DNA of 64,000 bases from Candidatus Babeliales bacterium (GTDB lineage: Bacteria > Babelota > Babeliae > Babelales > JANWKD01): the NCBI GenBank assembly GCA_963762115.1, contig CAVXJH010000005.1, positions 1 through 64,000 of the forward strand. Reading direction: 5' to 3'. Numbering within the stretch: position 1 is the first letter of the stretch; each line of letters begins with the position of its first letter. This document shows positions 1 through 64,000 of this stretch, one piece after another. The notes beneath the pieces were generated by a model. The model was not told the DNA's origin. It saw nothing but the letters and a program-made list of their open reading frames with translations, and did not search any database. The position numbers were made by a program, and so were the translations under genes.

Positions 1-2
1 AA

Positions 3-368
3 GCTATACTCCCCAAACTTGAACAAGAACGACGCGGATTACATAATCAAGAGATCAATATTGATACTGCCATTGAACAACAAGCATTAATCGCAAAGGT
101 ATTACAAAAAAAAATTGAAGGTTGGTCTATCGCTAGGCAAAAAGCAGTGCAAGAACAACAAAAACAACATGAGATTATGCAAGAACTTATACAAAAAAAA
201 GCAGAAAAACAAGAAGAATATCGCGCAAAAAATGCTCTCTATCAAGACATGATTCCTGAGATCCTTGCCACAACACAAGATGCCCTTATACAAAAATATT
301 CGCAATCGACAGATGCCCAAGGATACCTACAAGCAATCCTCCATACCGTGAATAAGGAGCAATCATGA
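3..368 (+). CDS. atpF: F0F1 ATP synthase subunit b-like, 5'-partial
   Basis: Frame open from window start; Q/E/K-rich helical sequence; stop overlaps atpH start (ATGA); position upstream of atpH-atpA. Confidence 0.6.
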   Translation, partial: AILPKLEQERRGLHNQEINIDTAIEQQALIAKVLQKKIEGWSIARQKAVQEQQKQHEIMQELIQKKAEKQEEYRAKNALYQDMIPEILATTQDALIQKYSQSTDAQGYLQAILHTVNKEQS

Positions 369-901
369 CAATCCCCCGAGATGTTGCAAAAAAATATGCT
401 GTTGCCTTTTTAAATGTGTATGGCAATTCTTTTTCATTATCTGACTATCAACAACTTATCAAAACCGCAAAGTACATAAAAAAACACTATTCATTATTAG
501 TTTTGCTTTCGGTGCCAACATTATCACGCGTTCAAAAAAAGGAATGTTTAGAAAAATTTCTTGCAGCAGCTCAGGCTCCTTCGCTGTTAGAAAAACTTGC
601 TCATCTTTTATTAGAACAACAACGTATTGAATTTCTCAGTGCAGTATGCGAACAATTAATGTATGAATATCAAGAACGAAAAAAAATTATGCCTTTTATA
701 ATAAAAAGCAGTGAACCATTAAAGAATGATCAGATTGCCCTCTTAACGAAATTTCTTGCCAAAAAAACTGGTAATACTATTCCCTATACAACTGAGATTG
801 ACAAGAAACTTATTGCAGGCATACGCATGCAAAGTGATGCATTCTTATGGGAACATTCAATTGAACAGCAATTAAGAACGTTAAACAAAACGATTCGATG
901 A
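365..901 (+). CDS. atpH: ATP synthase F1 subunit delta
   Basis: N-terminal 'VAKKYAVAF', C-terminal 'IDKKLIAGIRMQ...SIEQQL'; directly upstream of atpA. Confidence 0.85.
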   Translation: MTIPRDVAKKYAVAFLNVYGNSFSLSDYQQLIKTAKYIKKHYSLLVLLSVPTLSRVQKKECLEKFLAAAQAPSLLEKLAHLLLEQQRIEFLSAVCEQLMYEYQERKKIMPFIIKSSEPLKNDQIALLTKFLAKKTGNTIPYTTEIDKKLIAGIRMQSDAFLWEHSIEQQLRTLNKTIR

Positions 902-915
902 AATAAGGATTTATC

Positions 916-2433
916 ATGGATATAAAAAGCGCTGACCTTGTATCGCTGTTTGAAAAATCATTACGTGGTTTATCACAAGGCACTTTAGAGGAAGTCGGTA
1001 TTGTCATACAAGTTGGCGATAATATTGCTAAAGTGTATGGCCTAAAAAATGCCATGTATGGCGAACTCATTGAATTTGAAGGCGGCAATAAAGGAATTAT
1101 TTTAAGTCTTGAAGAAGATTATGTTGCTATCTTTTTATTATACGCCACAATCCCCGTTGCCGAGCTTGAAGTTGCAAAACGCACCGGCAGTGTATTCAAA
1201 GTCCCTATTGGCACCGGATTACTCGGAAGAACCATCAATGCAATAGGTATGCCAATTGATGGATTAGGAGATATTGTTGCCGAAGAATATAAATCAATTG
1301 AAGCAACACCACCCGGCATCATTGAACGCACCCCTATCGATGAACCATTACAAACAGGTATTTTAGTAGTTGATGCTTTATTCCCCATTGGCAAAGGTCA
1401 ACGTGAACTGATTATTGGCAATAGAAATACCGGAAAAACTGCTTTAGCTCTCGATGCTATTCTGAATCAAAAAGGTAAAAATGTTTTCTGCATCTATGTT
1501 TCAATCGGGCAACGCCAAGCAAACCTTGCACGCCTTATTCGCACACTAGAAGAACATAACGCACTAGAATATTGTATTGTAATAAGTGCTGATGCAGGTG
1601 AATCAGTCTTAAATCAATATCTAGCACCCTATGTTGGTTGCACCATTGCCGAATATTTCCGCGATAAAGGGCAAGATGCTTTAATCGTGTACGATGATTT
1701 AAGTAATCATGCAATTGCTTATCGTGAAATGTCATTGCTTTTGCGCAGACCGCCTGGACGTGAAGCATATCCTGGCGATGTTTTCTTTTTACATTCTCGC
1801 TTACTTGAGCGTGCGGGCAAACTTTTGAATGGCGGCTCCTTAACGGCATTACCGTTAGTCCAAATTCAAGGTGATGATATAACCGCCTACATTCCTACTA
1901 ATCTTATCTCAATTACTGATGGTCAGATTTTTCTAGATACAAAATTATTTAATCAGGGTATCCGCCCAGCGGTGAACGTTGAACTTTCTGTATCTCGCGT
2001 TGGCAGTGCTGCACAAACCAAAGCGATCAAAAAAGTTACCAAGGCTTTACGATTAGAATTAGCACAATATCATGAGCTCCTTGATTTTTCCCAATTTGGC
2101 ACTGAACTTGATATTGTTTCTCAAAAACGTTTAAGACGCGGTGCTTTAGCTGTTGAACTTTTAAAGCAATCACAACATATTACCTATTCTTTTATTGATG
2201 AGACAATTCTCTTATTATTGCTCAGAGAAAACATCTTAGAAAATCTTTCAGATAAAGATGTACAAACATTTTCTTTACAATTTTTAAGTTATATTAAATC
2301 AGTATATCACGAAGTATATGAATCAATTGCAACATCAAAAGATCTCAGCGAAAAAAATTATACCTTATTGCTTGATGCTGCCAAAGAATTTAGCAAAATA
2401 TATAGCAGTTCATCTGATAAAAAAGTCTCATAA
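916..2433 (+). CDS. atpA: ATP synthase F1 subunit alpha
   Basis: PIGKGQRELIIG, P-loop GNRNTGKT, RRPPGREAYPGDVF, PTNLISITDGQIFL. Confidence 0.97.
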   Translation: MDIKSADLVSLFEKSLRGLSQGTLEEVGIVIQVGDNIAKVYGLKNAMYGELIEFEGGNKGIILSLEEDYVAIFLLYATIPVAELEVAKRTGSVFKVPIGTGLLGRTINAIGMPIDGLGDIVAEEYKSIEATPPGIIERTPIDEPLQTGILVVDALFPIGKGQRELIIGNRNTGKTALALDAILNQKGKNVFCIYVSIGQRQANLARLIRTLEEHNALEYCIVISADAGESVLNQYLAPYVGCTIAEYFRDKGQDALIVYDDLSNHAIAYREMSLLLRRPPGREAYPGDVFFLHSRLLERAGKLLNGGSLTALPLVQIQGDDITAYIPTNLISITDGQIFLDTKLFNQGIRPAVNVELSVSRVGSAAQTKAIKKVTKALRLELAQYHELLDFSQFGTELDIVSQKRLRRGALAVELLKQSQHITYSFIDETILLLLLRENILENLSDKDVQTFSLQFLSYIKSVYHEVYESIATSKDLSEKNYTLLLDAAKEFSKIYSSSSDKKVS

Positions 2434-2450
2434 CTGAGACTTTTTTATCA
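2415..2450. terminator. Bidirectional intrinsic terminator after atpA
   Basis: TGATAAAAAAGTCTCA-taac-TGAGACTTTTTTATCA, perfect 16-bp stem between convergent genes. Confidence 0.8.
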
Positions 2451-2469
2451 CTATAATCTCAAGTTATGT

Positions 2470-2805
2470 CTAATCTCCCAATAATTTTGCAATATCTTTA
2501 CAATGAGTACACGACATTTCACATAAATTGCGTAAAACTTTTCTTTCAAATGCAGGAGACATGCAACCATTCCCAACTTGGATTGCATTTTGTAAATAAT
2601 ACGATTTATTAATTACCATCCACAAACAAGCTTCTGCACAATCACCCATAACTTCTTTTTTGAGGTGATTTAAAAATACCTCTTTGCATATGGGATAATC
2701 ACGCATATGATCCAGAAATTTCACGGTAACATCTTTATTACTCATAGATTGCATAGTTAACACCGACAAAAAAAGTGCTACCGACATAAGCTTCATTGTT
2801 TTCAT
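2470..2805 (-). CDS. Hypothetical secreted Cys-containing protein
   Basis: Signal-peptide-like N-terminus; AAGGAA RBS-like motif upstream. Confidence 0.6.
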   Translation of the reverse strand: MKTMKLMSVALFLSVLTMQSMSNKDVTVKFLDHMRDYPICKEVFLNHLKKEVMGDCAEACLWMVINKSYYLQNAIQVGNGCMSPAFERKVLRNLCEMSCTHCKDIAKLLGD

Positions 2806-2880
2806 AACATTCCTTTTTAAAAAGTACCTAAAAGAGTATAAAGAAATATTATCATTTTTTTCAATAAAAATATTTACTAC

Positions 2881-3057
2881 GCATTGGAAAAATATGAATT
2901 GTTTGTGAGTTCTGAAGTTGAGGAAAAACGGCAGCTTATCAAGCTTATACTATCGAACTTGAGGCTAAAGGGGAAAAAGCTTAATATTTTGACCATTAAT
3001 TTTACGTTACAGCACATCCAGACGGCCGTGTCGGGCGACCTGTCCGAAGAAGCTTAA
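2881..3057 (+). pseudogene. C-terminal remnant of a large serine recombinase
   Basis: Own translation: KYELFVSSEVEEKRQLIKLILSNLRLKGKKL-NILTINFTLQHIQTAVSGDLSEEA*; resembles LSR C-termini; tail shared with 4688-4792. Confidence 0.6.
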
Positions 3058-3143
3058 GCGAAGTCGGAAGCTCATAGCGAAGACTAAAGATAATAGATTT
3101 TTTTGAGGTTACAAGATTTTTTTACTTTGTAATAACAACAAGG

Positions 3144-3491
3144 TTAAGATTTGTAATTTTTAAAATAGTTATATGTTACCGATGTAGATTTTATAACTAA
3201 ATATGTTGCCAAGATTTCTATTGGAATTAAGCTTGCTCGGCATTGACTAATTATATTGCTATGATCTGCATTGTAGCGTTCTTTTGTAACTAATTTGAAG
3301 CCTGGGAATCTAACTACGCTTTTTCTGCCTAATTGAGGCTTCCAGGCCTCAGTGTTTTTAGTATCGCAAATGAAAATTCTGGTAAATAGTAAATTATTAA
3401 AATCTGCAAAAGTATATCCAGCGGTTATTTGATGTGCATTGCTACATAATAAATATAGCAATATAATACGTAAAGATTGTTTATACATCAT
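3144..3491 (-). CDS. Hypothetical protein, signal-peptide-like
   Basis: ORF with GAGGA upstream and a hydrophobic N-terminus. Confidence 0.5.
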   Translation of the reverse strand: MMYKQSLRIILLYLLCSNAHQITAGYTFADFNNLLFTRIFICDTKNTEAWKPQLGRKSVVRFPGFKLVTKERYNADHSNIISQCRASLIPIEILATYLVIKSTSVTYNYFKNYKS

Positions 3492-3633
3492 AAAAATTCC
3501 TCTATAAAATTAATGCAGAATAATGAGCTATAACAACTAACAAGCAAGCCACAAAAAAAGCTTCAATATGAGATTTTAATACTTTGTATTGCTTGATATC
3601 CATTTAAATTTCCTTAAAGATAGAGATTGAAAA

Positions 3634-4464
3634 TCAAAAAGGTTTCGTTGCCTTTAATAAGGTAACCAGTACTTCATTATTCTCAAATATCTTTTTTTGG
3701 ATAGTCCATGTTTTAAGTGAGTATTTATAATTTTTTTCACCAAACAACTTTATGAAATCAGTTTGTTGTGATTTTATCTTTTCGATATTGTCATGAGTGT
3801 ATCTAATATAATGATCATTCATAAGTGATAAAGCGGTGTGAGTAAAGCCTGCATCATGCAAATATGTTTCGTACTCTTGAGAAGTTGCCATCTTCAAATC
3901 TAATCCATCAATTTCCATCATCTCTTTAATGTTTGGGCCAAGTTCATGGGCATCAACTAACCAATCAAGGACAATGAGCTGCCCACCTGGCTTTAAAACT
4001 CTAAACAGCTCCTTGAGCAAAGAATTTTTATCAGCAACATGCAATAAAGATTCTTTAGAAAACACAATATCAAAAGTATTATCAGCATACGGATAAACTA
4101 AATTATCAATTTCTTGATAAACAAATGTTACATCGCCTATAAGTTTATGCGTAGCTTTCCTTTTATTTGCATCATCAACCAATCGCAACACACAATCAAC
4201 ACCTATAATATCAACATGATATTTTTGAGCTAAATAGAAATCTACACCTCCAAGCCCTGAACCTATATCCAAAAGCTTTTTCCCTTCTAAGACTTGCTGT
4301 TCGAACATACGATCTACTGATTCACTGCCGCCTTGGGACAAAAATTCTGATCCATACACTGATTCAACGAGATCAGTAAATTCTTTAGCATATTCAATAT
4401 CTAATTGATTTGCAGCCACTTTTAGACCCATTGCTATAATAAATAATAAACTAATTTTTTTCAT
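3634..4464 (-). CDS. Class I SAM methyltransferase, phosphoethanolamine N-methyltransferase-like
   Basis: YGSEFLSQGG, LLDIGSGLGG, FDIVFSKESLLHV, LKPGG. Confidence 0.85.
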   Translation of the reverse strand: MKKISLLFIIAMGLKVAANQLDIEYAKEFTDLVESVYGSEFLSQGGSESVDRMFEQQVLEGKKLLDIGSGLGGVDFYLAQKYHVDIIGVDCVLRLVDDANKRKATHKLIGDVTFVYQEIDNLVYPYADNTFDIVFSKESLLHVADKNSLLKELFRVLKPGGQLIVLDWLVDAHELGPNIKEMMEIDGLDLKMATSQEYETYLHDAGFTHTALSLMNDHYIRYTHDNIEKIKSQQTDFIKLFGEKNYKYSLKTWTIQKKIFENNEVLVTLLKATKPF

Positions 4465-4490
4465 ATTATAATATTCCTATAGTTTTTCTT

Positions 4491-4645
4491 AGAGCTTATC
4501 CGAAAATTAAATAAATAGAGCATCTTCTTAATTTATTGGCTAAAATAGCCAGTGAATCAAAAAAAAGGAGATGCTCGATGTTTATAATATCAGATAAGTT
4601 ATGGAATGAAATAAAAAATGTTATTCCAGAAAAAAAAGATCATTT
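4491..4645 (+). mobile_element. IS5-family left-end remnant (IR plus truncated transposase N-terminus)
   Basis: AGAGCTTATCCGAAAA end; AGGAG then ATG at 4578 encoding MFIISDKLWNEIKNVIPEKK (SDxxWxxIxxxIP); truncated. Confidence 0.5.
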
Positions 4646-4687
4646 AAAAAGAATGGCTGTGCCAACCGAAGCTTGTAAAGCGTAGGC

Positions 4688-4792
4688 CGGTGTCACATAG
4701 TGGATGCATGCAGGAACAATATTTTGACTATTGATTTCACATTACAGCACATCCAGACTGCCGTGTCGGACGACCTGTCCGAAGAAGCTTAA
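4688..4792 (+). pseudogene. att-junction / recombinase C-terminal tail
   Basis: Translates RCHIVDACRNNILTIDFTLQHIQTAVSDDLSEEA*; starts at GGTGT, the same bases as the reverse complement of the tRNA 3' end. Confidence 0.5.
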
Positions 4793-4897
4793 GCGAAGTC
4801 GGAAGCTTGTAGCGAAGACTGATGTTTCGATCGTTTAATATTGCATTAGAAGAATACTAAAAAAAATGCCTCCGACAGATTTTAGTATCGGAGGCTA
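4741..4897 (+). repeat. ~160-bp repeat (recombinase tail, REP-like hairpin, terminator); partial copy 3007-3087, inverted copy 14721-14883
   Basis: TTACAGCACATCCAGAC.GCCGTGT.GG.CGA.CT.TCCGAA.AAGCTTAAGCGAAGTCG.AAGCT..TAGCGAAGACT in all three copies; GCCTCCG...CGGAGG stem in two. Confidence 0.9.
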
Positions 4898-4934
4898 AAT
4901 ATTTTTTGAAAAGAAAAAACTAACAATGTATTAA

Positions 4935-5996
4935 TCAAATTTTATATTTTTCTTTCAAACTTTCAAATTCTTTTTTGACTTCTTCAAAGTCAATTTCAGG
5001 GTCATCATATTTTGTATTAGAATCAAGTGAAATATCGCCTGATATATCTTCGGCACAATTTTTTAATTTTTTAATTCTTTCTATTAACCATTCTTGAGCT
5101 TCTACTTCCATATACTTTAAAAAATTATATCCTAAAGCCATCAAGGATTTCACTTTACAATCTTTCCTTCCCCAATAACGAAAAGAAAAATCTTCAGTAT
5201 CGAAGCAAACAAATTTATTATTATCATCATGAGACCAATTAGTTCCCCAATCACCAAACCCTATTTCTTCAGCTAATGTAGCCAATTGTTGTGTTTCCTT
5301 TAATGAAATCATTTTTTCACCGGGAGAATTAATTTTTTCTGCAAACACTCTCCAAGAATCACCGACTTTTCCTAGATATTTTTTTGGCACATCAAGCTGA
5401 TCAAGCTTATTCACGTGAATACATCTTCTCATGCGTTCCGCATTTATTATGCGAGCAATATCATCATCTTTTAAAAAAAAGTCTGGTAAATCTTTAACTA
5501 TTCCATAATGCACGTGTTTAATATTTTCTTTATATTTTCCTGCTTCTTTGCAAAATATATGAGGAAGACCATATTTTCTAATAAATTTAACTAATTCTGG
5601 ATATTCTTTTGAGTCGACCTCTTCAGGTACATCAACCCTAAATTCAGTTTTTAAAAAATTGGAAAGATCATCTTCTGTTTTTCTCTGAGCTTCATCAGGA
5701 TTATTTCCAGCTTTTATAGCTACATCTTGATATGAATTAATAATTTGGAAGAAATTATGCTTTGATCTTGGTGATGCACCGCTAACTTTTGACATTTCGT
5801 CGTTACAAGCTTTTTTTGTATCTTCATTGATATTACATTCTGGCCATTGTTTTAAAAAGAAGAATAATTGCTCATCAGTAACCGTATTGAAATCTTGATG
5901 TGCAAAAATAGAAATAGTTGAAATGGCCAAGATAATAAAACTAAAAATTTTAACATTTAGTTTGAATTTTTTCATTTTTGTTTTGATACCTTGCAT
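4935..5996 (-). CDS. Secreted protein, possible atypical kinase-like fold; paralog of 16896-17948
   Basis: Signal peptide; RIINAERMRRCI, LDVPKKY, GFGDWGTNW, FVCFDTE; likely start at 5975. Confidence 0.7.
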   Translation of the reverse strand: MQGIKTKMKKFKLNVKIFSFIILAISTISIFAHQDFNTVTDEQLFFFLKQWPECNINEDTKKACNDEMSKVSGASPRSKHNFFQIINSYQDVAIKAGNNPDEAQRKTEDDLSNFLKTEFRVDVPEEVDSKEYPELVKFIRKYGLPHIFCKEAGKYKENIKHVHYGIVKDLPDFFLKDDDIARIINAERMRRCIHVNKLDQLDVPKKYLGKVGDSWRVFAEKINSPGEKMISLKETQQLATLAEEIGFGDWGTNWSHDDNNKFVCFDTEDFSFRYWGRKDCKVKSLMALGYNFLKYMEVEAQEWLIERIKKLKNCAEDISGDISLDSNTKYDDPEIDFEEVKKEFESLKEKYKI

Positions 5997-5999
5997 TAA

Positions 6000-7091
6000 T
6001 TAACAAGCTTTAATAATATTCTTAAGTATGTGCTCTATTGAATGAGCAGTAATCATAGCGCTTTCTTTGGTATATCCACCAGATAAAACCATTAACACGG
6101 GAATCTCATTATCTTGTGCTTGAGTGAAAACGAGCGCATCACGCTCAAGAATTCCTTCTGCTGAAAGAGCAGTTTGCCCAATAGGATCTTTTTCAAATAC
6201 ATCAGACCCTGCATTATAAATAATTAAGTCAGGTTTAATTGTGTTAATCGCGTTAGGGAGAGCAGAGTGGAGCAATTCTAAATATTCTTTATCTTTCATA
6301 CCTGGTTTAATAGGATAATCAAAAGTAATATGTTTACGAGCAAATATATCATGAGGATAATTATCTCTTACATATACATCTAAAATAGAACTTAATTGAT
6401 CATCTTTTAAAGCCACTTCAATGCCGTTACCTTGATGTGCATCTAAGTCGATCACTAAAACTTTTAATTGTGGGTGTTCTTTGCGTAGGGTTTTAATAGC
6501 CAAAGGAATATCTGCAAAGAAACAAAATCCACCACCATGATCTGGTTTTGCATGATGATAACCACCACCTAAGTTAATTGCCCAACCATGTTCAAGTGCA
6601 AGCTTAGCACCTAATACAGTTCCTTCTGTTGCATAGCGTATCGAGTTTAAAAAGAATCTTTGTAAGAAAAAGTTAGGAAGGAACATCAAAGGTATAACTT
6701 CAGAGATAGCTGCAACAGTACGAGAATTTTTTAATGATTCCAAATAAGATTGGCTGTGTATGTCTAGAAGTTCTTCGTCGGTTATTTTAGATGGTTCAAA
6801 AAAAGAAACATTACAATTGTCTTGCAAATATTTAGCAATTTTCCCATATTTTTTTGTGTCGAATGGGTGCAAATTTTCGATACCTAAAAATGAAATGTCG
6901 TAATTTTTATGAAAGACAATAGGAAGTTGTTTGTGTTTAGTTTTAGAAGGTTTTAGAAATTTTACTTTATTCGTTTTTTGTTCCTGTGGTAGCGTATCGG
7001 GTCTTCTTTCGGTTTTAATATGACCGTAACCGAATATTGAATTGGAAATTAATCCAATTATTAAAGTAAAAATTATTTTATTTTTCATCAT
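6000..7091 (-). CDS. Zn-dependent histone deacetylase family protein (HDAC11-like) with signal peptide
   Basis: HPFDTKKY, AINLGGGYHHAK, GGGFCFFADI, IDLDAHQGNG, YNAGSD, SGGY. Confidence 0.9.
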   Translation of the reverse strand: MMKNKIIFTLIIGLISNSIFGYGHIKTERRPDTLPQEQKTNKVKFLKPSKTKHKQLPIVFHKNYDISFLGIENLHPFDTKKYGKIAKYLQDNCNVSFFEPSKITDEELLDIHSQSYLESLKNSRTVAAISEVIPLMFLPNFFLQRFFLNSIRYATEGTVLGAKLALEHGWAINLGGGYHHAKPDHGGGFCFFADIPLAIKTLRKEHPQLKVLVIDLDAHQGNGIEVALKDDQLSSILDVYVRDNYPHDIFARKHITFDYPIKPGMKDKEYLELLHSALPNAINTIKPDLIIYNAGSDVFEKDPIGQTALSAEGILERDALVFTQAQDNEIPVLMVLSGGYTKESAMITAHSIEHILKNIIKAC

Positions 7092-7296
7092 AAAGGTAAC
7101 CCCATTTTTGATAACTATTATTTATAACTCTATAAAGATAGATTACCTTAATTTTACAAAGTCGTCTAACGCCCCATAATAAATTTCAAATAGAAATGAT
7201 ACTATTGACTAAGAAAAAGTTCTATTGTATATAGGCTTATGAGTGATGCAAACTTTAAAATTATTCTTAGACAATTGGGCAGCAGCTGCTGCCCAA

Positions 7297-7470
7297 TTAT
7301 GAATTTGATTTTTTATTAATTTTACTATCTTTCTTAAAAGATCCTAAATCAAAAGAAACCTCTTGTTTTAAGCTTTCCTTAAGACGTTCTAAAATTTCTT
7401 TATTTGCCGGATCAAATAACCAGCGTTCTTCTTCAGAAATTTCTTTCATAGGTTCTAATCTCTTTATATA
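7297..7470 (-). pseudogene. Antitoxin-like C-terminal fragment
   Basis: LEPMKEISEEERWLFDPANKEILERLKESL...DLGSF resembles small antitoxin C-termini; no convincing start; bracketed by palindromes. Confidence 0.4.
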
Positions 7471-7616
7471 TGTGCCCGATATATTGAATTGTCCCACAGC
7501 TGTGGGACAATTGTAAAATGAAATTTTTTTGTAATAAGCAATTTTGCAACAGCTGCTGCAAAATTATAAATTTGAAGAATTTAGACAAACTATCCTCAAA
7601 GAAAGCATCAATAACT

Positions 7617-7951
7617 TTATTTATGTAGAGCAACTGCTTCATGTACGATTTTCGCAATTGTTTTTAAAGTAGGATTACCTTTTTTAGAGAAAGCTTGCGT
7701 AATGGTTACTCTCGTTAGATTTATTTGTGTGCAATTTGCGTTCTATTTACACATAAAAAGGCATCTAATATTTCCATAAATGTTTCAGTATCATTTTCGA
7801 TCAAGCATTCAAACAACGCTTTAGCAACTTCATTCTTATTTCCAAATAATTCTGATGCCTTTGAAACATTTAATTTAGATTCATCAATTTTAAGGGGTTG
7901 TAAATCGCCTAATGAAAATTCGTGCTTTTTTAATGTCTTTTTCTTGTTCAT
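7617..7951 (-). pseudogene. HTH addiction-module antidote protein, frameshifted
   Basis: ALFECLIENDTETFMEIL...NRTQIA, then in a shifted frame NLTRVTITQAFSKKGNPTLKTIAKIV; shift near 7720. Confidence 0.7.
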
Positions 7952-9084
7952 TATTTAGCTTTCTTTTTCTTGCTAACTTTTTTTGTTTTTTTGGGGGCTG
8001 GTTTTTTTTCTGCAACTTCACTCTTACTGAGCTCTGCTTCAATTTCTTTTATAGTAGGTAGTTTGCCCTTAAATTCTTTTGGTAATGTTTCAACTAATTT
8101 AGTTGTATAACTTGATATGCCGATGGGTTGTTTGCTTGTACTTAACGCATATTCGGCTACAAAATTATCTTTTGATTTGCAGAGTAATAGTCCTATAGAG
8201 GGCAAATCTCCTGGATGTCTTAATAGCTTATCAACTGCAGCTAAATATAAATTAATTTGGCCTAAATCTCTGGCATCAAATTCTTCTGCTTTCAGTTCAA
8301 CAACAATAAAACATCGTAGTTGCAAATGATAAAAAAGCATGTCGATAAAAAAATCCTTGGCTCCTACTTTTAAAGGATATTGCCTTCCTATAAAAGCAAA
8401 TCCTTGTCCAAGTTCTAACAAAAACTTTTGAATATGTTCCATGAGGCCCAATTCAATTTCTCGTTCTCGTGCTTTTTCATCAATAGTTAGAAAATCAAAA
8501 ATATAAGGATCTTTTAGGGTCTGTTCAGCTAAATCAGAACTTGGTTCAGGCAGAGTAATTTTAAAATTGGTTATTGATTTGCCTTGTCGGCTATATAAAT
8601 CAGATTCAATCCACATAGAAAGCACACTTCTGCTCCAACCATTTTCAATGGTTTTTTTGGCATACCAAAGTCGTTGTTTATTATCCTGAATTTTTTCTAC
8701 GATAGCAGCGTTATGGCCCCATGGCAGCATTAAAAGAGGATTTTCTTCTATTTGTCCCACAGCTGTGGGACAATTTGGATAAGCGGTATAAAACGCAATC
8801 ATTCTGTATATATTTGTTCTTGAAAATCCGGTTATTCCGGGAAATGCTATCTCTAAATCATGAGCTAATTTTTCTACAACCTTGGCACCCCAACCCTCAA
8901 CGTTCATTTTTTCTGAAAGATCTTTTCCAATTCTCCAATAAAGCAAAGTCAGTTCTGTGGTAACTGATAAAGCTGCCTTAAGTTGTGTTTGAAGAATATC
9001 TTTTTTTATGTGTTCTAAAAACTGAGCATAATTTTTAGGCTCCATAGTTTTTTTTTGAACTGTATTCTTTTTTTTCATGAACAT
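7951..9084 (-). CDS. DUF1016 / YhcG-family PD-(D/E)XK nuclease-domain protein
   Basis: LYWRIG, GWGAKVV, GFSRTN, LPWGHN, GWSRSVL, KDPYIFDFL, FLLELGQGFAFIGRQ, FIDMLFYH, VELK. Confidence 0.93.
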   Translation of the reverse strand: MFMKKKNTVQKKTMEPKNYAQFLEHIKKDILQTQLKAALSVTTELTLLYWRIGKDLSEKMNVEGWGAKVVEKLAHDLEIAFPGITGFSRTNIYRMIAFYTAYPNCPTAVGQIEENPLLMLPWGHNAAIVEKIQDNKQRLWYAKKTIENGWSRSVLSMWIESDLYSRQGKSITNFKITLPEPSSDLAEQTLKDPYIFDFLTIDEKAREREIELGLMEHIQKFLLELGQGFAFIGRQYPLKVGAKDFFIDMLFYHLQLRCFIVVELKAEEFDARDLGQINLYLAAVDKLLRHPGDLPSIGLLLCKSKDNFVAEYALSTSKQPIGISSYTTKLVETLPKEFKGKLPTIKEIEAELSKSEVAEKKPAPKKTKKVSKKKKAK

Positions 9085-9270
9085 CTTTCATCTTTTTAAG
9101 GCTATTCGCGGGTAGATTGCAAAAGCATCTTCTCTATTAAAATCTTAATATTCATAAGTGTTATGTCAAATCAGCTACCATCTCTTTATGCTTTCATGAT
9201 AAACTATGAAAGATGTAATAGAATTAGTGCAGCAGCTGCTGCACTAATATTTGAAATCGAAAGTTGAAAT

Positions 9271-10269
9271 TTATTCTGTAGCAGTAAGTCTTTTTTGTAA
9301 AAAGTCATGGCAGAAAGTAGCAGCTAAATAAATTGGCGTTTTTCCGGATTTGTTTTTTGCCAGCAAATGCTTTGGAGTAACATGACAAATAAGTTCAGCT
9401 AAATCGGCATTGCCTTCAAGAATAGCTTTATGAAGTGGTGTATTTCCTTGTGCATCTCTAACTTCAAAAGCCATACATTGACTCAGCGCTTTCACTTCTT
9501 CGTAATCGCCTAATTTTATAGCATTGAATAATGCATTCCTGAATCTTGAACCATATTTAATTGCTTCACTATTTAAAATATCGATTTGATTTTGTTGCCT
9601 TGCTAAATCGAGTGGGCACTTACCTCGATTATTAAGTATTTTGCAATCAGCTCCACAATTAATCAATAATTGAGCAACGTTTTTATGTCCAAAAAGGCAT
9701 GCATAATGCAATGCAGTTGAACCACTCATATCTTGGATATTTATATCAATATGATTAACAAGTAAGCCTATTGTTTTACAATTTCCCCTACCTATAGCGT
9801 AAAATAATGCAGTTTTTCCATTTGAATCTTGAGCATTACTATTAACCTGCTTTTTATTGAGAAGCCATTTTAAAGCTTTATAGTTGTTACACCCAGCAGC
9901 CACCATTAAAGGTATAATATTTATTGCCAACCTTCCGCCGCCACGAGCATATTTTTGATGCATAGAAATGTTTAAGTTAGCATTATCATTATTAATGATT
10001 GATTTAACTATTTTATTATTACCATTATATATTGCACAATGTAAAGATGCACCCAATGCCTGCATTTTTGAAAATTGAGGTTCTTCCAAATGTGTTCTTG
10101 CATTGATATATTTTTTATCTTTTATTAATAATTGTTGGAATTTTTCAATGTTTCCTTCTCCAGCAGCCCTTACTAATGCTTTAGCATTTTCTTCTTTTTC
10201 TTCCATAGCATTTGTCGTTAGGCCTATAAATAAACTTGCAAACAATGCTATTTTAATGAATTTTGACAT
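9271..10269 (-). CDS. Ankyrin-repeat protein with signal peptide
   Basis: GKTALFYA, GSTALHYA, GNTPLHKA, GKTPIYLA. Confidence 0.9.
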   Translation of the reverse strand: MSKFIKIALFASLFIGLTTNAMEEKEENAKALVRAAGEGNIEKFQQLLIKDKKYINARTHLEEPQFSKMQALGASLHCAIYNGNNKIVKSIINNDNANLNISMHQKYARGGGRLAINIIPLMVAAGCNNYKALKWLLNKKQVNSNAQDSNGKTALFYAIGRGNCKTIGLLVNHIDINIQDMSGSTALHYACLFGHKNVAQLLINCGADCKILNNRGKCPLDLARQQNQIDILNSEAIKYGSRFRNALFNAIKLGDYEEVKALSQCMAFEVRDAQGNTPLHKAILEGNADLAELICHVTPKHLLAKNKSGKTPIYLAATFCHDFLQKRLTATE

Positions 10270-10498
10270 ATATTCCTTTTTGTAGAATTTTTTAAATGAA
10301 AATATAATAATATTATTAAAATAACACTTTTATATTTAATTTCCAAATGAAATCTTTATTGTATGCGAAGGCAAAAAACAACGAAGCTTCGATACAGGAG
10401 CACTATAACCCACGTAAGCCTACTCCAGAAATAATACTTTTATGCTACAATGCTATGGTCAAAAATTACATAATCACCATAAGCATTGAGTATTCACT

Positions 10499-10618
10499 AT
10501 GAAAGCCATTGTCATCGCTCGTGTCAGCACAGAAGAACAAAAAGAAGCGGGTTTGTTATTGCCAGCACAAGTCATGCGCCCTAGAGGAAATTGTCCAACA
10601 GCTGCTGCACAATTATAA
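10499..10618 (+). pseudogene. N-terminal remnant of a serine recombinase
   Basis: Own translation: MKAIVIARVSTEEQKEAGLLLPAQ (catalytic RVST motif), truncated at the palindrome 10589-10614. Confidence 0.75.
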
Positions 10619-10876
10619 ATTACATGATTGTGGATTAAGGAATCGTTTTTTTACAAATGCTCTTCCGGAACCAGATTTTAAATATTTTTCGAATTCAATA
10701 GCGCATTCTTTATCTTTAAATCCTAAAAATACGACGAACTCCCATGGTTTATATTTTGATGTATGTGGTGAAGTGCCTGAATTATGGTTTGAAAGTCTTT
10801 TTTGTAGATCTTCAGTGCAACCAATATATATTTGATCGGGATAATTTATAGCTTGAATGATATAAACGAAATGCAT
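10613..10876 (-). CDS. Small GIY-YIG nuclease
   Basis: FVYII...YIGCTEDLQKRLSNHNSG...FEKYLKSGSGRAF; start reassigned to ATG 10876. Confidence 0.9.
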   Translation of the reverse strand: MHFVYIIQAINYPDQIYIGCTEDLQKRLSNHNSGTSPHTSKYKPWEFVVFLGFKDKECAIEFEKYLKSGSGRAFVKKRFLNPQSCNL

Positions 10877-10900
10877 TTGAAGTGTCCAAGTATTAAAAGA

Positions 10901-11038
10901 TGGCCTGCCAGTCCAGCCTTCGTGTCTCGCTAATGCTCGCTTACTTCGGCGGACAGCTTTCGCTTTCAATTTTCTTTTGTTTATTTATATAGATCATTAA
11001 AAAAACTGGCATGCCAGCTGAAGCTTTAGCGAAAGCTG
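10901..11038. repeat. REP-like GC-rich motifs between the GIY-YIG gene and the tRNA
   Basis: CTTCGGCGGACAGC and TGGCATGCCAGCTGAAGCTTTAGCGAAAGCTGG; related to 4654-4690, 15724-15757 and 37189-37204/38414-38470. Confidence 0.6.
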
Positions 11039-11113
11039 GTGTGCCCGATAGGATTCGAACCTATGACCTACGGATTAGAAATCCGTTGCTCTATCCAGCT
11101 GAGCTACGGGCAC
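11037..11113 (-). tRNA. tRNA-Arg(UCU)
   Basis: GTGCCCG acceptor stem, anticodon arm ACGGA-tt-TCT-aa-TCCGT, GGTTCGAATCC T-loop, encoded CCA. Confidence 0.97.
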
Positions 11114-11222
11114 AAATAGTAGATGTGAGATAATTAGTATAGTTAATAAATAGTAAAATCTCAATTTTTTTAAAGAAAGAACATAGCTTGCATAAACATC
11201 ACAAAAAAACTACTCAACACAT

Positions 11223-11579
11223 TTAATCTTTTTTTATTTTTTTACAGCATTGAAAACCACAATGCGCTATTTTTCCCAAACCCATACCTATTACAGCGCA
11301 TGCCGTCGACTGCTCAAAAAGATTTGTTGCAGCAATAGATGGTAAATCTGCTCCTTCAAGATAACTCCCACTAGAAACTGCAGCCCAAAACCCTAATCCA
11401 CCACAAACCATACCAGAAACCATAAGACAAGCGGCTTCACAAGAAATATCATCTTCTTTTTTATTATTTTTATTCATTGTTATAGATTGTTTTTTTCGAT
11501 TTTTGTTCATAGCACAAAGATCTTGTGATGTGACAGAAAATATTAGTAAAGACCATGCAACAAGAAAATGACGAATCAT
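11223..11579 (-). CDS. Hypothetical secreted/membrane Cys-rich protein
   Basis: Start reassigned to MIRHFL (AGGAG upstream); paralogous 3' fragment at ~17950-18060. Confidence 0.6.
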   Translation of the reverse strand: MIRHFLVAWSLLIFSVTSQDLCAMNKNRKKQSITMNKNNKKEDDISCEAACLMVSGMVCGGLGFWAAVSSGSYLEGADLPSIAATNLFEQSTACAVIGMGLGKIAHCGFQCCKKIKKD

Positions 11580-11693
11580 GTGACTCCTTTTATTGATTAT
11601 TTTATTAATTTTTTTGATTATATAGATCAGAAGGAATTTGAGCAAACATGTTTATTTTCTGAACCAATTAAAACAATTTTAGGAGAACTTTCA

Positions 11694-12509
11694 ATGCACA
11701 TAAAAATCCAAATATTTATAATTCATTTGTTGTTTTTGGGATCATTAAAAGCCGAAATTCAACCCGAATCATATAGCGAAAGCAATGTTAGGCAATGTAA
11801 ATTTGCAAAACAAGAACTTAGTAAATTAAATTTTTCAGGCAAAGAAAAGATTTTAGATATTGGATCTGGTGATGGTCAAATATCATGCTATATAGCAAAA
11901 AAATTTATTCCAAACGGACAGCTTGTTGGTATTGATAACAGTGCAGAAATGATCGCCTTTGCTTCTTCACGCAAAACAAGTCCTAATGTTTCTTATATTT
12001 GCGCAAATGCTCTGGATTATAGAGCTTTCGAAAAATACAATGCTATTGTTTCATTTTCTACATTGCATTGGATTGAGCCGTATTCAAAAGTTTTGGAAAA
12101 TATTGCTCACTCATTAAAGCCTGGAGGCTATGCTCTTCTTTGTCACGGTATTGAAACGCCACCTTTTCCACCGATAGTACAGAGATTACTTACCACGCAA
12201 AAATGGCACGCATATCAAAATAATGCCGAAGTTCTTAAATATCCATCTTTAATCGAGGTTGCTTCTGCTATTAAAAAATCAGGACTATCTATTGAAAATT
12301 TAGAATTAAAAAAATATGAAAATTGGATATTGCCTGATGTTCTCATTAAAAATTGGCTTTCGTTGCCTCTGTTTGATTTTATCCCGGTTAATTTACGTGA
12401 AGAATTTTGCAAAGAGGTTTTGGAAGAATTTATAAAACAATATCCGCTTAATGATAAAAATGAATTGTTTCATTGGAGCCCGGTTATTGTGATTGTTCTT
12501 AAAAAATAA
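11694..12509 (+). CDS. Class I SAM methyltransferase (trans-aconitate methyltransferase-like)
   Basis: ILDIGSGDG, GIDNSAEMI, SFSTLHW, LKPGG; AGGAG before ATG 11694. Confidence 0.85.
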   Translation: MHIKIQIFIIHLLFLGSLKAEIQPESYSESNVRQCKFAKQELSKLNFSGKEKILDIGSGDGQISCYIAKKFIPNGQLVGIDNSAEMIAFASSRKTSPNVSYICANALDYRAFEKYNAIVSFSTLHWIEPYSKVLENIAHSLKPGGYALLCHGIETPPFPPIVQRLLTTQKWHAYQNNAEVLKYPSLIEVASAIKKSGLSIENLELKKYENWILPDVLIKNWLSLPLFDFIPVNLREEFCKEVLEEFIKQYPLNDKNELFHWSPVIVIVLKK

Positions 12510-13558
12510 TCCATTCGTTGTCTTTAAATATGTGTTAACAGATTGCTCTCAAGTATTTCTTTGGAACAAATTAATTAGCAATTAAGCCCTATATATATTT
12601 CGGAGATTCGAAAGGTCATGAGGCTGGATACAAGCCAATTTTGTGGGGTGAGATACAAATTCTGCGTTCTGTTAAGCAAGAACATGATTGTTCCTTTGAT
12701 GAAGAGTGTGCTTCTGGTTACCACAAAAAAGATATGTATTCTATTTGGAAATAATTGAAAGCGAATTTAAATATAATGTCGATTATAAGTTTCTAAAAAA
12801 AGACTAGAATTATCTAAATAATCTTACATGTAGCATACTTTTAAGCAGTAATTGTTATCTTTCGCTCTTTTAAAAAAAATTCACAGAGGGCTAAATTGAT
12901 ATTTTTACATAACAATTGTAAACTAATGACAATTAAGATGATTCTACTAAGGAGCCTATGTTTATGAAATTAAAAAATCTAAAAATATTTTTATTTTCTA
13001 TTTGTTATTTTGGATCTGTGTGCCCAGCTTTTTATAGAGGAGTTGTATATGAACGCTTTAATGAAGACACCAAAACTAAACAATATGTAGTTTTATTAAG
13101 TGATATCCATTTTCAAACAAAAGCTTTAAATTTATCTCACATTAAAAGTATGGATAAACTACTCAGAACTTTTAGAGAAAATGGTACACAAAAAGAAATA
13201 CTTTTTATGGCAGAAGATCTCGCTTCATATGAAGGTGATAATCAATTTATTCGAGATGCTAATAATAAAAGAAGTGTTTATTATTTATCTGAAGAAAATC
13301 TTAGTGATATAGATGGCGTTAACCCCTTAGCCTCTTTGGTAAGAGCTGCAAAAGAAGATAAATTTGATGTAATAAATCTTGAGCATCGTTTTTTGCGTAG
13401 TAGCATTGTTCCTTTTACAGCAGAGCAATTACAGGGCAGATGGCCTAATTCTGATGAAAATATTTATAAAGGTGGTTTCACAACACAAGCAGTGACTAAA
13501 GAATCATCTGATACTATGCAGCGATTTACTGAAGATTCTAATAGGCGAAAAGAAAAAT

Positions 13559-14120
13559 TAAACAACACACGGCTTAAAAGCCGTGGATTTAGAAGCGCGA
13601 GATGAAAGCTTTTTATTGATTTCTAACATAATTGAGAATTGTCTCTTCTGAACATTGTCCAAATGTTTCAGAGAAATATCCATCTGCCCAAAAATCGTTA
13701 CCCCACAAAAATTTCTTTATTTCAGGTAATTCAGCTCTGAGCATTTTACTTGAAATTCCCTTGAGTAATTGAACGGCCTTGCTCACACTCACACTTGGTG
13801 GTAATTGTATTACAAGATGCACATGGTCTATCTGAATATTTAGTTCTTGAATTTCCCATGCATTAATTTCCGCACATTCTCGCAAAAGTTCTTCTAGCCT
13901 GCTCTTAACTTTGCCTTCTAATACTTTTTTTCTATATTTAGGTAACCAAACTATATGATACATATGCCAATGAGTTGTATGCGCTCCGTGCCAATATTTC
14001 TTTGTCATGTCAATTAGTATGACAAAACTAACCTCACTTCGCAAAAATTTACATTTTTGCTTCGCTCGCGCATTTGATGACATTCATCCCCAGGTTTAAA
14101 ACCCTGGGGTTTTCTGTCAT
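13559..14120 (-). mobile_element. IS200/IS605-family element, tnpA only, 562 bp
   Basis: Subterminal hairpins CCCCAGG-gttttaaa-CCTGGGG and CACGGCTT-tt-AAGCCGTG; inserted 3' of TCAT; no target duplication. Confidence 0.85.
13613..14008 (-). CDS. tnpA: Y1 HUH transposase TnpA
   Basis: YHIVWLPKYRK, DHVHL (HUH), FWADGYF, YVRNQ. Confidence 0.95.
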   Translation of the reverse strand: MTKKYWHGAHTTHWHMYHIVWLPKYRKKVLEGKVKSRLEELLRECAEINAWEIQELNIQIDHVHLVIQLPPSVSVSKAVQLLKGISSKMLRAELPEIKKFLWGNDFWADGYFSETFGQCSEETILNYVRNQ

Positions 14121-14884
14121 ATGAAATAAAAACAATTTTTAATAATTCCTCACAATTAGCCAAAGATTTAAAAATAACTGAAGAGCGATGGGAATCGTTC
14201 AAAAAAAATTATGGTGATAGAATTAAGGAAAAACAAGAATTACTTAAAAATTATGATGGCACCTTACATCAATTTCTTAATGAAAAAGTTACATTAGAAA
14301 AAAGAGATGAATTTTTAGGTTCATTTTTAATTACCGATGAAGATCTTCTTGTAATAAAAGCTTTGGATGGTGTTGCCAATAACCCCAATAAGAAAAAGAT
14401 AATTATTGCTGCTGGTGGGTTACACATTAGAGATCTCGAACCCCTTCTTGAAAAAATGGGATTTGAGCAAATTATACAAGAGGGAAAAGAGTTAAGTGGA
14501 TGCATGAAAGATAATGTTGATAAAGTTAAAGCTAAATTCAATCAAAATCATTCTAACTACCAAGCAAGAATGCTCAATGCAAAAACTGTTGCAGATATGC
14601 GCAGTATATTAGGCGAAGATGTATCTTTAGTATCTGATAAATTTTTTGCTTATGTTGCTTTTCTTGGAAAAAAATAAAAAATAATTTTTTTGTCTTTGGA
14701 TATCTCTTAACATAAACCTTTAGCCTCCGACATATTAGAATAAAATCTGCCGGAGGATTTTTTTAGTATTCTTCTAATACAATATTAAATGATCAAAGCA
14801 TTAGTCTTCGCTACGAGCTTTCGACTTCGCTTAAGCTTATTCGGAGAGATCGCCCAACACGGCCGTCTGGATGTGCTGTAATAA

Positions 14885-15598
14885 TTATTTGCTTATAATT
14901 AAATCGAAAATTTTTTTAGCAATTTCTTTATGTTTAAAAGGTTTGTCAGAAAGGTATTTTAATATTTGATGCGAACAATTTTCGATAATTAATAATTCTC
15001 TTTTTTTTGCGTCCTTCGCACTATCATAAAGTTTTTGAACTATAGCTGGTGGAATTATTTCATCATTTGCAGCTGATATTATCAACAAATTTCCTTTAAA
15101 ATTTTGTAAAATATCCCAAGCATCAGAATCTAACCAACTATTTGGCATTCTAATAATTTCTGAAAAACCTTGATTAAATGGGATAGTATAAGCTTTTGTA
15201 TTGTAAATAGCTGGAACAAATAATATTAAATTTTCAATAGGATGTTTTTTAAGAAGTTTGATAGCAATATAAGCACTCATGCTAGAAGCTACAATTGACA
15301 GTGACGGAGATAAGTTTAGCACTTTTATTATATCACTGGCTTGATTAAATCTTTGTTGAAGACTTGATTCTTCTAAAGAGCCACCAGTTTTGCCATGTCC
15401 AATAAAATCAAATGACACAGATGAAATGCCTAACTCAATCAAATCTTTGCGAATAAGGGTAAATCGGTCTTGGTTTGATTGCCCTGCACCATGTAAAAAT
15501 AAAAGTTTGGGGATTTGATCACTACAAGTTGTTGTTCCATGAAGTAGATGATCTTCAAAATTAATTGTAAAAGGTTTTAATAAAAATTCTTTTAACAT
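14885..15598 (-). CDS. Alpha/beta hydrolase
   Basis: FLHGAG, FDFIGHG, ASSMS nucleophile elbow, NDEII, H near C-terminus. Confidence 0.85.
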   Translation of the reverse strand: MLKEFLLKPFTINFEDHLLHGTTTCSDQIPKLLFLHGAGQSNQDRFTLIRKDLIELGISSVSFDFIGHGKTGGSLEESSLQQRFNQASDIIKVLNLSPSLSIVASSMSAYIAIKLLKKHPIENLILFVPAIYNTKAYTIPFNQGFSEIIRMPNSWLDSDAWDILQNFKGNLLIISAANDEIIPPAIVQKLYDSAKDAKKRELLIIENCSHQILKYLSDKPFKHKEIAKKIFDLIISK

Positions 15599-15693
15599 TT
15601 TTTTCTTTCACGATTTATGCAACATAAATCTAACTTCTCTTAGTTATTTTGTCGAGATTACTGCACATGTAATCTGTTCTCATTAGATGTGCA

Positions 15694-15757
15694 GTTCTGA
15701 ATGTATCGACTATTTGACAACACACCTACGCCCTAGAACTTCGGCAAGCTGCCAGCT
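15694..15757 (-). other. Inverted att-like junction homologous to 4654-4717
   Basis: Minus strand: REP-like motif then TGT CAA ATA GTC GAT ACA TTC AGA ACT (CQIVDTFRT), versus CHIVDACRN at 4691. Confidence 0.5.
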
Positions 15758-15780
15758 ATGGAAATTATAATTATAATTTT

Positions 15781-16290
15781 TCAAGAAAAAAGTTTTTTAA
15801 GGCGATCGACATCAAGTATATTTGATTGAATTTCAAAAAAATATGGTACTTGCCAAGCTTGAGTTTTTTTTGCTTGTGGATTATTAGCTATATCCCAAGG
15901 AGGATAAACTCTCATTGCTCGTTTTCCACCAGCTTTATTTTGTGACAGGATGCCATGCATTAATAATATTGATTTAGGAAAAACAAATTGCCCAAGTCGA
16001 TCTCCATAACGAACATTAACAATTAGAATATCGAATTGATCTTCGACATCATATGGAAGTATAGGCCCTGATCCAATTCGTTTCCAAAAAGTAACAAACT
16101 GCCCAATCTTAGTTGGTGTAATTTTTGATACTCTAAATTTAACAATATGATTATTTAATAAAAATTCACATGCTCCATATTCTTGGCTTTCTTTTTCTAT
16201 AACTAATTTCGTATATGACAATCCAATTGCATTATAGGCATACTTTTGAGCAATGGTAAGATCGGGATGAACAATATCTAAGGTTTTCAT
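15781..16290 (-). CDS. MepB family protein
   Basis: FRVSKITPTKIGQFVTFWKR, GQFVFPK, GKRAMRVYPPWD, KTQAWQ. Confidence 0.9.
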   Translation of the reverse strand: MKTLDIVHPDLTIAQKYAYNAIGLSYTKLVIEKESQEYGACEFLLNNHIVKFRVSKITPTKIGQFVTFWKRIGSGPILPYDVEDQFDILIVNVRYGDRLGQFVFPKSILLMHGILSQNKAGGKRAMRVYPPWDIANNPQAKKTQAWQVPYFFEIQSNILDVDRLKKLFS

Positions 16291-16715
16291 TATTTTCTTT
16301 CAAGATACAAAACATTTTCTAAAAAATTCTTGAGAATGTTTTTGTGAGGATCAAATAGTGCTTCTGGCAAATTTGTAAGCTCAAAAAATTTCCATTCATA
16401 ACAAAGTTCAGGTTCCATATTTTTGATTTCACCTAAAAATTTTTCAAGTAAAAAAGATATATGAATATAATGACCACGTTCATCAATACAATCAACAACA
16501 CTGATCAATGTAAATTCAATAGCTTTTATGCCCATTTCTTCCATTAATTCTCTTTTAACACATTCACTTATTGATTCACCATATTCCAAATGCCCGCCTG
16601 GCAAGCCCCACATTCCTTCACCATAACAATTCTTTCTTTTTCCTAATAAAATGCCGCCATCTTTGATTAGAAAAATTTCACAGCCGACTTTAATGCTTTT
16701 ATTGTTTATATTCAT
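16290..16715 (-). CDS. NUDIX hydrolase
   Basis: WGLPGGHLEYGESISECVKRELMEEMG Nudix box. Confidence 0.92.
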   Translation of the reverse strand: MNINNKSIKVGCEIFLIKDGGILLGKRKNCYGEGMWGLPGGHLEYGESISECVKRELMEEMGIKAIEFTLISVVDCIDERGHYIHISFLLEKFLGEIKNMEPELCYEWKFFELTNLPEALFDPHKNILKNFLENVLYLERK

Positions 16716-16895
16716 ATTTTATTTATTTCCTTTTGTTCATTAATAAGAAAAGCATTTTACACAAAAAATATGATAATTTTTGTTAATACATTTTTTGAAT
16801 GCTTCGGATCACTGACAATATCTACAAAAGCCTTTTGTTATCTATTAAAAAATAAGATAAACTAACAATATAAACAATTGTAAGCTCGTAAATAA

Positions 16896-17948
16896 ATGGA
16901 GTCAAATGTGTTCTATTTGAAATATTTTAACTCAAAAATAATACTTATTTTTAGTGTTGTTCTCTTAACTGCTTTTAATACTTTTACCACTCAGGATTTT
17001 ACCACGGTCACTAATGAACAGGTATTACATTTTCTTAAACAGTGGCCTGAATGCACCGTAAATAAAAACACAAAAAGAGCATGCAATAAGGAAATAACAG
17101 ATTTAAAAAGCACCTCTTTGAGAAAAAGACGTAACTTCTTTCAAATCGTTAACTCATACCAAGATGTAGCTATACTAGCAGGAAAAACACCTGAAGAAGC
17201 TCAGAAAAAGACAGAAAAAGATTTCACCACTTTTTTCAAAACAGAATTTAGCGCTGATGTTCCTGGAGAAGTCGATCCCCAAAAATATCCAGAATTAGTT
17301 AAATTTATTAGAAAATATGGGTTTCCTCGTATCTATTGCAAAGAAGCAGAAAAATATAAAGAAAGCATCGAATACAGAAATTATGGCGTTGCTAAAGATT
17401 TCCCAAGCTTCTTTTTGAAAAATACTGATATTGATCGAATCATCAATGCTGAACGCATGAGAAGATGCATTGAAATACATAACCTTGATCAACTTGATGT
17501 GCCGCAAAAATATTTGGGTAAGGTTGGTAATACTTGGAGGGTTTTTGCAGAAAATATTAATTCTCCTAGAGGCAAGATTATTTCACTAAAAGAAACACAA
17601 CAATTAGCCAAAGTCGCTGAAGAAACTGGATTTAGTGATTGGAGAACGAATTGGAACTATGATGACAATAACAAATTTGTTTGCATCGACACTGAAAATT
17701 CATCATTTTATTGTTGGAGAGATTGTAAACTTGACTCATTGATCACTTTATGGAGGCATTTTCATACGCATATGGAAAAGGAAGCTCAAGGATGGTTAGT
17801 AAGAAGAATTGAAGAATTAGAAAATTCTCCTGAAGGAAAAGCTCAAATTACATCACTGAACATTAATACAAAATATGACGATCCTGACATTGATTTTGAA
17901 AAAGTTAAAGAAGAATTTGCAGAATTAAAACGATCAAAAAACATTTAA
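16896..17948 (+). CDS. Secreted protein, paralog of 4935-5996
   Basis: Shared blocks LKQWPEC, NFFQI.NSYQDVAI, YPELVKFIRKYG, RIINAERMRRCI, KYDDP.IDFE. Confidence 0.75.
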   Translation: MESNVFYLKYFNSKIILIFSVVLLTAFNTFTTQDFTTVTNEQVLHFLKQWPECTVNKNTKRACNKEITDLKSTSLRKRRNFFQIVNSYQDVAILAGKTPEEAQKKTEKDFTTFFKTEFSADVPGEVDPQKYPELVKFIRKYGFPRIYCKEAEKYKESIEYRNYGVAKDFPSFFLKNTDIDRIINAERMRRCIEIHNLDQLDVPQKYLGKVGNTWRVFAENINSPRGKIISLKETQQLAKVAEETGFSDWRTNWNYDDNNKFVCIDTENSSFYCWRDCKLDSLITLWRHFHTHMEKEAQGWLVRRIEELENSPEGKAQITSLNINTKYDDPDIDFEKVKEEFAELKRSKNI

Positions 17949-17949
17949 T

Positions 17950-18060
17950 CATTCTTCATTTTTTTACAGCGTTGAAGATTGCTCTGTACAATTTTTCCCA
18001 AAGTCATATACCTGTGATTGCACATGCTGCTGACTGTTGCCAAAAGATTTGTTGCTGCCA
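17950..18060 (-). pseudogene. 3' fragment paralogous to 11223-11579
   Basis: DNA similar to ~11240-11335 (TTTACAGC.TTGAA...TTTTCCCAAA...AAAGATTTGTTGC.GC). Confidence 0.5.
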
Positions 18061-18109
18061 GGCGAATTTTTTTTACTCAGCTGTTTATTACATCTCAAAT
18101 TCAACTATC

Positions 18110-18290
18110 TTGATCTTGACAATCAAGTAATTTTAAGTTTCCTTATTAAATAAGATATTACTAAATGACAGGATTAAATCAGAAGACAAATACATGAAAA
18201 GAACAGTGTATTATTTTTTTATAATAAATATTTTTATCTCATGTTTGACTATAGATGCAATTGAACTAAAAGAAATTCAAACCGAACTCA
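18110..18290 (+). repeat. 181-bp direct repeat of 20608-20788 (promoter region plus first 32 codons of 20692-21117)
   Basis: Near-identical sequence including TTGACA and ATGAAAAGAACAGTG...ACCGAACTCA. Confidence 0.95.
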
Positions 18291-18291
18291 A

Positions 18292-18387
18292 TTAGGAAGA
18301 TGGATAATGACGCAACGAAAAACATATAAAAGTGGAAAGCTATCTAAAAAACGCATTGAAAAATTAAATGAAAGAAATTTTTTATAA
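18292..18387 (+). pseudogene. Helicase-associated (HA) domain fragment
   Basis: Own translation: LGRWIMTQRKTYKSGKLSKKRIEKLNERNF fits the HA repeat pattern LGxWxxxQR..Y..G.L...RI..L...GF. Confidence 0.65.
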
Positions 18388-18397
18388 GGCTTAAAAC

Positions 18398-19534
18398 ATG
18401 TATATTAATTCATCTAATGGTCCAGCTTTGTCAGCCATATGCCCCAAATGTGGTATTGATGCTTATCGTATTATTGTTTCGCCATCCAATGGTTCAATAC
18501 ATCTTAGTAACTTTTGCGCAAAGTGTCATTACATTGGATCACTGCCTGAACCTCAACTAAATAAAATAGTGATCTATCTAGATCAATTTGTTGTTTCTGA
18601 GATAGAAAAAATAAAAGCTGGGAAAAAATTTCAAAAAGGCTTTGATAAATTATTTGATTTACTTTTGTCTCTTGCAAAACATCAATTAGCCATATTTCCT
18701 AGTTCAAACTTTCATGCCCACGAGACTCTCTATCTTTCTAATTCAAAACAAAGAGATTCTATGCAAACGATCTTGGAATTACTTGCTCGTGGAACAAGCT
18801 TCAAGGATCCTGATACAATTGTTAACATTGTATTAATACACCATTTACATAGAGCACAATTGCAAACTGATAAAATTTTGTATGGCGATCGAAATAGTTG
18901 GCATGCACCAGAATTCACTTGTATTTTGCCAATTGATTACAAGAATGGAAACTTCCGCGAAGACTTTCGTAACAATATTAACGCTTATTTTAAAAAAGGA
19001 AGTAAATCAACAGAAAACATCTTAGATGAAATTACTGGTGAATATTCAAAACATTGCATGAGGCATGATATACAAAAATTGTTTGAAGAAAAGAGTCATG
19101 ATATAAACTCGACACTCAAAAAGCTTGATATATTTCGAATAATAGCTGTACTTTTGCGAGAAATTACAAATGATTTTTCTAGAGGAGATCGCAAAAAAGG
19201 AATTAACAAGGGAATGGCATCAGACATTCTTATGATAGCTCATATATTGCCATACGTTGATGCTATCTTTTTGGATAATGACATGCATAATTTGTTACAT
19301 AAAAGCAATGAAGCCTATGTACCCATTGAATACAAACAACGGATATATTCAACAAAAGGAATAAATCAAAAGAATAATCTACAATCTTTCATTGAATTTT
19401 TGAATTATATAGAAAAAAATGATTTTGAGCATTCTTATTCCCCGTTTGTATTTCAACATTCGCAACTTGTTGAGGCTTATTATAGAAAGCCTGAAACCTC
19501 ATCGCCATTGTCTCTGCTTAAAAAGCAATTCTAA
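18398..19534 (+). CDS. Hypothetical protein with N-terminal CxxC/CxxC and PIN-like acidic motifs
   Basis: CPKC...CAKC, IYLDQFVVSEI, SDILMI..ILPYVDAIFLD. Confidence 0.65.
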   Translation: MYINSSNGPALSAICPKCGIDAYRIIVSPSNGSIHLSNFCAKCHYIGSLPEPQLNKIVIYLDQFVVSEIEKIKAGKKFQKGFDKLFDLLLSLAKHQLAIFPSSNFHAHETLYLSNSKQRDSMQTILELLARGTSFKDPDTIVNIVLIHHLHRAQLQTDKILYGDRNSWHAPEFTCILPIDYKNGNFREDFRNNINAYFKKGSKSTENILDEITGEYSKHCMRHDIQKLFEEKSHDINSTLKKLDIFRIIAVLLREITNDFSRGDRKKGINKGMASDILMIAHILPYVDAIFLDNDMHNLLHKSNEAYVPIEYKQRIYSTKGINQKNNLQSFIEFLNYIEKNDFEHSYSPFVFQHSQLVEAYYRKPETSSPLSLLKKQF

Positions 19535-19853
19535 TGCTATAAAAATTAATAGTTTCTGAATTTCTATTTTTGAACCACTTTTTTGCAAATTCTAAAATAA
19601 ACTGAGCATTTTCTAAATAATGGGCATCGGCCTCTAACACTGACAATTGTTCTCTTAAAAAAAACCTGCCTAGATGAAACAACATACCTTTCAAAACTCA
19701 AAATAAAATATGTTCAATACGATGAAAACTGCTTTATTGAGTTAAGCAAAGAATTACTTGATTGATATGAAATAGAAGACGATGACTACTATTTCCCGCC
19801 ATGTGAAATGCTCGATTCATATGCTGAAAGAAATAATATGAAAATATCAACAA

Positions 19854-20177
19854 TTACATAACTACTTCAGCAAAAATATTATGTGTTGATATCACAGTAA
19901 TTCCAGTGATGTTTTGATCTCCAAATGCCTTTTTTCCTGGAGTAACGCATTTATAATAAAATCCGTTTTCATACATATAATATACATATGATGAAGATCC
20001 ACGAGATCCCGGACTAACTTGTTTTTCAATTACTTTGACATGAGGAGTGGTGATTAAATAGTCCTTTATAATCTCATCAAAAGTATTTTCAGGGACTACA
20101 ACAACGACAGTTGCTTTTATTGGGACTGAAAAGCATACTAATCCTGCGAAAAATGTAATAAAAATCAATTTTCTCAT
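19854..20177 (-). CDS. Hypothetical secreted protein
   Basis: Signal peptide; AGGAG RBS. Confidence 0.6.
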   Translation of the reverse strand: MRKLIFITFFAGLVCFSVPIKATVVVVVPENTFDEIIKDYLITTPHVKVIEKQVSPGSRGSSSYVYYMYENGFYYKCVTPGKKAFGDQNITGITVISTHNIFAEVVM

Positions 20178-20691
20178 ATTGAATTCTCCTAATATATTTA
20201 ATAAATATTGATAATACTATCAATACAATTAGTATATTACAGATTGAATAATCAAAACAAGGGTTTGGTATTTGTTTTAAAGTTAACAACCTCGCAGCAT
20301 TTTCATTATCACAGCTTATTACTTCAACAAGAAGAAAAATTTGAAATGGCAATGTAATATTTTGTTGTTCCTTTGTTATGTCTGCTCTCCTATTTTGATT
20401 AGATTAAATATCCAATACCTTAAATCTAATCCCTTTCGGTTGCTTCACCAATATCTTTGCCAATAGATGAAGGGAATGCAATAACATGAGGATATAATCG
20501 TTGCTATCATGCTTGATGTGTTCAGAACCTTGCCTACTAATTTCATTTTCTTTAAATGCTTGCCCATCTATTCTTATGCAAAGATTCCATCTACAAACAC
20601 AACCATTTTGATCTTGACAATCGAATAATTTTAAGTTTTCTTATTAAATAAGATATTACTAAATGACAGGGTTAAGTCGGGAGACAAATAC

Positions 20692-21117
20692 ATGAAAAGA
20701 ACAGTGTATTATTTTTTTATAATAAATATTTTTATCTCATGTTTGACTATAGATGCAATTGAACTAAAAGAAATTCAAACCGAACTCATAAGTAGCAAAA
20801 GAGGATTAGAAGATATCAGAAAGGCACTTACTGACATAAGCTTGGATTTAAAACAAGATTTGGAAACATTTTGTGGTGACTTTTGTATTCAGCTTGATGG
20901 CGTGGATCAAAAATATAACCAATTAATTATTGATATTCAGGAATTTTTTAAGAATCTACAGAAACAGCCAAAAGAAGATCAATCTTCCTTACTAATTGCT
21001 AAAACAAGTGAAATGAACATAGTAATTTCAGAAGTGAAAAATGAGAGTAAGTCCTTGATAACAGCCTATCATCAATTGCTTGCAGAAAAAATTCCCCATT
21101 TAAATTCACGATTATAA
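20692..21117 (+). CDS. Secreted coiled-coil protein
   Basis: Signal peptide; heptad pattern; GGAG RBS. Confidence 0.65.
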   Translation: MKRTVYYFFIINIFISCLTIDAIELKEIQTELISSKRGLEDIRKALTDISLDLKQDLETFCGDFCIQLDGVDQKYNQLIIDIQEFFKNLQKQPKEDQSSLLIAKTSEMNIVISEVKNESKSLITAYHQLLAEKIPHLNSRL

Positions 21118-21151
21118 AAAAAAATTTTGATACTTTAAAAAAAAGGATGTA

Positions 21152-23029
21152 ATGAGCTACTATCAAAATACAAGATCTTTTATAGCAAAAGTATTTCTTT
21201 TTGTGGTGATAGTACTTGTATTAATGCTGTTTGACACACAAATTCAAGCTGAGCCTTGGCAAGATCTAATACAACCAAAGGGTTATTTAGTCAGATTATG
21301 GACCGCGGTAGGCACGCCACCAGGCCCCCCGCTCCCTACACCATCACTCACTCCTCCAGTGCCAGGCGTCAATAATATTTGTTATCAATGGGATACAACT
21401 GAAGTGCCCGGCGTAACTGATCCATTTGATAATGGTACATTGATTACTGAAATACAACCGACAGAATTGGTACATCTTGTTCGCGTATATAATGCTGCTG
21501 CCGGAAGCACCAAAGGTGGCGCTTGGATGATGTTTCCTCAATCTTTGCGTGGCCTTACCGCCGCACAAATCAGAGATGTCTTTGCTTTGCCTACCGTTCC
21601 TGATACTATCGTAACGGTTGATATTCCTCCTTCACAAACCATTTACCCAGAACCTGGTACAAAATATGGTCTTTGGACAGGAATTGCTGCACCTATTTGG
21701 CAAGGAACACCACCGCCTGGCTATTATTGGGGACATGGAGGAGCAGAGCAACTTCGTGTAATTGCTGATTTTAATGGAACAAATTACTTTCCTGGTTATA
21801 TATATGCATATGGCAATAGATATCACGATCAACCCATAGGATTACAAGCATTATCCTACAAACCATTGGCAGGCAACGGAAATGCATTAAGTGTTGCTAC
21901 TTATCTTGATGGATTTAATCCTACAACTTATAGCGATATATATAATGTATATACTAATCTTGATTACTTAAATTGGAACAATCCCAGCCTTAATACCAAT
22001 CAGGCTGAATATACGCGCTTTTTCCGTCAAGCATTACGCTCTATAAGCCCCGATCGCTATGAAGCTCTCTTATTCTTGGCCATGCGCAGTGCACTTCTTG
22101 TTGATAATGCTATCTTAGAACAACATCTGCATACTTGTCACTGCAATAAAAATTCCTGTGATGATACAACATGTTGTTTTAAACCAAATGGTCTTTGGAT
22201 TTATGGCATAGGAGAACGCGGCAATTTCAAAAAAAATTATTATCCTACAGGTTTTGATTATTATACAGCCGGTATTGCATGTTGTGCTGATTGGCAACCA
22301 TGTAACAATCTAATAGTCGGCATTGGTGCGGCGGGCTTGAGAGAGTCTCTTACTTGGCATCATGGTGGCGGCAAAGCACATGGCGGCAATGCCAAGCTCA
22401 GTGTCTATATACACTATGCTCCATCATGTTTTTTTATTGATGGCATAGTAAGCGGCGGTTGGCGTTGGACTTCGGCACGTCGTTCTATAGTATTTAATGC
22501 CATTGATTCTTTTACTGGACTTAACCGTTGGGCATATAGCCACCAAAAAGGTCGCGATTTTGAAGTGCATATGCAAACAGGTTTTGATTTTGTCAATGAA
22601 TGGTGGTCCATAATCCCCTTAGCACGACTTTCTTATTTTTCAAACAAGCAAAAGAAATTTAAAGAACATGGCGCAGATAGTTTAGATTTAAATGTTAATG
22701 GATTTAAGGCTGATACCCTTCGTGCATATGTTGGCACTGAACTTGAATATTCTTTCGAAACAGCATGCGTCTGCATAATGCCAAACATTCATGCAGCTTG
22801 GGCACGCGATATTGCGTTAAATAATCGCACTATAACAGCTAGCCTTAATGCAATTGGTGGTAGTTTTTCAGTGGATGGCGTGCAAATACTAGGAAACCGT
22901 GCAATTGTTGGAGCAGGACTTGATATACTATGCACAAATGGCATTATCACTTTTGTTCGTTATGACGGAGAATTTCGAAAACACTTTATTGCACATGCAT
23001 TAAAACTTGGGCTGACGTTACCTTTTTAG
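21152..23029 (+). CDS. Autotransporter (C-terminal beta-barrel) with Pro-rich N-terminus and putative enzymatic passenger
   Basis: Alternating beta strands, FKEHGADSLDLNV, terminal aromatic residue (LGLTLPF); signal peptide. Confidence 0.8.
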   Translation: MSYYQNTRSFIAKVFLFVVIVLVLMLFDTQIQAEPWQDLIQPKGYLVRLWTAVGTPPGPPLPTPSLTPPVPGVNNICYQWDTTEVPGVTDPFDNGTLITEIQPTELVHLVRVYNAAAGSTKGGAWMMFPQSLRGLTAAQIRDVFALPTVPDTIVTVDIPPSQTIYPEPGTKYGLWTGIAAPIWQGTPPPGYYWGHGGAEQLRVIADFNGTNYFPGYIYAYGNRYHDQPIGLQALSYKPLAGNGNALSVATYLDGFNPTTYSDIYNVYTNLDYLNWNNPSLNTNQAEYTRFFRQALRSISPDRYEALLFLAMRSALLVDNAILEQHLHTCHCNKNSCDDTTCCFKPNGLWIYGIGERGNFKKNYYPTGFDYYTAGIACCADWQPCNNLIVGIGAAGLRESLTWHHGGGKAHGGNAKLSVYIHYAPSCFFIDGIVSGGWRWTSARRSIVFNAIDSFTGLNRWAYSHQKGRDFEVHMQTGFDFVNEWWSIIPLARLSYFSNKQKKFKEHGADSLDLNVNGFKADTLRAYVGTELEYSFETACVCIMPNIHAAWARDIALNNRTITASLNAIGGSFSVDGVQILGNRAIVGAGLDILCTNGIITFVRYDGEFRKHFIAHALKLGLTLPF

Positions 23030-23211
23030 AGACTTTAGTATTTTTCTAGAGTAAGAGTAAATACTCGAAATACTGCCTAAATCTATTAAAACGTAAAATC
23101 AATGGCCAAAATATTGTCCATGAATATAATGCCTATGTTATTGAATTATATTTTTTATTATATTAGCATCTACCTATCAAAAAAATTAATACCTATCAAA
23201 AAAAGGTCTTC

Positions 23212-24483
23212 ATGAAGTTAAAAAAAATAGTTATTTTAATTACTTTCTCAACTCTTACTTGTCTCGTTGCAATGGAATCAGATTTGCCAAATTCTTCAAC
23301 AGAACAATTAGTAGCATTCGTTCTTCAAGAAGCTAAAGAAATTTTAGTAAAAAATCGTGCATTAGATAATAAGTATAATAATAGAGATCTCATCGGTGAT
23401 TTTTTTAAGCAAAATCCCCATTATAGTGCTCCTACAAAAACACAGGAACACTATAATAGTGTACAACAATCCTGCGATTCAAAAAAGGTAGCCATTATGG
23501 GAGCTGGACCAAGTGGGCTTATTGCAGCACTTGCATTAGCTCAAGACGGTCACCATGTCTGTGTCTACGAAAAACGATCAAAAGAAGAATTTGCTCAGCG
23601 ATGGCAAAATGTTTCCATTAATGTTCCTCTGCTCGTTCAAAATGAATTCCCAGAACTTGACGCATTTTTAAAAGAACAGCACCTTATTCAATTTGAGATG
23701 GAACTCGATAATCCTACTAAACTTCGTTCCTATCGAATTGCTGTGGGCGACTTTCAAAATGCCCTAGCGCATATATGTCAAAAACATCAAGTAGATATTC
23801 TTTACCAGAAAAAAACGCACTTAAAAGAAATTCATGATGCGCAAATAATCATTCTATCAACGGGAGCAGATACTCTTAAAAAACAAAAAAATCTTAAATT
23901 TAGAAAGAAATTTAACTTTAAAGATTTTCCTGAATATACAACTCATGGAGTTGCTGCCTTGCGATATGAACCAAAAACTGAACTTCTGCCGGGATTAAAG
24001 AAGGAACGAATATCAGGGGAGAATGTTAACTGGGGTTTTAAAGTTTCTTTAGTTGGCAATGGCGTACAATCGCAAGCAAAAAGATTAGCAACAATTAAAC
24101 CTACTGATACAAAATTTACCTTAGAATCAAGTAATCCTGCAATTTACTGGTATCTTTATGCTACAAAAAAAGATCAACCTACATCTATACCTTTTTCTGA
24201 TGCCACTGATGTTAGTTCCTTTGTCAATTTTATTCCAGCATTTGCTACAGAAGGGGCTATTTCTTATCAAGAAAAACCTATTATTCTTTGGGGAGATGCC
24301 AGAATAAGTCCTCATCCTCTCACAGGAGCAGCTCTAACAATCCCATTCATTTCTTCTAAAGCATTGTTAGAATTTGTAAGAAATTTTGATACGGATTCAT
24401 TAAGTTTTGAAAAATATAATAAACAAACAGGATCTTTGGCACAAGAATTATTTATTAAAACTCTTCTTGTAACGCTCTTTTAA
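23212..24483 (+). CDS. FAD-dependent oxidoreductase with signal peptide
   Basis: VAIMGAGPSGLIAA...VYEKR; LWGDA...HPLTG. Confidence 0.8.
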   Translation: MKLKKIVILITFSTLTCLVAMESDLPNSSTEQLVAFVLQEAKEILVKNRALDNKYNNRDLIGDFFKQNPHYSAPTKTQEHYNSVQQSCDSKKVAIMGAGPSGLIAALALAQDGHHVCVYEKRSKEEFAQRWQNVSINVPLLVQNEFPELDAFLKEQHLIQFEMELDNPTKLRSYRIAVGDFQNALAHICQKHQVDILYQKKTHLKEIHDAQIIILSTGADTLKKQKNLKFRKKFNFKDFPEYTTHGVAALRYEPKTELLPGLKKERISGENVNWGFKVSLVGNGVQSQAKRLATIKPTDTKFTLESSNPAIYWYLYATKKDQPTSIPFSDATDVSSFVNFIPAFATEGAISYQEKPIILWGDARISPHPLTGAALTIPFISSKALLEFVRNFDTDSLSFEKYNKQTGSLAQELFIKTLLVTLF

Positions 24484-24655
24484 TACTTTCTCCAAAAATA
24501 AAAATTAATTTTTTGGCAAAATAAGGCGAAGCCGACAAAAAACATTGTTAGTATTCATATTCTTACTTTGCATTGAAGTATTTAATCTTTTTACTTACAG
24601 TAATACACAGACAATTGTGCAATAATGATACATATAAAAATTGAAGGAGATCCTT

Positions 24656-25702
24656 ATGAAAATCTTTATGATCATCACCCTATTAATTATGAGCACCTAT
24701 CATACCTATAACTCTGCACAATTCGTTCTCTGCATAGATGGCGGCGGCTCAAAGACTGCATTGCAGGTAATCGACGATCGAGGCAATCTGCTTCCACTTA
24801 CTAAAACAGGTGAAACCACTGATACCATAAAATCAACTGGTTCTAACATTAATACAATTGGTTACGATGGCGTTAAAGAAAGTTTAAGTACCCTTTTTGA
24901 TGATCTTACCATAAACAATAGCCAAAAAGCACATGATATTTTAGCAACCTGTTACGTTATTGCAGGCATGGCTGGTGTTGGCGCCATCAATAATAAAAAT
25001 GCCGTAATTAAAATTTTTGAAGAGTTGGGTGTTCAGAAAGATCGTTTGTTATTGACTTCTGATGCAGCATTAGCATTACAACTTGTACCGGGCAACGGAG
25101 CTATTCTTATTGCAGGAACAGGGTCAATTTGTTTAGGAAAAAAAGATGATCAGCCATATCGTTCTGGTGGTTTAGGTCCTCTTTTTGGGGATGAAGGCAG
25201 CAGTTATTATATAGGACGTAAAGCACTAAAAGCAGCGTTAGCTGAAGAATATGGCTGGGGTGAGCAAGTAAGCTGGACCTCAGCATTACATGAGCTTTAT
25301 AATACACCTCAGTTAAAAAGTATTTTCAGTACATTAAGACCATCTCAAATAGCATGTGCAACTCCCATACTCATAGACAAAGCGCAAGAACAAGATGCTA
25401 AAGCTGTTGCAATCATTACTAAAGCTGCAGCACATTTGTGCACATTAGTAACCACGGTGATCAAGCTTGCAGATTTAAATGATGCTCAAGTACATCTCTG
25501 GGGCGGATTATTCAAAAGCAGCAAAAAAGATACTTTTATTGAAACAATCGAACAAGACCCTCTCATACAACAACATCGTATTACCCTGATTAATCAAGCT
25601 TCTCAAAATGCTGCTACACTTTTTGCACAACAGCATATAAGTAAAGCTTCTGAATCAGGAGCTGATTCATGGCAAGCAGCACAAAAATTATTTGCATCGT
25701 AA
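24656..25702 (+). CDS. BadF/BadG/BcrA/BcrD-family sugar kinase (GlcNAc/MurNAc kinase-like)
   Basis: IDGGGSKT, GMAG, SDA, IAGTGS, GDEGS. Confidence 0.85.
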   Translation: MKIFMIITLLIMSTYHTYNSAQFVLCIDGGGSKTALQVIDDRGNLLPLTKTGETTDTIKSTGSNINTIGYDGVKESLSTLFDDLTINNSQKAHDILATCYVIAGMAGVGAINNKNAVIKIFEELGVQKDRLLLTSDAALALQLVPGNGAILIAGTGSICLGKKDDQPYRSGGLGPLFGDEGSSYYIGRKALKAALAEEYGWGEQVSWTSALHELYNTPQLKSIFSTLRPSQIACATPILIDKAQEQDAKAVAIITKAAAHLCTLVTTVIKLADLNDAQVHLWGGLFKSSKKDTFIETIEQDPLIQQHRITLINQASQNAATLFAQQHISKASESGADSWQAAQKLFAS

Positions 25703-25750
25703 ACTGACAAACTTTTGCTTAAAGAAATACGATTGCAATCATGTGTTTTT

Positions 25751-25978
25751 TTAAATTATTTTTTTTATCTTTTTAAGGGCTGATCCTTTATGCATAGCTA
25801 AATGATCTGTTTTAGTACTTTCTATTAAATATTGAGGCTCTTCTTTTGAAGCATGGACTGTATAGCCTTTAAACGTAATCTCTGATGTAATTTTTTTTTT
25901 GATTTTACCTCGTACTTTTCCGGCTTCCGAATTCCATTCTACAAGATCACCAACGTTAAAATCTTTAGACATTATCAC
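25751..25978 (-). CDS. DUF2945 / HVA1-like small protein
   Basis: GDLVEWNSEAG...ASKEEPQYLIES.KT.HLAMHK..AL. Confidence 0.8.
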   Translation of the reverse strand: MIMSKDFNVGDLVEWNSEAGKVRGKIKKKITSEITFKGYTVHASKEEPQYLIESTKTDHLAMHKGSALKKIKKII

Positions 25979-26004
25979 CCTTCATATATATTGATAAAAT
26001 ATTG

Positions 26005-26547
26005 TTATGATAATTTTTTATCATCAGCTGGATACGTTATAGTTGTTCCTTGTACCACTGCCCAAGGGGTCAATGTATGAGGCTTAATTGATGTTATGCT
26101 ATAAATATCTTCAACTTTAATTCCTCGTACTAATAAAGCATCGCCAATCAAGGATCGATGACATCGCCAAGGAACAGCCTCGGCGCACATAATTACTACC
26201 GATTTTTTATGTGCAATTTTAATGAGTTCTTTTATGCCATCCTTAAATTCTTCTGTTTGCATATAATCGGCAAATCCACAGAATGAAGCATTATGCCAAG
26301 CCATATTAATCGAATCAGCATGGGCATGCCGCAAGCCACCCAAATTTTTTTGATGACGATAGCCAATATGATGGTTTCTTAAAACATGTGCTAATTCTTG
26401 ACCGTTAAACTGTGGATTATGACGTGATTTTGGGATTGTGCGAATATCAACAAGTTCAGTAATAGCATAATGCTTAAGTAACTTTAAAAAATCTTCTATT
26501 GATCTCGTTGAATGTCCAACAGTAAATATGCGCAAAACTTCTTCCAT
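26005..26547 (-). CDS. DUF488 family protein
   Basis: TVGHSTR, LVDIRTIPKSRHNPQFN, MCAEAVPWRCHRSLI. Confidence 0.9.
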   Translation of the reverse strand: MEEVLRIFTVGHSTRSIEDFLKLLKHYAITELVDIRTIPKSRHNPQFNGQELAHVLRNHHIGYRHQKNLGGLRHAHADSINMAWHNASFCGFADYMQTEEFKDGIKELIKIAHKKSVVIMCAEAVPWRCHRSLIGDALLVRGIKVEDIYSITSIKPHTLTPWAVVQGTTITYPADDKKLS

Positions 26548-26582
26548 AAAGCATCTATTTCTTTGCCATCAACTAAGAATGT

Positions 26583-27180
26583 TTAAAATGAGAATCCAAT
26601 ACCAGCCCTGAGATCAAAGCCGCCTACATCTATTTTTATATGACTTTGTTTTTGACGAGGAAAGAGATAGCGAAATGCACTCGTAAAATCAAAGCAATAC
26701 CAAAGAGGATACGTTAATCCAACCTCAACTTCACCAATTCCTTTCCAATGATGCACTTTGCCAAGATAACTTTTTTCTCTCATCCATGCAGCACCACCAC
26801 CTAATGAACCATAAAGCTGCAAACAACATTTAAGATCAATTATCCTGCGGATATAAACAGTAAGAGGCACTTCATGTAATGTCGTGTGTCTTTTAAAAAA
26901 TGTTGTTTTGCCAAATGCAAGCCAATAACTTATTTTTCCACCAACACCCCAATACTGCCAAGGGCAATCATAAAAAGGATAATAGCAAACATCTCCCGTT
27001 ATCACATTTCCCATGCCGCGACCGTATACTTCTTTAAAGAATCTATCATCATGCTTAAAAACATAACCAGCGGAAAAAGCGCTCGTAAAACGATCACACT
27101 GTTTTTCAGATACGCTTCCCAATGATATTGCAGGTCACAGAGAATAGTACTACACCAAGAGAAAAAAAGAGTATTTTCAT
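26583..27180 (-). pseudogene. Small outer-membrane beta-barrel protein with its signal peptide out of frame
   Basis: Barrel-like body ending GIGFSF (26583-27122); MKILFFSLGVVLFSV from ATG 27180 is 1 nt out of frame. Confidence 0.55.
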
Positions 27181-27209
27181 ATGTCGCTCTACTTTTTTAT
27201 TACACTAAT

Positions 27210-28337
27210 TTATTTCAACCACATTCTTTCAAGAATATTAAGAACACTCACCGTATTAGAAGTATAATTAGAAACATATGCATAAGCACCATTTGATGAT
27301 ATCGCAACCGCATCAGGAGATTGCCCAACTGCTAATATCGGCGGAATTACGGTATTTGTGGCAACGTCAATAATATTCACCGTTCCTTGTCCCGCTGTTA
27401 AACCAGTAAAGTTCGTGATATCTGAATACAAAGTATTATAATTAGTTGCATAGACATACCGACCATCCGGTGTAATAGCAATACCAGCTGGTTGTATTGC
27501 AAGATTGATAGTTGCAATTATTGTATTACTTTGTATAGCAACAACACTCACGGTGGTGCCTATTGGCGTAAAATTATTACTCCCAAAATTAGTTACATAC
27601 GCATAATGACCATCAGGTGTTATTGCAATGGCAAAGGGGCCAGAAAAGCCTGTAATTGTTTTAACCACCGTATTATCACTTGTTTGAATAACACTTATAG
27701 TGCCAGTTCCCGTATTACCATCAACATAATTAATAACATATACAAAAGCACCATCAGGCGTTATTGCCAATGAAGCAGGAGCAAGACCAACGGTTATTGT
27801 CCCAGCAATAGCATTCGTATTCAAATTCACCACACTTACTGTTGTCCCCGTACCACTTGATAGGCCAGCACCATAATTATTAACATATGCCGTATTGCCA
27901 GAAGGAGTTATAACCATACCCGATGGGCCATTAAAACCGCCAATCACACCCGCAACGGTATTCGTTGCTACATCTATGATAGTTATTGTTGTACTAACAC
28001 TATTCGTTACATATGCTTTTGTGCCCGCTGTATTCATAGTTACGGTATAAGGTTGACTAAAACTAGCATCACGAATAGTTGTCTCAAGCGTATTGTTCTT
28101 AAGATTTAACACACTTACTGTGTCTCCACCGATAAGCCCATAGTTATTATTATTTGCTACATAGGCAAAACTATTATCGGGAGTAAGTGCAATACCGGCC
28201 GGCGTAACACCAACATTGATAGTTGCAACAACGGTACCAGGCTTATTTTTAGAAGACGAACCTGCATGCACATTTACTGACATTACTAAGAATAAAAAAC
28301 TTAAAAAATAATATTTCTGTATTCTTTCTACCATCAT
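27210..28337 (-). CDS. YVTN/YncE beta-propeller repeat protein
   Basis: Repeated P.GIAITPDG..AYVTN...TVSV. Confidence 0.92.
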   Translation of the reverse strand: MMVERIQKYYFLSFLFLVMSVNVHAGSSSKNKPGTVVATINVGVTPAGIALTPDNSFAYVANNNNYGLIGGDTVSVLNLKNNTLETTIRDASFSQPYTVTMNTAGTKAYVTNSVSTTITIIDVATNTVAGVIGGFNGPSGMVITPSGNTAYVNNYGAGLSSGTGTTVSVVNLNTNAIAGTITVGLAPASLAITPDGAFVYVINYVDGNTGTGTISVIQTSDNTVVKTITGFSGPFAIAITPDGHYAYVTNFGSNNFTPIGTTVSVVAIQSNTIIATINLAIQPAGIAITPDGRYVYATNYNTLYSDITNFTGLTAGQGTVNIIDVATNTVIPPILAVGQSPDAVAISSNGAYAYVSNYTSNTVSVLNILERMWLK

Positions 28338-28398
28338 AACCTACCGGCAAGAATTGTATTACAAAGCTCGATTACCACAAACTATCATGCTTCTAGAT

Positions 28399-28791
28399 TC
28401 ATGCAGTAACATGTTGTAACATAGCAATAATTTTTTGTTGTTTTTGTTGCTGTGCATGCCATAAAGCATTTTTCCCTTGGGCATCAACACTACCAACATC
28501 AGCACCCATATCAAGAAGATATTTTACAATATCTGCCTGCCCTGCACGAATAGCAATTATAAGTGGCGTATATAAATGTGGGGAAAGTTGATAGTTGATA
28601 TGTGCACCATGCTTGAGAAGATCATCAATAATACCGGTGGTACCAAATTCCGCCGCAACAATAAGCGCTGTATGACCCTTGTCATCTTTAGCATTTACAA
28701 TCGCTTGATCATTCTTTATAGCTACTTTGACTTGTTCTAGCCGATGTTCTTTGATTGCTTTAAATAAATGGTGTAACTCTTTACTCATCAT
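28399..28791 (-). CDS. Ankyrin-repeat protein
   Basis: GHTALIVAA, TPLIIAI, GKNALWHA. Confidence 0.88.
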   Translation of the reverse strand: MMSKELHHLFKAIKEHRLEQVKVAIKNDQAIVNAKDDKGHTALIVAAEFGTTGIIDDLLKHGAHINYQLSPHLYTPLIIAIRAGQADIVKYLLDMGADVGSVDAQGKNALWHAQQQKQQKIIAMLQHVTA

Positions 28792-28902
28792 AAATCCTTT
28801 TTTAATATTGCCTCATTATTGTTACAATAATCATCAATTTTTCATGAAGAAGTCAACATATACGAATATGCATTAATCCTTTGAATAAAAAAATAATACA
28901 AT

Positions 28903-29799
28903 CTAAAAACTAATATTCCACGACGTCCAAAAGGTGATGATATATTTCTGACCAAAAATTTTTGGCTTATGATCAAAACCATAAGCGCCATAGAATAATA
29001 ATCTATTATACGTATGATCAAGCGAAAATTTATATTTATAAACACCATAAAAGTTACTGCGTAAATAGTTAGTTTTTTTTACAACATCATCAAGATGTGG
29101 ACGAATATGAGCACCAAATCGAGATCGCATCGTATACCCAAATTCTATGCCATATTGCGGTTGCCAGTTATTTTTATAAGCAAGAAGAATGTCACCAACA
29201 TTACCAAGCGTAAATTTATACTTGTTGTCTAAAGCATCACGTGCATTTCTTGGCACAAAATAAATATAACGTCCTCCATATATAAAATTACTATTTTTGG
29301 TCAATTCATACAAACCATCAACCTGCACACCAGTGCCAACTTGACTATAACCAAAATCAACATGCTCAAGCCGATAAATTCTATGCGTTGGAACACCAAA
29401 TAATGCTGATAACGTAATCACGTTACGCTCATTAAGTATAAAATTTCTTCCTGCGGTGAAAAGAATATCATCTGTTTCTGTGCCAGAAAAAGTTGTTATA
29501 TCCTGTTGTTTTTCATAAATATTTGAAACAGCACCATCAATTCTGAAATAATATGGTCTAAAATCATAAATAAATGAACTCAAACCGCCAGCAAAATTTT
29601 GAAAGGTACCATTATATTTTTTACGAAATTGATCAAAAAGAAGTACAACAATCACATGATCATGTTGTTTGTGATCAGATTGTATAGGCTGTTTAGTAAT
29701 TTGTGCAATTCGAAAGTTATAGACCATTGATATTGCAATAATGTCTGCAATATATACAACGCTAAACAATAACAACCATATATATATTGTGTATTTCAT
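28903..29799 (-). CDS. Putative outer-membrane beta-barrel protein
   Basis: Signal peptide; aromatic-rich amphipathic strands; terminal F. Confidence 0.6.
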   Translation of the reverse strand: MKYTIYIWLLLFSVVYIADIIAISMVYNFRIAQITKQPIQSDHKQHDHVIVVLLFDQFRKKYNGTFQNFAGGLSSFIYDFRPYYFRIDGAVSNIYEKQQDITTFSGTETDDILFTAGRNFILNERNVITLSALFGVPTHRIYRLEHVDFGYSQVGTGVQVDGLYELTKNSNFIYGGRYIYFVPRNARDALDNKYKFTLGNVGDILLAYKNNWQPQYGIEFGYTMRSRFGAHIRPHLDDVVKKTNYLRSNFYGVYKYKFSLDHTYNRLLFYGAYGFDHKPKIFGQKYIITFWTSWNISF

Positions 29800-29878
29800 T
29801 ACTTTTATCCTACTTTATAACTAATCTCCTAATAACTAAATAATGTTATTGTACTCAAAATAATCAAGTGAGCAAAAA

Positions 29879-30238
29879 ATGAAAAATAATGATGAAATAA
29901 ATTCTTTAGTATTGGCAGAAGAACGAACACTTCTTGCTTTAGAGCGCACCTTTTCTGCTTGATTAAGAACAGCACTTACCGCAATGGCAGGAGGGTTAGC
30001 AATTTTAAGACTAATCAGTTTTAAAAGTGATACCCATAGAATAATTGCGCATATTATTGGAGAAACACTTATTTTATGGGGCTGTTTAATACTATTTTTA
30101 TCATCAGTTGATTATAAAAATATGCGCAACAAATTAATTCTTGCAAAAAGTTATAAAAGCTCACAATTAGGATTTATCATTATTGTATTACCACTTTTGA
30201 TAATGTCAGCATTGCTTATTTGGGTCACGTTGCCATAA
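29879..30238 (+). pseudogene. DUF202/YidH-like membrane protein with internal TGA
   Basis: LAEERTLLALERTFSA*LRTAL; TGA at 29960-29962 falls at the usually conserved Trp. Confidence 0.75.
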
Positions 30239-30243
30239 ATAAT

Positions 30244-30855
30244 TTAATGAGTGTGTAAATCTTGTACTCCATAGCCAATTTTATTCAAAGCATAATTGGT
30301 GCCCAAATAACTGGCACCTGCAGCAGCAAGCGCACAAAGCACACGACCAACAGTATAAAAGCTAACATTCTCAAATTGAGAATCGTATTTATTTAATCGC
30401 GCATCAAGATATGGTACTGTGCCAAGTTTATGATTTTGATACATGATCATTGCAATTGCACATGCTATTGTTGGTAAAATAACTTTTTTATTTAAGGTTT
30501 CGCCTTTTGCCATTTTATTGCAACAAGCGGCTAAAATGCCCAACAAAAAGCCATCACCCAAAGCATTACCAATAATTTTATTACTTAAAAGTTTTTCTGC
30601 TTCTTGATAGGTTGCTAAGTTATTTTTTGCTTGATCTGACCAACTCAAATAATGATATGTTGCATGATAAGAGTGATCATGATAATTGTAACTTGTTAAT
30701 GGAATAACCGTTATCTGATCTAGATATTTTTCCAAAGCACCAAGCGCAGATGTATACTGTTCAATATGACGAAAAACATCTTTTTCTAAAAAAAATGCAT
30801 TCATAGCACCAAAATTTGCCAACAAAGCGCATAACAACAATTTTTTTACATTCAT
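30244..30855 (-). CDS. Hypothetical membrane protein
   Basis: Signal peptide plus several hydrophobic segments. Confidence 0.6.
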   Translation of the reverse strand: MNVKKLLLCALLANFGAMNAFFLEKDVFRHIEQYTSALGALEKYLDQITVIPLTSYNYHDHSYHATYHYLSWSDQAKNNLATYQEAEKLLSNKIIGNALGDGFLLGILAACCNKMAKGETLNKKVILPTIACAIAMIMYQNHKLGTVPYLDARLNKYDSQFENVSFYTVGRVLCALAAAGASYLGTNYALNKIGYGVQDLHTH

Positions 30856-30960
30856 TTGTAAATCTTTCTTAAAAAATAGCCTATAATTGAATTATATATC
30901 TTACAATTGAAAATTTCACCATAAAATTTTTAAGTATCAAACTTTACCCCTAGGATAAAA

Positions 30961-31986
30961 ATGATTCACAATGCACAAAAATTAAACATTCCCACAATTT
31001 TTTTAATTTTATTATTACCTTTATTATGTACTTGCTCTATTTATTCCATGGAGAAAGGTAAGGAAAAAGAAACAGAAAAGTCCAGCCTCTTAAGCAACAA
31101 GCAAGCTAAGCACTCAAGATATGTACCTCAACAAAGCACGGAATTAACGCCCTTTGAAGCACTTCCCGATGAAATAAAGGAATACATTGAAGACTTTTTA
31201 GAAGGGAATGATTTTGGACTTAACAACTTAGTGCAACATACACATTTTCACCCAAGTCCTTCAACCGCGCAACGCATAGAAGAAGCATTTGTATTCTATG
31301 CAATTAGAAAAGCTCAATCTGAATCTCATGATTTAAAACAAGATAACTTAAAAGATAAACTTAAATTGGGATCCTCTATAATACTTTTTTCTAACCATAG
31401 ATTAAAAAGTTTATTTTCCAATTATTTTGAAGATGTCAATCTATTAGATGAAGCTATACCATCTTATCATCTGAGTTTTCTTGACAAGTGCACAAATGCA
31501 ACAGCAAGCACTGATGAACTCAATGAAAAAGTAATAAAAATAGCCTCAAAAAAATTTTCCAATACTACTCTTGCTAGATGGCATAGTTTAAGTAATAACA
31601 TTAAAGAATCAACTGAATATTCTGAATTTGCAACCATGAGAAAACAAATCTTGAGCTACTTTGCTCAACGTGTTCAAGCTTATTCAAAAAAAACCCGCGG
31701 AGAGTGTAAAACCTGCAAGTTTTTGCCTGGCTATATTTTTTGTGCTTGTGGCGCAACCAATATAGCACTTGGCACTATGCTTGCAATGTTCTATACGTTA
31801 ATACCCGGAATCGTATATGCTACAGCCATAGGCGGTGGTTGCGTAGCTCTTGGTCATCCAGCACTATGCTGTGATACTCCTTGCAATAGCTATGATTATT
31901 CTGAACTTTTTGCCAGACAACCAAATAAAGAAAAAATAACAACATTAGTAAATCTAATCAATCGTTACAAGGATAAAATCAATTAA
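30961..31986 (+). CDS. Secreted protein with F-box-like motif and C-terminal hydrophobic Cys-rich segment
   Basis: FEALPDEIKEYIEDFL; two C-terminal hydrophobic helices. Confidence 0.6.
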   Translation: MIHNAQKLNIPTIFLILLLPLLCTCSIYSMEKGKEKETEKSSLLSNKQAKHSRYVPQQSTELTPFEALPDEIKEYIEDFLEGNDFGLNNLVQHTHFHPSPSTAQRIEEAFVFYAIRKAQSESHDLKQDNLKDKLKLGSSIILFSNHRLKSLFSNYFEDVNLLDEAIPSYHLSFLDKCTNATASTDELNEKVIKIASKKFSNTTLARWHSLSNNIKESTEYSEFATMRKQILSYFAQRVQAYSKKTRGECKTCKFLPGYIFCACGATNIALGTMLAMFYTLIPGIVYATAIGGGCVALGHPALCCDTPCNSYDYSELFARQPNKEKITTLVNLINRYKDKIN

Positions 31987-31997
31987 GAATAATGAGA

Positions 31998-32014
31998 TCG
32001 TGACATTTTGTCAC
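31998..32014. promoter_or_regulatory. Palindrome upstream of the Bro-N gene, identical to in-gene 32305-32321
   Basis: TCGTGACATTTTGTCAC at both positions. Confidence 0.7.
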
Positions 32015-32123
32015 AGACTGACATTAACGCCTCAAAAAATTTTACTCTTATTAAACTATTTGTTATTTTATTCTGAATGCTTATAAAAAATAAATTTGAT
32101 AAAATTTAACTTTTAGGACCTTT

Positions 32124-32963
32124 ATGCCAACAAATGAATTAACAAAAAATTACATTTTTGATGGTACACGAATTCGTAAAAAATTATTCAATAACGAATG
32201 GTATTTTTCAATTGCAGATATTTGTAACGTTCTTATCGAAAGTTCTGATCCTGGTGCTTATTGGAGAAAACTTAAACAAAGGTTAATTTCAGAAGGAAGT
32301 GAAGTCGTGACATTTTGTCACGGGTTGAAATTAATTGCACCTGATGGGAAGCAGAGAGAAACTGACTGCGCCAATACAGAAGGGATATTTCGCATAATTC
32401 AATCTATTCCATCACCAAAGGCTGAACCATTTAAACTTTGGTTAGCAAAAGTCGGCAAAGAACGTATTGATGAAATTGAGAATCCCGAACTTGGTATTGA
32501 AAGAGTTAAAAGTCTTTATGAGAAAAAAGGCTATAAAAAAGATTGGATTGGAAAAAGATTGCGCGGCATAGCTGTTCGTCAACAACTTACTGATGAATGG
32601 TCTGATAGAGGAGCCGAAAAATCAATTGATTATGCAATATTAACAAATGACATTATGCAAGGTGCATTTAACTTAAAAGTTGATGATTATAAAAAACTTA
32701 AAGGAGTTGAAAAAGGTAATCTTCGTGATCATATGACTGATTTAGAACTTATAATAACTATGCTAGGCGAAGCAACAACAACGCAAATTACTCAACAAAA
32801 AGATTCTACTGGAATGCCAAGATTAAGAAATGATGCAAAAGTTGGTGGTGCCCTTGCTGGAAGAACTCGAAAAGATATTGAGCAACAAATTGGTAGTTCT
32901 GTAATTACAAAAGAAAATTTCTTGCCGAACAAAAAAAATAAAAAAAGCATTGAAAATATTTAA
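32124..32963 (+). CDS. Bro-N domain DNA-binding protein
   Basis: WYFSIADI, YWRKLKQRL, APDGKQRETDCA, IIQSIPSPKAEPFKLWLA, NLRDHM. Confidence 0.9.
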   Translation: MPTNELTKNYIFDGTRIRKKLFNNEWYFSIADICNVLIESSDPGAYWRKLKQRLISEGSEVVTFCHGLKLIAPDGKQRETDCANTEGIFRIIQSIPSPKAEPFKLWLAKVGKERIDEIENPELGIERVKSLYEKKGYKKDWIGKRLRGIAVRQQLTDEWSDRGAEKSIDYAILTNDIMQGAFNLKVDDYKKLKGVEKGNLRDHMTDLELIITMLGEATTTQITQQKDSTGMPRLRNDAKVGGALAGRTRKDIEQQIGSSVITKENFLPNKKNKKSIENI

Positions 32964-33391
32964 TCATAATGAATTTTTGCACTTCTCATTTTTTTAATTT
33001 CACCACGATGCGTCTTTTTGCGTAAGCGTGCTTCTTTAGTCGATTTTGAAACTTTTGTTTTCATACGCTTTTTGGGCACATGCAATGCTTTTCTAATTTC
33101 TTGTGCAAGTTGATCAAGTGCCATCTTTTTGTTTTGTTGCTGACTTCGTGATGCACTATTATGCACCAAAAAATCGCCTTCGCTCGTAACTTTGGAAGCA
33201 AGATTTTGTAACACACGTTGCTTTTGCTCGTCACTCAAAGCTGCTGTTGTGTTAATATTCCAACGCACGGTAATGCGTGTATCAGTTTTGTTGACATGTT
33301 GCCCACCAGGACCGCCTGCACGACTTGTGGTGATTTCTAATTCTGCTTCTGGAATTACAATACCATTTTTAACGGCTACATCATTTTTCAT
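32960..33391 (-). CDS. arfB: Alternative ribosome-rescue peptidyl-tRNA hydrolase ArfB
   Basis: SRAGGPGGQHVNKT, RSQQQNK, basic C-terminal tail. Confidence 0.93.
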   Translation of the reverse strand: MKNDVAVKNGIVIPEAELEITTSRAGGPGGQHVNKTDTRITVRWNINTTAALSDEQKQRVLQNLASKVTSEGDFLVHNSASRSQQQNKKMALDQLAQEIRKALHVPKKRMKTKVSKSTKEARLRKKTHRGEIKKMRSAKIHYD

Positions 33392-33638
33392 AAAATCCTC
33401 ATTACTACTATAATTCTTGCATTGTGCATTTTACAAGTCTTTTGCACCAAAAAAATTGTGGCATCTTTCCAACAATCAAATTCATGTAAGTATCTTTTGC
33501 CACAATGAAAACGTTAGACTTTTACATTTTATACTTAATCTTATAAGAAATTCTACTTCATCAATTCTCTTGACTACTCGATTTAAAATTTTTTAATTTT
33601 CTAACACCATAGTAAGATATAAGAAAAGGTAAAAAAAT

Positions 33639-35114
33639 ATGAAAAAATTTTTAATAATAATACTTCTTCTTTATACAAGTAGAATACTATTAGCTACAGA
33701 GCTTGCAAAAGAATTGGTTACATTAGAATCAACGCTTAATGCACTGAATAAAGCTTTATCTGTTTCAAAAAAAACACCTAGCATTGTTCCTGGATCTAAA
33801 GTTGTTCCTGAATTTGTAACGTTAGTAAGAAATTCAGAGCATTTTGATAAAAAAGCAGTTAAAAAAGGTAAAAAATCACTCTTTCCTACCCGCGAAAATC
33901 GAATTGCAGTAATTGCTGCAAATGATACCACTAAACAAGCTGAAATTGTTGAGCAAGCAAGAACTACCTATCCTTTGTTGCACCCAAAAACTTTACTACT
34001 TATTCAGGGTTTTTTAGAAAACAAAAAAAAATATGGAAGTAATCTGGAAAAAGCTTTATATAAAACTATGAATGAAAAATCTTTTATTAATCGATTACTT
34101 ATCAAACGTCCATTAATGTTTATGACAGAATCAGATTCGTATCTTTTAAGGGATGGTTATACGCAAGGTGCTGGTGGATTTGAAGCAATTGGAACTAATC
34201 AAGAACAGCCACCATTAATTCTTGCTGACTATCTTTCTTATGATGAAATGCAAATTGCTACACTATTAGGCGTATCGGTGCCAACCTATTTTATTAACGA
34301 TGGCAATCGAAATAATAAAAGCATAAAAGGGGCGCCAGGAACTTATGAAGAAAAAGGTATTTATGTTGCATTGGTTGGGGCTCGTTTTGAAAGACCTGGA
34401 CTCATGGAATGGCAACATATGATTATAACCCCGGAACAAAACACTACACAACATGGTTATGGCATTGGTAATACATCTAACCCAGCTATTTCTTTATGGT
34501 CAAAAGTGTATGGTCTTCCTTTTCCAACGTATCAGGAAGCAGCACAAAATACTTCGGGAAGATATATTCCTTTTGATGGTGGTCAAAAATATTTTGATAG
34601 TTCCGTATATAAAGAACGTTTAAAGTTAGTTCTTGAGCCATTTTTACTTGATGCTCATAAACGAGCTATGCTCCAAGGAAAAAGATCCTATGTTCAAGTT
34701 GTTGGAATTGGTCTTGGCGTGTGGAGAAAAATTGATGAACAGTGGCAGTTGATGCTTGATACTTATGCTGAAATAATAAAAAAACATGATTTATCGCATA
34801 TTGCAGATATAAATTTCATTTGGTTTCCTGAATATGCAAATAGCTGCGGAGGCGTGAAAAATGGTGGCATATTCAAAACAAATACTAATGCAATTACTAT
34901 ACATTTCTCTACAAGGAATCCTACAGAAATGTTAAAAGGAAAAGATGCTGGTAAATTATTAGTAGCTTGCTATGCATGGGATGGAAATTCTTATCCGGGT
35001 AATGAATATTGGATTGGTTCGCTTACTGCTTCCGGGGACCCCGCTGCTGCATGCTGCTCGACCATTGCCGAATTGCAAAATCCAGAAATAAATAAGTTAT
35101 TTTTAGTAAAATAA
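33639..35114 (+). CDS. DUF4804 / MavL-like macrodomain-related protein with signal peptide
   Basis: KRPLMF, DYLSYDEM, VGARFE, GIGLGVW, YAWDGNSYPGNEYW.GSL.ASGDPAAACCS. Confidence 0.75.
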   Translation: MKKFLIIILLLYTSRILLATELAKELVTLESTLNALNKALSVSKKTPSIVPGSKVVPEFVTLVRNSEHFDKKAVKKGKKSLFPTRENRIAVIAANDTTKQAEIVEQARTTYPLLHPKTLLLIQGFLENKKKYGSNLEKALYKTMNEKSFINRLLIKRPLMFMTESDSYLLRDGYTQGAGGFEAIGTNQEQPPLILADYLSYDEMQIATLLGVSVPTYFINDGNRNNKSIKGAPGTYEEKGIYVALVGARFERPGLMEWQHMIITPEQNTTQHGYGIGNTSNPAISLWSKVYGLPFPTYQEAAQNTSGRYIPFDGGQKYFDSSVYKERLKLVLEPFLLDAHKRAMLQGKRSYVQVVGIGLGVWRKIDEQWQLMLDTYAEIIKKHDLSHIADINFIWFPEYANSCGGVKNGGIFKTNTNAITIHFSTRNPTEMLKGKDAGKLLVACYAWDGNSYPGNEYWIGSLTASGDPAAACCSTIAELQNPEINKLFLVK

Positions 35115-35134
35115 CTTATTTATCCTGATAAAAT

Positions 35135-36208
35135 TTAATTGTTGATGCCAAAAAAATTGTGGCATCGTTCTAATAATCGATCAAATTCATGCTGATTGGC
35201 ATCTTCAGAATCTTGTCCTCGAATAAAGGTAATACCCAAAATACCTTCTTCCTTTGGTGCATAATAAATAAGCTCATCACGCGCTTTGCCTTGGGCATTC
35301 ACCATGACCACTTTTACATTAATCATATACTGCACATTTTCTAAAGACGGTTGATTTTTAAGACTAATAAGATGACCCTGCACTGGAATAATACGTTTAT
35401 CATCAGTTAATTGCTTTGCACCCATACCAGCACAATTAAATAGTATAAAATCATTACTATCATCAAAGGAGTGTACTTCTTTTTGCACAATAACAATGCC
35501 AAGTTCACGAATATTTCGATGCAATTCTTGCATAATTTTTGCCGTATTAATAAAAATTGTTTTATACGCCATAACCTCATGCGACTTGCCATTACCAAAA
35601 TCAATCATAACTCTTTCAGGTGTTTCCATAAGCCCCTGTTCAATATAAGGATTAAAACCGGGGTCAATATCTAACCCAAAATAAGCCGGCAGTATTTTAG
35701 GCCCTTCTTGAATAAACGGATGTTCTCCCCGAGAAATACTGCAATATGTTTGATATGATTCCATGCCCATGGCATTAAATAAAAAACGTTCTTGCGCAGA
35801 AGAACATTTACGTGAACGCGGGAAAAAAAACCCCGCTGCTTTTGTTGAAGGAATATTTCCCGTCTCCTTAGCAACAATTGAAACAGTATAGCCCTTACGC
35901 TTAAGCATAATAGCCGTTAAGAGGCCATAACATCCTGCTCCAATGACACAGATCGACTTGTTTTTTAATTCATTATCATGTGCCAACATCTGCTCAAATT
36001 GGCGTATTGATTCATGAACACACCCAAAAAGAAAAGTCCACCCTGCACCACCATGCCCATAATTATGGAAAACAAGCTTTTCTCCACGTATTTGAGAATA
36101 TACCTGAAAAATCCGCTCACGATGAGCTCGAATACAGGTTATTCTTTCTTTGATATGTTCAGAAGAAATTGAAGGTGGCGTAAGGTGTATGATTTTTTGT
36201 TTATTCAA
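35135..36208 (-). CDS. FAD-dependent D-amino-acid-oxidase-like protein
   Basis: HNYGHGGAGW, VIGAGCYGL, NCAGMGAK, PVQGHL. Confidence 0.85.
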   Translation of the reverse strand: MNKQKIIHLTPPSISSEHIKERITCIRAHRERIFQVYSQIRGEKLVFHNYGHGGAGWTFLFGCVHESIRQFEQMLAHDNELKNKSICVIGAGCYGLLTAIMLKRKGYTVSIVAKETGNIPSTKAAGFFFPRSRKCSSAQERFLFNAMGMESYQTYCSISRGEHPFIQEGPKILPAYFGLDIDPGFNPYIEQGLMETPERVMIDFGNGKSHEVMAYKTIFINTAKIMQELHRNIRELGIVIVQKEVHSFDDSNDFILFNCAGMGAKQLTDDKRIIPVQGHLISLKNQPSLENVQYMINVKVVMVNAQGKARDELIYYAPKEEGILGITFIRGQDSEDANQHEFDRLLERCHNFFGINN

Positions 36209-36429
36209 GTGATACTAATCGAGTTAAAGGGAAAATATATAATAAAAGCTAGAAGTATACGGTGAGTATACACAAAAACAGGTATTTTTGATAATTTCTA
36301 TATGAAACAAATCAACCATTAGACAAAACTAAAAGTTACTATAAACTGATTCTTAGGTGAGGTTATATCTTTTGATATAATTTCTTGTTTTATATCTATT
36401 CATATTCATTAAAAAAATGAGGTTTTTTT

Positions 36430-36813
36430 ATGCATATTTTAGCAATCGCTATCGCTACTATTTCTTCTTTTGTTCTTGGGGCTCTTTGGTATTGCCCTTT
36501 ATTTGGTAAAATCTGGCAAAAAGCTGTTGGCATTTCAGATGAACAGATAAAAGCTTTAGGCAATGTGCCTTATGCAATCGCTCTTGCTTGCTCCTTCCTT
36601 GGCGCAATGGGCTTTAATTATTTAGTAATGAATTCAGTTTCATTAGAAAATAATATATTTGTAGGCTTGATGGTTGGCATCTTGGTGGCAACATCAATGT
36701 GCATTAACTATCAATTCTCTGGCCGCGATAATAAGGGTTTCTTGATTGATGCAGGATTCCATATTGCTCGCTTTGTTCTTTGCGCATTAGTTTTCTGGTT
36801 TATTAAAAACTAA
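36430..36813 (+). CDS. DUF1761 membrane protein
   Basis: LGALWY..LFGK.W; four TM segments; FLIDAGF. Confidence 0.8.
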   Translation: MHILAIAIATISSFVLGALWYCPLFGKIWQKAVGISDEQIKALGNVPYAIALACSFLGAMGFNYLVMNSVSLENNIFVGLMVGILVATSMCINYQFSGRDNKGFLIDAGFHIARFVLCALVFWFIKN

Positions 36814-36823
36814 AAAATTAACC

Positions 36824-36878
36824 AAAAAGAGACGGCTCTTCAGGACTCATTGAGTTCCGAAGGGCCTTCTCTTTTTTT
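36824..36878. terminator. Intrinsic terminator
   Basis: AAAAAGAGA..GGCTCTTC...GAAGGGCC..TCTCTTTTTT. Confidence 0.6.
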
Positions 36879-37249
36879 AAGCCAATTCACTAAATAAATA
36901 CATAAACTTAATCTCATTCTTAGATGGCCTCATGTCGGCCAGACATGAATATATTGCATGCCCAATATATTCAATACAAGGGCACCAACGTTCCGTTGGA
37001 TCTTTTTTCCCGCGCGAATATGCACCACTCCATTGTTGATGCCTTCAGCATCAAAATTCCAGGTGCACGTCGCACTACCAGACTAACTTATTTATAAATT
37101 TTTCTTACTTCAAGACGATAATCAGAACAACATTCAAAAAAAAATGTCATTCCTAACCTACGAACTTCGAAGAATCAAAAATAGCAGAGGCCTGTCCGCC
37201 ATAGTGATTGTGTTAAAAGTCAAATATTTTTTAATAAAGCTAAACAATA

Positions 37250-38191
37250 TTAAGCTTTACATAATTCACCTTTTTTTAGTAAAGAATTAGCAATCACAAT
37301 AAGTTTATGCATAATAGCTACGATAGCTATTTTAAAAGGTTTTTTAGAAGTTATTAAACGATCGTAAAGTTCCTTTAATGGGAGATGATATTTAATAGTT
37401 GTTAATGCACACATATAAAGCATATTTCTTGGAATAGTTCTTCCACCTCTGATGAATTTTTTACCCTTATAACTTCCACTTTCATTCTCATAAGGACAAA
37501 CACCAATGAGTGCTGATACTTTTTTATTACTTATTTGACCAAGTTCAGGAACGAATGATAATAATGTTGCAGCTGAAGTTTTGCCTATTCCTGGAATTGA
37601 CTCCAAAATTTTTGATTTTGTATTTAATTTTTCATCTTGCTGAATTAAATCTTGTATCTTTAAATCAATTGATTTGATTTCGCACTCTAAGATTTTGATA
37701 AATTTCTTTATACTTGATGCATATAATGCATGAGATGGATGTTTAGATCTTGTTTTTTCGGCAACTAAAAATTTTACCAAGTCATTTTTACGATTGACCA
37801 AAGCTTGTAATTTTTCTTGATTTTCGCTTTTGTTCATTATCTCATAATCAGGAGAATTTTTAGAAGCAAATTCAGCAATTTTTCGAGCATCAATTTTATC
37901 CGTTTTGCTTTTGCAGCCACTAGCAACAATATAGCCTTTTATTCTTCTTGGATCGATGATCCAAAGATAATAACAATTTTTTTTTAATATTCGAGCAAGT
38001 AATTTTTCATACCCACCAGTTGCTTCGCATGCAATTTGTTCGATATCATATTTAACTAATTCTTTAATGATCTCCGTTATTCCAACTTCTGAGTTTGATA
38101 CTTTTAAAGATTTTCCTATTGGATGGATATAAACATCTAAAGTGTTTTTTGAAATATCGACACCTATAAATACTTTTGATATATTTTTCAT
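37250..38191 (-). CDS. IS110 DEDD recombinase/transposase
   Basis: GVDISK, CEATGGY, KTDKIDA, SIPGIG, ESG. Confidence 0.95.
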   Translation of the reverse strand: MKNISKVFIGVDISKNTLDVYIHPIGKSLKVSNSEVGITEIIKELVKYDIEQIACEATGGYEKLLARILKKNCYYLWIIDPRRIKGYIVASGCKSKTDKIDARKIAEFASKNSPDYEIMNKSENQEKLQALVNRKNDLVKFLVAEKTRSKHPSHALYASSIKKFIKILECEIKSIDLKIQDLIQQDEKLNTKSKILESIPGIGKTSAATLLSFVPELGQISNKKVSALIGVCPYENESGSYKGKKFIRGGRTIPRNMLYMCALTTIKYHLPLKELYDRLITSKKPFKIAIVAIMHKLIVIANSLLKKGELCKA

Positions 38192-38194
38192 AAA

Positions 38195-38340
38195 TACCTC
38201 TGGCTTGTAGACATGCGAGATCGTATGTACTTGATACGTCTCTAGTGATTGTTCGAGGTCATTTTTGTATAAGCTGATAGTCTCAAACTATGACACGGTC
38301 CTTTGAGACCAAGCTTGACACGAGATCTATCAGCTTCTCA
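38195..38340 (-). ncRNA. Predicted IS110 bridge RNA (target- and donor-binding loops)
   Basis: Stem AGCTGATAG/CTATCAGCT enclosing guides TGTCAAGCT and GTCATAG; second loop with ACAATCACT and TACAAG; exact ends uncertain. Confidence 0.75.
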
Positions 38341-38558
38341 AACAATTAATTTCAAAACAACTGATCATAAATTAACAAAATTTAGCTTTAAAATCATTTT
38401 GATTTAACATACAAGCTTGCCAAGCCTGAAGGCGTGGATAAGCGAAGGGAAATGCTTGGCCTGCATAAGGCCGTTTTATAACAAACAAAATATCTTGTTG
38501 AAAAATACAAAATATATAATAATAAAAAATAAATAGTATTTATAACAAGTGAGAATCT

Positions 38559-38903
38559 ATGCAAATTGTTAAAGAAAAAATTACCCTTGAAGAACTAAAA
38601 AAAATGTCAGAGGAAATGTTTGGCAATTTGGTTAAAGCTGTTGTTGATATTGAACAAAAAATTATGGTTGTTGATGCTGACATGCATGCTGATGAAGAAG
38701 AGCTTTTATTAGAATTGGGATCAGAACAAAAAAACCTTTGGGGAATCAACATTCATCCTGATGAAGTTGATACTGAAAACTGGATAGAATTTGACTCAAT
38801 GATCAACATTCGTCCACGCTGTGACAACAAAAGCCGCTATGTACACAATCCAAAAATTAGAGAACAAATAATAAAAATTGTTAATCAATTGGTTAAAAAA
38901 TGA
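38559..38903 (+). CDS. DUF5674-like protein
   Basis: VKAVVDI, MHADEE, GS.QKNLWGINI, IEFDSMINIRP. Confidence 0.75.
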   Translation: MQIVKEKITLEELKKMSEEMFGNLVKAVVDIEQKIMVVDADMHADEEELLLELGSEQKNLWGINIHPDEVDTENWIEFDSMINIRPRCDNKSRYVHNPKIREQIIKIVNQLVKK

Positions 38904-39238
38904 AAATTCATCATACATCACTTACCATTGAACGCTGGTCAAGATTTTCACTCCTTGAACAATTAGCTAATGTTGGTAGTGATGTTGAACGCACAATCCA
39001 ATGGAAAAAAAGAGGCAATTTAGAATATAGTCAAAATGCATTTGAACGCGTATTAGAACTTTTAGACTTTACCATTGAAGACCCAAAAAATAAAAAAAGG
39101 CTCAGAGAAATCTTGCGTGTTCGCGAAGCATTGATAGATTATTTTATGTATAGCAATGAATATTCTTCCACCGACAAATCTTGGCAAGACTATTTTTATC
39201 AATTTAATTATGCTGCAGCAATGCAAAAAGGAAAATAA
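38900..39238 (+). CDS. Conserved hypothetical helical protein coupled to the upstream gene
   Basis: EQLANVGSDVER, ELLDFTIEDP, EILRVRE; ATGA overlap. Confidence 0.7.
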   Translation: MKIHHTSLTIERWSRFSLLEQLANVGSDVERTIQWKKRGNLEYSQNAFERVLELLDFTIEDPKNKKRLREILRVREALIDYFMYSNEYSSTDKSWQDYFYQFNYAAAMQKGK

Positions 39239-39242
39239 GAAA

Positions 39243-39806
39243 ATGAATATAATGAAGTTTTATGCAACGCTATTATTTTTAATAGTTATGCCAGCTTTTG
39301 GCATGGAAAAACAAAAATCTTTACCTGAATTTATAAGCATTGATTGGGGAGACTCACGATCAGACCCCCTGTATGAATCACCGGGACAATTAATTGAACA
39401 TCACATTCAACACCCTACATTTATACGCAATCAATTAGAAAAATATCCCCCGCAACAACTTTTAAAATTCCGATACTTTCACCACAATAATCTCTTTCAT
39501 ATTCTTGTTAAAACATTAACACAACAAAAAGATTCTCCTGAAAATTTTGGTCAGCTCATTGGCGAATATAAACCCGTATTTGAATATCTTGTAAAAACAG
39601 GCCTGGATATTAACGAAGTAAATGATGATCATAGAACCCCTTTTATTCTCCTGGTTAAAGCTCAAGATAAAAGATTAAGGCCATTAGAAAATTTCCTAAC
39701 TGATGAACTTGGAGCACATTTAACCTATGCTTCTATCGCTCCTGAATTAAGGTTTTTTTGGAATATTATAACCTGCAATTCTTGTAGAAAGCCAAAATAC
39801 TCTTGA
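39243..39806 (+). CDS. Secreted protein with degenerate ankyrin-like segment
   Basis: Signal peptide followed by ME; GLDINEVNDDHRTPF. Confidence 0.6.
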   Translation: MNIMKFYATLLFLIVMPAFGMEKQKSLPEFISIDWGDSRSDPLYESPGQLIEHHIQHPTFIRNQLEKYPPQQLLKFRYFHHNNLFHILVKTLTQQKDSPENFGQLIGEYKPVFEYLVKTGLDINEVNDDHRTPFILLVKAQDKRLRPLENFLTDELGAHLTYASIAPELRFFWNIITCNSCRKPKYS

Positions 39807-39879
39807 ATATACCCATATCAATTGTATATAAATTAAAATAAACATTTAGCTTCACATAAAAAACATACGATGCTAGAAC

Positions 39880-40003
39880 TGTCATTGCGAACCCTGCGTC
39901 AATAAGCAGGGTGTGGCAACCCAGCATTTTGATAAATTTTTTATTCTTAAGGAACTCATTTTATTATCTGGGTCACCACGTCACTACGTTCCTCGTGATG
40001 ACA
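39880..40003. repeat. RPE/REP-like palindromic element
   Basis: TGTCATTGCGA...GTGGCAACCCAG ... CTGGGTCACCACG...TCGTGATGACA nested inverted repeats; inner stem CCCTGC...GCAGGG. Confidence 0.7.
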
Positions 40004-40068
40004 ATGGTGATTATTTTGCTCATTCTGAACATCGAGTTCGCGTTATATTAAAAAAAGAGGAGTGTGTT

Positions 40069-40224
40069 ATGCCCTATAAAGTTGGTAAAAAAACAAAAAC
40101 TAAAGGTTATCCAATTTTGAAACATGAAAATGGAAAGTGGAAAGTCATTGCTCATTCAAGCACACGCGAAAAAGCGGAAGCAAGCATCAGAGCACGGCAT
40201 ATGGGCGCACACATGAAAGGTTAA
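40069..40224 (+). CDS. Small basic protein (51 aa)
   Basis: GAGGAG RBS then MPYKVGKKTKTKGYPILK...; the track's upstream extension is the palindromic element. Confidence 0.6.
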   Translation: MPYKVGKKTKTKGYPILKHENGKWKVIAHSSTREKAEASIRARHMGAHMKG

Positions 40225-41414
40225 TCTTTTAGATTCTTTATCAACTCACCAGCTTCATGCCACGGCACAAGATTTCCCTGTTGCCCGGAAAATGACATAG
40301 TGCCTCCATACACAACATAATTATTTTTTTCTGATTGATCAGCTAAGGTAACCCACTTATTCAATGAATTAAAAAAATGTGGGGTAAATGTTTCTGCTGA
40401 TTTAATTTCAATAGGAATGAATGACGAATCCTTATTAATAAGACAATCAACTTCAACATCACCATTTTTATCACGCCAAAAATAGCATGGTGCTGGTAAT
40501 CCTTGATTAAAATATTGTTTATAAAAATCAGCAACAATAAGATTTTCAAAAAGATTTCCATATAAAGGATTCAGTGCCAAACTTTTTTCTGAACTAATTT
40601 CCAACACAGAACAAGCAACGCCCATATCATAAAAATAAAGTTTCGGTGTTTTTGTTATGCGTTTATTAAAATTATTCCAATGCGGCCGCAATAAAAAGAT
40701 AATGTAACTCGCTTCAAGCACCGCCAACCATTGATGCACCGTCGGCACACTAATGCCACAATTGGCTGCAATATCAGAATAGTTAAGCAGTTGTCCTATT
40801 CGCGCAGCACACAGTTTTATACACTTTTGAAAGGTGCTCAAGTTAGTAACATTAATAAGTTGTCGCACATCACGCTCCAAATATGTTTGAATATAAGAAG
40901 GATACACTTCTTGCGGCTCAAAAGTATCAATATAAACACGTGGATAACCGCCGCGAAATATAGTTTTTTCCGGATGCGCAACATCAATAAGCTTATTTTT
41001 TGTCAGTTCATGTAATGAAAAAGGTAATAATGTTAAAATACCGACCCTACCGGCCAACGATTCAGTAATAGCTTCATTCATTAAAAAATTTTGTGAGCCT
41101 GTTAACACAAAATAACCCGGCCTATTTTTTTCATCGACGATCACTTTTATATAGGATAATAATTCAGGAAAATTTTGAAATTCATCAATAATAATACCAT
41201 GCTCATTTTCATATTTGCGCAATATTCCTTTTGGATCATTTTTAATAAGATTCAACAATTCAAGATCATCCAAATTTAAAAACACATGATTCTTAAAAGC
41301 ATGTTTTGACAACGTTGTCTTGCCCGATTGCCGCGGACCCAAAAGTGCTATTACGGGAAATTTACTAAATTCCTTAAGTTTTTTTTCTAAATCTCTTTGA
41401 TAAAACATAAACAC
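40221..41414 (-). CDS. AAA_14 / DUF4143 ATPase
   Basis: GPRQSGKTT, IDEFQ, LTGSQN, ESLAGR, KTPKLYFYDMG, EVD..IPIEIK. Confidence 0.92.
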   Translation of the reverse strand: MFMFYQRDLEKKLKEFSKFPVIALLGPRQSGKTTLSKHAFKNHVFLNLDDLELLNLIKNDPKGILRKYENEHGIIIDEFQNFPELLSYIKVIVDEKNRPGYFVLTGSQNFLMNEAITESLAGRVGILTLLPFSLHELTKNKLIDVAHPEKTIFRGGYPRVYIDTFEPQEVYPSYIQTYLERDVRQLINVTNLSTFQKCIKLCAARIGQLLNYSDIAANCGISVPTVHQWLAVLEASYIIFLLRPHWNNFNKRITKTPKLYFYDMGVACSVLEISSEKSLALNPLYGNLFENLIVADFYKQYFNQGLPAPCYFWRDKNGDVEVDCLINKDSSFIPIEIKSAETFTPHFFNSLNKWVTLADQSEKNNYVVYGGTMSFSGQQGNLVPWHEAGELIKNLKD

Positions 41415-41421
41415 CTCTTTT

Positions 41422-41459
41422 TCCTGCTAATCATAAAGTCCTATTATAGATTAGCAGGA
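41422..41459. promoter_or_regulatory. Inverted repeat directly upstream of the AAA ATPase
   Basis: TCCTGCTAATC-N16-GATTAGCAGGA. Confidence 0.55.
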
Positions 41460-41516
41460 TTTTAGATAAAAATACTAGAGAAAAAAGAACGAAAATCATT
41501 ATTATGTTAAAAAATC

Positions 41517-41564
41517 GGGTATTTGTGGGTATAATTGGATATAATTGGGTATAAATATGGGTAT
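41517..41564. repeat. Five GG(G/A)TAT direct repeats at mostly 10-bp period
   Basis: Starts at 41517, 41527, 41537, 41547, 41559. Confidence 0.75.
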
Positions 41565-41599
41565 TTTAACCAGCCATAAAAAATAACGAATCATACACT

Positions 41600-42343
41600 A
41601 TGAACAAAAAAAACACCTTATCAGCTTACGGCAATCTTTGCAGCCTCTTTTATGATGCCACCAAAAAATTTGCCCCAGAAAAAGAAATCGATTTTTACAC
41701 GGCATTTCTAAAAAATAAAAATGGCAGAATATTGGAAGCCATGTGCGGCTCAGGACGCGTTTTAATTCCTCTTGTGCAACGTGGTTATACAGTTGACGGT
41801 GTTGATAATTCTCCCATCATGCTTGAGCGTTGCCGTGAGCGGTGCGCCACCTTAAAAATAACGCCTGAACTGTATGAGCAATCACTTGAAGATCTAACGT
41901 TACCGCACAAATATGATGCCGTCACTATCGCCGTTGGTTCATTTCAGCTTATTACCGATCGAGCGTGCGCACTCAAAAGCCTCCAAAATTTACGTGCTCA
42001 TATGCATGAGCATGGTGACCTTCTCATTGACATCTTTGAACCTGCAATCAATGAAGAACCTTCAATAAGAACAGCAAAAATTGATCAAACCACCGAAATT
42101 CGCCTCACCACTCGTTATGTATTCTCTCCTGAAGAAAAGCTCGCCGATGCTTTTTGTCTGTATGAACTTTTAATTAATGGTAAATGCACGCAACAGGAAC
42201 AAGAACTCATTCAGGTTACCTGGTACTCTGATGCCGAACTCACCGAGCTTTTGCAAAAAGCTGGCTTTGAGATTGCCGCCTTCCATGAAGCATCCCTACG
42301 AAGCAGCGGCCCTTCGCGCATTGTCCACGCACGAGCAATCTAA
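41600..42343 (+). CDS. Class I SAM methyltransferase
   Basis: ILEAMCGSGR, GVDNSPIML, GSFQL. Confidence 0.88.
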   Translation: MNKKNTLSAYGNLCSLFYDATKKFAPEKEIDFYTAFLKNKNGRILEAMCGSGRVLIPLVQRGYTVDGVDNSPIMLERCRERCATLKITPELYEQSLEDLTLPHKYDAVTIAVGSFQLITDRACALKSLQNLRAHMHEHGDLLIDIFEPAINEEPSIRTAKIDQTTEIRLTTRYVFSPEEKLADAFCLYELLINGKCTQQEQELIQVTWYSDAELTELLQKAGFEIAAFHEASLRSSGPSRIVHARAI

Positions 42344-42469
42344 AAGGTATAAACTTTAATTGCTTATAGCAATTAATCACTTGTAAAAATAGAAATTGTC
42401 TGCTTTTAAATAATATGTTATTCTCAAAGAACGTAATTTTACCATTTTTAATAGATAAAGGATTTACCA

Positions 42470-42970
42470 ATGGATTTTAAACAAGAACTTTTTGGCGTTA
42501 TCAACGATTTCAAACAAAATGTCATCACCATTGACTGGGAAGCGGTATGGAATGATGAAGAAAAATTCGATGCATTATTAGAAGCTCTTGATGCTTTGAT
42601 TAACAGCATTGCGCTTCTTTCTAACTTTGACCATTCAAAAAGAGCAGCTCTTGTTGCGCAATTAGCAATTGGTCGTGCACAACTTACCGATTGTTTTGGC
42701 GATGAAGATCGTTACAATTATTTTCAAGCAACAACACAAGCTTTAGAACATGCTATGCGCGATACCATTACTTCTTCAGATTGGTTACAAAAAGCACAAA
42801 GCAGCTTTGATGAATATTTGATTTTTGAAGATACTGTTACTGAAGATACAGAAATCACCCGTGATCAGATTGATCATTATCGTCCTGTGATGACCGCTTT
42901 AGCACTCATGAACATTATCACTATTGATCAAGAAGAAGAGTGTGATGATGAAGAATGTGATGACGAGTAA
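42470..42970 (+). CDS. Hypothetical acidic protein
   Basis: AAGGA RBS; D/E-rich tail; terminator follows. Confidence 0.7.
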   Translation: MDFKQELFGVINDFKQNVITIDWEAVWNDEEKFDALLEALDALINSIALLSNFDHSKRAALVAQLAIGRAQLTDCFGDEDRYNYFQATTQALEHAMRDTITSSDWLQKAQSSFDEYLIFEDTVTEDTEITRDQIDHYRPVMTALALMNIITIDQEEECDDEECDDE

Positions 42971-42984
42971 GGCATAAAAAAATC

Positions 42985-43026
42985 AGGCAAAAAAGAGTTT
43001 TTTTAATTAAAAACTCTTTTTTGCCT
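42985..43026. terminator. Bidirectional terminator
   Basis: AGGCAAAAAAGAGTTTT...AAAACTCTTTTTTGCCT between convergent genes. Confidence 0.75.
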
Positions 43027-43077
43027 TTGAAAGTCTTAAGTTACCCTCGTGCTCTTATGTATATTTTAAAAAAATTA

Positions 43078-45042
43078 TTATTTTCCAAGCCAAGGATTTT
43101 CCTTATAAGCTTCTGCAACACCACCGCCTGTTGGTTGTCCAGCAACTTGATCAACAAGAGCTTTAAGTTTTTCTACTACCTTTTGTGCTATCTCAAACTC
43201 TCCACTTGTGAGAATACTACCAACCCTTTTTCCATATACAGTTCCCTGCATTTTCTCATTCCATGATTTGATTTTTTCAATAAAATCATCAAGATAAACA
43301 TACATATCTTCTAGCTTTCGTTTATCAAAAGCCTGTGCATTATTAATGTGTCGTAACACTAACTCTAATTTACCGGTTTGTATATCAAATTGAGTATGAA
43401 CAACACCGGATATTCCTTGAAAAAAAGTTTTTATAGGCTTAAAATACTCTTCTTTAAAAGCTTGACCATTATTAAAAGCTTGCGCGAATGCTTCGAAAGC
43501 AGGTTTAAATCCTGTTTCAATTTCTTCTTCTAAAATATCATAATAGGTAACTGCATCTTTTGCAGCTTCAATTTCTTTTTCAGTTGGTTGGCCACCGGCA
43601 ACTCCACTTGCTGCGCCCGACACTTTGTTTAATTCGACAATTACAGTTCTTAAATTTTTTACCAAATCTCCATTGCCAATTATGTCTTTTACAGCATTTG
43701 ATTGCATAATATATTCATTAAAATATTTGGGGGCTAAACCAACAGTAGGTGTTTTTCGATACTCTTCCATGATACCAACTCTAGCTTGAGGATAATTAAC
43801 TTTAATAAATTGGTCTACTTTTTGAATATACACACCGAAATTCAAAAATCCCTGTAAAATTTTATTTAAATACTCACTAACCAATTTTGCTTCTTGTCCT
43901 TCAACCTCATCAAATCCGGCAAATTCCATATCTCCTATTTTTCCATTGATATCACCTTCAAAGTTTTGAAGATTATTAAATTGCATCCTAAGGTTGCGAA
44001 ATGCTTCTACAACAGCATTAATATCAGCATTTTTTGCTAACAGGTCAATAAAAGTTGGCATCAGTTTGGCTGAAATTAATTCCATTGCCTCTTTTACTGG
44101 CGTAAAATTGCTATCAATGTTAATAATATCTTGACTCAATTTTGGCATATCATCAGGAATAGTAAAAAATGGAATCTTTGGCATTGCAAGAGTAAACGGT
44201 ATGCCAGTCCCCTGTTGTTTACCAGCGGCCGCACCGCCTGCAGCTCCACCCGTTGGTTTTATTTTTGAATGACGCATAAATCGATCTTGAGCCCTTTTAA
44301 ATTCCTCATATATTCCATTTTGATCAGTTGGGTTTAAAGAGGCAAAAGCATCATTCATTAGTATTGCATTATAAAAATGATATTGTACATTAGCTTCTTC
44401 TTGAAATGCACCTTTATAAGTCAATCTAATTTGCTGCCATGCATTTTCATTTTGATTATAAATGTTATCAACATACGTATAAAATTGATTAATACCTTGC
44501 ATGATCTCATACAAAAATTGAGCTATCAAGCCTGCATCAACAGGCGCAATAGCATTCAATTTCCCATCAATTTCCTGTAAGAGTTTTGTTAATTCTGCTT
44601 CTGGTGCGGCCATCTTATTAAGATCCACTACAAGAACATCTAAAACCTGTGATCTATCATGAATACCAGGTTGTATATAATCTACCAAAGTAAAAATAAA
44701 ATGATTCATAGCGTTTGCCAAATCATTAAACTGCACTTTTATGTTTCTAAGCAAATCGTTTAAACCTGCATCTGATGTTTTTGGAAATTGAAAATTTGTT
44801 TCTATTTTAGGTGCTGGAATAACTTTCCCTCCACCGGCACCGACATGGCTTGGTGTTGGTTCTGGCAATGGTAGTAAAGTGCCGCCGGTTGAAGGCTTCA
44901 ATACACCGGGCTTTTGCAAGGCATCTCCCAAAGCAGTTAAATGCTGCTGCAAGCTAACTAATTCGCGTTGCAAATCTGCCCGTATTGATACAACATTCGC
45001 TACCATCAAACAAAATAATAAACCACGAAAAACTATCTTCAT
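43078..45042 (-). CDS. Large secreted helical protein with Gly/Pro linkers
   Basis: Signal peptide; helical blocks separated by GGAAGG/GGQPT linkers. Confidence 0.75.
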   Translation of the reverse strand: MKIVFRGLLFCLMVANVVSIRADLQRELVSLQQHLTALGDALQKPGVLKPSTGGTLLPLPEPTPSHVGAGGGKVIPAPKIETNFQFPKTSDAGLNDLLRNIKVQFNDLANAMNHFIFTLVDYIQPGIHDRSQVLDVLVVDLNKMAAPEAELTKLLQEIDGKLNAIAPVDAGLIAQFLYEIMQGINQFYTYVDNIYNQNENAWQQIRLTYKGAFQEEANVQYHFYNAILMNDAFASLNPTDQNGIYEEFKRAQDRFMRHSKIKPTGGAAGGAAAGKQQGTGIPFTLAMPKIPFFTIPDDMPKLSQDIINIDSNFTPVKEAMELISAKLMPTFIDLLAKNADINAVVEAFRNLRMQFNNLQNFEGDINGKIGDMEFAGFDEVEGQEAKLVSEYLNKILQGFLNFGVYIQKVDQFIKVNYPQARVGIMEEYRKTPTVGLAPKYFNEYIMQSNAVKDIIGNGDLVKNLRTVIVELNKVSGAASGVAGGQPTEKEIEAAKDAVTYYDILEEEIETGFKPAFEAFAQAFNNGQAFKEEYFKPIKTFFQGISGVVHTQFDIQTGKLELVLRHINNAQAFDKRKLEDMYVYLDDFIEKIKSWNEKMQGTVYGKRVGSILTSGEFEIAQKVVEKLKALVDQVAGQPTGGGVAEAYKENPWLGK

Positions 45043-45103
45043 TTCTCTCCTTTTTTTCTTAGAAAAACTTTTTTAACAGCGTAAAAAATCTAACCATCTC
45101 AAA

Positions 45104-45805
45104 TCAAGAATACGCAATGCGTTTAAAATACGATCGCATCATCATAAAATACCACAGTGCTGAAAGCAAAGCGCCCAAATGTGTTAAACAATACAGATAA
45201 AAGCTTATCTTACTTAATTGCTTAAACACAATGGTTGCCTCTTGTAATAAGGTAATTTTGCCAACCAATGATGAAAAGAGAGGAGTGCGTTTTAAAAGTT
45301 TTTTGAATATAGTAAGCGGCGTTACTTTCTCAGCTATTTCAGAAGAAACAGGTTGCTCGGTCAACTGTTTGAGCCGAGGAATATATTTTATGGCAACAAC
45401 GGCCATGCAGCCAAAAAATAACAATCCCGTTACGGTGATAATGCGCATGGTGAGTGGCCAATTGAGACAAATAAAACGCATAACAAAAGCACGATTGTCA
45501 CCATGAACATTGGTTTTATAACACCAAAGAATGCCAAACACAACAATGATAACCATCAAAAGGGAAAACCATACATGCCATACATCAAAAACATGGATCG
45601 TTAAGGGCAATGGCGCCGTCTCAGACTCCAAATAGTGTTTAATAAAGCCAAAGGTGTGATAATACAACGTACACAAAAAGTTAAACACCGAACAACCAAG
45701 CAGCAACAAAGCAATCATGCCAATAAAATACATAACAACATGCCCAGAATGTATTTCATCTTTTCTTAACGCCTGCACCATCTTATCAACGGACCATACT
45801 ATCAT
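45104..45805 (-). CDS. Multi-pass membrane protein
   Basis: Four hydrophobic segments; N..GD.R.F..RFICL. Confidence 0.7.
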   Translation of the reverse strand: MIVWSVDKMVQALRKDEIHSGHVVMYFIGMIALLLLGCSVFNFLCTLYYHTFGFIKHYLESETAPLPLTIHVFDVWHVWFSLLMVIIVVFGILWCYKTNVHGDNRAFVMRFICLNWPLTMRIITVTGLLFFGCMAVVAIKYIPRLKQLTEQPVSSEIAEKVTPLTIFKKLLKRTPLFSSLVGKITLLQEATIVFKQLSKISFYLYCLTHLGALLSALWYFMMMRSYFKRIAYS

Positions 45806-45828
45806 ACCGCTACCCCTTATAATGAGTT

Positions 45829-46710
45829 TTATATCTTTTCAAAACCTTTTTTAATATCTTCTGCGGTGAAAACGTTCATAGGCTGCTTAAGACAATAGCG
45901 ATACACCGACACATAAAAAAGACCTTCTGCCATAAGCACAAGCGTCAGAATGAGACCCAAGATGAAAAAAATCACGGCAACGCCGACAGCTTCATTCCAC
46001 ACATAACTGACAACCGTTTCAGTGCTATAACACAGTGCCACTGTTACCATAATAAACAATTCAGTAAACACAAAAGTCGCATATACTTCTGAACCGAATG
46101 TTTCTTTCATATGACGTTCAGAATCATGGATCATTTCTTTCATTGAACGATCTTCAACGGCAATAAGAGGGACCATCAACGTGGTGACTTCAGCCCACTT
46201 ATCAGATTTTGCTTGGATCAAAAAATCAGCTATGCCAAATTCTTGAGCGCGTTTTTTAATAAATTGTTTAAGTGGCGTTTCACCACCAAGAATTACTATT
46301 GTTTTTGCCCACGCATATTCAAGGATAGTGCTCACATGCTTTAAGGCATAAGAAATACTTTGAAACACGGTTGAGCTTTTGGCTGATGTGGCAGTTAACA
46401 GATAATGTGCTGTGCTCACTTGCATCATGAGCATGTTAATCATAATTAAAAAATAAAGAGGAGCGAGTAAAAATAGGATGAAGAAACTTAATTCCCATAA
46501 TGAAATAAGACCCCACAATTCTAAGGTGTCAGCATTAAAAACATGAATACCGTAACGAAGATAGACGATAACCCACACTATAATTTCGATCAAACAGAAA
46601 ATTAAAAGACTCACCAGAGGGAACATAAAAAGCGTTGGTTGTTGCAAGCAAACCAAAAAGCTCTTTTTTAACAATTGAACGGTATACCACAATGATTGCA
46701 CCATGCCCAT
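45829..46710 (-). CDS. Multi-pass membrane protein
   Basis: Several TM segments; P.L.MFPLVS, VPLIAVE, TFGSE. Confidence 0.7.
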   Translation of the reverse strand: MGMVQSLWYTVQLLKKSFLVCLQQPTLFMFPLVSLLIFCLIEIIVWVIVYLRYGIHVFNADTLELWGLISLWELSFFILFLLAPLYFLIMINMLMMQVSTAHYLLTATSAKSSTVFQSISYALKHVSTILEYAWAKTIVILGGETPLKQFIKKRAQEFGIADFLIQAKSDKWAEVTTLMVPLIAVEDRSMKEMIHDSERHMKETFGSEVYATFVFTELFIMVTVALCYSTETVVSYVWNEAVGVAVIFFILGLILTLVLMAEGLFYVSVYRYCLKQPMNVFTAEDIKKGFEKI

Positions 46711-46780
46711 ACTCTACTCTCCTTTTTTGCAGATTTAGTATGAGCATAAAAAAATGCCGAAGGGCAATGCTAGATTTTAT

Positions 46781-47413
46781 TTATAAATCTTTTTTTTCTA
46801 AAAAAGAAACGACAAATTGACTCCAAGATTCAAGTGAATCACCCAATGCTTTACAGTCTTCTAGCGGAACTAATTGACCACTTTTAAGCTCTTCGTTGAC
46901 AGAAATAGTTGGCGTGGAACCCTTAATTAAAAACACAAAACCAATATGCACTTGTCCAACCGGATTGGAATCATCATTGATCACACCCAGCGGTTGAATG
47001 GTAAAATCATCATGATAGTTAACTTCTTCATGAAACTCTCGACGCGCCCATTCAAAGATAGAATTATGCTCCATATCTTCTTCTCGAATGTGACCGCCAA
47101 TACCCAACGTGAATTTATTATGCAACCTTTTCTCGCCTGACACATTAGTGCGTTGCATGAGAAAATAGGTATCATTATGTGCAAAAATAAGATACGGAAT
47201 AATTTGTTTATACGCAGGATCAACTTCCATATGCGTACGGGGTAAAAACTGTTTTTTTTCTTGTATTAATGAAAGATACGCATCGAAATCTACTTCTTTA
47301 AGTCCTGTCCAAGCTGGTTGCGCTTGAGAAAAAAGATAGTCCCGTTTGACGACCAATATCATTTCATCATTGACGCTCATATGAGGTGCGGTAGTTTTTT
47401 GAATTTGTGTCAT
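46781..47413 (-). CDS. Predicted NUDIX-family phosphoesterase
   Basis: EVDPAYKQIIPY, GEKRLH...LGIGGH, REFHEE, VGQVHIG. Confidence 0.85.
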   Translation of the reverse strand: MTQIQKTTAPHMSVNDEMILVVKRDYLFSQAQPAWTGLKEVDFDAYLSLIQEKKQFLPRTHMEVDPAYKQIIPYLIFAHNDTYFLMQRTNVSGEKRLHNKFTLGIGGHIREEDMEHNSIFEWARREFHEEVNYHDDFTIQPLGVINDDSNPVGQVHIGFVFLIKGSTPTISVNEELKSGQLVPLEDCKALGDSLESWSQFVVSFLEKKDL

Positions 47414-47495
47414 AAGATTCTTACCTCTTTGCAAAATGGTGAACAGTATAATCTCTTTAAGTTTGTCATTTTAGAGAAATTACTGCAAATGATTT

Positions 47496-47882
47496 TTATT
47501 GCGCCAATAATCCAGCTTTTTCCATTTTCTCTTTTAATTCTTCAGCTGTCATTGTTGCAACATCACGCACTTCAGGTTGCTCTTGGCGATTTAAATATTC
47601 TTCTTGGCAAGGACCTTGTACAAGATATCCTTTTTGAACCCATTCAGCCATACCACCCTCATAAGCCCAAACATTGCTAAATCCTAAATCATATACAATA
47701 TGCCACGCCTTATGACTGATTGGGCAATGATATGAACCACAATACACAACAATATGCGTCTCTTTATCAACTTTTTTTAAATAATTTTCTAATTCATCCA
47801 AAGGAGCATTAACTGAACCTAAAATATGACAATCTTTATAATAATTTTTTTTTAATGCGTTAATCACCAATAATTTTTGCAT
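47496..47882 (-). CDS. Rhodanese-like protein
   Basis: HILGSVNAP, VVYCGS, AYEGGMAEW. Confidence 0.88.
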   Translation of the reverse strand: MQKLLVINALKKNYYKDCHILGSVNAPLDELENYLKKVDKETHIVVYCGSYHCPISHKAWHIVYDLGFSNVWAYEGGMAEWVQKGYLVQGPCQEEYLNRQEQPEVRDVATMTAEELKEKMEKAGLLAQ

Positions 47883-48069
47883 ACAATGCTCTCTTTTTTT
47901 CTAAAATTACCCTATAACTTCTTCTTTTATGTTCTATACCAAGAAATAGATCTTAGATGCAAATCTATTTTTAAATTCACCATTATAAGGCCATAACTCC
48001 CATTTTTAATAATAAACAGTATATGGTACAATCAAAGCAGAAAATACTCATGAACTAAAGGAATATCAG

Positions 48070-50514
48070 ATGAGTTACCCTTTTAAAGATGTAGAAAAAA
48101 AATGGCAGCACTATTGGGCTGATCACAAAATCGGAGAAGCAAAACCAACCGGCAATGGAAAAAAATATTATTGCTTAGATATGTTTCCTTACCCTTCTGG
48201 ATCAGGATTACATGTTGGTCATTGGCGTGGTTATGTTTTATCGGATGTATATGCACGCATTAAATCATTACAAGGATACAACGTTTTACATCCTATGGGA
48301 TGGGATGCTTTCGGCTTGCCGGCAGAAAATGACGCTATAAAAAAAGGCATTTTGCCGCAAGATAGTACCGCAAAAAACATTGCACATTTCAAACAACAAC
48401 TACAAGAAGTTGGTGCGTTATATGATTGGTCAAAAGAAGTAAATACAACTGACCCTGATTATTATAAATGGACGCAATGGATTTTTTTACAAATGTATAA
48501 AGCTGGTTTGGCTTATCAATCTAATATGCCAATCAATTGGTGCCCCGTAGATAAAACAGGACTTGCCAATGAGGAAGTCATTGATGGTTGTTGTGAACGA
48601 TGCGGCGCGCAGGTTGAACAAAAAAAAATTCCACAATGGGTATTACGTATCACCAACTACGCACAAAAGCTACTTGATGGTCTTGATACGCTTGAATGGC
48701 CAGAAAAAGTAAAATCAATGCAAAGAAATTGGATTGGCAGGAGTGAAGGGTTAATCTTTACTGCTCCGATAAAGGGTACCAATCTCACTTTGCAAACATA
48801 TTCTGCTCACTTTGAAAGTTGTTATGCCGACACTTTTGTTGTTATTGCTCCTGATCACCCATTTTTAAAAACGTTACTTGAAGATGTTCCCAACAAACAA
48901 GAAATTCTTGATTATTGCCACGCTATTATAAAAAAGAGAAGTGAAGATCGTGATCTTTCAGAACCCGAAGGAATTTTCACCGGGAAATACATTATTGATC
49001 CTTTAGGCAATGGCGATCTTCCTATTTGGGTTGCAAGTTTTGCTCTGGCAGATTATGGAACGGGTATCGTTAAATGCTCTGCACATGATGAGCGTGATTT
49101 TGCTTTTGCAAAAAAATATCACATTCCACTCAAAGCCGTTTTATTACCGGCATATGATAAAGAACTACAAGAAAAAGTAAAAAAATTCGAACTATGTTTT
49201 CACAATGCACAAGAAGGTATCTTAACCGAACCATCACCATTTGCAGGAAAAATTGCTGCTGACGTTCGTGAACAATTGGCCGATTATTTGGTAGAAAAAA
49301 AATTCGCCGAACGAAAAATTAACTACAAACTGCGTGATTGGATCTTCTCTCGTCAACGCTATTGGGGTGAGCCAATTCCGTTAATTCATTGTGAGCAGTG
49401 CGGCATTGTGCCCGTGCCAGAAGATCAATTGCCCGTCACGTTACCAGCAGTTGAAGAATATCATCCAACAGGAACGGGCGAATCGCCGTTAGCCGCCATC
49501 ACTGATTGGGTCAATACAAAATGCCCACAATGCAACGGCCCTGCAAAACGTGAAACCAACACCATGCCTCAATGGGCTGGATCATGTTGGTATTTCTTGC
49601 GCTACCCAAATCCACAATTGCAAACAGAAGCATTCTCTCAAAAAGATATGCAGTATTGGTTGCCTGTTGATTTATATGTTGGCGGTGTTGAGCATGCTAT
49701 TTTGCATTTATTATATGCACGTTTTTATGTCAAAGTGCTCCATGATCTTGGTTTTTTGAAATTTAATGAACCATTCACGCACCTCTTCAATCAAGGCATG
49801 GTAAACAAATTTTCAGAATTATCCGGTGCTGTTGAAAAAATGTCCAAATCAAAAGGAAATGTCGTAAATCCTGATGAAATTGTGCAACAATATGGTTCTG
49901 ATGTATTACGCATGTATATATTGTTCATGGGCCCGCCTGAACTTGATTGCGTTTGGCAAGACAATGGTCTTGAAGGCATAAAAAGATTTTTGAATAAATT
50001 ATGGGATTATTTGGTGCAACCAACCACCATTCTGCCTGAAGGTCAACAAGAAACAAAAGAAGTCACGCAAAGATTTCATCAATTTTTAAAAGCATGGCAA
50101 GAACGACTTGATCTTTTTAAACCAAACACCGCTTTATCTGCTGCTATGGAATGGCTTAATGATGCAATCGCACACAATATGCAATTCAATAAAAATACGA
50201 TAGAACAACTTTTAGTTGCTCTATCAACGATGGCGCCTCATTTTAGCAGTGAATTGTTAGTCATGTTGGTGAATAAAAAATTGCAAGATTGCCAATGGCA
50301 AACTTATAATGCTGCGCTTGCACAAGAAGAAATGGTTATTATTGTTGTACAAATAAATGGTAAAATGCGTGCCAATCTTACTATACGACGAGATACTGAA
50401 CAAAAAATTGTTGAAGGTGAAGCTGAACAACTTGCATTCAAATGGCTTGAAGGGAAAGATATCAAAAAGATAATCTATGTTCCCAATCGTTTGGTTAATT
50501 TTGTGGTGCAATAA
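48070..50514 (+). CDS. leuS: Leucine--tRNA ligase
   Basis: [41 protein letters not shown]. Confidence 0.98.
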
Positions 50515-50523
50515 CATTCTTTA

Positions 50524-50550
50524 TGAGGTGAGCATGCTGCGCTCACCTCA
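50524..50550. terminator. Hairpin between convergent genes
   Basis: TGAGGTGAGC...GCTCACCTCA. Confidence 0.65.
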
Positions 50551-50551
50551 C

Positions 50552-50965
50552 TTAACTAATAATACAACGTTTTTTTTTAGATTTTTTATGCATTACCGCA
50601 ATAGAAACATCTGCAATAACTTTACCACCTCGATCATAGATCTTGCCATCACGCAAATAACGAGTAGGACGACTTCTTTGCAAAAAATCATATAATTGAG
50701 TGAAATCATTTTCATAAAAACTACCATCGTCAAAATACGTTATAGCTTTATGCGTGGTGCCATCAAATTTTCCGCGTAATTTTCCATCTTCATTAACGTA
50801 GACCGTCACTTTTCTTTGTTCGCTTGCCTTATTCATACGGTCAACACAAATAGTTTTATCAGAACGCCATTGCTTACATAATCTTTCACGCATGTCGTCC
50901 ATGCCAAACATTGAACCTACACTGAAAAAAATCACTATAAAAAAGAAATTTTTATAGCTCTTCAT
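50552..50965 (-). CDS. Secreted protein with polybasic CaaX tail
   Basis: Signal peptide; ends KKSKKKRCIIS. Confidence 0.7.
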   Translation of the reverse strand: MKSYKNFFFIVIFFSVGSMFGMDDMRERLCKQWRSDKTICVDRMNKASEQRKVTVYVNEDGKLRGKFDGTTHKAITYFDDGSFYENDFTQLYDFLQRSRPTRYLRDGKIYDRGGKVIADVSIAVMHKKSKKKRCIIS

Positions 50966-51021
50966 AGCATAACTCCCAAAAAAATAATGGTTTTTATTGT
51001 TCCATTCATACTAAAAAGATT

Positions 51022-51576
51022 TCAATTCAAAATACAACAACATTTTCTTTTTCTTTTTCTCAACAAGGCCATATCTTCTGAGTCTTGCAACATCGCTGTC
51101 ACACTTCCAACATTTTTGCTCAACTGCTCGTATTTTGCCAACCTCACTTCATCCGAATCGCGCTGCCCAAGTCTTTTGCCATTTTCTACAGGCATATATT
51201 TTCCTCCACACAAAGTGCCAATATTGTGTTCTTCATCTTTGCTCTCTAATCTAAGCTTAAATGCTTCATATGCAAGCTTTAACTGTCCTTCTGGAAATTG
51301 CATTACCACTCTTTTTTTTTGTATATCAAATTTTGCTATTAATTCCCCAGCACGCTTCACCTTAATCGTACCATCGACATATTCCTGTTGTTCTAAAATC
51401 TCTAATGCCTGTTTTTCTAAACCCCGCCAATGTTCAAAAAAAAGCGCATCATCAACATCAACGTTACTTAAAAACATTTTCTTTTTTTCTTCTTTTTCCA
51501 TGCCATACAAAGAGACAAAAATAAATGCATAGAACACACCATTACCAATCACAAAATAATTTTTAATCTTCATCAT
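51022..51576 (-). CDS. Secreted protein with polybasic Cys tail
   Basis: Signal peptide followed by ME; ends RKRKRKCCCILN. Confidence 0.7.
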   Translation of the reverse strand: MMKIKNYFVIGNGVFYAFIFVSLYGMEKEEKKKMFLSNVDVDDALFFEHWRGLEKQALEILEQQEYVDGTIKVKRAGELIAKFDIQKKRVVMQFPEGQLKLAYEAFKLRLESKDEEHNIGTLCGGKYMPVENGKRLGQRDSDEVRLAKYEQLSKNVGSVTAMLQDSEDMALLRKRKRKCCCILN

Positions 51577-51585
51577 TTCTCCTTA

Positions 51586-52041
51586 TTACCAACAAGAAAA
51601 ACAACAGCAACATTTTTTATGTTCCTTTTCTTCTTTATCAATAAAATGATCATTTTCTGTTGCATTGGAACCATCATCAATTTCATCTTCATCAATGGGC
51701 AAAGGTTCCTGCAATAATTCTTTGAACTTTTCATAAGGGTAAACACGTTCAATTCTTTTTTTTTCGTTTTTTGGATCAGGAATTTTAACTGATGCTTGTT
51801 GCCACAAACCATTAAAACTACCCACCGTTAGCTCTTCCTTATTATGCAAACTAACTGAATTTTTTGAAAGTAATGACTGTGCCATATATTCAGCAGCCTT
51901 TTCTTTTTTAGGAATCCATATTCTTTTAACCGCATCATCACATGCTTTTTGATAGGCATCAAAGTCATTCTCCATTGCATATGAAAAAGTAATTAAGCAC
52001 ATGAAGGCAAAAAAATAGATTATCTTTTTTTGTTTTTTCAT
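51586..52041 (-). CDS. Secreted protein with Cys-cluster tail
   Basis: Signal peptide followed by ME; ends KKCCCCFSCW. Confidence 0.7.
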   Translation of the reverse strand: MKKQKKIIYFFAFMCLITFSYAMENDFDAYQKACDDAVKRIWIPKKEKAAEYMAQSLLSKNSVSLHNKEELTVGSFNGLWQQASVKIPDPKNEKKRIERVYPYEKFKELLQEPLPIDEDEIDDGSNATENDHFIDKEEKEHKKCCCCFSCW

Positions 52042-52231
52042 GAGTATGACTCATGTAATAAAGACAACAAAACAACAATAGAAGCACAACTATTATCCAT
52101 AAAAATCTCCCCCTTATGAATCCCCGTTAAAACAGATTTTCTGTTTTTTCTATAAAACTCACTATAGTAAGTTTTATAAGTACAAAGAAAGGTTTTTATG
52201 CATTTTATACATGTTGTGCAAAGAATTTTTT

Positions 52232-53298
52232 TTAAGAAACGATAATATACCAACCATGCTGAAGGAGCGCTTTCACGCGCAAAAATTCTTGCTTAAATTC
52301 ATTATCGAGATGCGATAACCGAACATAAACATCATCACGTAAAATCCAAGGATCAATACCACGACTTTTAGAAGGCAACCACATATCATAGTGTGTTTCA
52401 TCTCCCAATGTCACTTTGAACGTATTTTTTAATCGATGCAATAAAAACTGTATAGTTTTATCTGATGAATTTGAAAGAATATGCCATACATCTTCATCAC
52501 AAGAAAAATGAATAACATGATCAGAAAGAAGACCTATTGATAAGCCATATTTTAACAGTTCTCCGGTATAACGATTAATTAAAAGATCATATGCTGAACC
52601 AAAATGAAATTCTGTTAAATGCAAGGGAATCATCGCCAATTTTTTTGCCAGAGCTACATCGGTGAAAAACCAACGACCATGCGCAAAATGCAAATCAGCA
52701 ACAATAGTTGAAATCTCTTCAGGTTGTAGTAAAAGATCAATCACCGCACCAAACATGTTATAATCTAAACGATCTGCACAAAGTTCCGGCAAATCTTGCT
52801 CTAAAGCCGTAAATTCAGCATTCTTGTGTAAAATATCGGTGATTAAAATGCCATGTTTTTTTAAAATTTCAGGAATTTCCGTTTGCTGCAAAAACCATTC
52901 ATGAATATCATCTTGATAAGAACCAGTCAATGAATGATGATTATACACAATCTCACCAGTATGCGAAAAAACCGTATGAGAAACATCATGCAGCAACCCT
53001 GCTATTTGTTCCAATAATGATGCATTTACCTTACGCAATAAGCATAAAACACCGATTGAATGATCATAACGAGTAAAACGTTTTTTGGTGCCAACAAAAA
53101 ATCTGCACCATATTGATTGATTTTTCTTAATCGTTGCACAGAATGAGATGATAGGAGATCCAATAGAACTGGTTCTGTTATGACAAAGGTGCCATAGATG
53201 GTGCAAAGAACCTGTGATGGCTGATAACAACGCTTGTCATCAACAGAATGCGCTTGATAAGAAACTGAATTTAAATCTATTTTTTTTGGTATAAACAT
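52232..53298 (-). pseudogene. HD-domain phosphohydrolase, frameshifted near 53081-53101
   Basis: QRLRKINQYG in one frame; TRYDHSIGV, LLHDVSHTVFSH, CADRLDY in the next; 6-nt homopolymers at the junction. Confidence 0.8.
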
Positions 53299-53376
53299 TA
53301 TATCTTGTTTTTTCCTTCATTTTGCAAATATTTTTATTAAAAGTAAACAATTTTAATTACATAGGGAGTTTGATCA

Positions 53377-54031
53377 ATGAAATTATTTTTAGACACGGCA
53401 CATCTTGATGACATACGAGCCTGGGCATACATGATTGATGGTGTCACCACCAACCCCTCACATCTTGCAAAAGAAAATAATGATCCCAAAAAACAAGTAT
53501 TAGAAATTTGTTCTGTTATGCATAACAAAGATGTCAGCGTTGAAATCACCTACACAGAACCAACGGCAGTCTATCAACAGGCACTAGCCCTTTCAAAACT
53601 TGCACCTAACATTGTTGTTAAAGTTCCTTGTCATCACGATTATTATCCGGTGATTGCACAATTAGTGCGCGATGGCGTCAAAATCAATGTCACTTTAGTG
53701 TTCACCCTTGTGCAATCACTCTTTATGTGCAAATTCAGGAGTTAGGTATATTTCTCCTTTCATTGGCAGATGGGATGATATTGATATTGATGGCACCAAT
53801 CTTTTATTTGAAATTCGCAGCATGATTGATCAATATAATTATAACACACAAATTCTTGCTGCTTCAATTCGACACATTCGTCACTTACATGAAACAATTC
53901 TTGCTGGCGCTGATGTTGCAACAATACCAGCATCAGTTCTTGAAAAATCATCCAATCATATTTTAACAAAAGAAGGAATGGAACAATTCAACGCCGATTG
54001 GAATAAACTTGGCCATCCATCTTTCCCTTAA
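53377..54031 (+). pseudogene. tal: Transaldolase / fructose-6-phosphate aldolase family, frameshifted near 53736
   Basis: LFLDTA, DGVTTNPS, VVKVP, NVTLVF, then GVRYISPFIGR and ILAASIR in a shifted frame. Confidence 0.85.
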
Positions 54032-54037
54032 ACCATT

Positions 54038-55227
54038 ATGAACAAAAAAATAGTATCAATATTATTTGTAACCAATAACTATACTCCTTATTCTGGTGGC
54101 GTTGTAAGTTCTATTTTTTTACATACAACAGCATTACGCAAACAAGGTCATACCGTCACTATTGCCACACTCGATTTTTTAAATACGCACCACCAACAAC
54201 AAGAGGAGCATGTCATACGTCTTTATTGTCCTATTCGCTGGATTATGAATACAAATCATATGGCAATCCCGTGGCAAGCAACCAAACAACTGGAACATCT
54301 TATAGCAACATTACAACCCACCATTATTCATGTTCACCATCCATTTTTACTCGGCACTGCTGCAAGCCGTGTCGCTCGCAAAAAAGAATACCTCTTGTGT
54401 TCACCTATCACACTCTTTATGAACAATATGTACATTACATACCCTATATTCCTCACCTCATTTCCAAACAAATGGTTACTCACCTAGTAAAAAAATTCTG
54501 TAACAACGTTGATGGTATCATCGCTCCAAGCAGCATTGTTGAAGAACAATTACAACAGTCACAGATTAAAACTAAAACAGCGCGGATACCCAGTGGCGTT
54601 GCAGAGCACTTTTTTTCTGCCATGCCGCGCTTGCCAAAACAACCATCAACAAAAATACAACTGCTCAGCGTCAGTCGATTTGCAAAAGAAAAAAATATTA
54701 CTTTTTTACTCGATGTTGTTGCCGCTCTTAACCCAACACAATTCAACACAACGTTTATTGGCTACGGTCCAGAAAAAAATAATTTAGAACGGTATGCCTT
54801 TCATCACAAAAAAATTTCTCCTCAAGCAGTTCAATTTATCGAAAGACCATCAAAAGAAATACTCTTACATGCTTATTATGCCGCCGATATTTTTATCTTT
54901 GCTTCAAAAAGTGAAACGCAAGGAATTGTTTTGGCCGAAGCTATGTCACAAGGAACACCTGTTGTTGCTGTGCATGGTCCTGGCCAACGTGATCTGATCG
55001 AACAAGGGAAAAATGGCTTTTTAGTGCACACTCAACAAGACATGCAAACGGTTCTTGAATATATACACGCAAATCCCACGCTGCTTGCCTCATTACAGCA
55101 CAATGCTTTTGCAACAGCACAGAACTTTAAACCGGAAATAGTTACGCAGAAATTAATCGACTTTTATTATGACGTTATTAATCATTATTCTACGAGCCCA
55201 AAAAGAAATTTTGAACTTATCTATTAG
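54038..55227 (+). pseudogene. GT4 glycosyltransferase, frameshifted at the A6 run 54380-54385
   Basis: NNYTPYSGGV, HVHHPFLLG, then VFTYHTLY, RFAKEKN, SETQGIVLAEAM. Confidence 0.85.
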
Positions 55228-55299
55228 CATTAAATGAGAAAAATGATAGTATAAAACAGATAATAATTAATTTTATGTTCATAATTTCGAGGTGTAACA

Positions 55300-57574
55300 A
55301 TGATAGTAAGTTTGAGACATAAAACATCACCAATTCTTTTTATAATGATTTTTCTTTTAACAAATACAAACACATCATTATCACTTCATCGCAACCAATT
55401 TAAGAATCGTCGAAATTCATTAGAAATAATGCTACCCAAGATGCAACAAGAAGAATTTAATTCTCGATTACAAGAATTTACACAACAACAAAAAAATGCC
55501 TACCAACAAACTATAGCGCCTCAACCCAAACAAAAATCTTCTATTGAAGTAACGGTGTTACAACCGCAAAAGCAATTTACTCCAGAAATACTTGCATCAA
55601 TTAAAGAAGCAATCAGATTCTGCCCAACTAGAATCCGTTAAAAAAAAATCTTATGCTGATATTCACAATATTCAACAGGGCAAAACAACTAAAAGTATTC
55701 TCTGTAGGCCTTTTGCTGAAGATCAATCAATATATAAACGAGGCAACGTTACAACGTCTGACAACTCTCCACAAAAGAATTCTCCTGAAAAGACAGCATC
55801 TTGTCATGATACTGCGCAAGAAACTGATGAACAAGAAAATGGCAAAGAAAAAGAACAATTTCATAATCTTCAATCTGAACCAATTGACATGACGGCTTCG
55901 ATATTCATTTATCCAATAGAAGTACAAAATGAACCTATAACTGAAATTGTACGAGAATTACCTGAAAAAAAACTTACCAACGATGAAGCAATGCCTTTTT
56001 TATTAACAAACATTACAACGCCTGAAAATTCCCCATTAAATGCTTATCCTGAAAACCTAACCAGCTATTGTGTTGCACGAGATAATGACTCACCAGAAAA
56101 AGGTAAAAGAAAACTTACTGACGATACAATAAATCATTCATCAAAGGATGGTGAAAAAGAAACAGAAGAAAAAAATAATGATAATGAAATTAAGTCATAT
56201 GAAGATTTCTCTTTATGCATAGAAGATTCTTTACAGCCAGATGAACAATTAAGCGCATTATGGCCAGATGAACAAGTAAGCGCATTAGAAAACACTAGCC
56301 CCTGTGGAATAATTGCTGCACAAGAAATTCGTAGCCGCAAAAAATTAGATGTATTAAATATGCATGAAAACCCTCAAGCATCTTATCAAAACTACTTAGC
56401 AACAATACTATTAGGTAAATCTAATACCTTTAAACTTTCAGATTTGTATGAACAAATCAGCCAAAGGGATCAAAAAGACACTTCAGATATTAATGACCAT
56501 GACAAAGAAGAATGGGTTACTCTAAGCAACCTACCAAATCCTAAATTTAAAGAATATGAGTGGAAACCAAAAATAATTAATACTGACAAGAAAGAAAATG
56601 GCATTATCATTTTTTTTCTTATTCATGGAACCTTTAATGATTCAACTGAATATTGTAAAGATAAAGATGCAAAAATGAGCAAGGATTTAATTAATTTCAG
56701 CAGCATGCTTGCTGATACAAATGATTGCGCAGTCAAAATTATTCCTTTTCAATGGTCCGGAGAATTAAGTGTTGAAACTAGAGAAGAGGCCGCTTCAGTG
56801 CTACAACGTTATTTTCTCAGTGATGAAGACTGCATGAATGCACATAAAACAATAGCTTTTAGTCATAGCTATGGCGGTGATGTTCTTTTACAATTTGCAA
56901 ACTTACTCAAACCTCATAATAAAACATTAGATTTAGCTGTTATGGCCGCAACACCATCGGGTGAAGGGACTAAGAAAGAAACAGTTAAAAAACATGCAAG
57001 AATATTAGAATATACCGACCCTGAAGAGTGCTTCAATATTAAAAACATTATTCAATGTTTTTCGCGAGGTGATGTAACGCAAGCTTTAGGATCTCGGCAT
57101 ATGACCGTGGGTATATTTAATCCTCTTGGGACCGCTGAAAGAAGATTGCCTTTTCGCATAAGCAAAGACAGAAATGTCGTAAATTGCCATTTTGAGCATA
57201 ATGGAGAACTTTGTTCACACGTAAGCATCAAATGGCATGCTGCTGCATCAATGCATCTTTTTCTTCCTATGCTCCAAAACCTTTATCCTCATGCGCATGA
57301 TCTGAATATTTCCACCTGTGATGATAACAGGTTACACTTACCAATTATAACCCTCAGAAATAATATTTTCTCACCTGGCTGTGAAACAACAAACCGTCGT
57401 TCATTTCAAGCAAGCATCCTTGGAGAAGAAATGTTTGAAAAACTCTACGAAAGATCGATAGGAACTTATAATACATTGACATTATTTAAATTATTTAAAG
57501 AAGGAACGGACGCAGGATATGATCCCAAAAATCAAGGCCGTGAAGACTTAGCTAAACTATTTGAAAAAAACTAA
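55300..57574 (+). pseudogene. Large secreted protein with C-terminal alpha/beta-hydrolase-like domain, split into two overlapping frames near 55600
   Basis: Signal peptide in 55300-55641; IHGTF, FQWSG, SHSYGG in 55592-57574. Confidence 0.6.
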
Positions 57575-57577
57575 AGA

Positions 57578-57607
57578 GTTGGGCCGTAGAATATTCTACG
57601 GCCCAAC
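57578..57607. terminator. Perfect 30-bp palindrome between convergent genes
   Basis: GTTGGGCCGTAGAATATTCTACGGCCCAAC. Confidence 0.7.
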
Positions 57608-57627
57608 ATTAAAAAATCTCGTTTATG

Positions 57628-58389
57628 TTACTCTTGTGGAATACCATCCAAGTGGATTTGTATTTTTTGAATCTGATTTTCTAAATCTTGAATTTGATCA
57701 GCGCTAGCAGTGCCACTCGCTTCTAAATCTGCTAATTGCGCACTTAAATCATCTAATCGTGTCGTTAACATGTCATAAATTTCATCCCAATTTCCATCTT
57801 GTTGCAACACAACTAATGAATCATCAAATCCTAAACCATAACCATAGTAAGGATAATAACCACCCCAATATTGATTAATAGCAAGGGCTGATAATATTCC
57901 TAAGCCAAGCCACAAGCCACCAAAGCCCCAGCCCCAGCCGCCTCCCCAGCCACCGCCACGGAATGCACCATGACGACCTGCAATACCACGACCGCCATGA
58001 CGTCCACGACCTGCACCGCCACGTCCACGACCTGCATGTCTACCAGCACCGCCACGCCCACGAGCTCCAGCCCTAGTTCCTGCTCTACCTCTAGCGCCTG
58101 TTCTTGTACCCGCTCTTCGAGTTCCTGTCGCTCTTGTTCCCGCTCTTCGAGTTCCTGCTGCTCTAGTTCCAGCTCTTCGGGTTCCTGCGGCTCTTGTACC
58201 TGCACGGCGAGTTCCTGCTGCTCTAGTTCCACCAGCGCGACGGGCACCACCAGCTCTCATGCCACCGCCACGCATGCCACCACCACGCATGCCACCTCCG
58301 CGTCCGCCGCCGCCGCCACCACCACCTCTTCCATCAAGCTGTGGAATCACCAACAGCACCATAAGAATCGATAAAACTATTTTTTTCAT
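57628..58389 (-). CDS. Gly/Arg-rich low-complexity exported protein
   Basis: Signal peptide, RGG tracts, (RRAGTRAAGT)n repeats, GW/YG-rich segment, C-terminal coiled coil. Confidence 0.8.
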   Translation of the reverse strand: MKKIVLSILMVLLVIPQLDGRGGGGGGGGRGGGMRGGGMRGGGMRAGGARRAGGTRAAGTRRAGTRAAGTRRAGTRAAGTRRAGTRATGTRRAGTRTGARGRAGTRAGARGRGGAGRHAGRGRGGAGRGRHGGRGIAGRHGAFRGGGWGGGWGWGFGGLWLGLGILSALAINQYWGGYYPYYGYGLGFDDSLVVLQQDGNWDEIYDMLTTRLDDLSAQLADLEASGTASADQIQDLENQIQKIQIHLDGIPQE

Positions 58390-58552
58390 ACTATTCCCCT
58401 TTATCGTTAAAAAATAACAACACTTATATTTTAATTTTTTTATAGTATAAAAATCAACAATTCATTTCAAGATGTAATTAAATCGCCACACTTTGCCTCG
58501 TATAATACTAGAAATTTCAAAGAAGTATTTATTATTATGAAATAAAAAAAGG

Positions 58553-58906
58553 ATGACTCTCATGAAAAATCTGTTATTCATATTCATAAGCTGCTTACTG
58601 TTTACTATTCGCCTTAAAACAATGTCAGACAGAATTGAATTCATAACACCGTCATATAATGACTGCCATGAGAAACATTATATGCAATACAATTCAAAAG
58701 AATTCATTGATCTATTACTGTCATTACAAAAGCCATGCAATGAATCTAAAGAAAGTGCCAGATTAGGGGTTTTAGTAGATCGTTATATTGAATACCAAAT
58801 AATCAAACTAGACATTGAGCATCAACTTGCAACCCTACAAGCCGAACGACATATTCTTTCAATCCGAGAACGATTTAAACGATATCAAACCAAGCAAAAC
58901 CTCTAA
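58553..58906 (+). CDS. Hypothetical protein
   Basis: Hydrophobic N-terminus; coiled C-terminus. Confidence 0.5.
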   Translation: MTLMKNLLFIFISCLLFTIRLKTMSDRIEFITPSYNDCHEKHYMQYNSKEFIDLLLSLQKPCNESKESARLGVLVDRYIEYQIIKLDIEHQLATLQAERHILSIRERFKRYQTKQNL

Positions 58907-58971
58907 AACACCAAAGGTTTTAATAATTTTTTTATATTTTCAAAATGAAAAAAAAGTGTTATAATAACAGT

Positions 58972-60930
58972 ATGAAAAAACTTTTTAAACTACATTCACC
59001 CTTCATTCCCGCAGGAAGTCAACCTGAAGCTATCAAAAAATTAACAGAAGGAAGACCTGGCATATCAACCCTCCTTGGGGTGACTGGCTCTGGAAAAACG
59101 TTCACCATGGCAAATATAATTGCCAATCAGAATAAACCGGTGCTTATTTTGTCGCCCAACAAGACATTGGCTGCACAGTTATATGAAGAATTCTCCCTAT
59201 TTTTCCCTGAAAATAAGGTTTGTTATTTTGTCAGCTATTATGATTATTATCAACCTGAATCATATATGCCTGCTCAAGATATTTATATTCCAAAAGAAAC
59301 CAAGGTAAATAGTGAAATTGAGCGGTTGCGTGTCGAATCGACAGCATCCCTTATTAATAGAAAAGATACCATTGTAATCGCCTCTGTTTCGTGCATTTAT
59401 TCCCTGGGTAATCCTGATGATTACCGCAATTTAGCATTTGCTCTTACGGTAGGCCAAACAATTAAACGGGTCGATTTAATTAACCAACTTATTTTTATAC
59501 AATACAGAAGAAATGATGTTCAAAGAGACTCGGGGACCTTTGCAGTGATTGGCAACACCATTGAAATCAATTTACCCTATCAAAAAGAAAAATTAAGAAT
59601 TGAACTCTTTGGCGACACTATTGAAAACCTTCAATGGATTGATAAACAAAATAATAATGTGGTCATGAATCTTGATAATACACTGATTTTCCCTGCCAAA
59701 CATTTTGTAACAACACAAGAAAAAAAAGATGCTGCCGTAGAAAGTATCACCAATGAAGTTGAAGCATGGGCACCACAATTACCAAATCCGTTATATCAAG
59801 AACGTATAAAACAGCGCGTTGCACATGATCTTGAAATGCTTCAAGAGGTTGGCTATTGTTCAGGCATTGAAAACTATTCACGTCATTTTGATGGTAGACT
59901 TCCTGGCACAAAACCAGCAAGTTTATTCGATTTTTTTGATAATGACTTCTTACTTTTTATCGATGAATCACATATAGCAATTCCCCAATTAAAAGGAATG
60001 TATGCTGGCGATAGAGCACGCAAAAAAGCATTAATCGAATTTGGATTCAGATTACCTTCAGCCTATGATAATCGCCCCCTACAATTTCATGAAATCGAAA
60101 GCTATTTTAAGGATACCATTTTTGTTTCGGCAACGCCGTCTGAATATGAACTTGAAAAATCAGATCTTATTGTTGAACAAATTATTCGCCCAACAGGGTT
60201 ATTAGATCCGATCTTGGAAACTCATCCGCGCACCAATCAAATGAACCATCTCATTGAACAAATTACCGCAACAACAAAACAAGGTTACCGTTCATTAGTT
60301 ATGGTGCTCACCAAAAAATTAGCAGAAGAATTAGCGCTCTACCTTGAAGAAAAGAAAATTAAAGTTTGTTATTTGCACAGCGAAATTAAAACACCACAAC
60401 GCAGTGAACTCCTACACAAATTACGTGCTGGCGTTTTTGATTGCTTAGTTGGTGTTAACTTACTGCGCGAGGGAATTGATCTTCCAGAGGTTGCCCTTGT
60501 TGCGATTATGGATGCAGATATTGAAAGTTTTTTACGCGATAAACGTTCGTTAATCCAGATTATTGGACGAGCAGCGCGTAATGCTGAATCTCGTGTGTTG
60601 TTATATGGTGATAAAATGACAAAATCATTAAAAGATGCCATGAATGAAACGCAACGCAGACGCACCATGCAAGAAGCATATAATACCGAACATGGCATTA
60701 GTCCCATAAGTGTGAAACGAGAAGTTACCAAAACAATCTCAAACTTCCAAGCGGCTATTGCCTTGGCAGCCAAAAAACGTTCTCCTAAAAAAGAGACGAC
60801 AGAAAAAATATCAATTAATGATCGTATTCAAGAACTTGAAGAAGCAATGGTTAAAGCAGCTGAAGGATTCGATTTTGAAACAGCAATTGCTTTACGAGAA
60901 GAATGGTTTGCCTTAAAAAAAGACAAATAA
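58972..60930 (+). CDS. uvrB: Excinuclease ABC subunit B
   Basis: LLGVTGSGKTFT, FVSYYDYYQPE, IDESH, NLLREGIDLPEV, C-terminal UVR domain. Confidence 0.97.
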   Translation: MKKLFKLHSPFIPAGSQPEAIKKLTEGRPGISTLLGVTGSGKTFTMANIIANQNKPVLILSPNKTLAAQLYEEFSLFFPENKVCYFVSYYDYYQPESYMPAQDIYIPKETKVNSEIERLRVESTASLINRKDTIVIASVSCIYSLGNPDDYRNLAFALTVGQTIKRVDLINQLIFIQYRRNDVQRDSGTFAVIGNTIEINLPYQKEKLRIELFGDTIENLQWIDKQNNNVVMNLDNTLIFPAKHFVTTQEKKDAAVESITNEVEAWAPQLPNPLYQERIKQRVAHDLEMLQEVGYCSGIENYSRHFDGRLPGTKPASLFDFFDNDFLLFIDESHIAIPQLKGMYAGDRARKKALIEFGFRLPSAYDNRPLQFHEIESYFKDTIFVSATPSEYELEKSDLIVEQIIRPTGLLDPILETHPRTNQMNHLIEQITATTKQGYRSLVMVLTKKLAEELALYLEEKKIKVCYLHSEIKTPQRSELLHKLRAGVFDCLVGVNLLREGIDLPEVALVAIMDADIESFLRDKRSLIQIIGRAARNAESRVLLYGDKMTKSLKDAMNETQRRRTMQEAYNTEHGISPISVKREVTKTISNFQAAIALAAKKRSPKKETTEKISINDRIQELEEAMVKAAEGFDFETAIALREEWFALKKDK

Positions 60931-61036
60931 TTTAAACCATGAGTCAACAGGCACCTCTTGTCATATTAATCATTTTGAGCTATTCTAAGAGAAATAAATA
61001 TAATTATATTAATTATTAAAACAGAAGGTGGTCATT

Positions 61037-61405
61037 ATGAAAAAATTACATTATGCATTAGTTATTACAGGAATTTTTTTTCTTGTTTTTTCTCATTCTC
61101 AACTCTTTTGCGTATACGATGATACAGTAGCAGGCAGAGCCGATGCTAGAGCCAAACGAGCACCATTAAACATACCGAAAAATAACACCTTATTTTCACA
61201 AGGCTTTTGGCATGGTTTTATGCCATTTAGATTACTCAGCCCTAGTTCATTCAATGATTTTTACCGTGAAACATTTGGATCAACTAATGGTGACAAAAGT
61301 TACTTAAAAGGATTTGGCGCTGGTCTTGGCAGTGGCCTTGTAACAGTGACTGCAACAACATTAGGCGGCATTTATCTTTACAAAAAATTTGTAGAAAAAA
61401 ATTAA
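61037..61405 (+). CDS. Hypothetical membrane-anchored protein
   Basis: Signal peptide and C-terminal TM segment. Confidence 0.6.
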   Translation: MKKLHYALVITGIFFLVFSHSQLFCVYDDTVAGRADARAKRAPLNIPKNNTLFSQGFWHGFMPFRLLSPSSFNDFYRETFGSTNGDKSYLKGFGAGLGSGLVTVTATTLGGIYLYKKFVEKN

Positions 61406-61447
61406 AAATATAAGAAATTTTATTAAAGATTCAAATACAAGAAAAAA

Positions 61448-61792
61448 CTATATTTTTTCTTGTATTTGAACAAGTTCTAAATTCAAAAAATACGTTAATA
61501 CCGTTCTAATTACCACCAATGCACCCAATATACCAATTTGATAAAAATCTGGATTAGCTATTGTTTTGATGATATCTGCTGCAAGCATAAATTCAACGGC
61601 CAAAACAATACTCTTTCCCAGGGTAAGGCGCATTTGATCATTACTCATTATCGGCATCATACCCAGGATGCCCGTCATATAGCGCCCAATACACCATAAT
61701 GCTCCAGAAGTAATAATAATTACCCCTACAACATCCAAAAATTCAATAAGAAATACAATACCCAAATTTGAAATTATGCTCACCATACTCAC
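61448..61792 (-). CDS. DUF1622 membrane protein
   Basis: RLTLG..I.LAVEFMLAADIIKT, IRTVLTYFL..E. Confidence 0.85.
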   Translation of the reverse strand: MSMVSIISNLGIVFLIEFLDVVGVIIITSGALWCIGRYMTGILGMMPIMSNDQMRLTLGKSIVLAVEFMLAADIIKTIANPDFYQIGILGALVVIRTVLTYFLNLELVQIQEKI

Positions 61793-61926
61793 TCCCTTCT
61801 TTTATGTTACAATAACGATTATTCAAAAGAAAAAGCAATATATTCAAAATACTATCTTATTTTTTATAATATAATAATTTGTATACTATCATTACATTTT
61901 ACTCACTTAATACATAGGATATTTTT

Positions 61927-62451
61927 ATGAAAAAAACACAGATTTTTTTGTTGAGTCTATCATTTTTCTTACTGTCATCAGCAATGGAAGAAAAACCTGG
62001 CTCAAAAAAACCAAAAAAAATTAGCTTTGCGATTGAACCAAAAAAGAAAATTCTCACAAAAGAAGAGCGATTTTCCAGAGAGATGCTCGCACTTAACGCT
62101 AAACAAGCGCAAAGAAAAATTAAAGAATGCACCAAATATGCAAAACGAGCCGTAAAACAAGCACAAAAAACCAAAGACAGGACAACAAAAACAGAAAAAC
62201 TTGATTCAGCTGAAGATTTTTATTGCCAAACCGCTCTCATCTATTTAACTATTTTTGCCTCTGATATGCAAAATATGGATGCTTTTGATAAAGCACAAAA
62301 CATAATGGAAAAAGATGTCTATTCAATAGGAGTAAAACGGCAAGAATATAATATTAGTTTTTACGTACATCCAAATCTGGAATTCACCTGGAAAAAATTC
62401 CGCGAAGCAGAAGACAATTTGCGCATTCAACAAAAAAGAAAAATTTGCTAA
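61927..62451 (+). CDS. Secreted basic protein
   Basis: Signal peptide followed by ME; Lys-rich. Confidence 0.65.
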   Translation: MKKTQIFLLSLSFFLLSSAMEEKPGSKKPKKISFAIEPKKKILTKEERFSREMLALNAKQAQRKIKECTKYAKRAVKQAQKTKDRTTKTEKLDSAEDFYCQTALIYLTIFASDMQNMDAFDKAQNIMEKDVYSIGVKRQEYNISFYVHPNLEFTWKKFREAEDNLRIQQKRKIC

Positions 62452-62475
62452 CATAATTCAAAAAGAGGAGAGCGT

Positions 62476-64000
62476 ATGAAAAAGAAATTAATAGTACTCA
62501 TAGGTTTTATGAGTATATTTTCAGGATGTTTAGAACAACAAAAAACAAAACATCCAAATTCTATTGAATCAATAAACGATATAATCAATTATTTTCCAAC
62601 AACAAGCGATGAAATTAAACAAATTGCAGCTGATGCACAAACAAAAACACAAAATTTAATTTCAACCCTACTTACTACACCTCCAGGACAAGAATCATTC
62701 GAAACAATTTTTGGTGTTTTTGATAAAGCCATTGCCGCCATGACACGGGCAATTAGTCTCTTTGAAGTTATTTCCCTGACTAATCCTCATGAATCTTTAC
62801 GTACTGCAGCGCAAGAAGAAAGTGTGCGATTACAGGGAATTTTTATTGATTTAATAAGTCAAAATAAAAATCTTTATAACAAATTATCATCATATGCAGA
62901 TACCAGTGCAAACCATGAAACATTAAGTGATGCTCAAAAATATTTTATTAAAGAAACACTTGAGTCATATCAACGAGATGGTATAAATTTACCCGAGGAA
63001 AAAAGAGATCAAGTGGCAAAAGTTAAAAAAGAACTTGCCGATCTTACCACCCTTTTTGATAAAAACGTCAATGATGATGCAAGCACAATTGAAGTTCCCC
63101 TTGAAGGATTAAAAGGGCTTAGTGAAGAATTTATAACAAATCTCAAAAAAAACTCTGAAGGATTATATATTCTGGGTGTTGACTATCCCACCTATCAACA
63201 AGTAATAAAACAAGCTGAAGATCAGCAAACACGAAAAAAAATTCTTGAAGCATTTAATAATCGTGCATACCCGGCCAATATAAAAGTATTAGATGCAATT
63301 ATTGTTAAAAGAAATGAGCTTGCTCAACTTTTAAACTTCCCAAGCTTCTCTCATCTCAATATGGCAAGCGAGATGGCAAAAACACCTGAAAAAGTTGAAT
63401 CATTTCTAGAAGAATTATTAGAAAAATCACTCAAGAAAACATCAAAAGAATTTGCTGAATTAACAAAAGAGTTACCACCTTCTGTAAACTTGAACCCTGA
63501 TGGCACCATGAATGCATGGGATATTCAATTTGTTGCTACGTGGTATACCAAAAAGAATTATGACCTAGATCCTTATAAAGTTGCTGAATATTTTCCTATG
63601 GAAAAAACCATTGAAGGTCTTTTCAATATTTACCAACAATTTTTTGGTCTTCGCTTTCAAGAACTGCCCTTAACAGGCCTTTGGGATAAAGAATTAAAAC
63701 TCCTTGCAGTTTATAAAAACGAAACCTTGCTTGGTTATCTTATTCTTGATTTATACCCTCGTGATAACAAACGCGCAGGTGCTTTTAACGCTACTATTAT
63801 CCCAACGTTACGCACCAAAGATGGCAACATTACCCCTGCACTCAGTCTTGTTGTAGCAAATTTACCAAAATCAACGGCAACTAAACCATCACTCCTTTTG
63901 CGCAGCGATGTAAGCACTTTTTTCCATGAATTTGGGCATGCTCTTCATGCATTACTTGGCGCAACTGAATTAGAATCACAATCAGGCACCAATGTTAAAA
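62476..64000 (+). CDS. M3-family metallopeptidase (oligopeptidase), probable lipoprotein, 3'-partial; absent from the ORF track
   Basis: GAGGAG RBS; MKKKLIVLIGFMSIFSGC lipobox; DLYPRDNK; TFFHEFGHALH. Confidence 0.9.
   Translation, partial: MKKKLIVLIGFMSIFSGCLEQQKTKHPNSIESINDIINYFPTTSDEIKQIAADAQTKTQNLISTLLTTPPGQESFETIFGVFDKAIAAMTRAISLFEVISLTNPHESLRTAAQEESVRLQGIFIDLISQNKNLYNKLSSYADTSANHETLSDAQKYFIKETLESYQRDGINLPEEKRDQVAKVKKELADLTTLFDKNVNDDASTIEVPLEGLKGLSEEFITNLKKNSEGLYILGVDYPTYQQVIKQAEDQQTRKKILEAFNNRAYPANIKVLDAIIVKRNELAQLLNFPSFSHLNMASEMAKTPEKVESFLEELLEKSLKKTSKEFAELTKELPPSVNLNPDGTMNAWDIQFVATWYTKKNYDLDPYKVAEYFPMEKTIEGLFNIYQQFFGLRFQELPLTGLWDKELKLLAVYKNETLLGYLILDLYPRDNKRAGAFNATIIPTLRTKDGNITPALSLVVANLPKSTATKPSLLLRSDVSTFFHEFGHALHALLGATELESQSGTNVK

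Follow-up and report, generated by a model that had tools for sequence, protein, structure and literature searches.

The DNA-binding proteins of the ParB/Spo0J-parS, Noc-NBS, KorB-OB and SopB-sopC systems (PMC7383237) are the best fold matches for the N-terminal domain of the DUF1016/YhcG protein analyzed here, and a palindromic site, putative in the case of DUF1016, is common to both sides. ParB contacts DNA via helices 4, 6 and 8, with R173 and G201 as specificity residues (Jalal et al. 2020, PMC7383237); in DUF1016 proteins, too, specificity appears to come from a few residues in the recognition helix together with the start of a later helix. Unlike these systems, DUF1016 proteins have no CTPase domain and carry a PD-(D/E)XK nuclease fused behind the putative DNA-binding domain. 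Their putative site spans 26 to 27 bp with two spacings and occupies a fixed codon position between the specificity residues, and many specificities coexist and are shuffled. Bacillus subtilis spo0J also contains a parS.

Type II restriction-modification (R-M) systems and homing endonucleases combine a site-specific reader with a nuclease, in the form of a mobile single gene. The DUF1016 gene resembles them as a mobile single gene for a candidate site reader and nuclease. In contrast to type II R-M systems, it has no methylase partner, and in contrast to homing endonucleases, its site is intact inside the gene rather than interrupted by it. REP/RAYT elements and integron attC sites are short palindromes found beside or inside genes. 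Rickettsia palindromic elements (RPE) are likewise short palindromes beside or inside genes, of 100 to 150 nt (PMC4316617). The DUF1016-linked copies are similar in being placed between co-oriented cargo genes, but they give at most 8 pattern matches per genome, measure 26 to 27 bp rather than 100 to 150 nt, and are bound to a single codon position in a single family. The resemblance to attC is limited to the gene-palindrome-gene layout.

DUF1016/YhcG is itself a known and very large family (at least 7995 clusters and 456 plasmid records) that includes yhcG of Escherichia coli K-12. It occurs on mobile elements and beside R-M and BREX loci, and the accessible parts of the two sources (PMC4316617 and PMC9881135) mention no palindrome, binding site or ParB-like domain for it. 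We found no published account of a DUF1016 in-gene palindrome, and a literature search for a DUF1016/YhcG substrate found none.

Six palindromes cluster around one DUF1016 gene

The window, i.e., the whole stretch of 64,000 nucleotides analyzed, comes from a Babeliales genome of 1.53 Mb. Six 26-bp elements centered on CAGCTG, which an earlier note had pointed out within 3.4 kb, were all recovered at their positions, starting at 7273, 7487, 7540, 8750, 9223 and 10589. In this order, their arms pair at 13, 13, 12, 12, 13 and 11 of 13 positions; the pairing is complete at 7273, 7487 and 9223, so three of the six are perfect palindromes, as had been stated. The core of the in-gene copy had been described as identical to the copy at 7487, and the identity was found to extend across 24 bp (7489-7512 and 8752-8775). 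The peptides quoted for these elements were correct on retranslation, with NCPTAVGQ corresponding to residues 104-111 of the DUF1016 protein. The stop-free frames are real, but they carry no weight as evidence, since 91% of class-sampled and 54% of random-arm palindromes are also stop-free, as expected by chance.

A degenerate pattern, which overlooked the copy at 9223, gave 11 strand-hits in the window versus 0.28 expected. The earlier note saw no further copies in the window, and a matrix built from the six copies extended this to the whole genome, where it matched those six alone. With a family-wide matrix, the six copies scored 32 to 39, and two weak matches were added on contig C3 (scores of 17 and 12), with shuffled sequences yielding 0 to 2 hits under the same matrix. 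Among 261 Babeliae genomes, the 26-bp pattern was present in 59, 1 to 8 times each. The note had also considered that the motif might be spread genome-wide independently of DUF1016 genes; instead, the only six strong copies in the genome all lie inside 3.4 kb. A genome-wide repeat of the REP or RPE type was rejected on the basis of both matrices and the low number of pattern matches per genome.

The DUF1016 gene encodes a nuclease with a predicted ParB-like domain

The in-gene element lies within a gene for a 377-residue DUF1016/YhcG protein (7951..9084, minus strand) with DUF1016_N and YhcG_C domains, assigned from Pfam, PADLOC and fold comparisons. Both Pfam matches were above the cutoff (PF17761, E = 1.7e-38, 132 bits; PF06250, E = 9.5e-64, 214 bits), and PF17762 was absent from the 41 Babeliales genomes searched. 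The HMM of the PADLOC candidate PDC-S02 matched with an E value of 5e-140; anti-phage defense by PDC-S02 is a prediction, and the accessible main text of 10.1101/2024.01.29.577857 does not name this candidate. The nuclease domain matched the fold of NucS (2vld; Z of 10.1, rmsd of 2.9, 107 aligned residues), and the PD-(D/E)XK catalytic residues D248, E263 and K265 were invariant across 121 homologs.

The N-terminal domain, modeled at a pLDDT of 90, is predicted to adopt a DNA-binding fold of the ParB/KorB/Noc type. Its best fold matches were ParB-parS (6s6h; Z of 6.6, rmsd of 4.1, 99 aligned residues), Spo0J (Z of 6.0), SopB (5.6) and KorB (5.5), with ParB-family members in 6 of the top 9 rows and Z values in the middling range (below 8). 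Foldseek also placed ParB, Spo0J and Noc at the top ranks, but with E values of 0.13 and worse and with Raf1 third. A profile comparison of the domain with a ParB sequence gave no match, and a ParB link at the sequence level was dropped. No Pfam match to the ParB/Srx N-terminal CTPase domain was found, and residues 16 to 63 form one long helix in the model. The specificity residues described below are predicted to sit in the three helices that contact DNA in ParB, where R89 and G123, matched on motif and spacing, may correspond to ParB R173 and G201.

A promoter-like -35/-10 pair (9142..9169, minus strand; 10/12, by consensus match only) precedes the gene. It lies within the stretch shared with the DUF1016 gene copy of a sister genome, G110, the homology ending at 9176. 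No DNA methyltransferase partner was found beside the nuclease gene, whose neighbors are antidote, ankyrin, recombinase remnant and GIY-YIG genes here and hpf in G110. A SAM methyltransferase gene is present at 11568-12509, past the tRNA gene, and its hits are of the small-molecule type.

The in-gene palindrome is a family trait

The in-gene palindrome (8750..8775; 12/13 pairs) covers codons 104-111. The earlier note had raised the possibility that this segment is palindromic across DUF1016 homologs, and this was borne out: at least 9 of 12 pairs were present at this codon position in 163/188 DUF1016 genes, compared with 109/2460 control windows of the same length taken from the same genes. 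At a threshold of at least 10 pairs, the numbers were 130 genes and 8 control windows. In the 163 genes, the site is unbroken, and thus a homing-type interruption of the own site was not encountered. The palindrome exists in 26- and 27-bp forms across the family, and because the frame of the left arm differs between them, it is the DNA symmetry that is kept rather than the peptide. Among 10 genes of the same allele, fourfold sites were invariant in 4/5 palindrome codons versus 0/27 elsewhere. The encoded peptide is a tolerant linker, placed in the loop that the model predicts with least confidence; this, together with the frame shift between the two forms, led us to discard the peptide as a specificity determinant.

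Site bases change in step with helix residues

The predicted recognition helix (residues 89-101) is encoded next to the palindrome (8782..8820, minus strand), and co-variation links its residues 89/90 and 93/94 to half-site positions 7, 9 and 5. Residues 90 and 94 alone predicted half-site bases 7 and 9 in 140/152 genes, a set from which two rows with a spurious best palindrome (G0C3 and L252) were left out here and in the mutual-information analysis. With this rule fixed beforehand, 41/41 new genes from two other phyla fit. The resident protein has T90 and R94, for which C is predicted at both positions 7 and 9, matching the site at 8750. In yhcG of E. coli, residue 90 is K and position 7 is G in three of four copies, which counts against the rule unless K is taken as R.

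Corrected mutual information, computed over about 313 columns and 87 rows under 70% identity, was highest for residue 90 with position 7 (z of 11), residue 94 with position 9 (z of 11) and residue 123 with position 10 (z of 7), followed by residues 93, 99, 152/153 and 130. On a tree of the C-terminal part, independent pairs supported the rule by 12.0 to 0 and 10.7 to 0 of 13 (median p of 0.0005 and 0.001). The specificity residues 89/90, 93/94, 123, 130 and 152/153 flank the palindrome-coded peptide on both sides. As the palindrome bases change in step with the predicted DNA-reading residues, the palindrome is likely the binding site of the protein itself.

Loose copies lie in an eroded tRNA-Arg island

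Outside the gene, only the perfect copy at 7487..7512 fits the resident protein; the other four fit other alleles. The perfect copy at 7273..7298, of the G7/A9 class, overlaps the stop codon of an antitoxin fragment, and its inner 22 bp recur unchanged in the in-gene site of homolog L131. The copy at 7540..7565, of the same class, differs at a single position from the in-gene sites of L009, L047 and L087, and its homolog is kept in the G110 island, which has no DUF1016 gene. The perfect G7/A9 copy at 9223..9248 is flanked by the stop of the ankyrin gene on one side and by the promoter region of the DUF1016 gene on the other. The last, at 10589..10614 (11/13 pairs), overlaps the GIY-YIG stop codon and is either one mismatch from the L008 in-gene site or a hybrid of two classes. 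A second gene was rejected as the cause of the four nonfitting copies, since the sole other DUF1016_N in this 95%-complete genome also has R94. The five loose copies are probably sites of the present gene or of its earlier versions, those at 7273, 7540, 9223 and 10589 being likely relics of another allele.

Near other genes, 27/38 loose copies fit the local helix and 10/38 do not fit the neighboring gene, in a scan that left out low-GC copies such as those of L007. Many fitting copies sit directly past the stop codon, a position for which promoter repression offers no explanation.

The surrounding genes suggest an island attached at tRNA-Arg(TCT) (11037..11113, minus strand). In G110, an intact gene for a 505-residue large serine recombinase adjoins the same tRNA; here, a 5' remnant is left (10499..10590, plus strand), next to a GIY-YIG gene (10613..10969, minus strand) and an ankyrin-repeat cargo gene (9271..10269, minus strand). 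A frameshifted addiction-module antidote gene of the HI1420 type (7620..7951, minus strand, the low coordinate being approximate) is intact in G110, where it follows a Gp49-like killer gene whose place is occupied here by the DUF1016 gene. The AbrB/MazE-like antitoxin is a C-terminal fragment (7297..7460, minus strand) of a family common in Babeliae, with matches in 33/261 genomes; full-length homologs exist, and the MazE_antitoxin hit on homolog L293 was weak and below the cutoff. An 11-bp direct repeat of the tRNA-Arg 3' end (7471..7481, plus strand) may be an att remnant of the serine-recombinase island, a suggestion to be read against three 11-mer matches in 30 kb.

The placement of copies at breakpoints, also proposed earlier, stood for two of them. 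Homology with the intact G110 recombinase gene reaches 10580 and plausibly continues into the outer arm of the copy at 10589, which marks the truncation, and homology with G110 starts at the copy at 7540. It carries less weight at 7273, which overlaps the natural stop codon of the antitoxin fragment, and at 7487, which lies about 29 bp from where most homologs begin matching, with the 11-bp repeat in between.

A probable binding site carried by its own reader

From these comparisons, we are fairly confident that the in-gene palindrome is the own binding site of the DUF1016 protein. The wider proposal, that this site is read by the predicted ParB-like helix-turn-helix domain and that binding in cis checks the nuclease, is the reading we lean toward; for its second part, restraint in cis without a methylase partner, the chances are at best even. 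A dimer would bind the palindrome, written into the codons of a tolerant linker between specificity residues. This location would let reader and site travel as one block of about 130 bp, so that the gene would never reach a new host without its site. The bound protein might limit its own transcription or be docked in an inactive state, and such self-restraint might stand in for a protective methylase; these last steps are the least certain. The copy at 7487 would be a second site for the resident allele, and those at 7273, 7540, 9223 and 10589 would have been carried and duplicated at cassette junctions of the eroded island. The earlier idea of a protein binding a site that encodes part of itself thus survives in the co-variation with ParB-like domain residues, but the encoded peptide is not the reader and one of five loose copies fits.

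Alternatively, the protein could bind the palindrome to cut or recombine beside it: the gene would insert at a fitting site and duplicate it, and its loss would leave a single scar. We hold this to be unlikely. Fitting copies cleanly bracket 4/17 genes whose in-gene site is weak or lost, versus 0/140 whose site is kept, a count that comes from three Babeliae genomes under a definition changed after a first version (any fitting copy, p of 0.054). Flanks beyond the palindrome are shared by the bracketing copies in L095, L007, L115 and L260 (scores of 8.5 to 24; null 99th percentile of 4.5), but not in L099, and for 125/140 genes that keep their site, a fitting copy is absent within 500 bp. The copies at 7540 and 10589, two of the five loose ones, do lie at homology edges, single intergenic copies occur far from any DUF1016 gene (no trace within about 6 kb at 7/12 loci fetched), and the catalytic residues are invariant. 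However, the DUF1016 gene of G110 lies within a duplicated stretch of about 150 bp from the 3' end of hpf, where loose palindromes are absent, and in another genome, G109, the recombinase remnant has independently lost 8 bp at the same spot, with no palindrome there. The in-gene site is also intact in an island that has no methylase gene. A search for empty sites of bracketed genes found none: the position of L007 is taken by an unrelated gene in G210, and synteny was lacking for L095 and L050.

The palindrome might instead have no protein reader and be a template-switching or recombination hot spot, kept symmetric via replication and co-varying as an inherited block. Quasi-palindromes are repaired by template switching in the Ripley model, which would explain the perfect relics, and in some cases (L258 and L267), the loose copy is left over from a piece of a DUF1016 gene. 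The helix-plus-site block also looks mosaic, as if exchanged between genes; because helix and site are physically linked within it, part of the co-variation is shared inheritance. Yet each of the four residue/base combinations is found, both arms carrying the predicted bases, which a single swapped block cannot explain. The residue-specific peaks on either side of the site, the full agreement of the 41 new genes and the fitting flank copies that accompany genes with a decayed own site also make this account improbable.

Loose copies as silent donors that vary the peptide, the second model of the earlier note, were not supported and are very improbable. Three of the four nonfitting copies are within one base of in-gene sites of other homologs, and one loose copy is in frame with the antitoxin fragment; copying of 26 bp would, however, uncouple site from helix, and only 12/152 genes are mismatched. 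Moreover, the in-gene allele is still the same as that of G110 through about 9% nucleotide divergence, even with four alternative copies close by; the flanks of the loose copies are unlike those of the gene, and the majority of genes lack a loose copy in their vicinity. As to variation within the population, none of four contig-only runs reached across 8750-8775, and over seven short pieces X1 agreed with the window at every base and may be its source. Just as little credit can be given to an RNA hairpin, whether as guide, processing signal or terminator: four of the five loose copies lie just 3' of co-oriented genes, but sense-strand mismatches show no G.U bias (G.T 9 versus A.C 21, positions 5 to 11), no terminator or Rfam match was found at the copies, and the partner domain is predicted to be a DNA-binding fold.

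Implications for the DUF1016/YhcG family

On a more speculative view, to which we give limited credence, DUF1016/YhcG would be a toxin module with DNA as its antitoxin. The nuclease would be inactive on its own in-gene palindrome and set free once that DNA disappears, is broken down or is outnumbered, as in phage attack or element loss; the swappable block of about 130 bp would provide a natural set of mutually orthogonal specificities whose residue-to-base code can be read, and the gene could move as a cassette by means of its bracketing copies. If the own-site reading is true, each DUF1016 gene names its own target, and binding and cleavage could be tested together in whichever member is chosen. 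The ParB fold would gain a nuclease branch, hundreds of natural protein-site pairs would become available for studying the evolution of DNA specificity, and the family would show how a nuclease can travel safely when it has no methylase.

Palindromes of the locus and the resident gene

The six palindromes lay where the earlier note had reported them, at 7273, 7487, 7540, 8750, 9223 and 10589, with 13, 13, 12, 12, 13 and 11 of 13 arm pairs, respectively. Their confinement to this locus was confirmed: a six-copy matrix gave no further match in the 1.53-Mb genome, and a family-wide matrix gave two extra weak matches, on another contig and at shuffle level. The resident DUF1016 gene (7951-9084, minus strand), which contains the copy at 8750, has the Pfam domains DUF1016_N and YhcG_C, keeps the invariant PD-(D/E)XK residues, and matches PADLOC PDC-S02; PDC systems are predictions, and S02 goes unnamed in the main text (10.1101/2024.01.29.577857). 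The copies do read stop-free, but this has little meaning as evidence. A second DUF1016 gene of the same genome (contig C3:140194-141303, minus strand; 52% identical to the resident) carries an imperfect 27-bp palindrome as well, and its residue 123 is S. Its surroundings yielded no loose copies; a weak copy (27 bp) of the same class was present ~414 kb away, in an intergenic spacer (C3:554534-554560; L294:4535-4561).

Symmetry of the in-gene site across the family

The expectation that the segment is palindromic in other homologs was borne out. We took 188 distinct genes in which the helix and the WGH motif could both be aligned. Of these, 163 had a palindrome with 9 or more of 12 pairs in the interval between the two landmarks, and 130 had one with 10 or more; the corresponding counts for 2460 control windows from these genes were 109 and 8. 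The palindromes were of two lengths, 26 bp and 27 bp, with the left arm in different reading frames. In 10 genes with the resident allele, 4 of the 5 palindrome codons had an invariant four-fold site, as against 0 of 27 other codons, and sense-strand mismatches lacked a G.U bias. It is duplex DNA, rather than peptide or RNA, that is under constraint. Escherichia coli K-12 yhcG contains three in-frame palindrome units; a fourth has its centre 27 bp past the stop. Short DUF1016 coding pieces centred on the palindrome also occurred loose in intergenic DNA (loci L129, L101, L258 and L267), several in a row past the stop at L129.

A residue-to-base code

A register filter was passed by 157 of the 188 genes, two spurious rows being removed later. 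The covariation scan left out codons 102-121. The columns most informative for half-site bases were 90 (position 7), 94 (position 9), 123 (positions 10-11), 93, 99, 130 and 152/153, and the same columns led when the set was thinned to 87 rows sharing less than 70% identity. A simple rule, in which R90 goes with G7 and any other residue with another base, while R94 goes with a base other than A at position 9 and any other residue with A, fitted 140 of 152 genes, with all four 90/94 combinations present. In a FastTree built from the region that follows the WGH motif (151 rows), the rule residues and bases changed state 21 to 26 times, and independent pairs agreed in direction (12.0 versus 0 and 10.7 versus 0 of 13); residue 123 was weaker (median p 0.06). 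Fixed beforehand, the rule fitted 41/41 new genes from the phyla of genomes G262 and G261; two genes with 8/12 pairs, one fitting and one not, were excluded. E. coli yhcG runs counter to the rule: its residue 90 is K, and three of its four copies have G7. Related genes do not count as independent cases. Between loci L023 and L005, block 84-101 was 50% identical, versus 63 to 80% elsewhere, and the helix-plus-site block looks to have been exchanged between genes. A swapped block cannot yield four matched combinations in both arms.

Predicted fold of the N-domain

The full-length model (pLDDT 73) had a C-domain matching NucS/EndoMS. The isolated N-domain (pLDDT 90) matched ParB-parS (Z 6.6, rmsd 4.1, 99 aligned) and also Spo0J, SopB and KorB (6 of the 9 top rows). 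With Foldseek, ParB, Spo0J and Noc led, at E 0.13 or worse. Both sets of fold scores are middling. A sequence-profile search found no link of the N-domain to ParB, and no match to HTH_ParB (PF17762) came up in the 41 Babeliales genomes searched. In ParB, according to PMC7383237, helices 4, 6 and 8 contact parS, and R173 and G201 set specificity. The co-varying residues fell in three model helices (89-101, 122-131 and 152-160). Matched by motif and spacing, R89 and G123 would correspond to R173 and G201: they are 28 to 29 residues apart in short alleles, compared with 28 in ParB, and what links them is the peptide encoded by the palindrome. The N-domain is predicted to be a ParB-like DNA reader, and a ParB-fold protein with a palindromic site is the known kind that this reading resembles.

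Loose copies and their fit to neighboring genes

Covariation of flanking copies with the local gene was found in part. Of 38 copies within 1.6 kb of other DUF1016 genes, in a scan that missed low-GC copies, 27 fitted residues 90/94 in both halves and 1 in one half, but 10 fitted in neither; class frequency predicts ~31% (an arithmetic estimate). Of the five loose copies in the window, 7487 alone fits the T90/R94 helix of the resident protein. Each of the remaining four carries both A9 and G7 in one arm or in both; three are within one base of in-gene sites of other homologs, and their class is common in the resident gene's clade (9 of 14 rows). No gene of this class was found in the window's genome. 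The four are best read as probable relics of an earlier allele.

We also compared 157 genes for which both flanks covered 400 bp, decay being defined, after revision of a first version, as no more than 6 of the 9 inner pairs. Decayed-site genes had a fitting copy in 7/17 cases, on both sides in 4/17; for genes with an intact site the numbers were 15/140 and 0/140. The four bracketed genes came from three Babeliae genomes only. Bracketing copies often had flanks in common, like duplicated junctions. The 26-bp pattern occurred in 59 of 261 Babeliae genomes (1 to 8 matches each, chance matches included). Among 12 distant loci with a copy, 4 had it in or beside DUF1016 pieces, a fifth had such a piece at a distance of 4 kb, and the remaining 7, whose copies are intergenic, had no trace. 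At L115:13600-17400 and L260:5250-7920, palindromes alternated with tandem ankyrin genes, as duplicated junctions; L260 had no DUF1016 trace near this array.

Genomic context of the gene and its loose copies

The locus is an eroded tRNA-Arg island. In G110, a closed genome from the same genus, the serine recombinase at this tRNA is intact (505 aa), and it is accompanied by a Gp49-like killer with its HI1420 antidote, a Fic gene, and a palindrome 3' of the antidote that is homologous to 7540. There is no DUF1016 gene in that island, and the resident gene occupies the place of the killer gene. The DUF1016 gene of G110, of the same allele and 91% identical to the resident from 9176 to the stop, lies ~490 kb away, within a duplication (~150 bp) of the 3' end of hpf, and has no loose palindromes around it. 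These differences in placement indicate that the gene travels alone, as a single-gene unit, and the 7540 homolog indicates that, in at least one case, a loose copy is independent of the gene.

The proposed position of copies at breakpoints was confirmed for 10589 and 7540, at homology edges, but 7273 overlaps a natural stop codon and 7487 is ~29 bp from the usual match start of antitoxin homologs. Between 7487 and the match start of most of these homologs, 11 bp from the 3' end of the tRNA are repeated. As a possible att remnant this repeat is only suggestive, because three 11-mer matches occur in 30 kb.

Other traces were seen in the window. A 90-bp piece (2892-2981), 98% identical to the 3' end of the G110 serine recombinase, lies 7.5 kb from the 5' remnant in this rearranged island; the remnant in genome G109 (L052:9885-9966) has an 8-bp deletion at the end point of the window's remnant. 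A SAM methyltransferase gene (11667-12513) is 90% identical to a G109 copy adjoining a recombinase remnant and looks recently exchanged. A non-coding element of 100 to 180 bp is repeated at 2983-3085, 4718-4899 and 14719-14882 (84 to 93% identical, both orientations, also in G108-G111). An IS200-type transposase (13613-14083) has at least six copies in G110. Two paralogs of ~350 aa (4935-5996, without a Pfam match, and 16896-17948) are 75% identical in DNA.

Discussion

The genes display position-locked symmetry and a residue-to-base code. We infer that the DUF1016 protein binds its own gene at the in-gene palindrome, and binding would restrain the nuclease in cis, by roadblock, looping or docking. 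The main rival is that the palindromes serve gene movement, which bracketed genes and single scars keep in play. Restraint in cis is favored over cutting because the site is intact in the gene and there is no methylase, so that the nuclease cannot cut it freely, and because a site serves whether it lies within the gene or on either side of it. It is unlikely that DUF1016 and its palindrome form a categorically new DNA-antitoxin module.

The open literature, to which our search was confined, yielded no description of a DUF1016 in-gene palindrome. In PMC9881135 and PMC4316617, DUF1016 genes are described near invertible restriction-modification loci and on mobile elements. The phenomenon is real and family-wide, and apparently undescribed; it can be tested directly in E. 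coli. The window contributes a mixed-allele case and a sister genome in which site and gene occur apart.

Follow-up and report, generated by a model that had tools for sequence, protein, structure and literature searches.

A palindrome that lies within the reading frame of a putative DNA-binding protein, and recurs just upstream of it, raises the question of whether the gene carries the binding site of its own product and whether the upstream copy belongs to the same design. We analysed such a locus, a Bro-N gene in a 64,000-nucleotide stretch from a Candidatus Babeliales bacterium (the window; coordinates in Table 1). The 17-mer TCGTGACATTTTGTCAC is found at 31998-32014 and at 32305-32321, confirming the two copies, one in the gene and one upstream, that the first-pass annotation had described, and the window holds no further match at up to three mismatches. 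Shuffled sequence gave a mean of 0.18 matches to the 17-mer and reached two matches in 1 of 100 shuffles. Its core, GTGACA-N3-TGTCAC, has exactly two copies in the genome of 1,530,897 bases. The in-gene copy, about 185 nt into the gene, encodes V62-T-F-C-H66. The stop of the preceding ORF lies 13 nt before the upstream core, and the ATG 109 nt past the end of this core; the upstream copy read in frame would give NEIVTFCHRLT.

Table 1. Features of the window referred to in the text, with positions counted from its first nucleotide.
Feature	Position	Strand	Remarks
Bro-N gene	32124..32963	+	279-aa ORF; Bro-N winged-helix N-domain, then helical C-terminal part; PDC-S13; DdrC-like overall fold (predicted)
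Predicted recognition helix	32250..32291	+	codons 43-56; A45, R48, K49, Q52 and R53 track palindrome bases in homologs
In-gene site	32298..32330		core GTGAC-ATTTT-GTCAC at 32307-32321, codons 62-66; outer arms partly symmetric; putative self-operator
Solo upstream site	31991..32032		core 32000-32014; family-like flanks from about -9 to +33, background beyond
DUF1016/YhcG gene (PDC-S02)	7951..9084	-	own in-gene palindrome at ~8750-8775; parallel case
Three solo DUF1016-type palindromes	7273-7298, 7487-7512, ~7540-7565		downstream of the DUF1016 gene; 7487-7512 identical to the in-gene palindrome
Solo DUF1016-type palindrome	9223..9248		upstream of the DUF1016 gene; not cognate

The Bro-N gene and its family

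The assignment of the gene to Bro-N is borne out by a Pfam match (PF02498) over residues 22-109 (E 3.4e-12; 47.3 bits against a curated cut-off of 25.6), and the PADLOC profile PDC-S13 spans residues 10-275 of the 279-residue protein (E 1e-112), a full-length match. Matches to the phage antirepressor Ant of PHROG were weak (E 9e-5 and 6e-4), and the E. coli equivalog DinD (NF008573) was rejected, at 18.4 bits against a cut-off of 242 and over residues 151-227 only. Pfam, PADLOC and other profile searches found no catalytic domain in the protein. Six promoter consensus matches were obtained in a scan of 31900-32400 (shuffles, 2.4 +/- 1.6), none of them convincing for the Bro-N gene; the scan showed neither a terminator nor a terminator-like tail. 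At its other end, the stop of the gene is overlapped by 4 nt by an RF-1-domain (ArfB-like) gene at 32960-33391 on the minus strand.

The family occurs sporadically: matches were obtained in 26 of 201 genomes from the phylum, in several of them only as fragments, and members at 43-63% identity are also present in archaea, Patescibacteria, phages and plasmids. No neighbouring gene is conserved, the largest neighbour cluster comprising 10 of 147 loci. Homologs of this PDC-S13 protein do lie inside cas operons: two of them (L034, L052) are embedded among or adjoin cas genes, and the neighbours of three others (L044, L045, L050) are, judging by their sequences, presumably cas genes as well. Such embedding may reflect nomadism rather than defence. 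The PDC set is presented by its authors as one of phage defence candidates only, and the terms S13, Bro-N and 'palindrom' do not occur in its main text (10.1101/2024.01.29.577857).

The in-gene palindrome and the recognition helix

Our collection of 197 loci (170 anchored by the pattern, 24 unanchored and 3 without a hit) contains 148 distinct ones; leaving out L035, we collapsed the remainder to 130 distinct rows of helix plus site. A perfect 5+5 core is present in 120 of these rows, against a mean of 9.5 and a maximum of 19 in 500 synonymous recodings that kept the same peptides and the codon usage of each gene, and the outer arms are paired at 4.45 of 6 positions, against 2.97 in the recoded controls. 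Of 128 control stretches taken from these genes, 4 held a comparable palindrome. There are 22 different half-sites, and the 5-nt spacer between them is 97% A/T; arms of 5 bp around an A/T spacer are the geometry of a dimeric helix-turn-helix operator. When 22 unanchored loci and L035 were re-examined free of the pattern, 20 of the 23 showed at least four of five pairs at codons 59-66. L035 is an intact homolog without the palindrome and counts against our best explanation. A regulon of exact sites was not seen, most genomes with an intact gene of the GTGAC type having one copy, and a REP-like dispersed repeat was rejected, since exact copies number 0-2 in each of the 201 genomes and this one holds four family-like sites.

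Two other kinds of repeat were observed in this genome. Near-palindromes with an A(A/T)GTATTG arm are dispersed between genes in seven copies (C3:502268 and 513810; C5:112642; C6:27598, 149453, 301875 and 397053) and are possibly a regulon or a parS-like site. Within the window, direct repeats of up to 107 nt lie 2.5 kb apart (18110-18290 and 20608-20788), and others of 37 nt lie 1.7 kb apart (3007-3072 and 4742-4807).

The predicted N-domain (pLDDT 85) consists of a hairpin, a strand, two helices and a wing, that is, a winged-helix fold. In such a motif the second helix is the usual recognition helix, and helix 43-56 holds that place. The N-domain matches granulovirus Orf22 (Z 8.9), Mbp1 (7.2), Dachshund (6.8) and the N-domain of DdrC (6.5), all middling scores at 7-10% identity; Foldseek with the N-domain alone returned nothing at E 0.001 or better.

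Relating each residue of this region to the bases of the palindrome, we observed that normalised mutual information peaks at positions -1, +2, +3, +6 and +7 from a conserved tyrosine, Tyr46 (up to 0.51, 0.56, 0.84, 0.42 and 0.97, respectively). These five positions form one face of the helix and are encoded 9-17 codons upstream of the palindrome, whereas the linker positions +9 and +10, equally variable and nearer the site, reach 0.11 at most. The correspondence takes the form of simple rules, which agree with the usual protein-base chemistry: at +3, K or R goes with G (61/66), D with C (27/27) and V with T (22/22), V being grouped with A and T, and D with M, in our tables; at +2, K or R goes with G (46/46); and at +7, R goes with C (101/101) and K with A (26/26). 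The first-pass annotation had proposed that the palindrome itself codes for the recognition segment. This proposal is not supported, since the predictive residues are 45-53, in helix 43-56, and the palindrome codes for 62-66; in the N-domain model the latter fall between the helix and the wing, where contact with DNA is possible.

As a held-out set we took 80 new metagenome loci, of which 68 could be anchored and 53 were distinct and not identical to the training rows. The fixed rules were right in 52/53, 52/52 and 43/43 cases, 10 rows with Asn at +2, which is ambiguous, being left out of the last figure. The half-site was predicted by the helix in 44 of 53 cases, against 7 of 53 by the nearest neighbour in the C-terminal part. 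On a FastTree tree of the C-terminal part (124 rows, with L031 and five short ones excluded), 10-13 independent pairs changed the same way and none the opposite way (median p <=0.001), and three linker controls were not significant. Helix and site are transferred as a single module, so neither the independent pairs nor the held-out rows are all independent origins of the code. Exceptions to the base-3 rule are found in 4 of the 22 half-site types and in 4 of the 8 plasmid genes to which it could be applied, and they are frequent in a divergent subtype.

The covariation might be mere co-inheritance, the palindrome being a hairpin, selfish or of mutational origin, that a tolerant loop accommodates. 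Helix and palindrome do lie 30-50 bp apart and are swapped as a block; however, the linker residues within that block carry no signal, 18 of the 22 half-site types obey the base-3 rule, and for residue combinations absent from training the predictions were right in 16/17, 16/16 and 14/14 cases. We consider co-inheritance extremely improbable as the whole explanation.

A second alternative places the function in the hairpin, either as RNA (translational control, a pause or processing) or as single-stranded DNA read by another enzyme. Folding is predicted for both copies at our locus (-9.0 and -11.6 kcal/mol; z -1.9 and -2.6), and G-T accounts for all three of the transition mismatches in core positions 3-7. 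Over all arm positions, however, mismatches number 39 G-T, 27 A-C and 167 other, and in the core non-pairing mismatches outnumber G-T by 7 to 3. Moreover, a hairpin by itself leaves the base-specific coupling to one helix face unaccounted for, and there is no terminator-like tail; we regard this alternative as very unlikely.

The bases of the palindrome change in step with five residues of the helix, and the protein therefore likely binds its own gene. We hypothesize, with a probability of roughly two in three for the reading as a whole, that the product binds its in-gene palindrome and so throttles its own transcription, and that the upstream copy is left over from a sister gene. In the proposed mechanism a dimer would read each half-site through five residues of one helix, and the occupied site would act as a roadblock to elongation, making it an intragenic self-operator that brings about autorepression. 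Selection would hold helix and site matched, presumably on account of the cost of an unrepressed copy. Whatever the promoter in front of it, a gene of this kind would limit its own expression, in keeping with the lack of a fixed neighbourhood, and new specificities would escape cross-repression by resident relatives.

Comparison of near-identical genes shows that helix and site move together between them as a module of 90-200 bp, in agreement with the exchangeable cassette suggested by the first-pass annotation. In 30-nt bins from -420 to +659, identity between L136 and L181 is 91-100% outside the stretch from -60 to +29, where it drops to 50-71%; the pairs L173/L185 and L151/L187 show the same local dip. 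This comparison comprised nine pairs, the rest being too divergent or of one type. On the tree the half-site type changes 70 times, against 76-85 when shuffled. A system of variation from silent cassettes was rejected, most solo sites, including the one at this locus, having no helix codons. One strain of Chondrinema litorale has 11 replicons with one Bro-N gene each (L037, L286-L295; a different C-terminal part), which among them carry 10 different left half-sites and in 6 of 11 cases a perfect palindrome. An annotated rep or par gene lies within 4 kb on 6 of the 11 replicons; a centromere-like role was rejected, there being no extra copies within 3-4 kb.

Upstream copies, solo sites and gene remnants

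The first-pass annotation treated the upstream duplication as part of the design. In the model that follows from it, the two copies form a functional pair, a promoter operator together with the in-gene copy, and the palindrome codes for the recognition segment. Identical 17-mers 307 bp apart fit such a pair, and at L062, whose upstream copy shares the asymmetry of the in-gene site, and L151, whose copy is cognate, the spacing is alike (283-307 bp at these two and our locus). However, a solo site lies upstream, 283-500 nt before the in-gene site, in only 6 of 138 loci with enough flank (three of them cognate, including this locus), leaving 132 of 138 without; a second set gave upstream hits in 4 of 64 loci, none cognate and one of them inside an ORF6N gene. 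Six of the nine upstream sites found, among some 200 loci, are thus not cognate. Homologs mostly lack a matching upstream copy, which was the outcome that the annotation had named as speaking against its proposal. In addition, L151 and L187 share the same upstream site while their in-gene modules differ, and the predictive residues are encoded outside the palindrome. We judge an operator pair improbable: it is the in-gene site that matters, and the upstream duplication mostly does not.

The sequence around solo sites points to their origin. Family-like sequence forms a continuum from whole N-terminal fragments, through decayed genes, down to a bare site with flanks of about -9/+33, as at our locus. 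Elsewhere in this genome, a remnant of the TCGAC type at C6:222398 has decayed helix codons and its own matching helix, and a degenerate GTGAC site lies at C3:570638. The remnant at L358 likewise retains its own matching helix. In genome G027 (L030, L020) an N-terminal fragment stops mid-palindrome, 1.4 kb before a full gene with a partly deleted palindrome. A recent duplication from the gene itself was rejected for the copy at our locus, which is identical at 33 of 51 positions to its own gene and at 35 of 51 to three other genes. Exact cognate extra copies, found in 2 of 148 cases (one being this locus), are nevertheless commoner than non-own ones (5 of 4265 pairings). We conclude that the upstream copy is probably the remnant of an earlier sister gene; it may still bind the protein, as an auxiliary operator at this locus.

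Bare sites survive, stack in mixed arrays and, with six in the 57 kb just upstream of intact genes against two in 1.12 Mb elsewhere, are about 60-fold denser there, which a mere remnant leaves unexplained. Mixed arrays with sites 32-68 bp apart occur in G130, G090, G135 (twice), G109 and G036, five genomes in which no intact gene was found; at L359 three remnants of three types lie directly upstream of a gene of a fourth type; and in the congeneric genome G177, again with no intact gene found, two solo sites precede the same downstream gene. At L284 (G135:C17:43000-47500) a GTGAC site paired with a TCGAC site is present on either side of four genes that span 2.2 kb, and some 40 nt after the first of these pairs begins an operon resembling a nucleotidyltransferase-HEPN pair. 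The arrays, the density upstream, the absence of a common neighbourhood and the shrinkage of solo sites to the size of a footprint (33-45 bp) would suit a role of the bound site in mobility or memory, in which the protein shields or bridges the site on incoming or broken DNA, pieces centred on the site are captured, and new genes of the family land beside old sites without a recombinase. DdrC, whose fold the Bro-N model shares, protects and circularises DNA in vitro (PMC9303277). Against this role, no catalytic domain was found, and remnant lengths are continuous, as expected from passive erosion. We think it unlikely as the main function; it is compatible with a self-operator and does not exclude one.

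Other families and known systems

The generality that the first-pass annotation had inferred, of DNA-binding proteins with a putative own site in the gene, is supported beyond Bro-N (120/130) by RhuM-N, with a palindrome in 53 of 61 distinct genes (52 of them at codons 64-67) and in none of 59 controls, by DUF1016 (22/30, codons 107-114) and by ORF6N (2/2). The helix covariation figures are those of the Bro-N family, and for the other three the case for generality is made by the in-gene palindromes. The centres of DUF1016-type palindromes measure 0 or 1 nt, so the frame of the left arm differs between homologs, and it is the DNA symmetry that is kept, not the peptide. At the DUF1016 locus of the window the arrangement is not the one first described as shared with Bro-N: the identical extra copy lies about 450 nt downstream, and the palindrome upstream departs from the in-gene one at 4 of 10 arm bases. 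A search of the 201 genomes from this phylum found RhuM in one and neither ORF6N nor KilA-N in any.

A wider reading would make Bro-N/PDC-S13, RhuM-N, ORF6N and DUF1016 unrelated nomadic, self-addressed genes, each with a swappable module of helix and operator; the bound operator would aid the survival of the gene and its landing beside older sites without a recombinase, and stacked bare operators would be a kept record of past specificities through which a locus senses, titrates or excludes incoming relatives. We regard this extension as doubtful.

The proven precedent for a self-operator is C.Kpn2I, whose site lies within its own reading frame and acts as an elongation roadblock; its authors note that promoter-independent autoregulation suits horizontal transfer (PMC6237814). 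As there, we find in the Bro-N genes an inverted repeat with an A/T-rich centre in the gene's own frame, and a site sequence that depends on the recognition helix, here by covariation. C.Kpn2I is an XRE-type protein that serves a restriction-modification system and has one motif near the gene start, whereas the Bro-N genes, which have no partner genes, combine a Bro-N/KilA-N-like fold and a putative site about 185 nt in, next to the codons of the helix, with a readable code that covers at least 22 site variants and with exchange of the module. We accordingly rejected an XRE C-protein with a restriction-modification partner, given the Bro-N fold and the lack of conserved neighbours.

Like the Bro-N genes, ParB-parS and Noc-NBS have a palindrome specificity set by few helix residues; they comprise two specificities with several sites per chromosome and a known role in segregation (PMC7383237), whereas the Bro-N genes have at least 22 specificities and typically one site, in the gene.

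DdrC of Deinococcus radiodurans (PDB 7qvb, 8u0g) is the top match to the whole Bro-N model (Foldseek E 2.7e-5; Z 11.3, rmsd 9.5, 162 aligned), with hairpin, winged helix, long helices and helical bundle; the winged-helix N-domain followed by a helical-bundle C-domain is thus found in both, at an rmsd that is high and a Z below 13 for a helical protein. The available text describes DdrC as a damage-induced, DNA-compacting dimer whose classic winged helix has its elements in the same order, and not as sequence-specific (PMC9303277); identity to the Bro-N protein is 13-14%. The winged helix of DdrC, the closest full-length structure, is negatively charged (PMC9303277), which argues against a self-operator.

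The winged-helix domains of KilA-N/APSES (Mbp1), Dachshund/SKI and MerR/RacA type resemble the Bro-N N-domain in fold, and we know of no in-gene self-site in any of them. Within the open literature, most subscription journals lying outside this coverage, we found no account of helix-matched in-gene palindromes in the families described here.

On the self-operator reading, the target of nearly every member of large families of unknown function, several of them listed as defence candidates, could be predicted by reading its gene. The paired helices and operators would amount to a natural library that spells out a simple protein-DNA code, and they could supply orthogonal feedback parts that work independently of the promoter. 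Orphan intergenic palindromes would be explained as traces of gene turnover, and self-limitation is a possible reason why such genes can follow any promoter, whether in bacteria, archaea, phages or plasmids.

Follow-up and report, generated by a model that had tools for sequence, protein, structure and literature searches.

How an insertion sequence whose guides can be read in its own DNA chooses its target, and how strictly each guide counts, is the question raised by an IS110-group element of a Candidatus Babeliales bacterium. The bridge recombinase family has thousands of predicted members. The element lies in a 64,000-nucleotide stretch of contig CAVXJH010000005.1 (assembly GCA_963762115.1), here called the window. 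A sequence-only reading of the window had proposed an IS110 element with legible bridge-RNA guides, and this observation was confirmed. The element exists in five copies, has a predicted bridge RNA in its left end and is likely mobilised at a CT core by RNA-guided recombination of the IS621 type; its 7-nt right guide likely chooses the repeats. The probability of this reading is estimated at roughly nine in ten.

The features of the element are collected in Table 1. It measures 1,211 bp counting one CT core and 1,213 bp counting both. The left end takes up 222 nt and the right end 45 nt, and between them lies a gene for 313 aa. The IS110 group is distinguished from the IS1111 group by a long left end with the RNA and a short right end (PMC11208160), and with 222 and 45 nt the element belongs to the former. 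The genome (1.53 Mb, 7 contigs) contains five full copies. Over 1,209 compared nucleotides three are identical and two have one substitution each (I25V and C261Y). Their near-identity points to recent spread, and the element was apparently recently active. The ends ACAATCA-CT and CT-TGTA, first proposed from the letters alone, were confirmed at the right and left cores, and the four other copies share them. The bounds proposed with them, 37189-38470, contain the element and also include host repeat; the element proper is the shorter interval in Table 1.

CT was found at both ends of all five copies and only once at the empty sister sites of the fifth. The fifth copy interrupts a gene with an integrase core (rve), which we take to be IS481-like, and three uninterrupted copies of that gene, 97–99.9% identical, lack exactly 1,211 bp. 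These empty sites set both ends of the element exactly, free of any motif. Insertion leaves a CT at each end and otherwise neither duplicates nor removes DNA. The left end was placed by blastn in the five full copies only, and no partial left ends that could be solo bridge RNAs were found in the genome. The circle junction made by joined ends was absent from the assembly, and no backward joint was found in the contigs of four runs, though contigs cannot exclude it.

The recombinase matches the Pfam families DEDD_Tnp_IS110 (PF01548) and Transposase_20 (PF02371) at 65.7 and 56.4 bits, both over the cut-offs. Among solved structures IS621 (8wt6) and ISCro4 (9t56) were its sole relatives, at E about 1e-32. 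D12, E56, D98 and D101 of the DEDD RuvC-like site and S238 align with D11, E60, D102, D105 and S241 of IS621, and the wedge residues Y259, M260 and L263 align with Y264, M265 and M268 (IS621 numbering from PMC11208158). All IS621 catalytic residues are kept in the alignment and the frame has no stops, in agreement with the earlier description of the protein as apparently intact. It had also been called compact. The length of 313 aa is correct and the compactness modest, as IS110 recombinases span about 300–460 aa (PMC11208160) and the solved IS621 chain has 328 aa (2 of them extra residues). We infer from its sequence that the recombinase is active and programmable.

The predicted bridge RNA was examined by folding. 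The 224-nt left end was more stable than 200/200 shuffles (z = -3.28; 0/200 equally good). A 5' stem-loop is predicted, followed by a target-binding loop with an outer stem, two guides and an inner hairpin, and then by a donor-binding loop, which was found by local folding and is not formed in the whole-region MFE fold. All four guide strings were located on the minus strand where they had been placed. The rebuilt target TGGCAAG-CT-ATGGC pairs as had been described, with one mismatch to the left target guide (position 3) and one rU:dG wobble to the right target guide (position 13). When the 222-nt left end was shuffled with dinucleotides preserved, all four guide matches together occurred in 0/3,000 sequences; singly, the matches occurred in 34, 391, 7 and 211 per 3,000. 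The handshake bases and the split of the right donor guide had been overlooked. As judged by eye in the alignment of relatives described below, the right donor guide likely extends by AT at 38214-38213 across a bulge. The right donor guide of IS621 is discontinuous (PMC11208160). A one-base core and a single-strand reading of the donor were not seen; the element has CT at each of its cores, and its two donor guides face opposite strands. Rfam gave nothing meaningful over 36000-39500, the one sub-threshold match being to a miRNA (E 0.43).

Joining the ends does create TTGACT-17-TATGTT, as had been noted. As a promoter the sequence matches at only 9/12 positions and is weak alone; this level is reached 8 times in the 1.4-kb region against 7.4 expected from shuffles. 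Because such matches are common locally, the predicted junction promoter counts by position only.

Table 1. Features of the element and of the host repeat around it (positions in the window).
Feature	Position	Strand	Basis or remark
IS110-group insertion sequence	37203..38415	-	five copies with identical ends; empty sister sites of the fifth copy
Host palindromic repeat, left part	38416..38445	-	left target TGGCAAG in 3' arm of predicted hairpin
Left CT core	38414..38415	-	TGTA follows
-10-like hexamer TATGTT, predicted junction promoter	38406..38411	-	17 nt from -35-like box once ends are joined; predicted function
Predicted 5' stem-loop, bridge RNA	38347..38396	-	single-sequence folds, unaligned across relatives
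Target-binding loop (predicted)	38271..38336	-	fold -27.6 kcal/mol
Left target guide TGTCAAGCT, 9 nt	38312..38320	-	1 mismatch to repeat target
Right target guide GTCATAG, 7 nt	38288..38294	-	1 wobble to repeat target
Target-loop handshake bases	38286..38287	-	first (U) can pair donor position 7 (A)
Donor-binding loop (predicted)	38196..38259	-	local fold; outer and inner stems in alignment consensus
Left donor guide ACAATCACT	38244..38252	-	9/9 identity to right end plus core
Right donor guide	38204..38214	-	TACAAG 38209-38204, probably with AT across bulge
Donor-loop handshake bases	38202..38203	-	first (C) can pair target position 7 (G)
Bridge recombinase gene, 313 aa	37250..38191	-	stop-free ORF; Pfam matches and IS621/ISCro4 similarity
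-35-like hexamer TTGACT, predicted junction promoter	37218..37223	-	predicted function
Right CT core	37203..37204	-	ACAATCA precedes
Host palindromic repeat, right part	37190..37202	-	right target ATGGC

Related elements were used to examine whether guides and targets change together. Among 261 small genomes of the phylum, 19 had a recombinase match at E below 1e-40. Alignment A2 was built from the loop regions of 21 distinct elements (protein identity 40–100%). It omits L084 and L086, for which no ends were found, L088, whose right end lies beyond its contig, the distant L006-L008 and 56 further loci. Guides were delimited by scaffold columns and the core dinucleotide, independently of the target, except that the left guide of L018 was placed by hand. 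Each covariation test had 19 elements, as L089 was dropped for its unequal cores, L017 has no left flank and L016 no right end. For multi-copy elements the commonest target was used. The ends of relatives were located via promoter-like motifs, so promoter conservation would be circular and was not counted.

The RNAalifold consensus of the 21 elements has 22 pairs, 17 with compensatory change, which frame two large loops. The outer stem of the target loop shows compensatory changes; its inner hairpin, seen in the single fold, was missed by RNAalifold owing to register shifts. Outside the core, left guides and targets formed 98/133 Watson-Crick pairs, whereas 100,000 permutations averaged 43 and never exceeded 73; right guides and targets formed 71/95, the permutations averaging 33 and reaching at most 57 (p<1e-5, overstated since the elements are kin). 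Pairing was strongest beside the core, with left position 7 paired in 19/19 elements and position 1 in 7/19. Among 20 elements no two left guides are alike and the right guides come in 18 forms, and donor guides track donor changes in L018, L077, L080 and L082. Left guides read the bottom strand and right guides the top, overlapping at the core, and they covary with both target and donor. The proposal that changed guides change target choice has its natural counterpart in these elements, where altered guides go together with altered targets and donors.

Handshake guides, for which covariation at position 7 has been reported (PMC11208158), were also found. The base after the right donor guide can pair target position 7 in 18/19 elements (permutation mean 8.6, maximum 17), and the pairs include C:G, G:C and U:A. 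The base after the right target guide can pair donor position 7 in 17/19 (mean 12.5; 406/100,000). The second base pairs position 6 in only 1/19 (donor loop) and 2/19 (target loop), so that of positions 6-7 of the partner DNA only position 7 is generally paired. Target position 7 is G at all five insertion sites of the element.

A poor fit of one arm was seen on the left (2-3/7 Watson-Crick pairs) in L019, L076, L078 and L079 and on the right (2-3/5) in L081, L083, L004, L005, L076 and L082. Nine relatives show such misfits, for which lax recognition, drift, rearranged flanks or bulges may account. Several further features of the relatives were observed. L002, L010, L012, L014, L003 and L077-L080 target different palindromic repeat families. 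One genome (G001) contains two distinct elements with the same donor and different target guides. The distant relatives L085 and L093 have a TT core and a right target guide with an AA end, while L089 has CT on the left and TT on the right, possibly a one-base core. In L076, 18 nt of the left end are duplicated in tandem, and the right flank of L081 repeats sequence upstream of its own left end, suggesting element-linked rearrangements.

The repeat copies of the genome itself record how the right guide would choose. One palindromic repeat hosts four of the five element copies, all at an identical 14-nt target; the proposed REP-like target is borne out by these four, while the fifth copy lies elsewhere. 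With the elements removed in silico, 15 repeat copies, recognised by their having the repeat's flanks, were counted by eye among 30 rows with at most 2 mismatches to the 13-nt arm. The ATGGC right target was filled in 4/4 repeat copies and the other variants (ACGGC, ACGAA, TCGGC, TCGTC, TCGAC, TCCAC and ACAGC) in 0/11 (Fisher p = 0.0007). Among the 12 copies whose 13-nt left arm is identical, p was 0.002. All 11 empty copies have C at position 11, opposite an A of the guide. The empty ATGGC form was found in 4 of 260 other genomes, none of them among the 18 with a close recombinase. Since it stands empty in genomes without a close recombinase, the variant predates insertion and is not its product. 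Conversion of C into T by insertion was rejected, as the empty T form exists in these 4 genomes and the C form at 18 sites in 11 others. Target exhaustion is not general, with many empty matching targets kept in genomes G001 and G164. In the present genome no empty target lies within 1 mismatch of the 14-mer spelled by the guides, and the sole non-self site with 2 mismatches is empty.

At the fifth site, GCCTTTG-CT-ATGAT, 5/5 right-arm positions pair with the right guide (one by wobble), and position 7 is G. The left guide pairs at 1/7 by Watson-Crick plus one wobble. Only 121 of 148,314 CT sites in the genome combine full right-arm pairing with G at position 7, so the fifth insertion was guided. 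A donor-like half-match was considered and rejected (left 2/7, right 1/4). The element and its flanks are 99.7–100% like their sisters, and post-insertion drift is therefore no explanation for the mismatch. A predicted 9-bp hairpin ends one base 5' of the core. Comparable hairpins, defined as -6 kcal/mol or better and covering at least 6/7 left-target bases, occur at 9 of the 121 sites; all five insertions are among those 9 and none among the other 112, although two of these hairpin-free sites pair 6/7 left positions. Run X1 showed both empty and filled junctions of the fifth site, but was not counted, as its bridging contig has <31 letters per side and the run is possibly not independent. Four copies of the IS481-like element were found (C5:85127-86290, C3:347708-348864, C3:197663-198823 and C6:253.5-255.9 kb, the last at L011). 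Its three intact copies bear the same site, and the IS110 element could hitch-hike on it.

We wondered whether the hairpin might replace left-guide pairing. Pairing on the left would then be a helper, and recognition would depend mainly on a hairpin in the DNA just 5' of the core together with the right guide and the handshake at position 7. Besides the fifth site, this idea draws on ISPpu10, in which a lax left guide and a strict right guide are helped by a target stem-loop (10.64898/2026.03.19.712850). In the same system, however, 10/11 stem inversions that break left pairing abolished recombination, and the stem-loop aids but cannot substitute for pairing (10.64898/2026.03.19.712850). Common descent explains why the four repeat copies have the same hairpin, and this leaves a single event as independent evidence. 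Hairpins occur at 5/117 sites that do not belong to the repeat family, which gives about 4% by chance for a feature chosen after the fact. Moreover, no insertion is present at the three identical sister sites or at one other site with a hairpin. A stem-loop over 6/7 left-target bases is present at 5/5 of the element's own sites and at 0/27 sites of relatives (0-5 bases paired), where a general hairpin rule is unsupported; dG is near 0 at the targets of L002, L010 and L092. The strong covariation of left guides and targets also persists. These results make substitution by the hairpin unlikely, though it deserves to be kept in view. Under bridge-RNA guidance with both arms read, the left guide would be lax and the right guide strict, and the fifth copy would be a rare half-match insertion.

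The filled repeats might instead reflect descent, one insertion having been multiplied together with its repeat through host recombination or repeat spread. The left flank is common to all four copies for about 30 nt and the right flank for 8-11 nt. Against this, the repeats around the four copies are not identical to one another and the sequences outside them are unrelated, and the fifth copy is cleanly inserted in non-homologous DNA and also has the T demanded by the guide. We regard descent as very improbable. That the protein reads repeat structure, with guide matches as inherited remnants or chance, is scarcely credible: REP-like targets are palindromic and some relatives fit theirs poorly on one arm, but the four matches did not recur together in shuffles and guides track differing targets across 19 elements.

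Layout, residues, covariation and core all agree with the IS621 bridge-RNA layout that had been assigned to the element, and RNA-guided recombination can be pictured as follows. The element would be excised as a circle in which CT links its right and left ends, and the promoter at the circle junction would drive the bridge RNA and then the recombinase gene. From the sequence and the covariation, the donor loop is predicted to read ACAATCA-CT-TGTA and the target loop TGGCAAG-CT-ATGGC. By analogy with IS621 structures, a recombinase tetramer would cut via S238 with D12/E56/D98/D101, and after strand exchange one handshake base per loop would pair position 7 of the partner DNA. The product, as seen at the insertion sites, has CT at both ends, with nothing else duplicated or lost.

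Comparison with IS621 and ISCro4/IS622 (PMC11208160, PMC11208158, 10.1101/2025.05.14.653916; PDB 8wt6, 9t56) shows many shared features. These include a recombinase with DEDD and serine residues, the same catalytic and wedge positions, a CT core, a long left and short right end, and the order of 5' stem-loop, target loop and donor loop. The 9-nt left guides, the position-7 handshake and a repeat target with one tolerated non-match are also shared, and a junction promoter is predicted here from a motif with 17-nt spacing. IS621-type elements are described with this layout, REP targeting and 0-2 natural mismatches (PMC11208160). In contrast, the protein is distant from both (E 1e-32; 313 aa), donor and target sequences differ, only the first handshake base pairs, and the host lies outside the Gammaproteobacteria. 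The natural right target guide has 7 nt here and 4 nt in IS621; longer natural right guides occur in some orthologues, and 7-nt right guides improve specificity (PMC11208160).

ISPpu10 of Pseudomonas putida likewise has a REP target, a left arm in a 5' stem-loop, lax left and strict right recognition and a CT core. The evidence here, unlike that for ISPpu10, comes from natural insertion sites. One site here is almost without left pairing, a condition under which ISPpu10 failed in a reporter assay, and the hairpin is not general among relatives of the element. In IS621, as in our reading of the fifth copy here, one paired arm plus the CT core is enough for insertion. A right-target-only substrate worked in vitro, and right-target-only sites were left out of the in vivo classes, the right guide being 4 nt (10.64898/2026.08.31.748434). 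The 7-nt right guide here instead makes one natural right-only insertion readable. In the literature no paper on IS110 in Dependentiae/Babeliae was found, although supplements of preprints might list the clade; the accessible part of the PMC11208160 supplements contained no taxon name or matching element among the matches listed.

Other features of the neighbourhood were recorded. A second dispersed repeat of about 150-200 bp with several hairpins lies at 36930-37105 on the minus strand and folds at -55.7 kcal/mol over 176 nt, a value without a shuffle control. By blastn it has 20 further pieces in the genome (74-96% identity), some adjoining other IS110 copies; lookalike sequence was seen by eye near L014 and L016, and it belongs to no Rfam family. 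A structured RNA and a REP/MITE-like composite are both conceivable. On a contig of run X3 covering 38110-38444, the palindromic repeat targeted by the element contains a closely similar element in which both target guides are changed (38291, 38319). The right-guide change would allow pairing with the C-form repeat, a lead from a single contig of depth 4 with an unreadable right flank. Just upstream of the element, at 38559-39238 on the plus strand, are overlapping genes for a DUF5674 protein (114 aa) and a 112-aa protein without a Pfam match. A plus-strand gene at 33639-35114 encodes 491 aa with a MavL-like ADP-ribosylhydrolase/macrodomain match (PF16062, E 9e-121), and its product resembles a host-directed effector family.

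The element adds a distant, short bridge recombinase with a natural 7-nt right guide from a little-studied phylum. In an earlier ortholog screen junctions were obtained for 18/72 orthologs in human cells (10.1101/2025.05.14.653916). The clade of about 20 relatives, with guides retuned to different palindromic repeats, is a ready set for such a screen. The genome also serves as a natural specificity record, in which one right-target base divides filled from empty repeat copies. If the hairpin did stand in for the left guide, the copy in the IS481-like gene would have been permitted by DNA structure with the right arm alone paired. Natural insertions of this kind were unscorable in vivo in the published IS621 data and disallowed in ISPpu10 reporter assays. 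Off-target prediction for bridge editors would then have to score right-arm matches beside hairpins, beyond full 14-nt matches.

Follow-up and report, generated by a model that had tools for sequence, protein, structure and literature searches.

Candidate host-lipidation signals at the C-termini of a family of signal-peptide proteins in a Babeliales-related genome

Three small, co-oriented ORFs, designated A, B, and C, are encoded on the minus strand of a stretch of 64,000 nucleotides, the whole of which is referred to here as the window; they are flanked by an HD-domain gene and by the end of leuS (Table 1). Their products appear to begin with a bacterial signal peptide and, in the case of B and C, to end like Ras-type hypervariable tails, which occur in a polybasic type (K-Ras4B) and a palmitoyl type (H/N-Ras). 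The question raised by this locus is why bacterial proteins should carry both kinds of ends. The explanation preferred here, to which a probability of about 75% was assigned, is that A, B, and C are Sec-exported effectors that would be prenylated or palmitoylated by a protist host and anchored to membranes. The source genome (G000; 1.53 Mb, 95% complete, 34% GC, 1,381 proteins) was regarded as Babeliales-related, since the best matches of its leuS were titled Candidatus Babeliales and Dependentiae.

Locus, gene models, and C-terminal tails

In all three predicted proteins a basic and hydrophobic N-terminus is followed by Met and an acidic residue (ME at residue 23 of A, ME at residue 26 of B, and MD at residue 22 of C), so that the original description of three secreted-type ORFs with a signal peptide preceding ME or MD was borne out. 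Signal peptides were called with a heuristic of our own (basic N-region, hydrophobic core, and no later transmembrane helix), and the class sizes given below are therefore approximate. The pattern [AGSC]-M-[EDQN] was found after the hydrophobic core in 186 of the 552 signal-peptide proteins of the source genome (ME, 125; MQ, 29; MN, 17; MD, 15), and this class is abbreviated SP+M[EDQN]. The internal Met was considered as the true start and was ruled out, because a Shine-Dalgarno (SD)-like motif is located upstream of the signal-peptide start in 123 of the 186 genes and upstream of the post-signal Met in 2. These counts, together with the SD-like motifs ahead of B and C, support the long starts; no clear SD was found upstream of the long start of A.

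The three tails read as had been claimed and, as a class, exceed chance. The statement that all of them resemble eukaryotic lipidation signals held for the CaaX ends of B and C, which have Cys at position -4 from the C-terminus; A has only a Cys cluster and no Cys at -4, so a canonical CaaX is present on only two of the three genes. The CFSCW end of A is a possible longer CaaaX substrate, and palmitoylation is the simpler reading.

Table 1. Features of the A-B-C locus, with positions in the window.
Feature	Position	Strand	Description
Gene A	51586..52041	-	151 aa; signal peptide predicted at aa 1-22; mature start ME
Domains of A			distant copy of family domain, ~aa 37-111; acidic linker; Cys-cluster tail without -4 Cys
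Tail of A, KKCCCCFSCW	51589..51618	-	candidate multiple S-palmitoylation site; non-canonical as CaaX
AAGGAG, upstream of B	51579..51584	-	Shine-Dalgarno-like
Gene B	51022..51576	-	184 aa; signal peptide predicted at aa 1-25; mature start ME
Domains of B			family domain, ~aa 38-111; polybasic-CC-CaaX tail; C-terminus RKRKRKCCCILN
Tail of B, RKRKRKCC-CILN	51025..51060	-	polybasic stretch, two extra Cys, and CaaX
GGGAG, upstream of C	50973..50977	-	Shine-Dalgarno-like
Gene C	50552..50965	-	137 aa; signal peptide predicted at aa 1-21; mature start MD; convergent on leuS
Domains of C			family domain, ~aa 24-97; small beta extension; polybasic-CaaX tail
Family domain within C	50675..50896	-	predicted structure, pLDDT 88.7
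Tail of C, KKSKKKR-CIIS	50555..50587	-	polybasic stretch and yeast Ras2 CaaX

Three other genes of the window were recorded. The plus-strand gene at 53377-54031, presumably transaldolase-like, is broken at about codon 120, where the frame changes, and is intact (217 aa) in the genome G001, and represents either a pseudogene or an assembly error. The gene at 54038-55227 on the same strand, which we take to be glycosyltransferase-like, is split over two frames and is also intact (386 aa) in G001. The minus strand at 57628-58389 encodes a signal-peptide protein that contains a long low-complexity region rich in Gly and Arg, and G001 has one too.

Paralogy of A, B, and C and conservation of the tails

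Profile comparisons of the sequences showed A, B, and C to be distant tandem paralogs with a common domain of approximately 75 residues that had not been described previously. B was aligned with C over 59 columns (hhalign 91%, E 9e-7). A profile from which A and all tails had been excluded matched A at E 0.0012 among the 1,381 proteins, with the best reversed control at 0.29, and the body of A matched members with Cys-cluster tails, e.g., P0082 (E 2e-4). The placement of A depends on the larger profile only, as pairwise profile tests were weak (E 0.002-0.19; A' vs B, E 0.13). The proteins had been described as mutually dissimilar and as an effector cassette, and on these matches they form a tandem array of paralogs, not a set of unrelated effectors.

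The domain model of C consists of two helices, a small meander of three or four beta strands, and one helix. Searches for a described counterpart of the family domain gave no Pfam, PDB-sequence, or fold match: the Pfam scan of A, B, and C was negative for each, fold searches returned nothing at E <= 0.001, the best PDB sequence matches (E 0.018, EF-hand proteins) were judged to be chance, and the Atlas comparison gave no usable feature match, with whole-protein TM below 0.5. The family alignment contains no invariant column, and two family genes of the genome G171 hold four to five tandem copies of the domain each; on these grounds the domain is most likely a membrane-displayed binding module rather than an enzyme, which is the least certain part of the interpretation.

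When an iterated domain profile was run against 261 genomes of the phylum, members were found in 9; a tenth genome had a weak profile match without a usable ORF. Cys at -4 was present in 20 of the 29 family genes of the 9 genomes (family f1, 15/17; family f19, 5/6; family f3, 0/6), a count that includes two near-identical G003 copies and leaves out one weak match at E 0.018. The six f3 members, all without the -4 Cys, are spread over two genomes. Family genes are often arranged in tandem, as in G004 (three genes, ending in CIIS, CSLQ, and CTLQ), G250 (two, ending in CTIL and CAIL), and G171 (C5:114000-118000; L261, L268), where four tandem genes have no CaaX. The fourth member in the source genome (L247, C6:10408-10779) has the C-terminus KKRCAVQ.

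A tail-free profile search of 1.84 billion proteins yielded 102 representatives, not assigned to taxa, among the weakest of which at least one is doubtful (P0109) and some are possibly fragments. Cys occurred at positions -1 to -6 in 0, 0, 5, 40, 13, and 18 of them, respectively, where 1.2 were expected. The a2 residue was I, L, or V in 40/40 representatives with the -4 Cys (20% background), and X was S in 10, Q in 8, L in 4, N in 4, and another residue in 14. Among the 73 representatives with less than 50% identity to any profile row, the -4 Cys was found in 20 (0.9 expected), with a2 I, L, or V in all 20. For the 86 members with an N-terminal hydrophobic stretch, CaaX was present on 30 of the 54 with a post-signal M[EDQN] vs 2 of the 32 without it, an association whose p-value is overstated because relatives are not independent. 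These data establish the retention of the -4 Cys and an aliphatic a2 in very divergent members, and the coupling of the tag to the signal peptide and M[EDQN] start. A tree of 22 rows was poorly resolved: 3/19 branches had good support, and the number of label changes, 5, did not fall below that of shuffles. No conclusion was therefore drawn on gains or losses. Separately, P0090 has a C-terminus similar to the Cys-cluster tail of A, and the tail of P0111 resembles an alternative-frame reading of the same region of A, which suggests a frameshifted tail.

Extra Cys or at least two Lys or Arg residues, i.e., a second membrane signal, lie upstream of the tag in 36 of the 40 tagged representatives. 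This fits anchoring and is unexpected if the tail were instead an unlipidated peptide recognized by the host, whether it served prenyltransferases or C-terminus binders as a decoy or docking motif or became active only after rupture of the vacuole at lysis. Such a peptide would accord with the 62 of 102 representatives that do without the -4 Cys and with the indirect nature of the case for a route to the cytosol, and is considered unlikely.

Conservation of the tails in orthologs, the lack of which had been named as refuting, gave a mixed result. It was observed for B in all five B-type relatives read (P0001, P0004, P0012, P0017, and P0018) and for C in P0015 (70% identity to C), which ends in KKKRCVIS; it failed for C in the G001 lineage, where the tail is absent in 5/5 full-length orthologs. 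The G001 locus is syntenic: its B ortholog ends in KKKKCWCCSLN, the gene in the place of A ends in CSCWGCCLY, and the C ortholog has no CaaX and a long tail that overlaps the end of leuS. A frameshift concealing a CaaX in this ortholog was rejected, as the DNA shows no Cys-bearing alternative frame and the long tail is shared by five independent proteins. With regard to the neighboring gene, leuS matches with many internal stops were noted in G003 (C1:814100-817300) and G004 (C1:392900-395400), and a second, broken leuS copy adjoins a duplicate family gene in G003.

Distribution of the tag within and among genomes

A proteome-wide CaaX excess among signal-peptide proteins had been suggested as a further check and was obtained: in the source genome, the -4 Cys was found in 19 of the 186 SP+M[EDQN] proteins vs 2.8 expected, with 1-5 at other positions (15/142 in the first-pass set of the class). 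The corresponding counts were 9/366 for the remaining signal-peptide proteins (5.5 expected) and 17/829 for proteins without a signal peptide (10.9 expected). The pattern C-x-[VIL]-[SQ], which was picked post hoc once the data had been seen, forms the C-terminus of 17 of the 1,381 proteins vs 0.44 expected from internal rates, and the broader C-x-[VIL]-x that of 27 vs 4.3 expected, none with L as X. The Cys-less analogue of C-x-[VIL]-[SQ] was not enriched (9 vs 6.7 expected), and none of 1,061 unselected ORFs had the Cys-containing pattern. Basic charge upstream of CaaX was only marginally enriched genome-wide (p 0.049). PTS1-like (3/552) and KDEL-like (0/552) ends were not enriched among signal-peptide proteins, and terminal lysine motifs were uninformative, being enriched also among non-secreted proteins.

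An effector cassette limited to the locus is not what these counts describe, as the 27 C-x-[VIL]-x genes fall into 16 sequence clusters and form only three adjacent pairs. A few of the clusters are housekeeping-type chance cases. Domain scans of 24 CaaX carriers identified ankyrin repeats in 6, WD40 in 3, Skp1/POZ alone in 1, and NADAR in 1; of the other 13, 2 had weak unrelated matches only and 11 had no match. The same tag is thus carried by unrelated ankyrin, WD40, and NADAR proteins. CIIS is the end of seven proteins, and its synonymous codons vary among unrelated carriers, which rules out a mobile or copied DNA cassette as the source of the tails. Two genes (C3:33816-34391 and C3:380015-381307; L238, L242) encode a Skp1/POZ-like N-terminal domain, in one case with WD40, and end in CTTS and CAIS; their products are possible membrane-anchored ubiquitin-ligase adaptors. 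A repeated ORF ending in GELCKA, present in at least five copies including C5:37250, is probably a multicopy mobile element.

The tails are very unlikely to be functionless at present, whether as accidents of AT-rich DNA, as remnants of eukaryotic genes once acquired, or as copies of a single DNA cassette. The genome is AT-rich (34% GC), some of the -4 Cys proteins are of housekeeping type, and the tag was lost in several lineages, all of which suit such an origin; yet the -4 peak is position-specific and requires Cys, unselected ORFs are blank, codons differ, and in the family the tag is kept at approximately 17% mean column identity and across very different linker lengths. The genome and family controls largely refute this origin.

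Other genomes were sampled over 200-400 kb each, and the -4 Cys was counted in SP+M[EDQN] proteins. It was found in 4/34 in G001, two of these from the homologous A-B-C locus, and in 2/39 in G003, one from that locus. More distant Babeliales gave 1/26 (G022), 0/28 (G020), and 1/24 (G014), and 29 titled Babelota leuS loci gave 2/37. In the pool without G001 and G003, C-x-[VILM]-[SQLM] ended 4 of 724 signal-peptide proteins vs 0.46 expected, and C-x-[VILM]-x ended 5 of 724 vs 2.2 (p 0.07). The excess is thus strong in the source genome and weak or absent in the samples of more distant Babeliales, and the CaaX trait is most pronounced in the family to which the source genome belongs. In the samples taken from G016 and G009 there were 0 and 1 SP+M[EDQN] proteins, and in 19 non-Babelota loci the class was absent and none of 238 genes had the -4 Cys, so the class appears to be lineage-specific within the order.

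The distribution also bears on whether the tag might be a bacterial sorting signal similar to MYXO-CTERM, in which the Cys would be lipidated by a bacterial enzyme, trimmed by a CPBP (Rce1-like) protease, and displayed at the surface by type II secretion. In the myxosortase system, Sec and type II secretion act together with a CPBP protease and an invariant Cys (PMC11980579), and one Rce1-like protein is encoded in the source genome, two genes away from a gene ending in CIVQ. However, sorting tags include a transmembrane helix, and 0/27 tails in the source genome reach a hydropathy of 1.6 over 19 residues. The Rce1-like family was present in 15 of 20 genomes and 11 of 14 control genomes and does not track the tag: it was not found in G249 and G250, where 5/5 family members end in CaaX, whereas G171 has six Rce1-like matches and four family members without the tag. 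The a2 and X pattern instead fits eukaryotic prenyltransferase rules, and the carriers hold eukaryote-like domains. A sorting tag is accordingly judged quite unlikely. An Rce1-like domain is also part of a protein of 1,128 aa encoded at C7:138571-141957 of the source genome, and similar frames of 1,115-1,160 aa occur in 10 of the 20 Babeliales genomes searched.

Proposed export and host modification, and comparison with known systems

The search for type II/pilus parts covered secretins, GspC, and ATPases and identified two secretins, one GspC, and two GspE/PilB-type ATPases in the source genome; two secretins have also been reported for the phylum (PMC4776705). Searches of the genome, which is 95% complete, for the secretion markers FlhA, VirB4, and VipB (type III, IVA, and VI) were negative with positive controls. 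Among the systems covered, Sec plus type II is supported as the sole export route with markers found, and the proposal of Sec-dependent export is supported by the heuristic signal peptides and these type II genes. A search for PF00432 (prenyltransferase) was blank, with its control silent as well.

The prenylation prediction that had been proposed as a check was performed by look-up. All of the 18 family motifs looked up were positive with a yeast SVM predictor, for which the base rate is about 33% of 8,000 motifs, and 15 of the 18 were PrePS-positive (PMC9231725). For CIIS, the yeast Ras2 motif, both prenylation and cleavage have been observed in yeast, and CILN and CLVS belong to the positive training set of that study (PMC9231725). 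By their behavior, the tails are supported as selected host-prenylation signals, and lipidation of the family proteins by a host is likely, given signal-peptide proteins that often end in a eukaryotic CaaX.

Under the preferred reading, family proteins would be exported by Sec and then passed through the type II system, with the signal peptide cleaved just before the Met, and would enter the cytosol of a protist host, the site of prenyltransferases. Host enzymes are predicted to prenylate B and C and to palmitoylate A and the extra Cys of B. The polybasic stretch or the palmitoylated Cys would constitute a second membrane signal, and the lipids would anchor the three proteins to a host or vacuole membrane. 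Access to the cytosol is plausible, although no other step of this reading is weaker. In Legionella, the vacuole is semipermeable and is crossed by type II substrates on their way to the host cytosol (PMC5478897); Babela is reported to have a type II system only and to grow in a vacuole (PMC4378268), and Chromulinavorax replicates in the cytoplasm with vesicle shedding (PMC6561590). If the vacuole is intact, type II delivery would stop at the vacuole lumen, which counts against the preferred reading.

A broader proposal is regarded as tentative and somewhat doubtful: a two-ended address, in which a Sec signal peptide and a eukaryote-like M[EDQN] start exposed by its cleavage, with an optional CaaX or Cys-cluster tail, would direct needle-free delivery to the cytosol. 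The M[EDQN] start, which resembles NatB acetylation sites and the processed N-terminus of Plasmodium PEXEL proteins, may then mark a protein for host delivery or stability.

Signal-peptide proteins fill a large share of the small genomes of Dependentiae, and their arrival in the host cytoplasm has so far been assumed, type II being the only system known. CaaX prenylation is a cytosolic process, so a selected CaaX on Sec-type proteins constitutes sequence evidence for crossing, and a prenylated peptide would serve as a built-in translocation reporter in cultured Babeliales infections. The proposed interpretation would make Sec/type II cargo, in addition to needle-injected effectors, a target of host prenylation, define a candidate effector class by signal peptide and Met-acidic start, and add a small domain family not described before. 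The X residue varies (S/Q vs L) and some lineages have lost the tag, and both differences may follow the host or the compartment.

Effectors of Legionella and Salmonella are established substrates of host prenylation (PMC13081727, PMC2916131, PMC4951486), and CaaX proteins of 20 pathogens and one endosymbiont were compiled in a 2010 screen. In the literature reviewed, host prenylation is known only for proteins injected by type III or IV systems. The mostly open-access literature searched contained no report in which host prenylation was tied to this phylum or to signal-peptide/type II cargo, and no paper with both 'Dependentiae' and 'CaaX'. Babela massiliensis and Chromulinavorax destructans have expanded sets of signal-peptide ankyrin and other secreted proteins; the words 'prenyl' and 'farnesyl' are absent from the main text of PMC4378268, PMC6561590, and PMC4776705.

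Among individual systems, MYXO-CTERM/myxosortase likewise joins a signal peptide and a C-terminal Cys to type II secretion and a CPBP protease, whereas the tails described here have no transmembrane helix and the distribution of the protease does not match that of the tag. C has the CIIS of yeast Ras2 with a polybasic stretch, and B adds two Cys; unlike Ras, A, B, and C are not GTPases, having no Pfam match. Salmonella SifA is prenylated and S-acylated at its C-terminus, as predicted for B, and LpdA is palmitoylated at C-terminal Cys, as predicted for A (PMC4951486, PMC13081727). In contrast, SifA and the palmitoylated LpdA and GobX are delivered by type III or IV systems and have unrelated domains. 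The Legionella pneumophila proteins AnkB and PelA, C, D, E, H, I, and K are prenylated Dot/Icm (type IV) effectors that are likewise CaaX-tagged. The sequence and Pfam searches described above revealed no relation of the present family to them. Its members instead have signal peptides of Sec type followed by a Met-acidic start of the mature protein, and the searches of the source genome for type III, IVA, and VI markers were negative. The -4 Cys of the Pel/AnkB/SifA class is present in B, C, and 40 of the 102 representatives, and delivery by injection is, on the type III and IVA markers, the feature not shared. On this comparison, the family would work like the Legionella Pel effectors and stand outside that class by its route of delivery.
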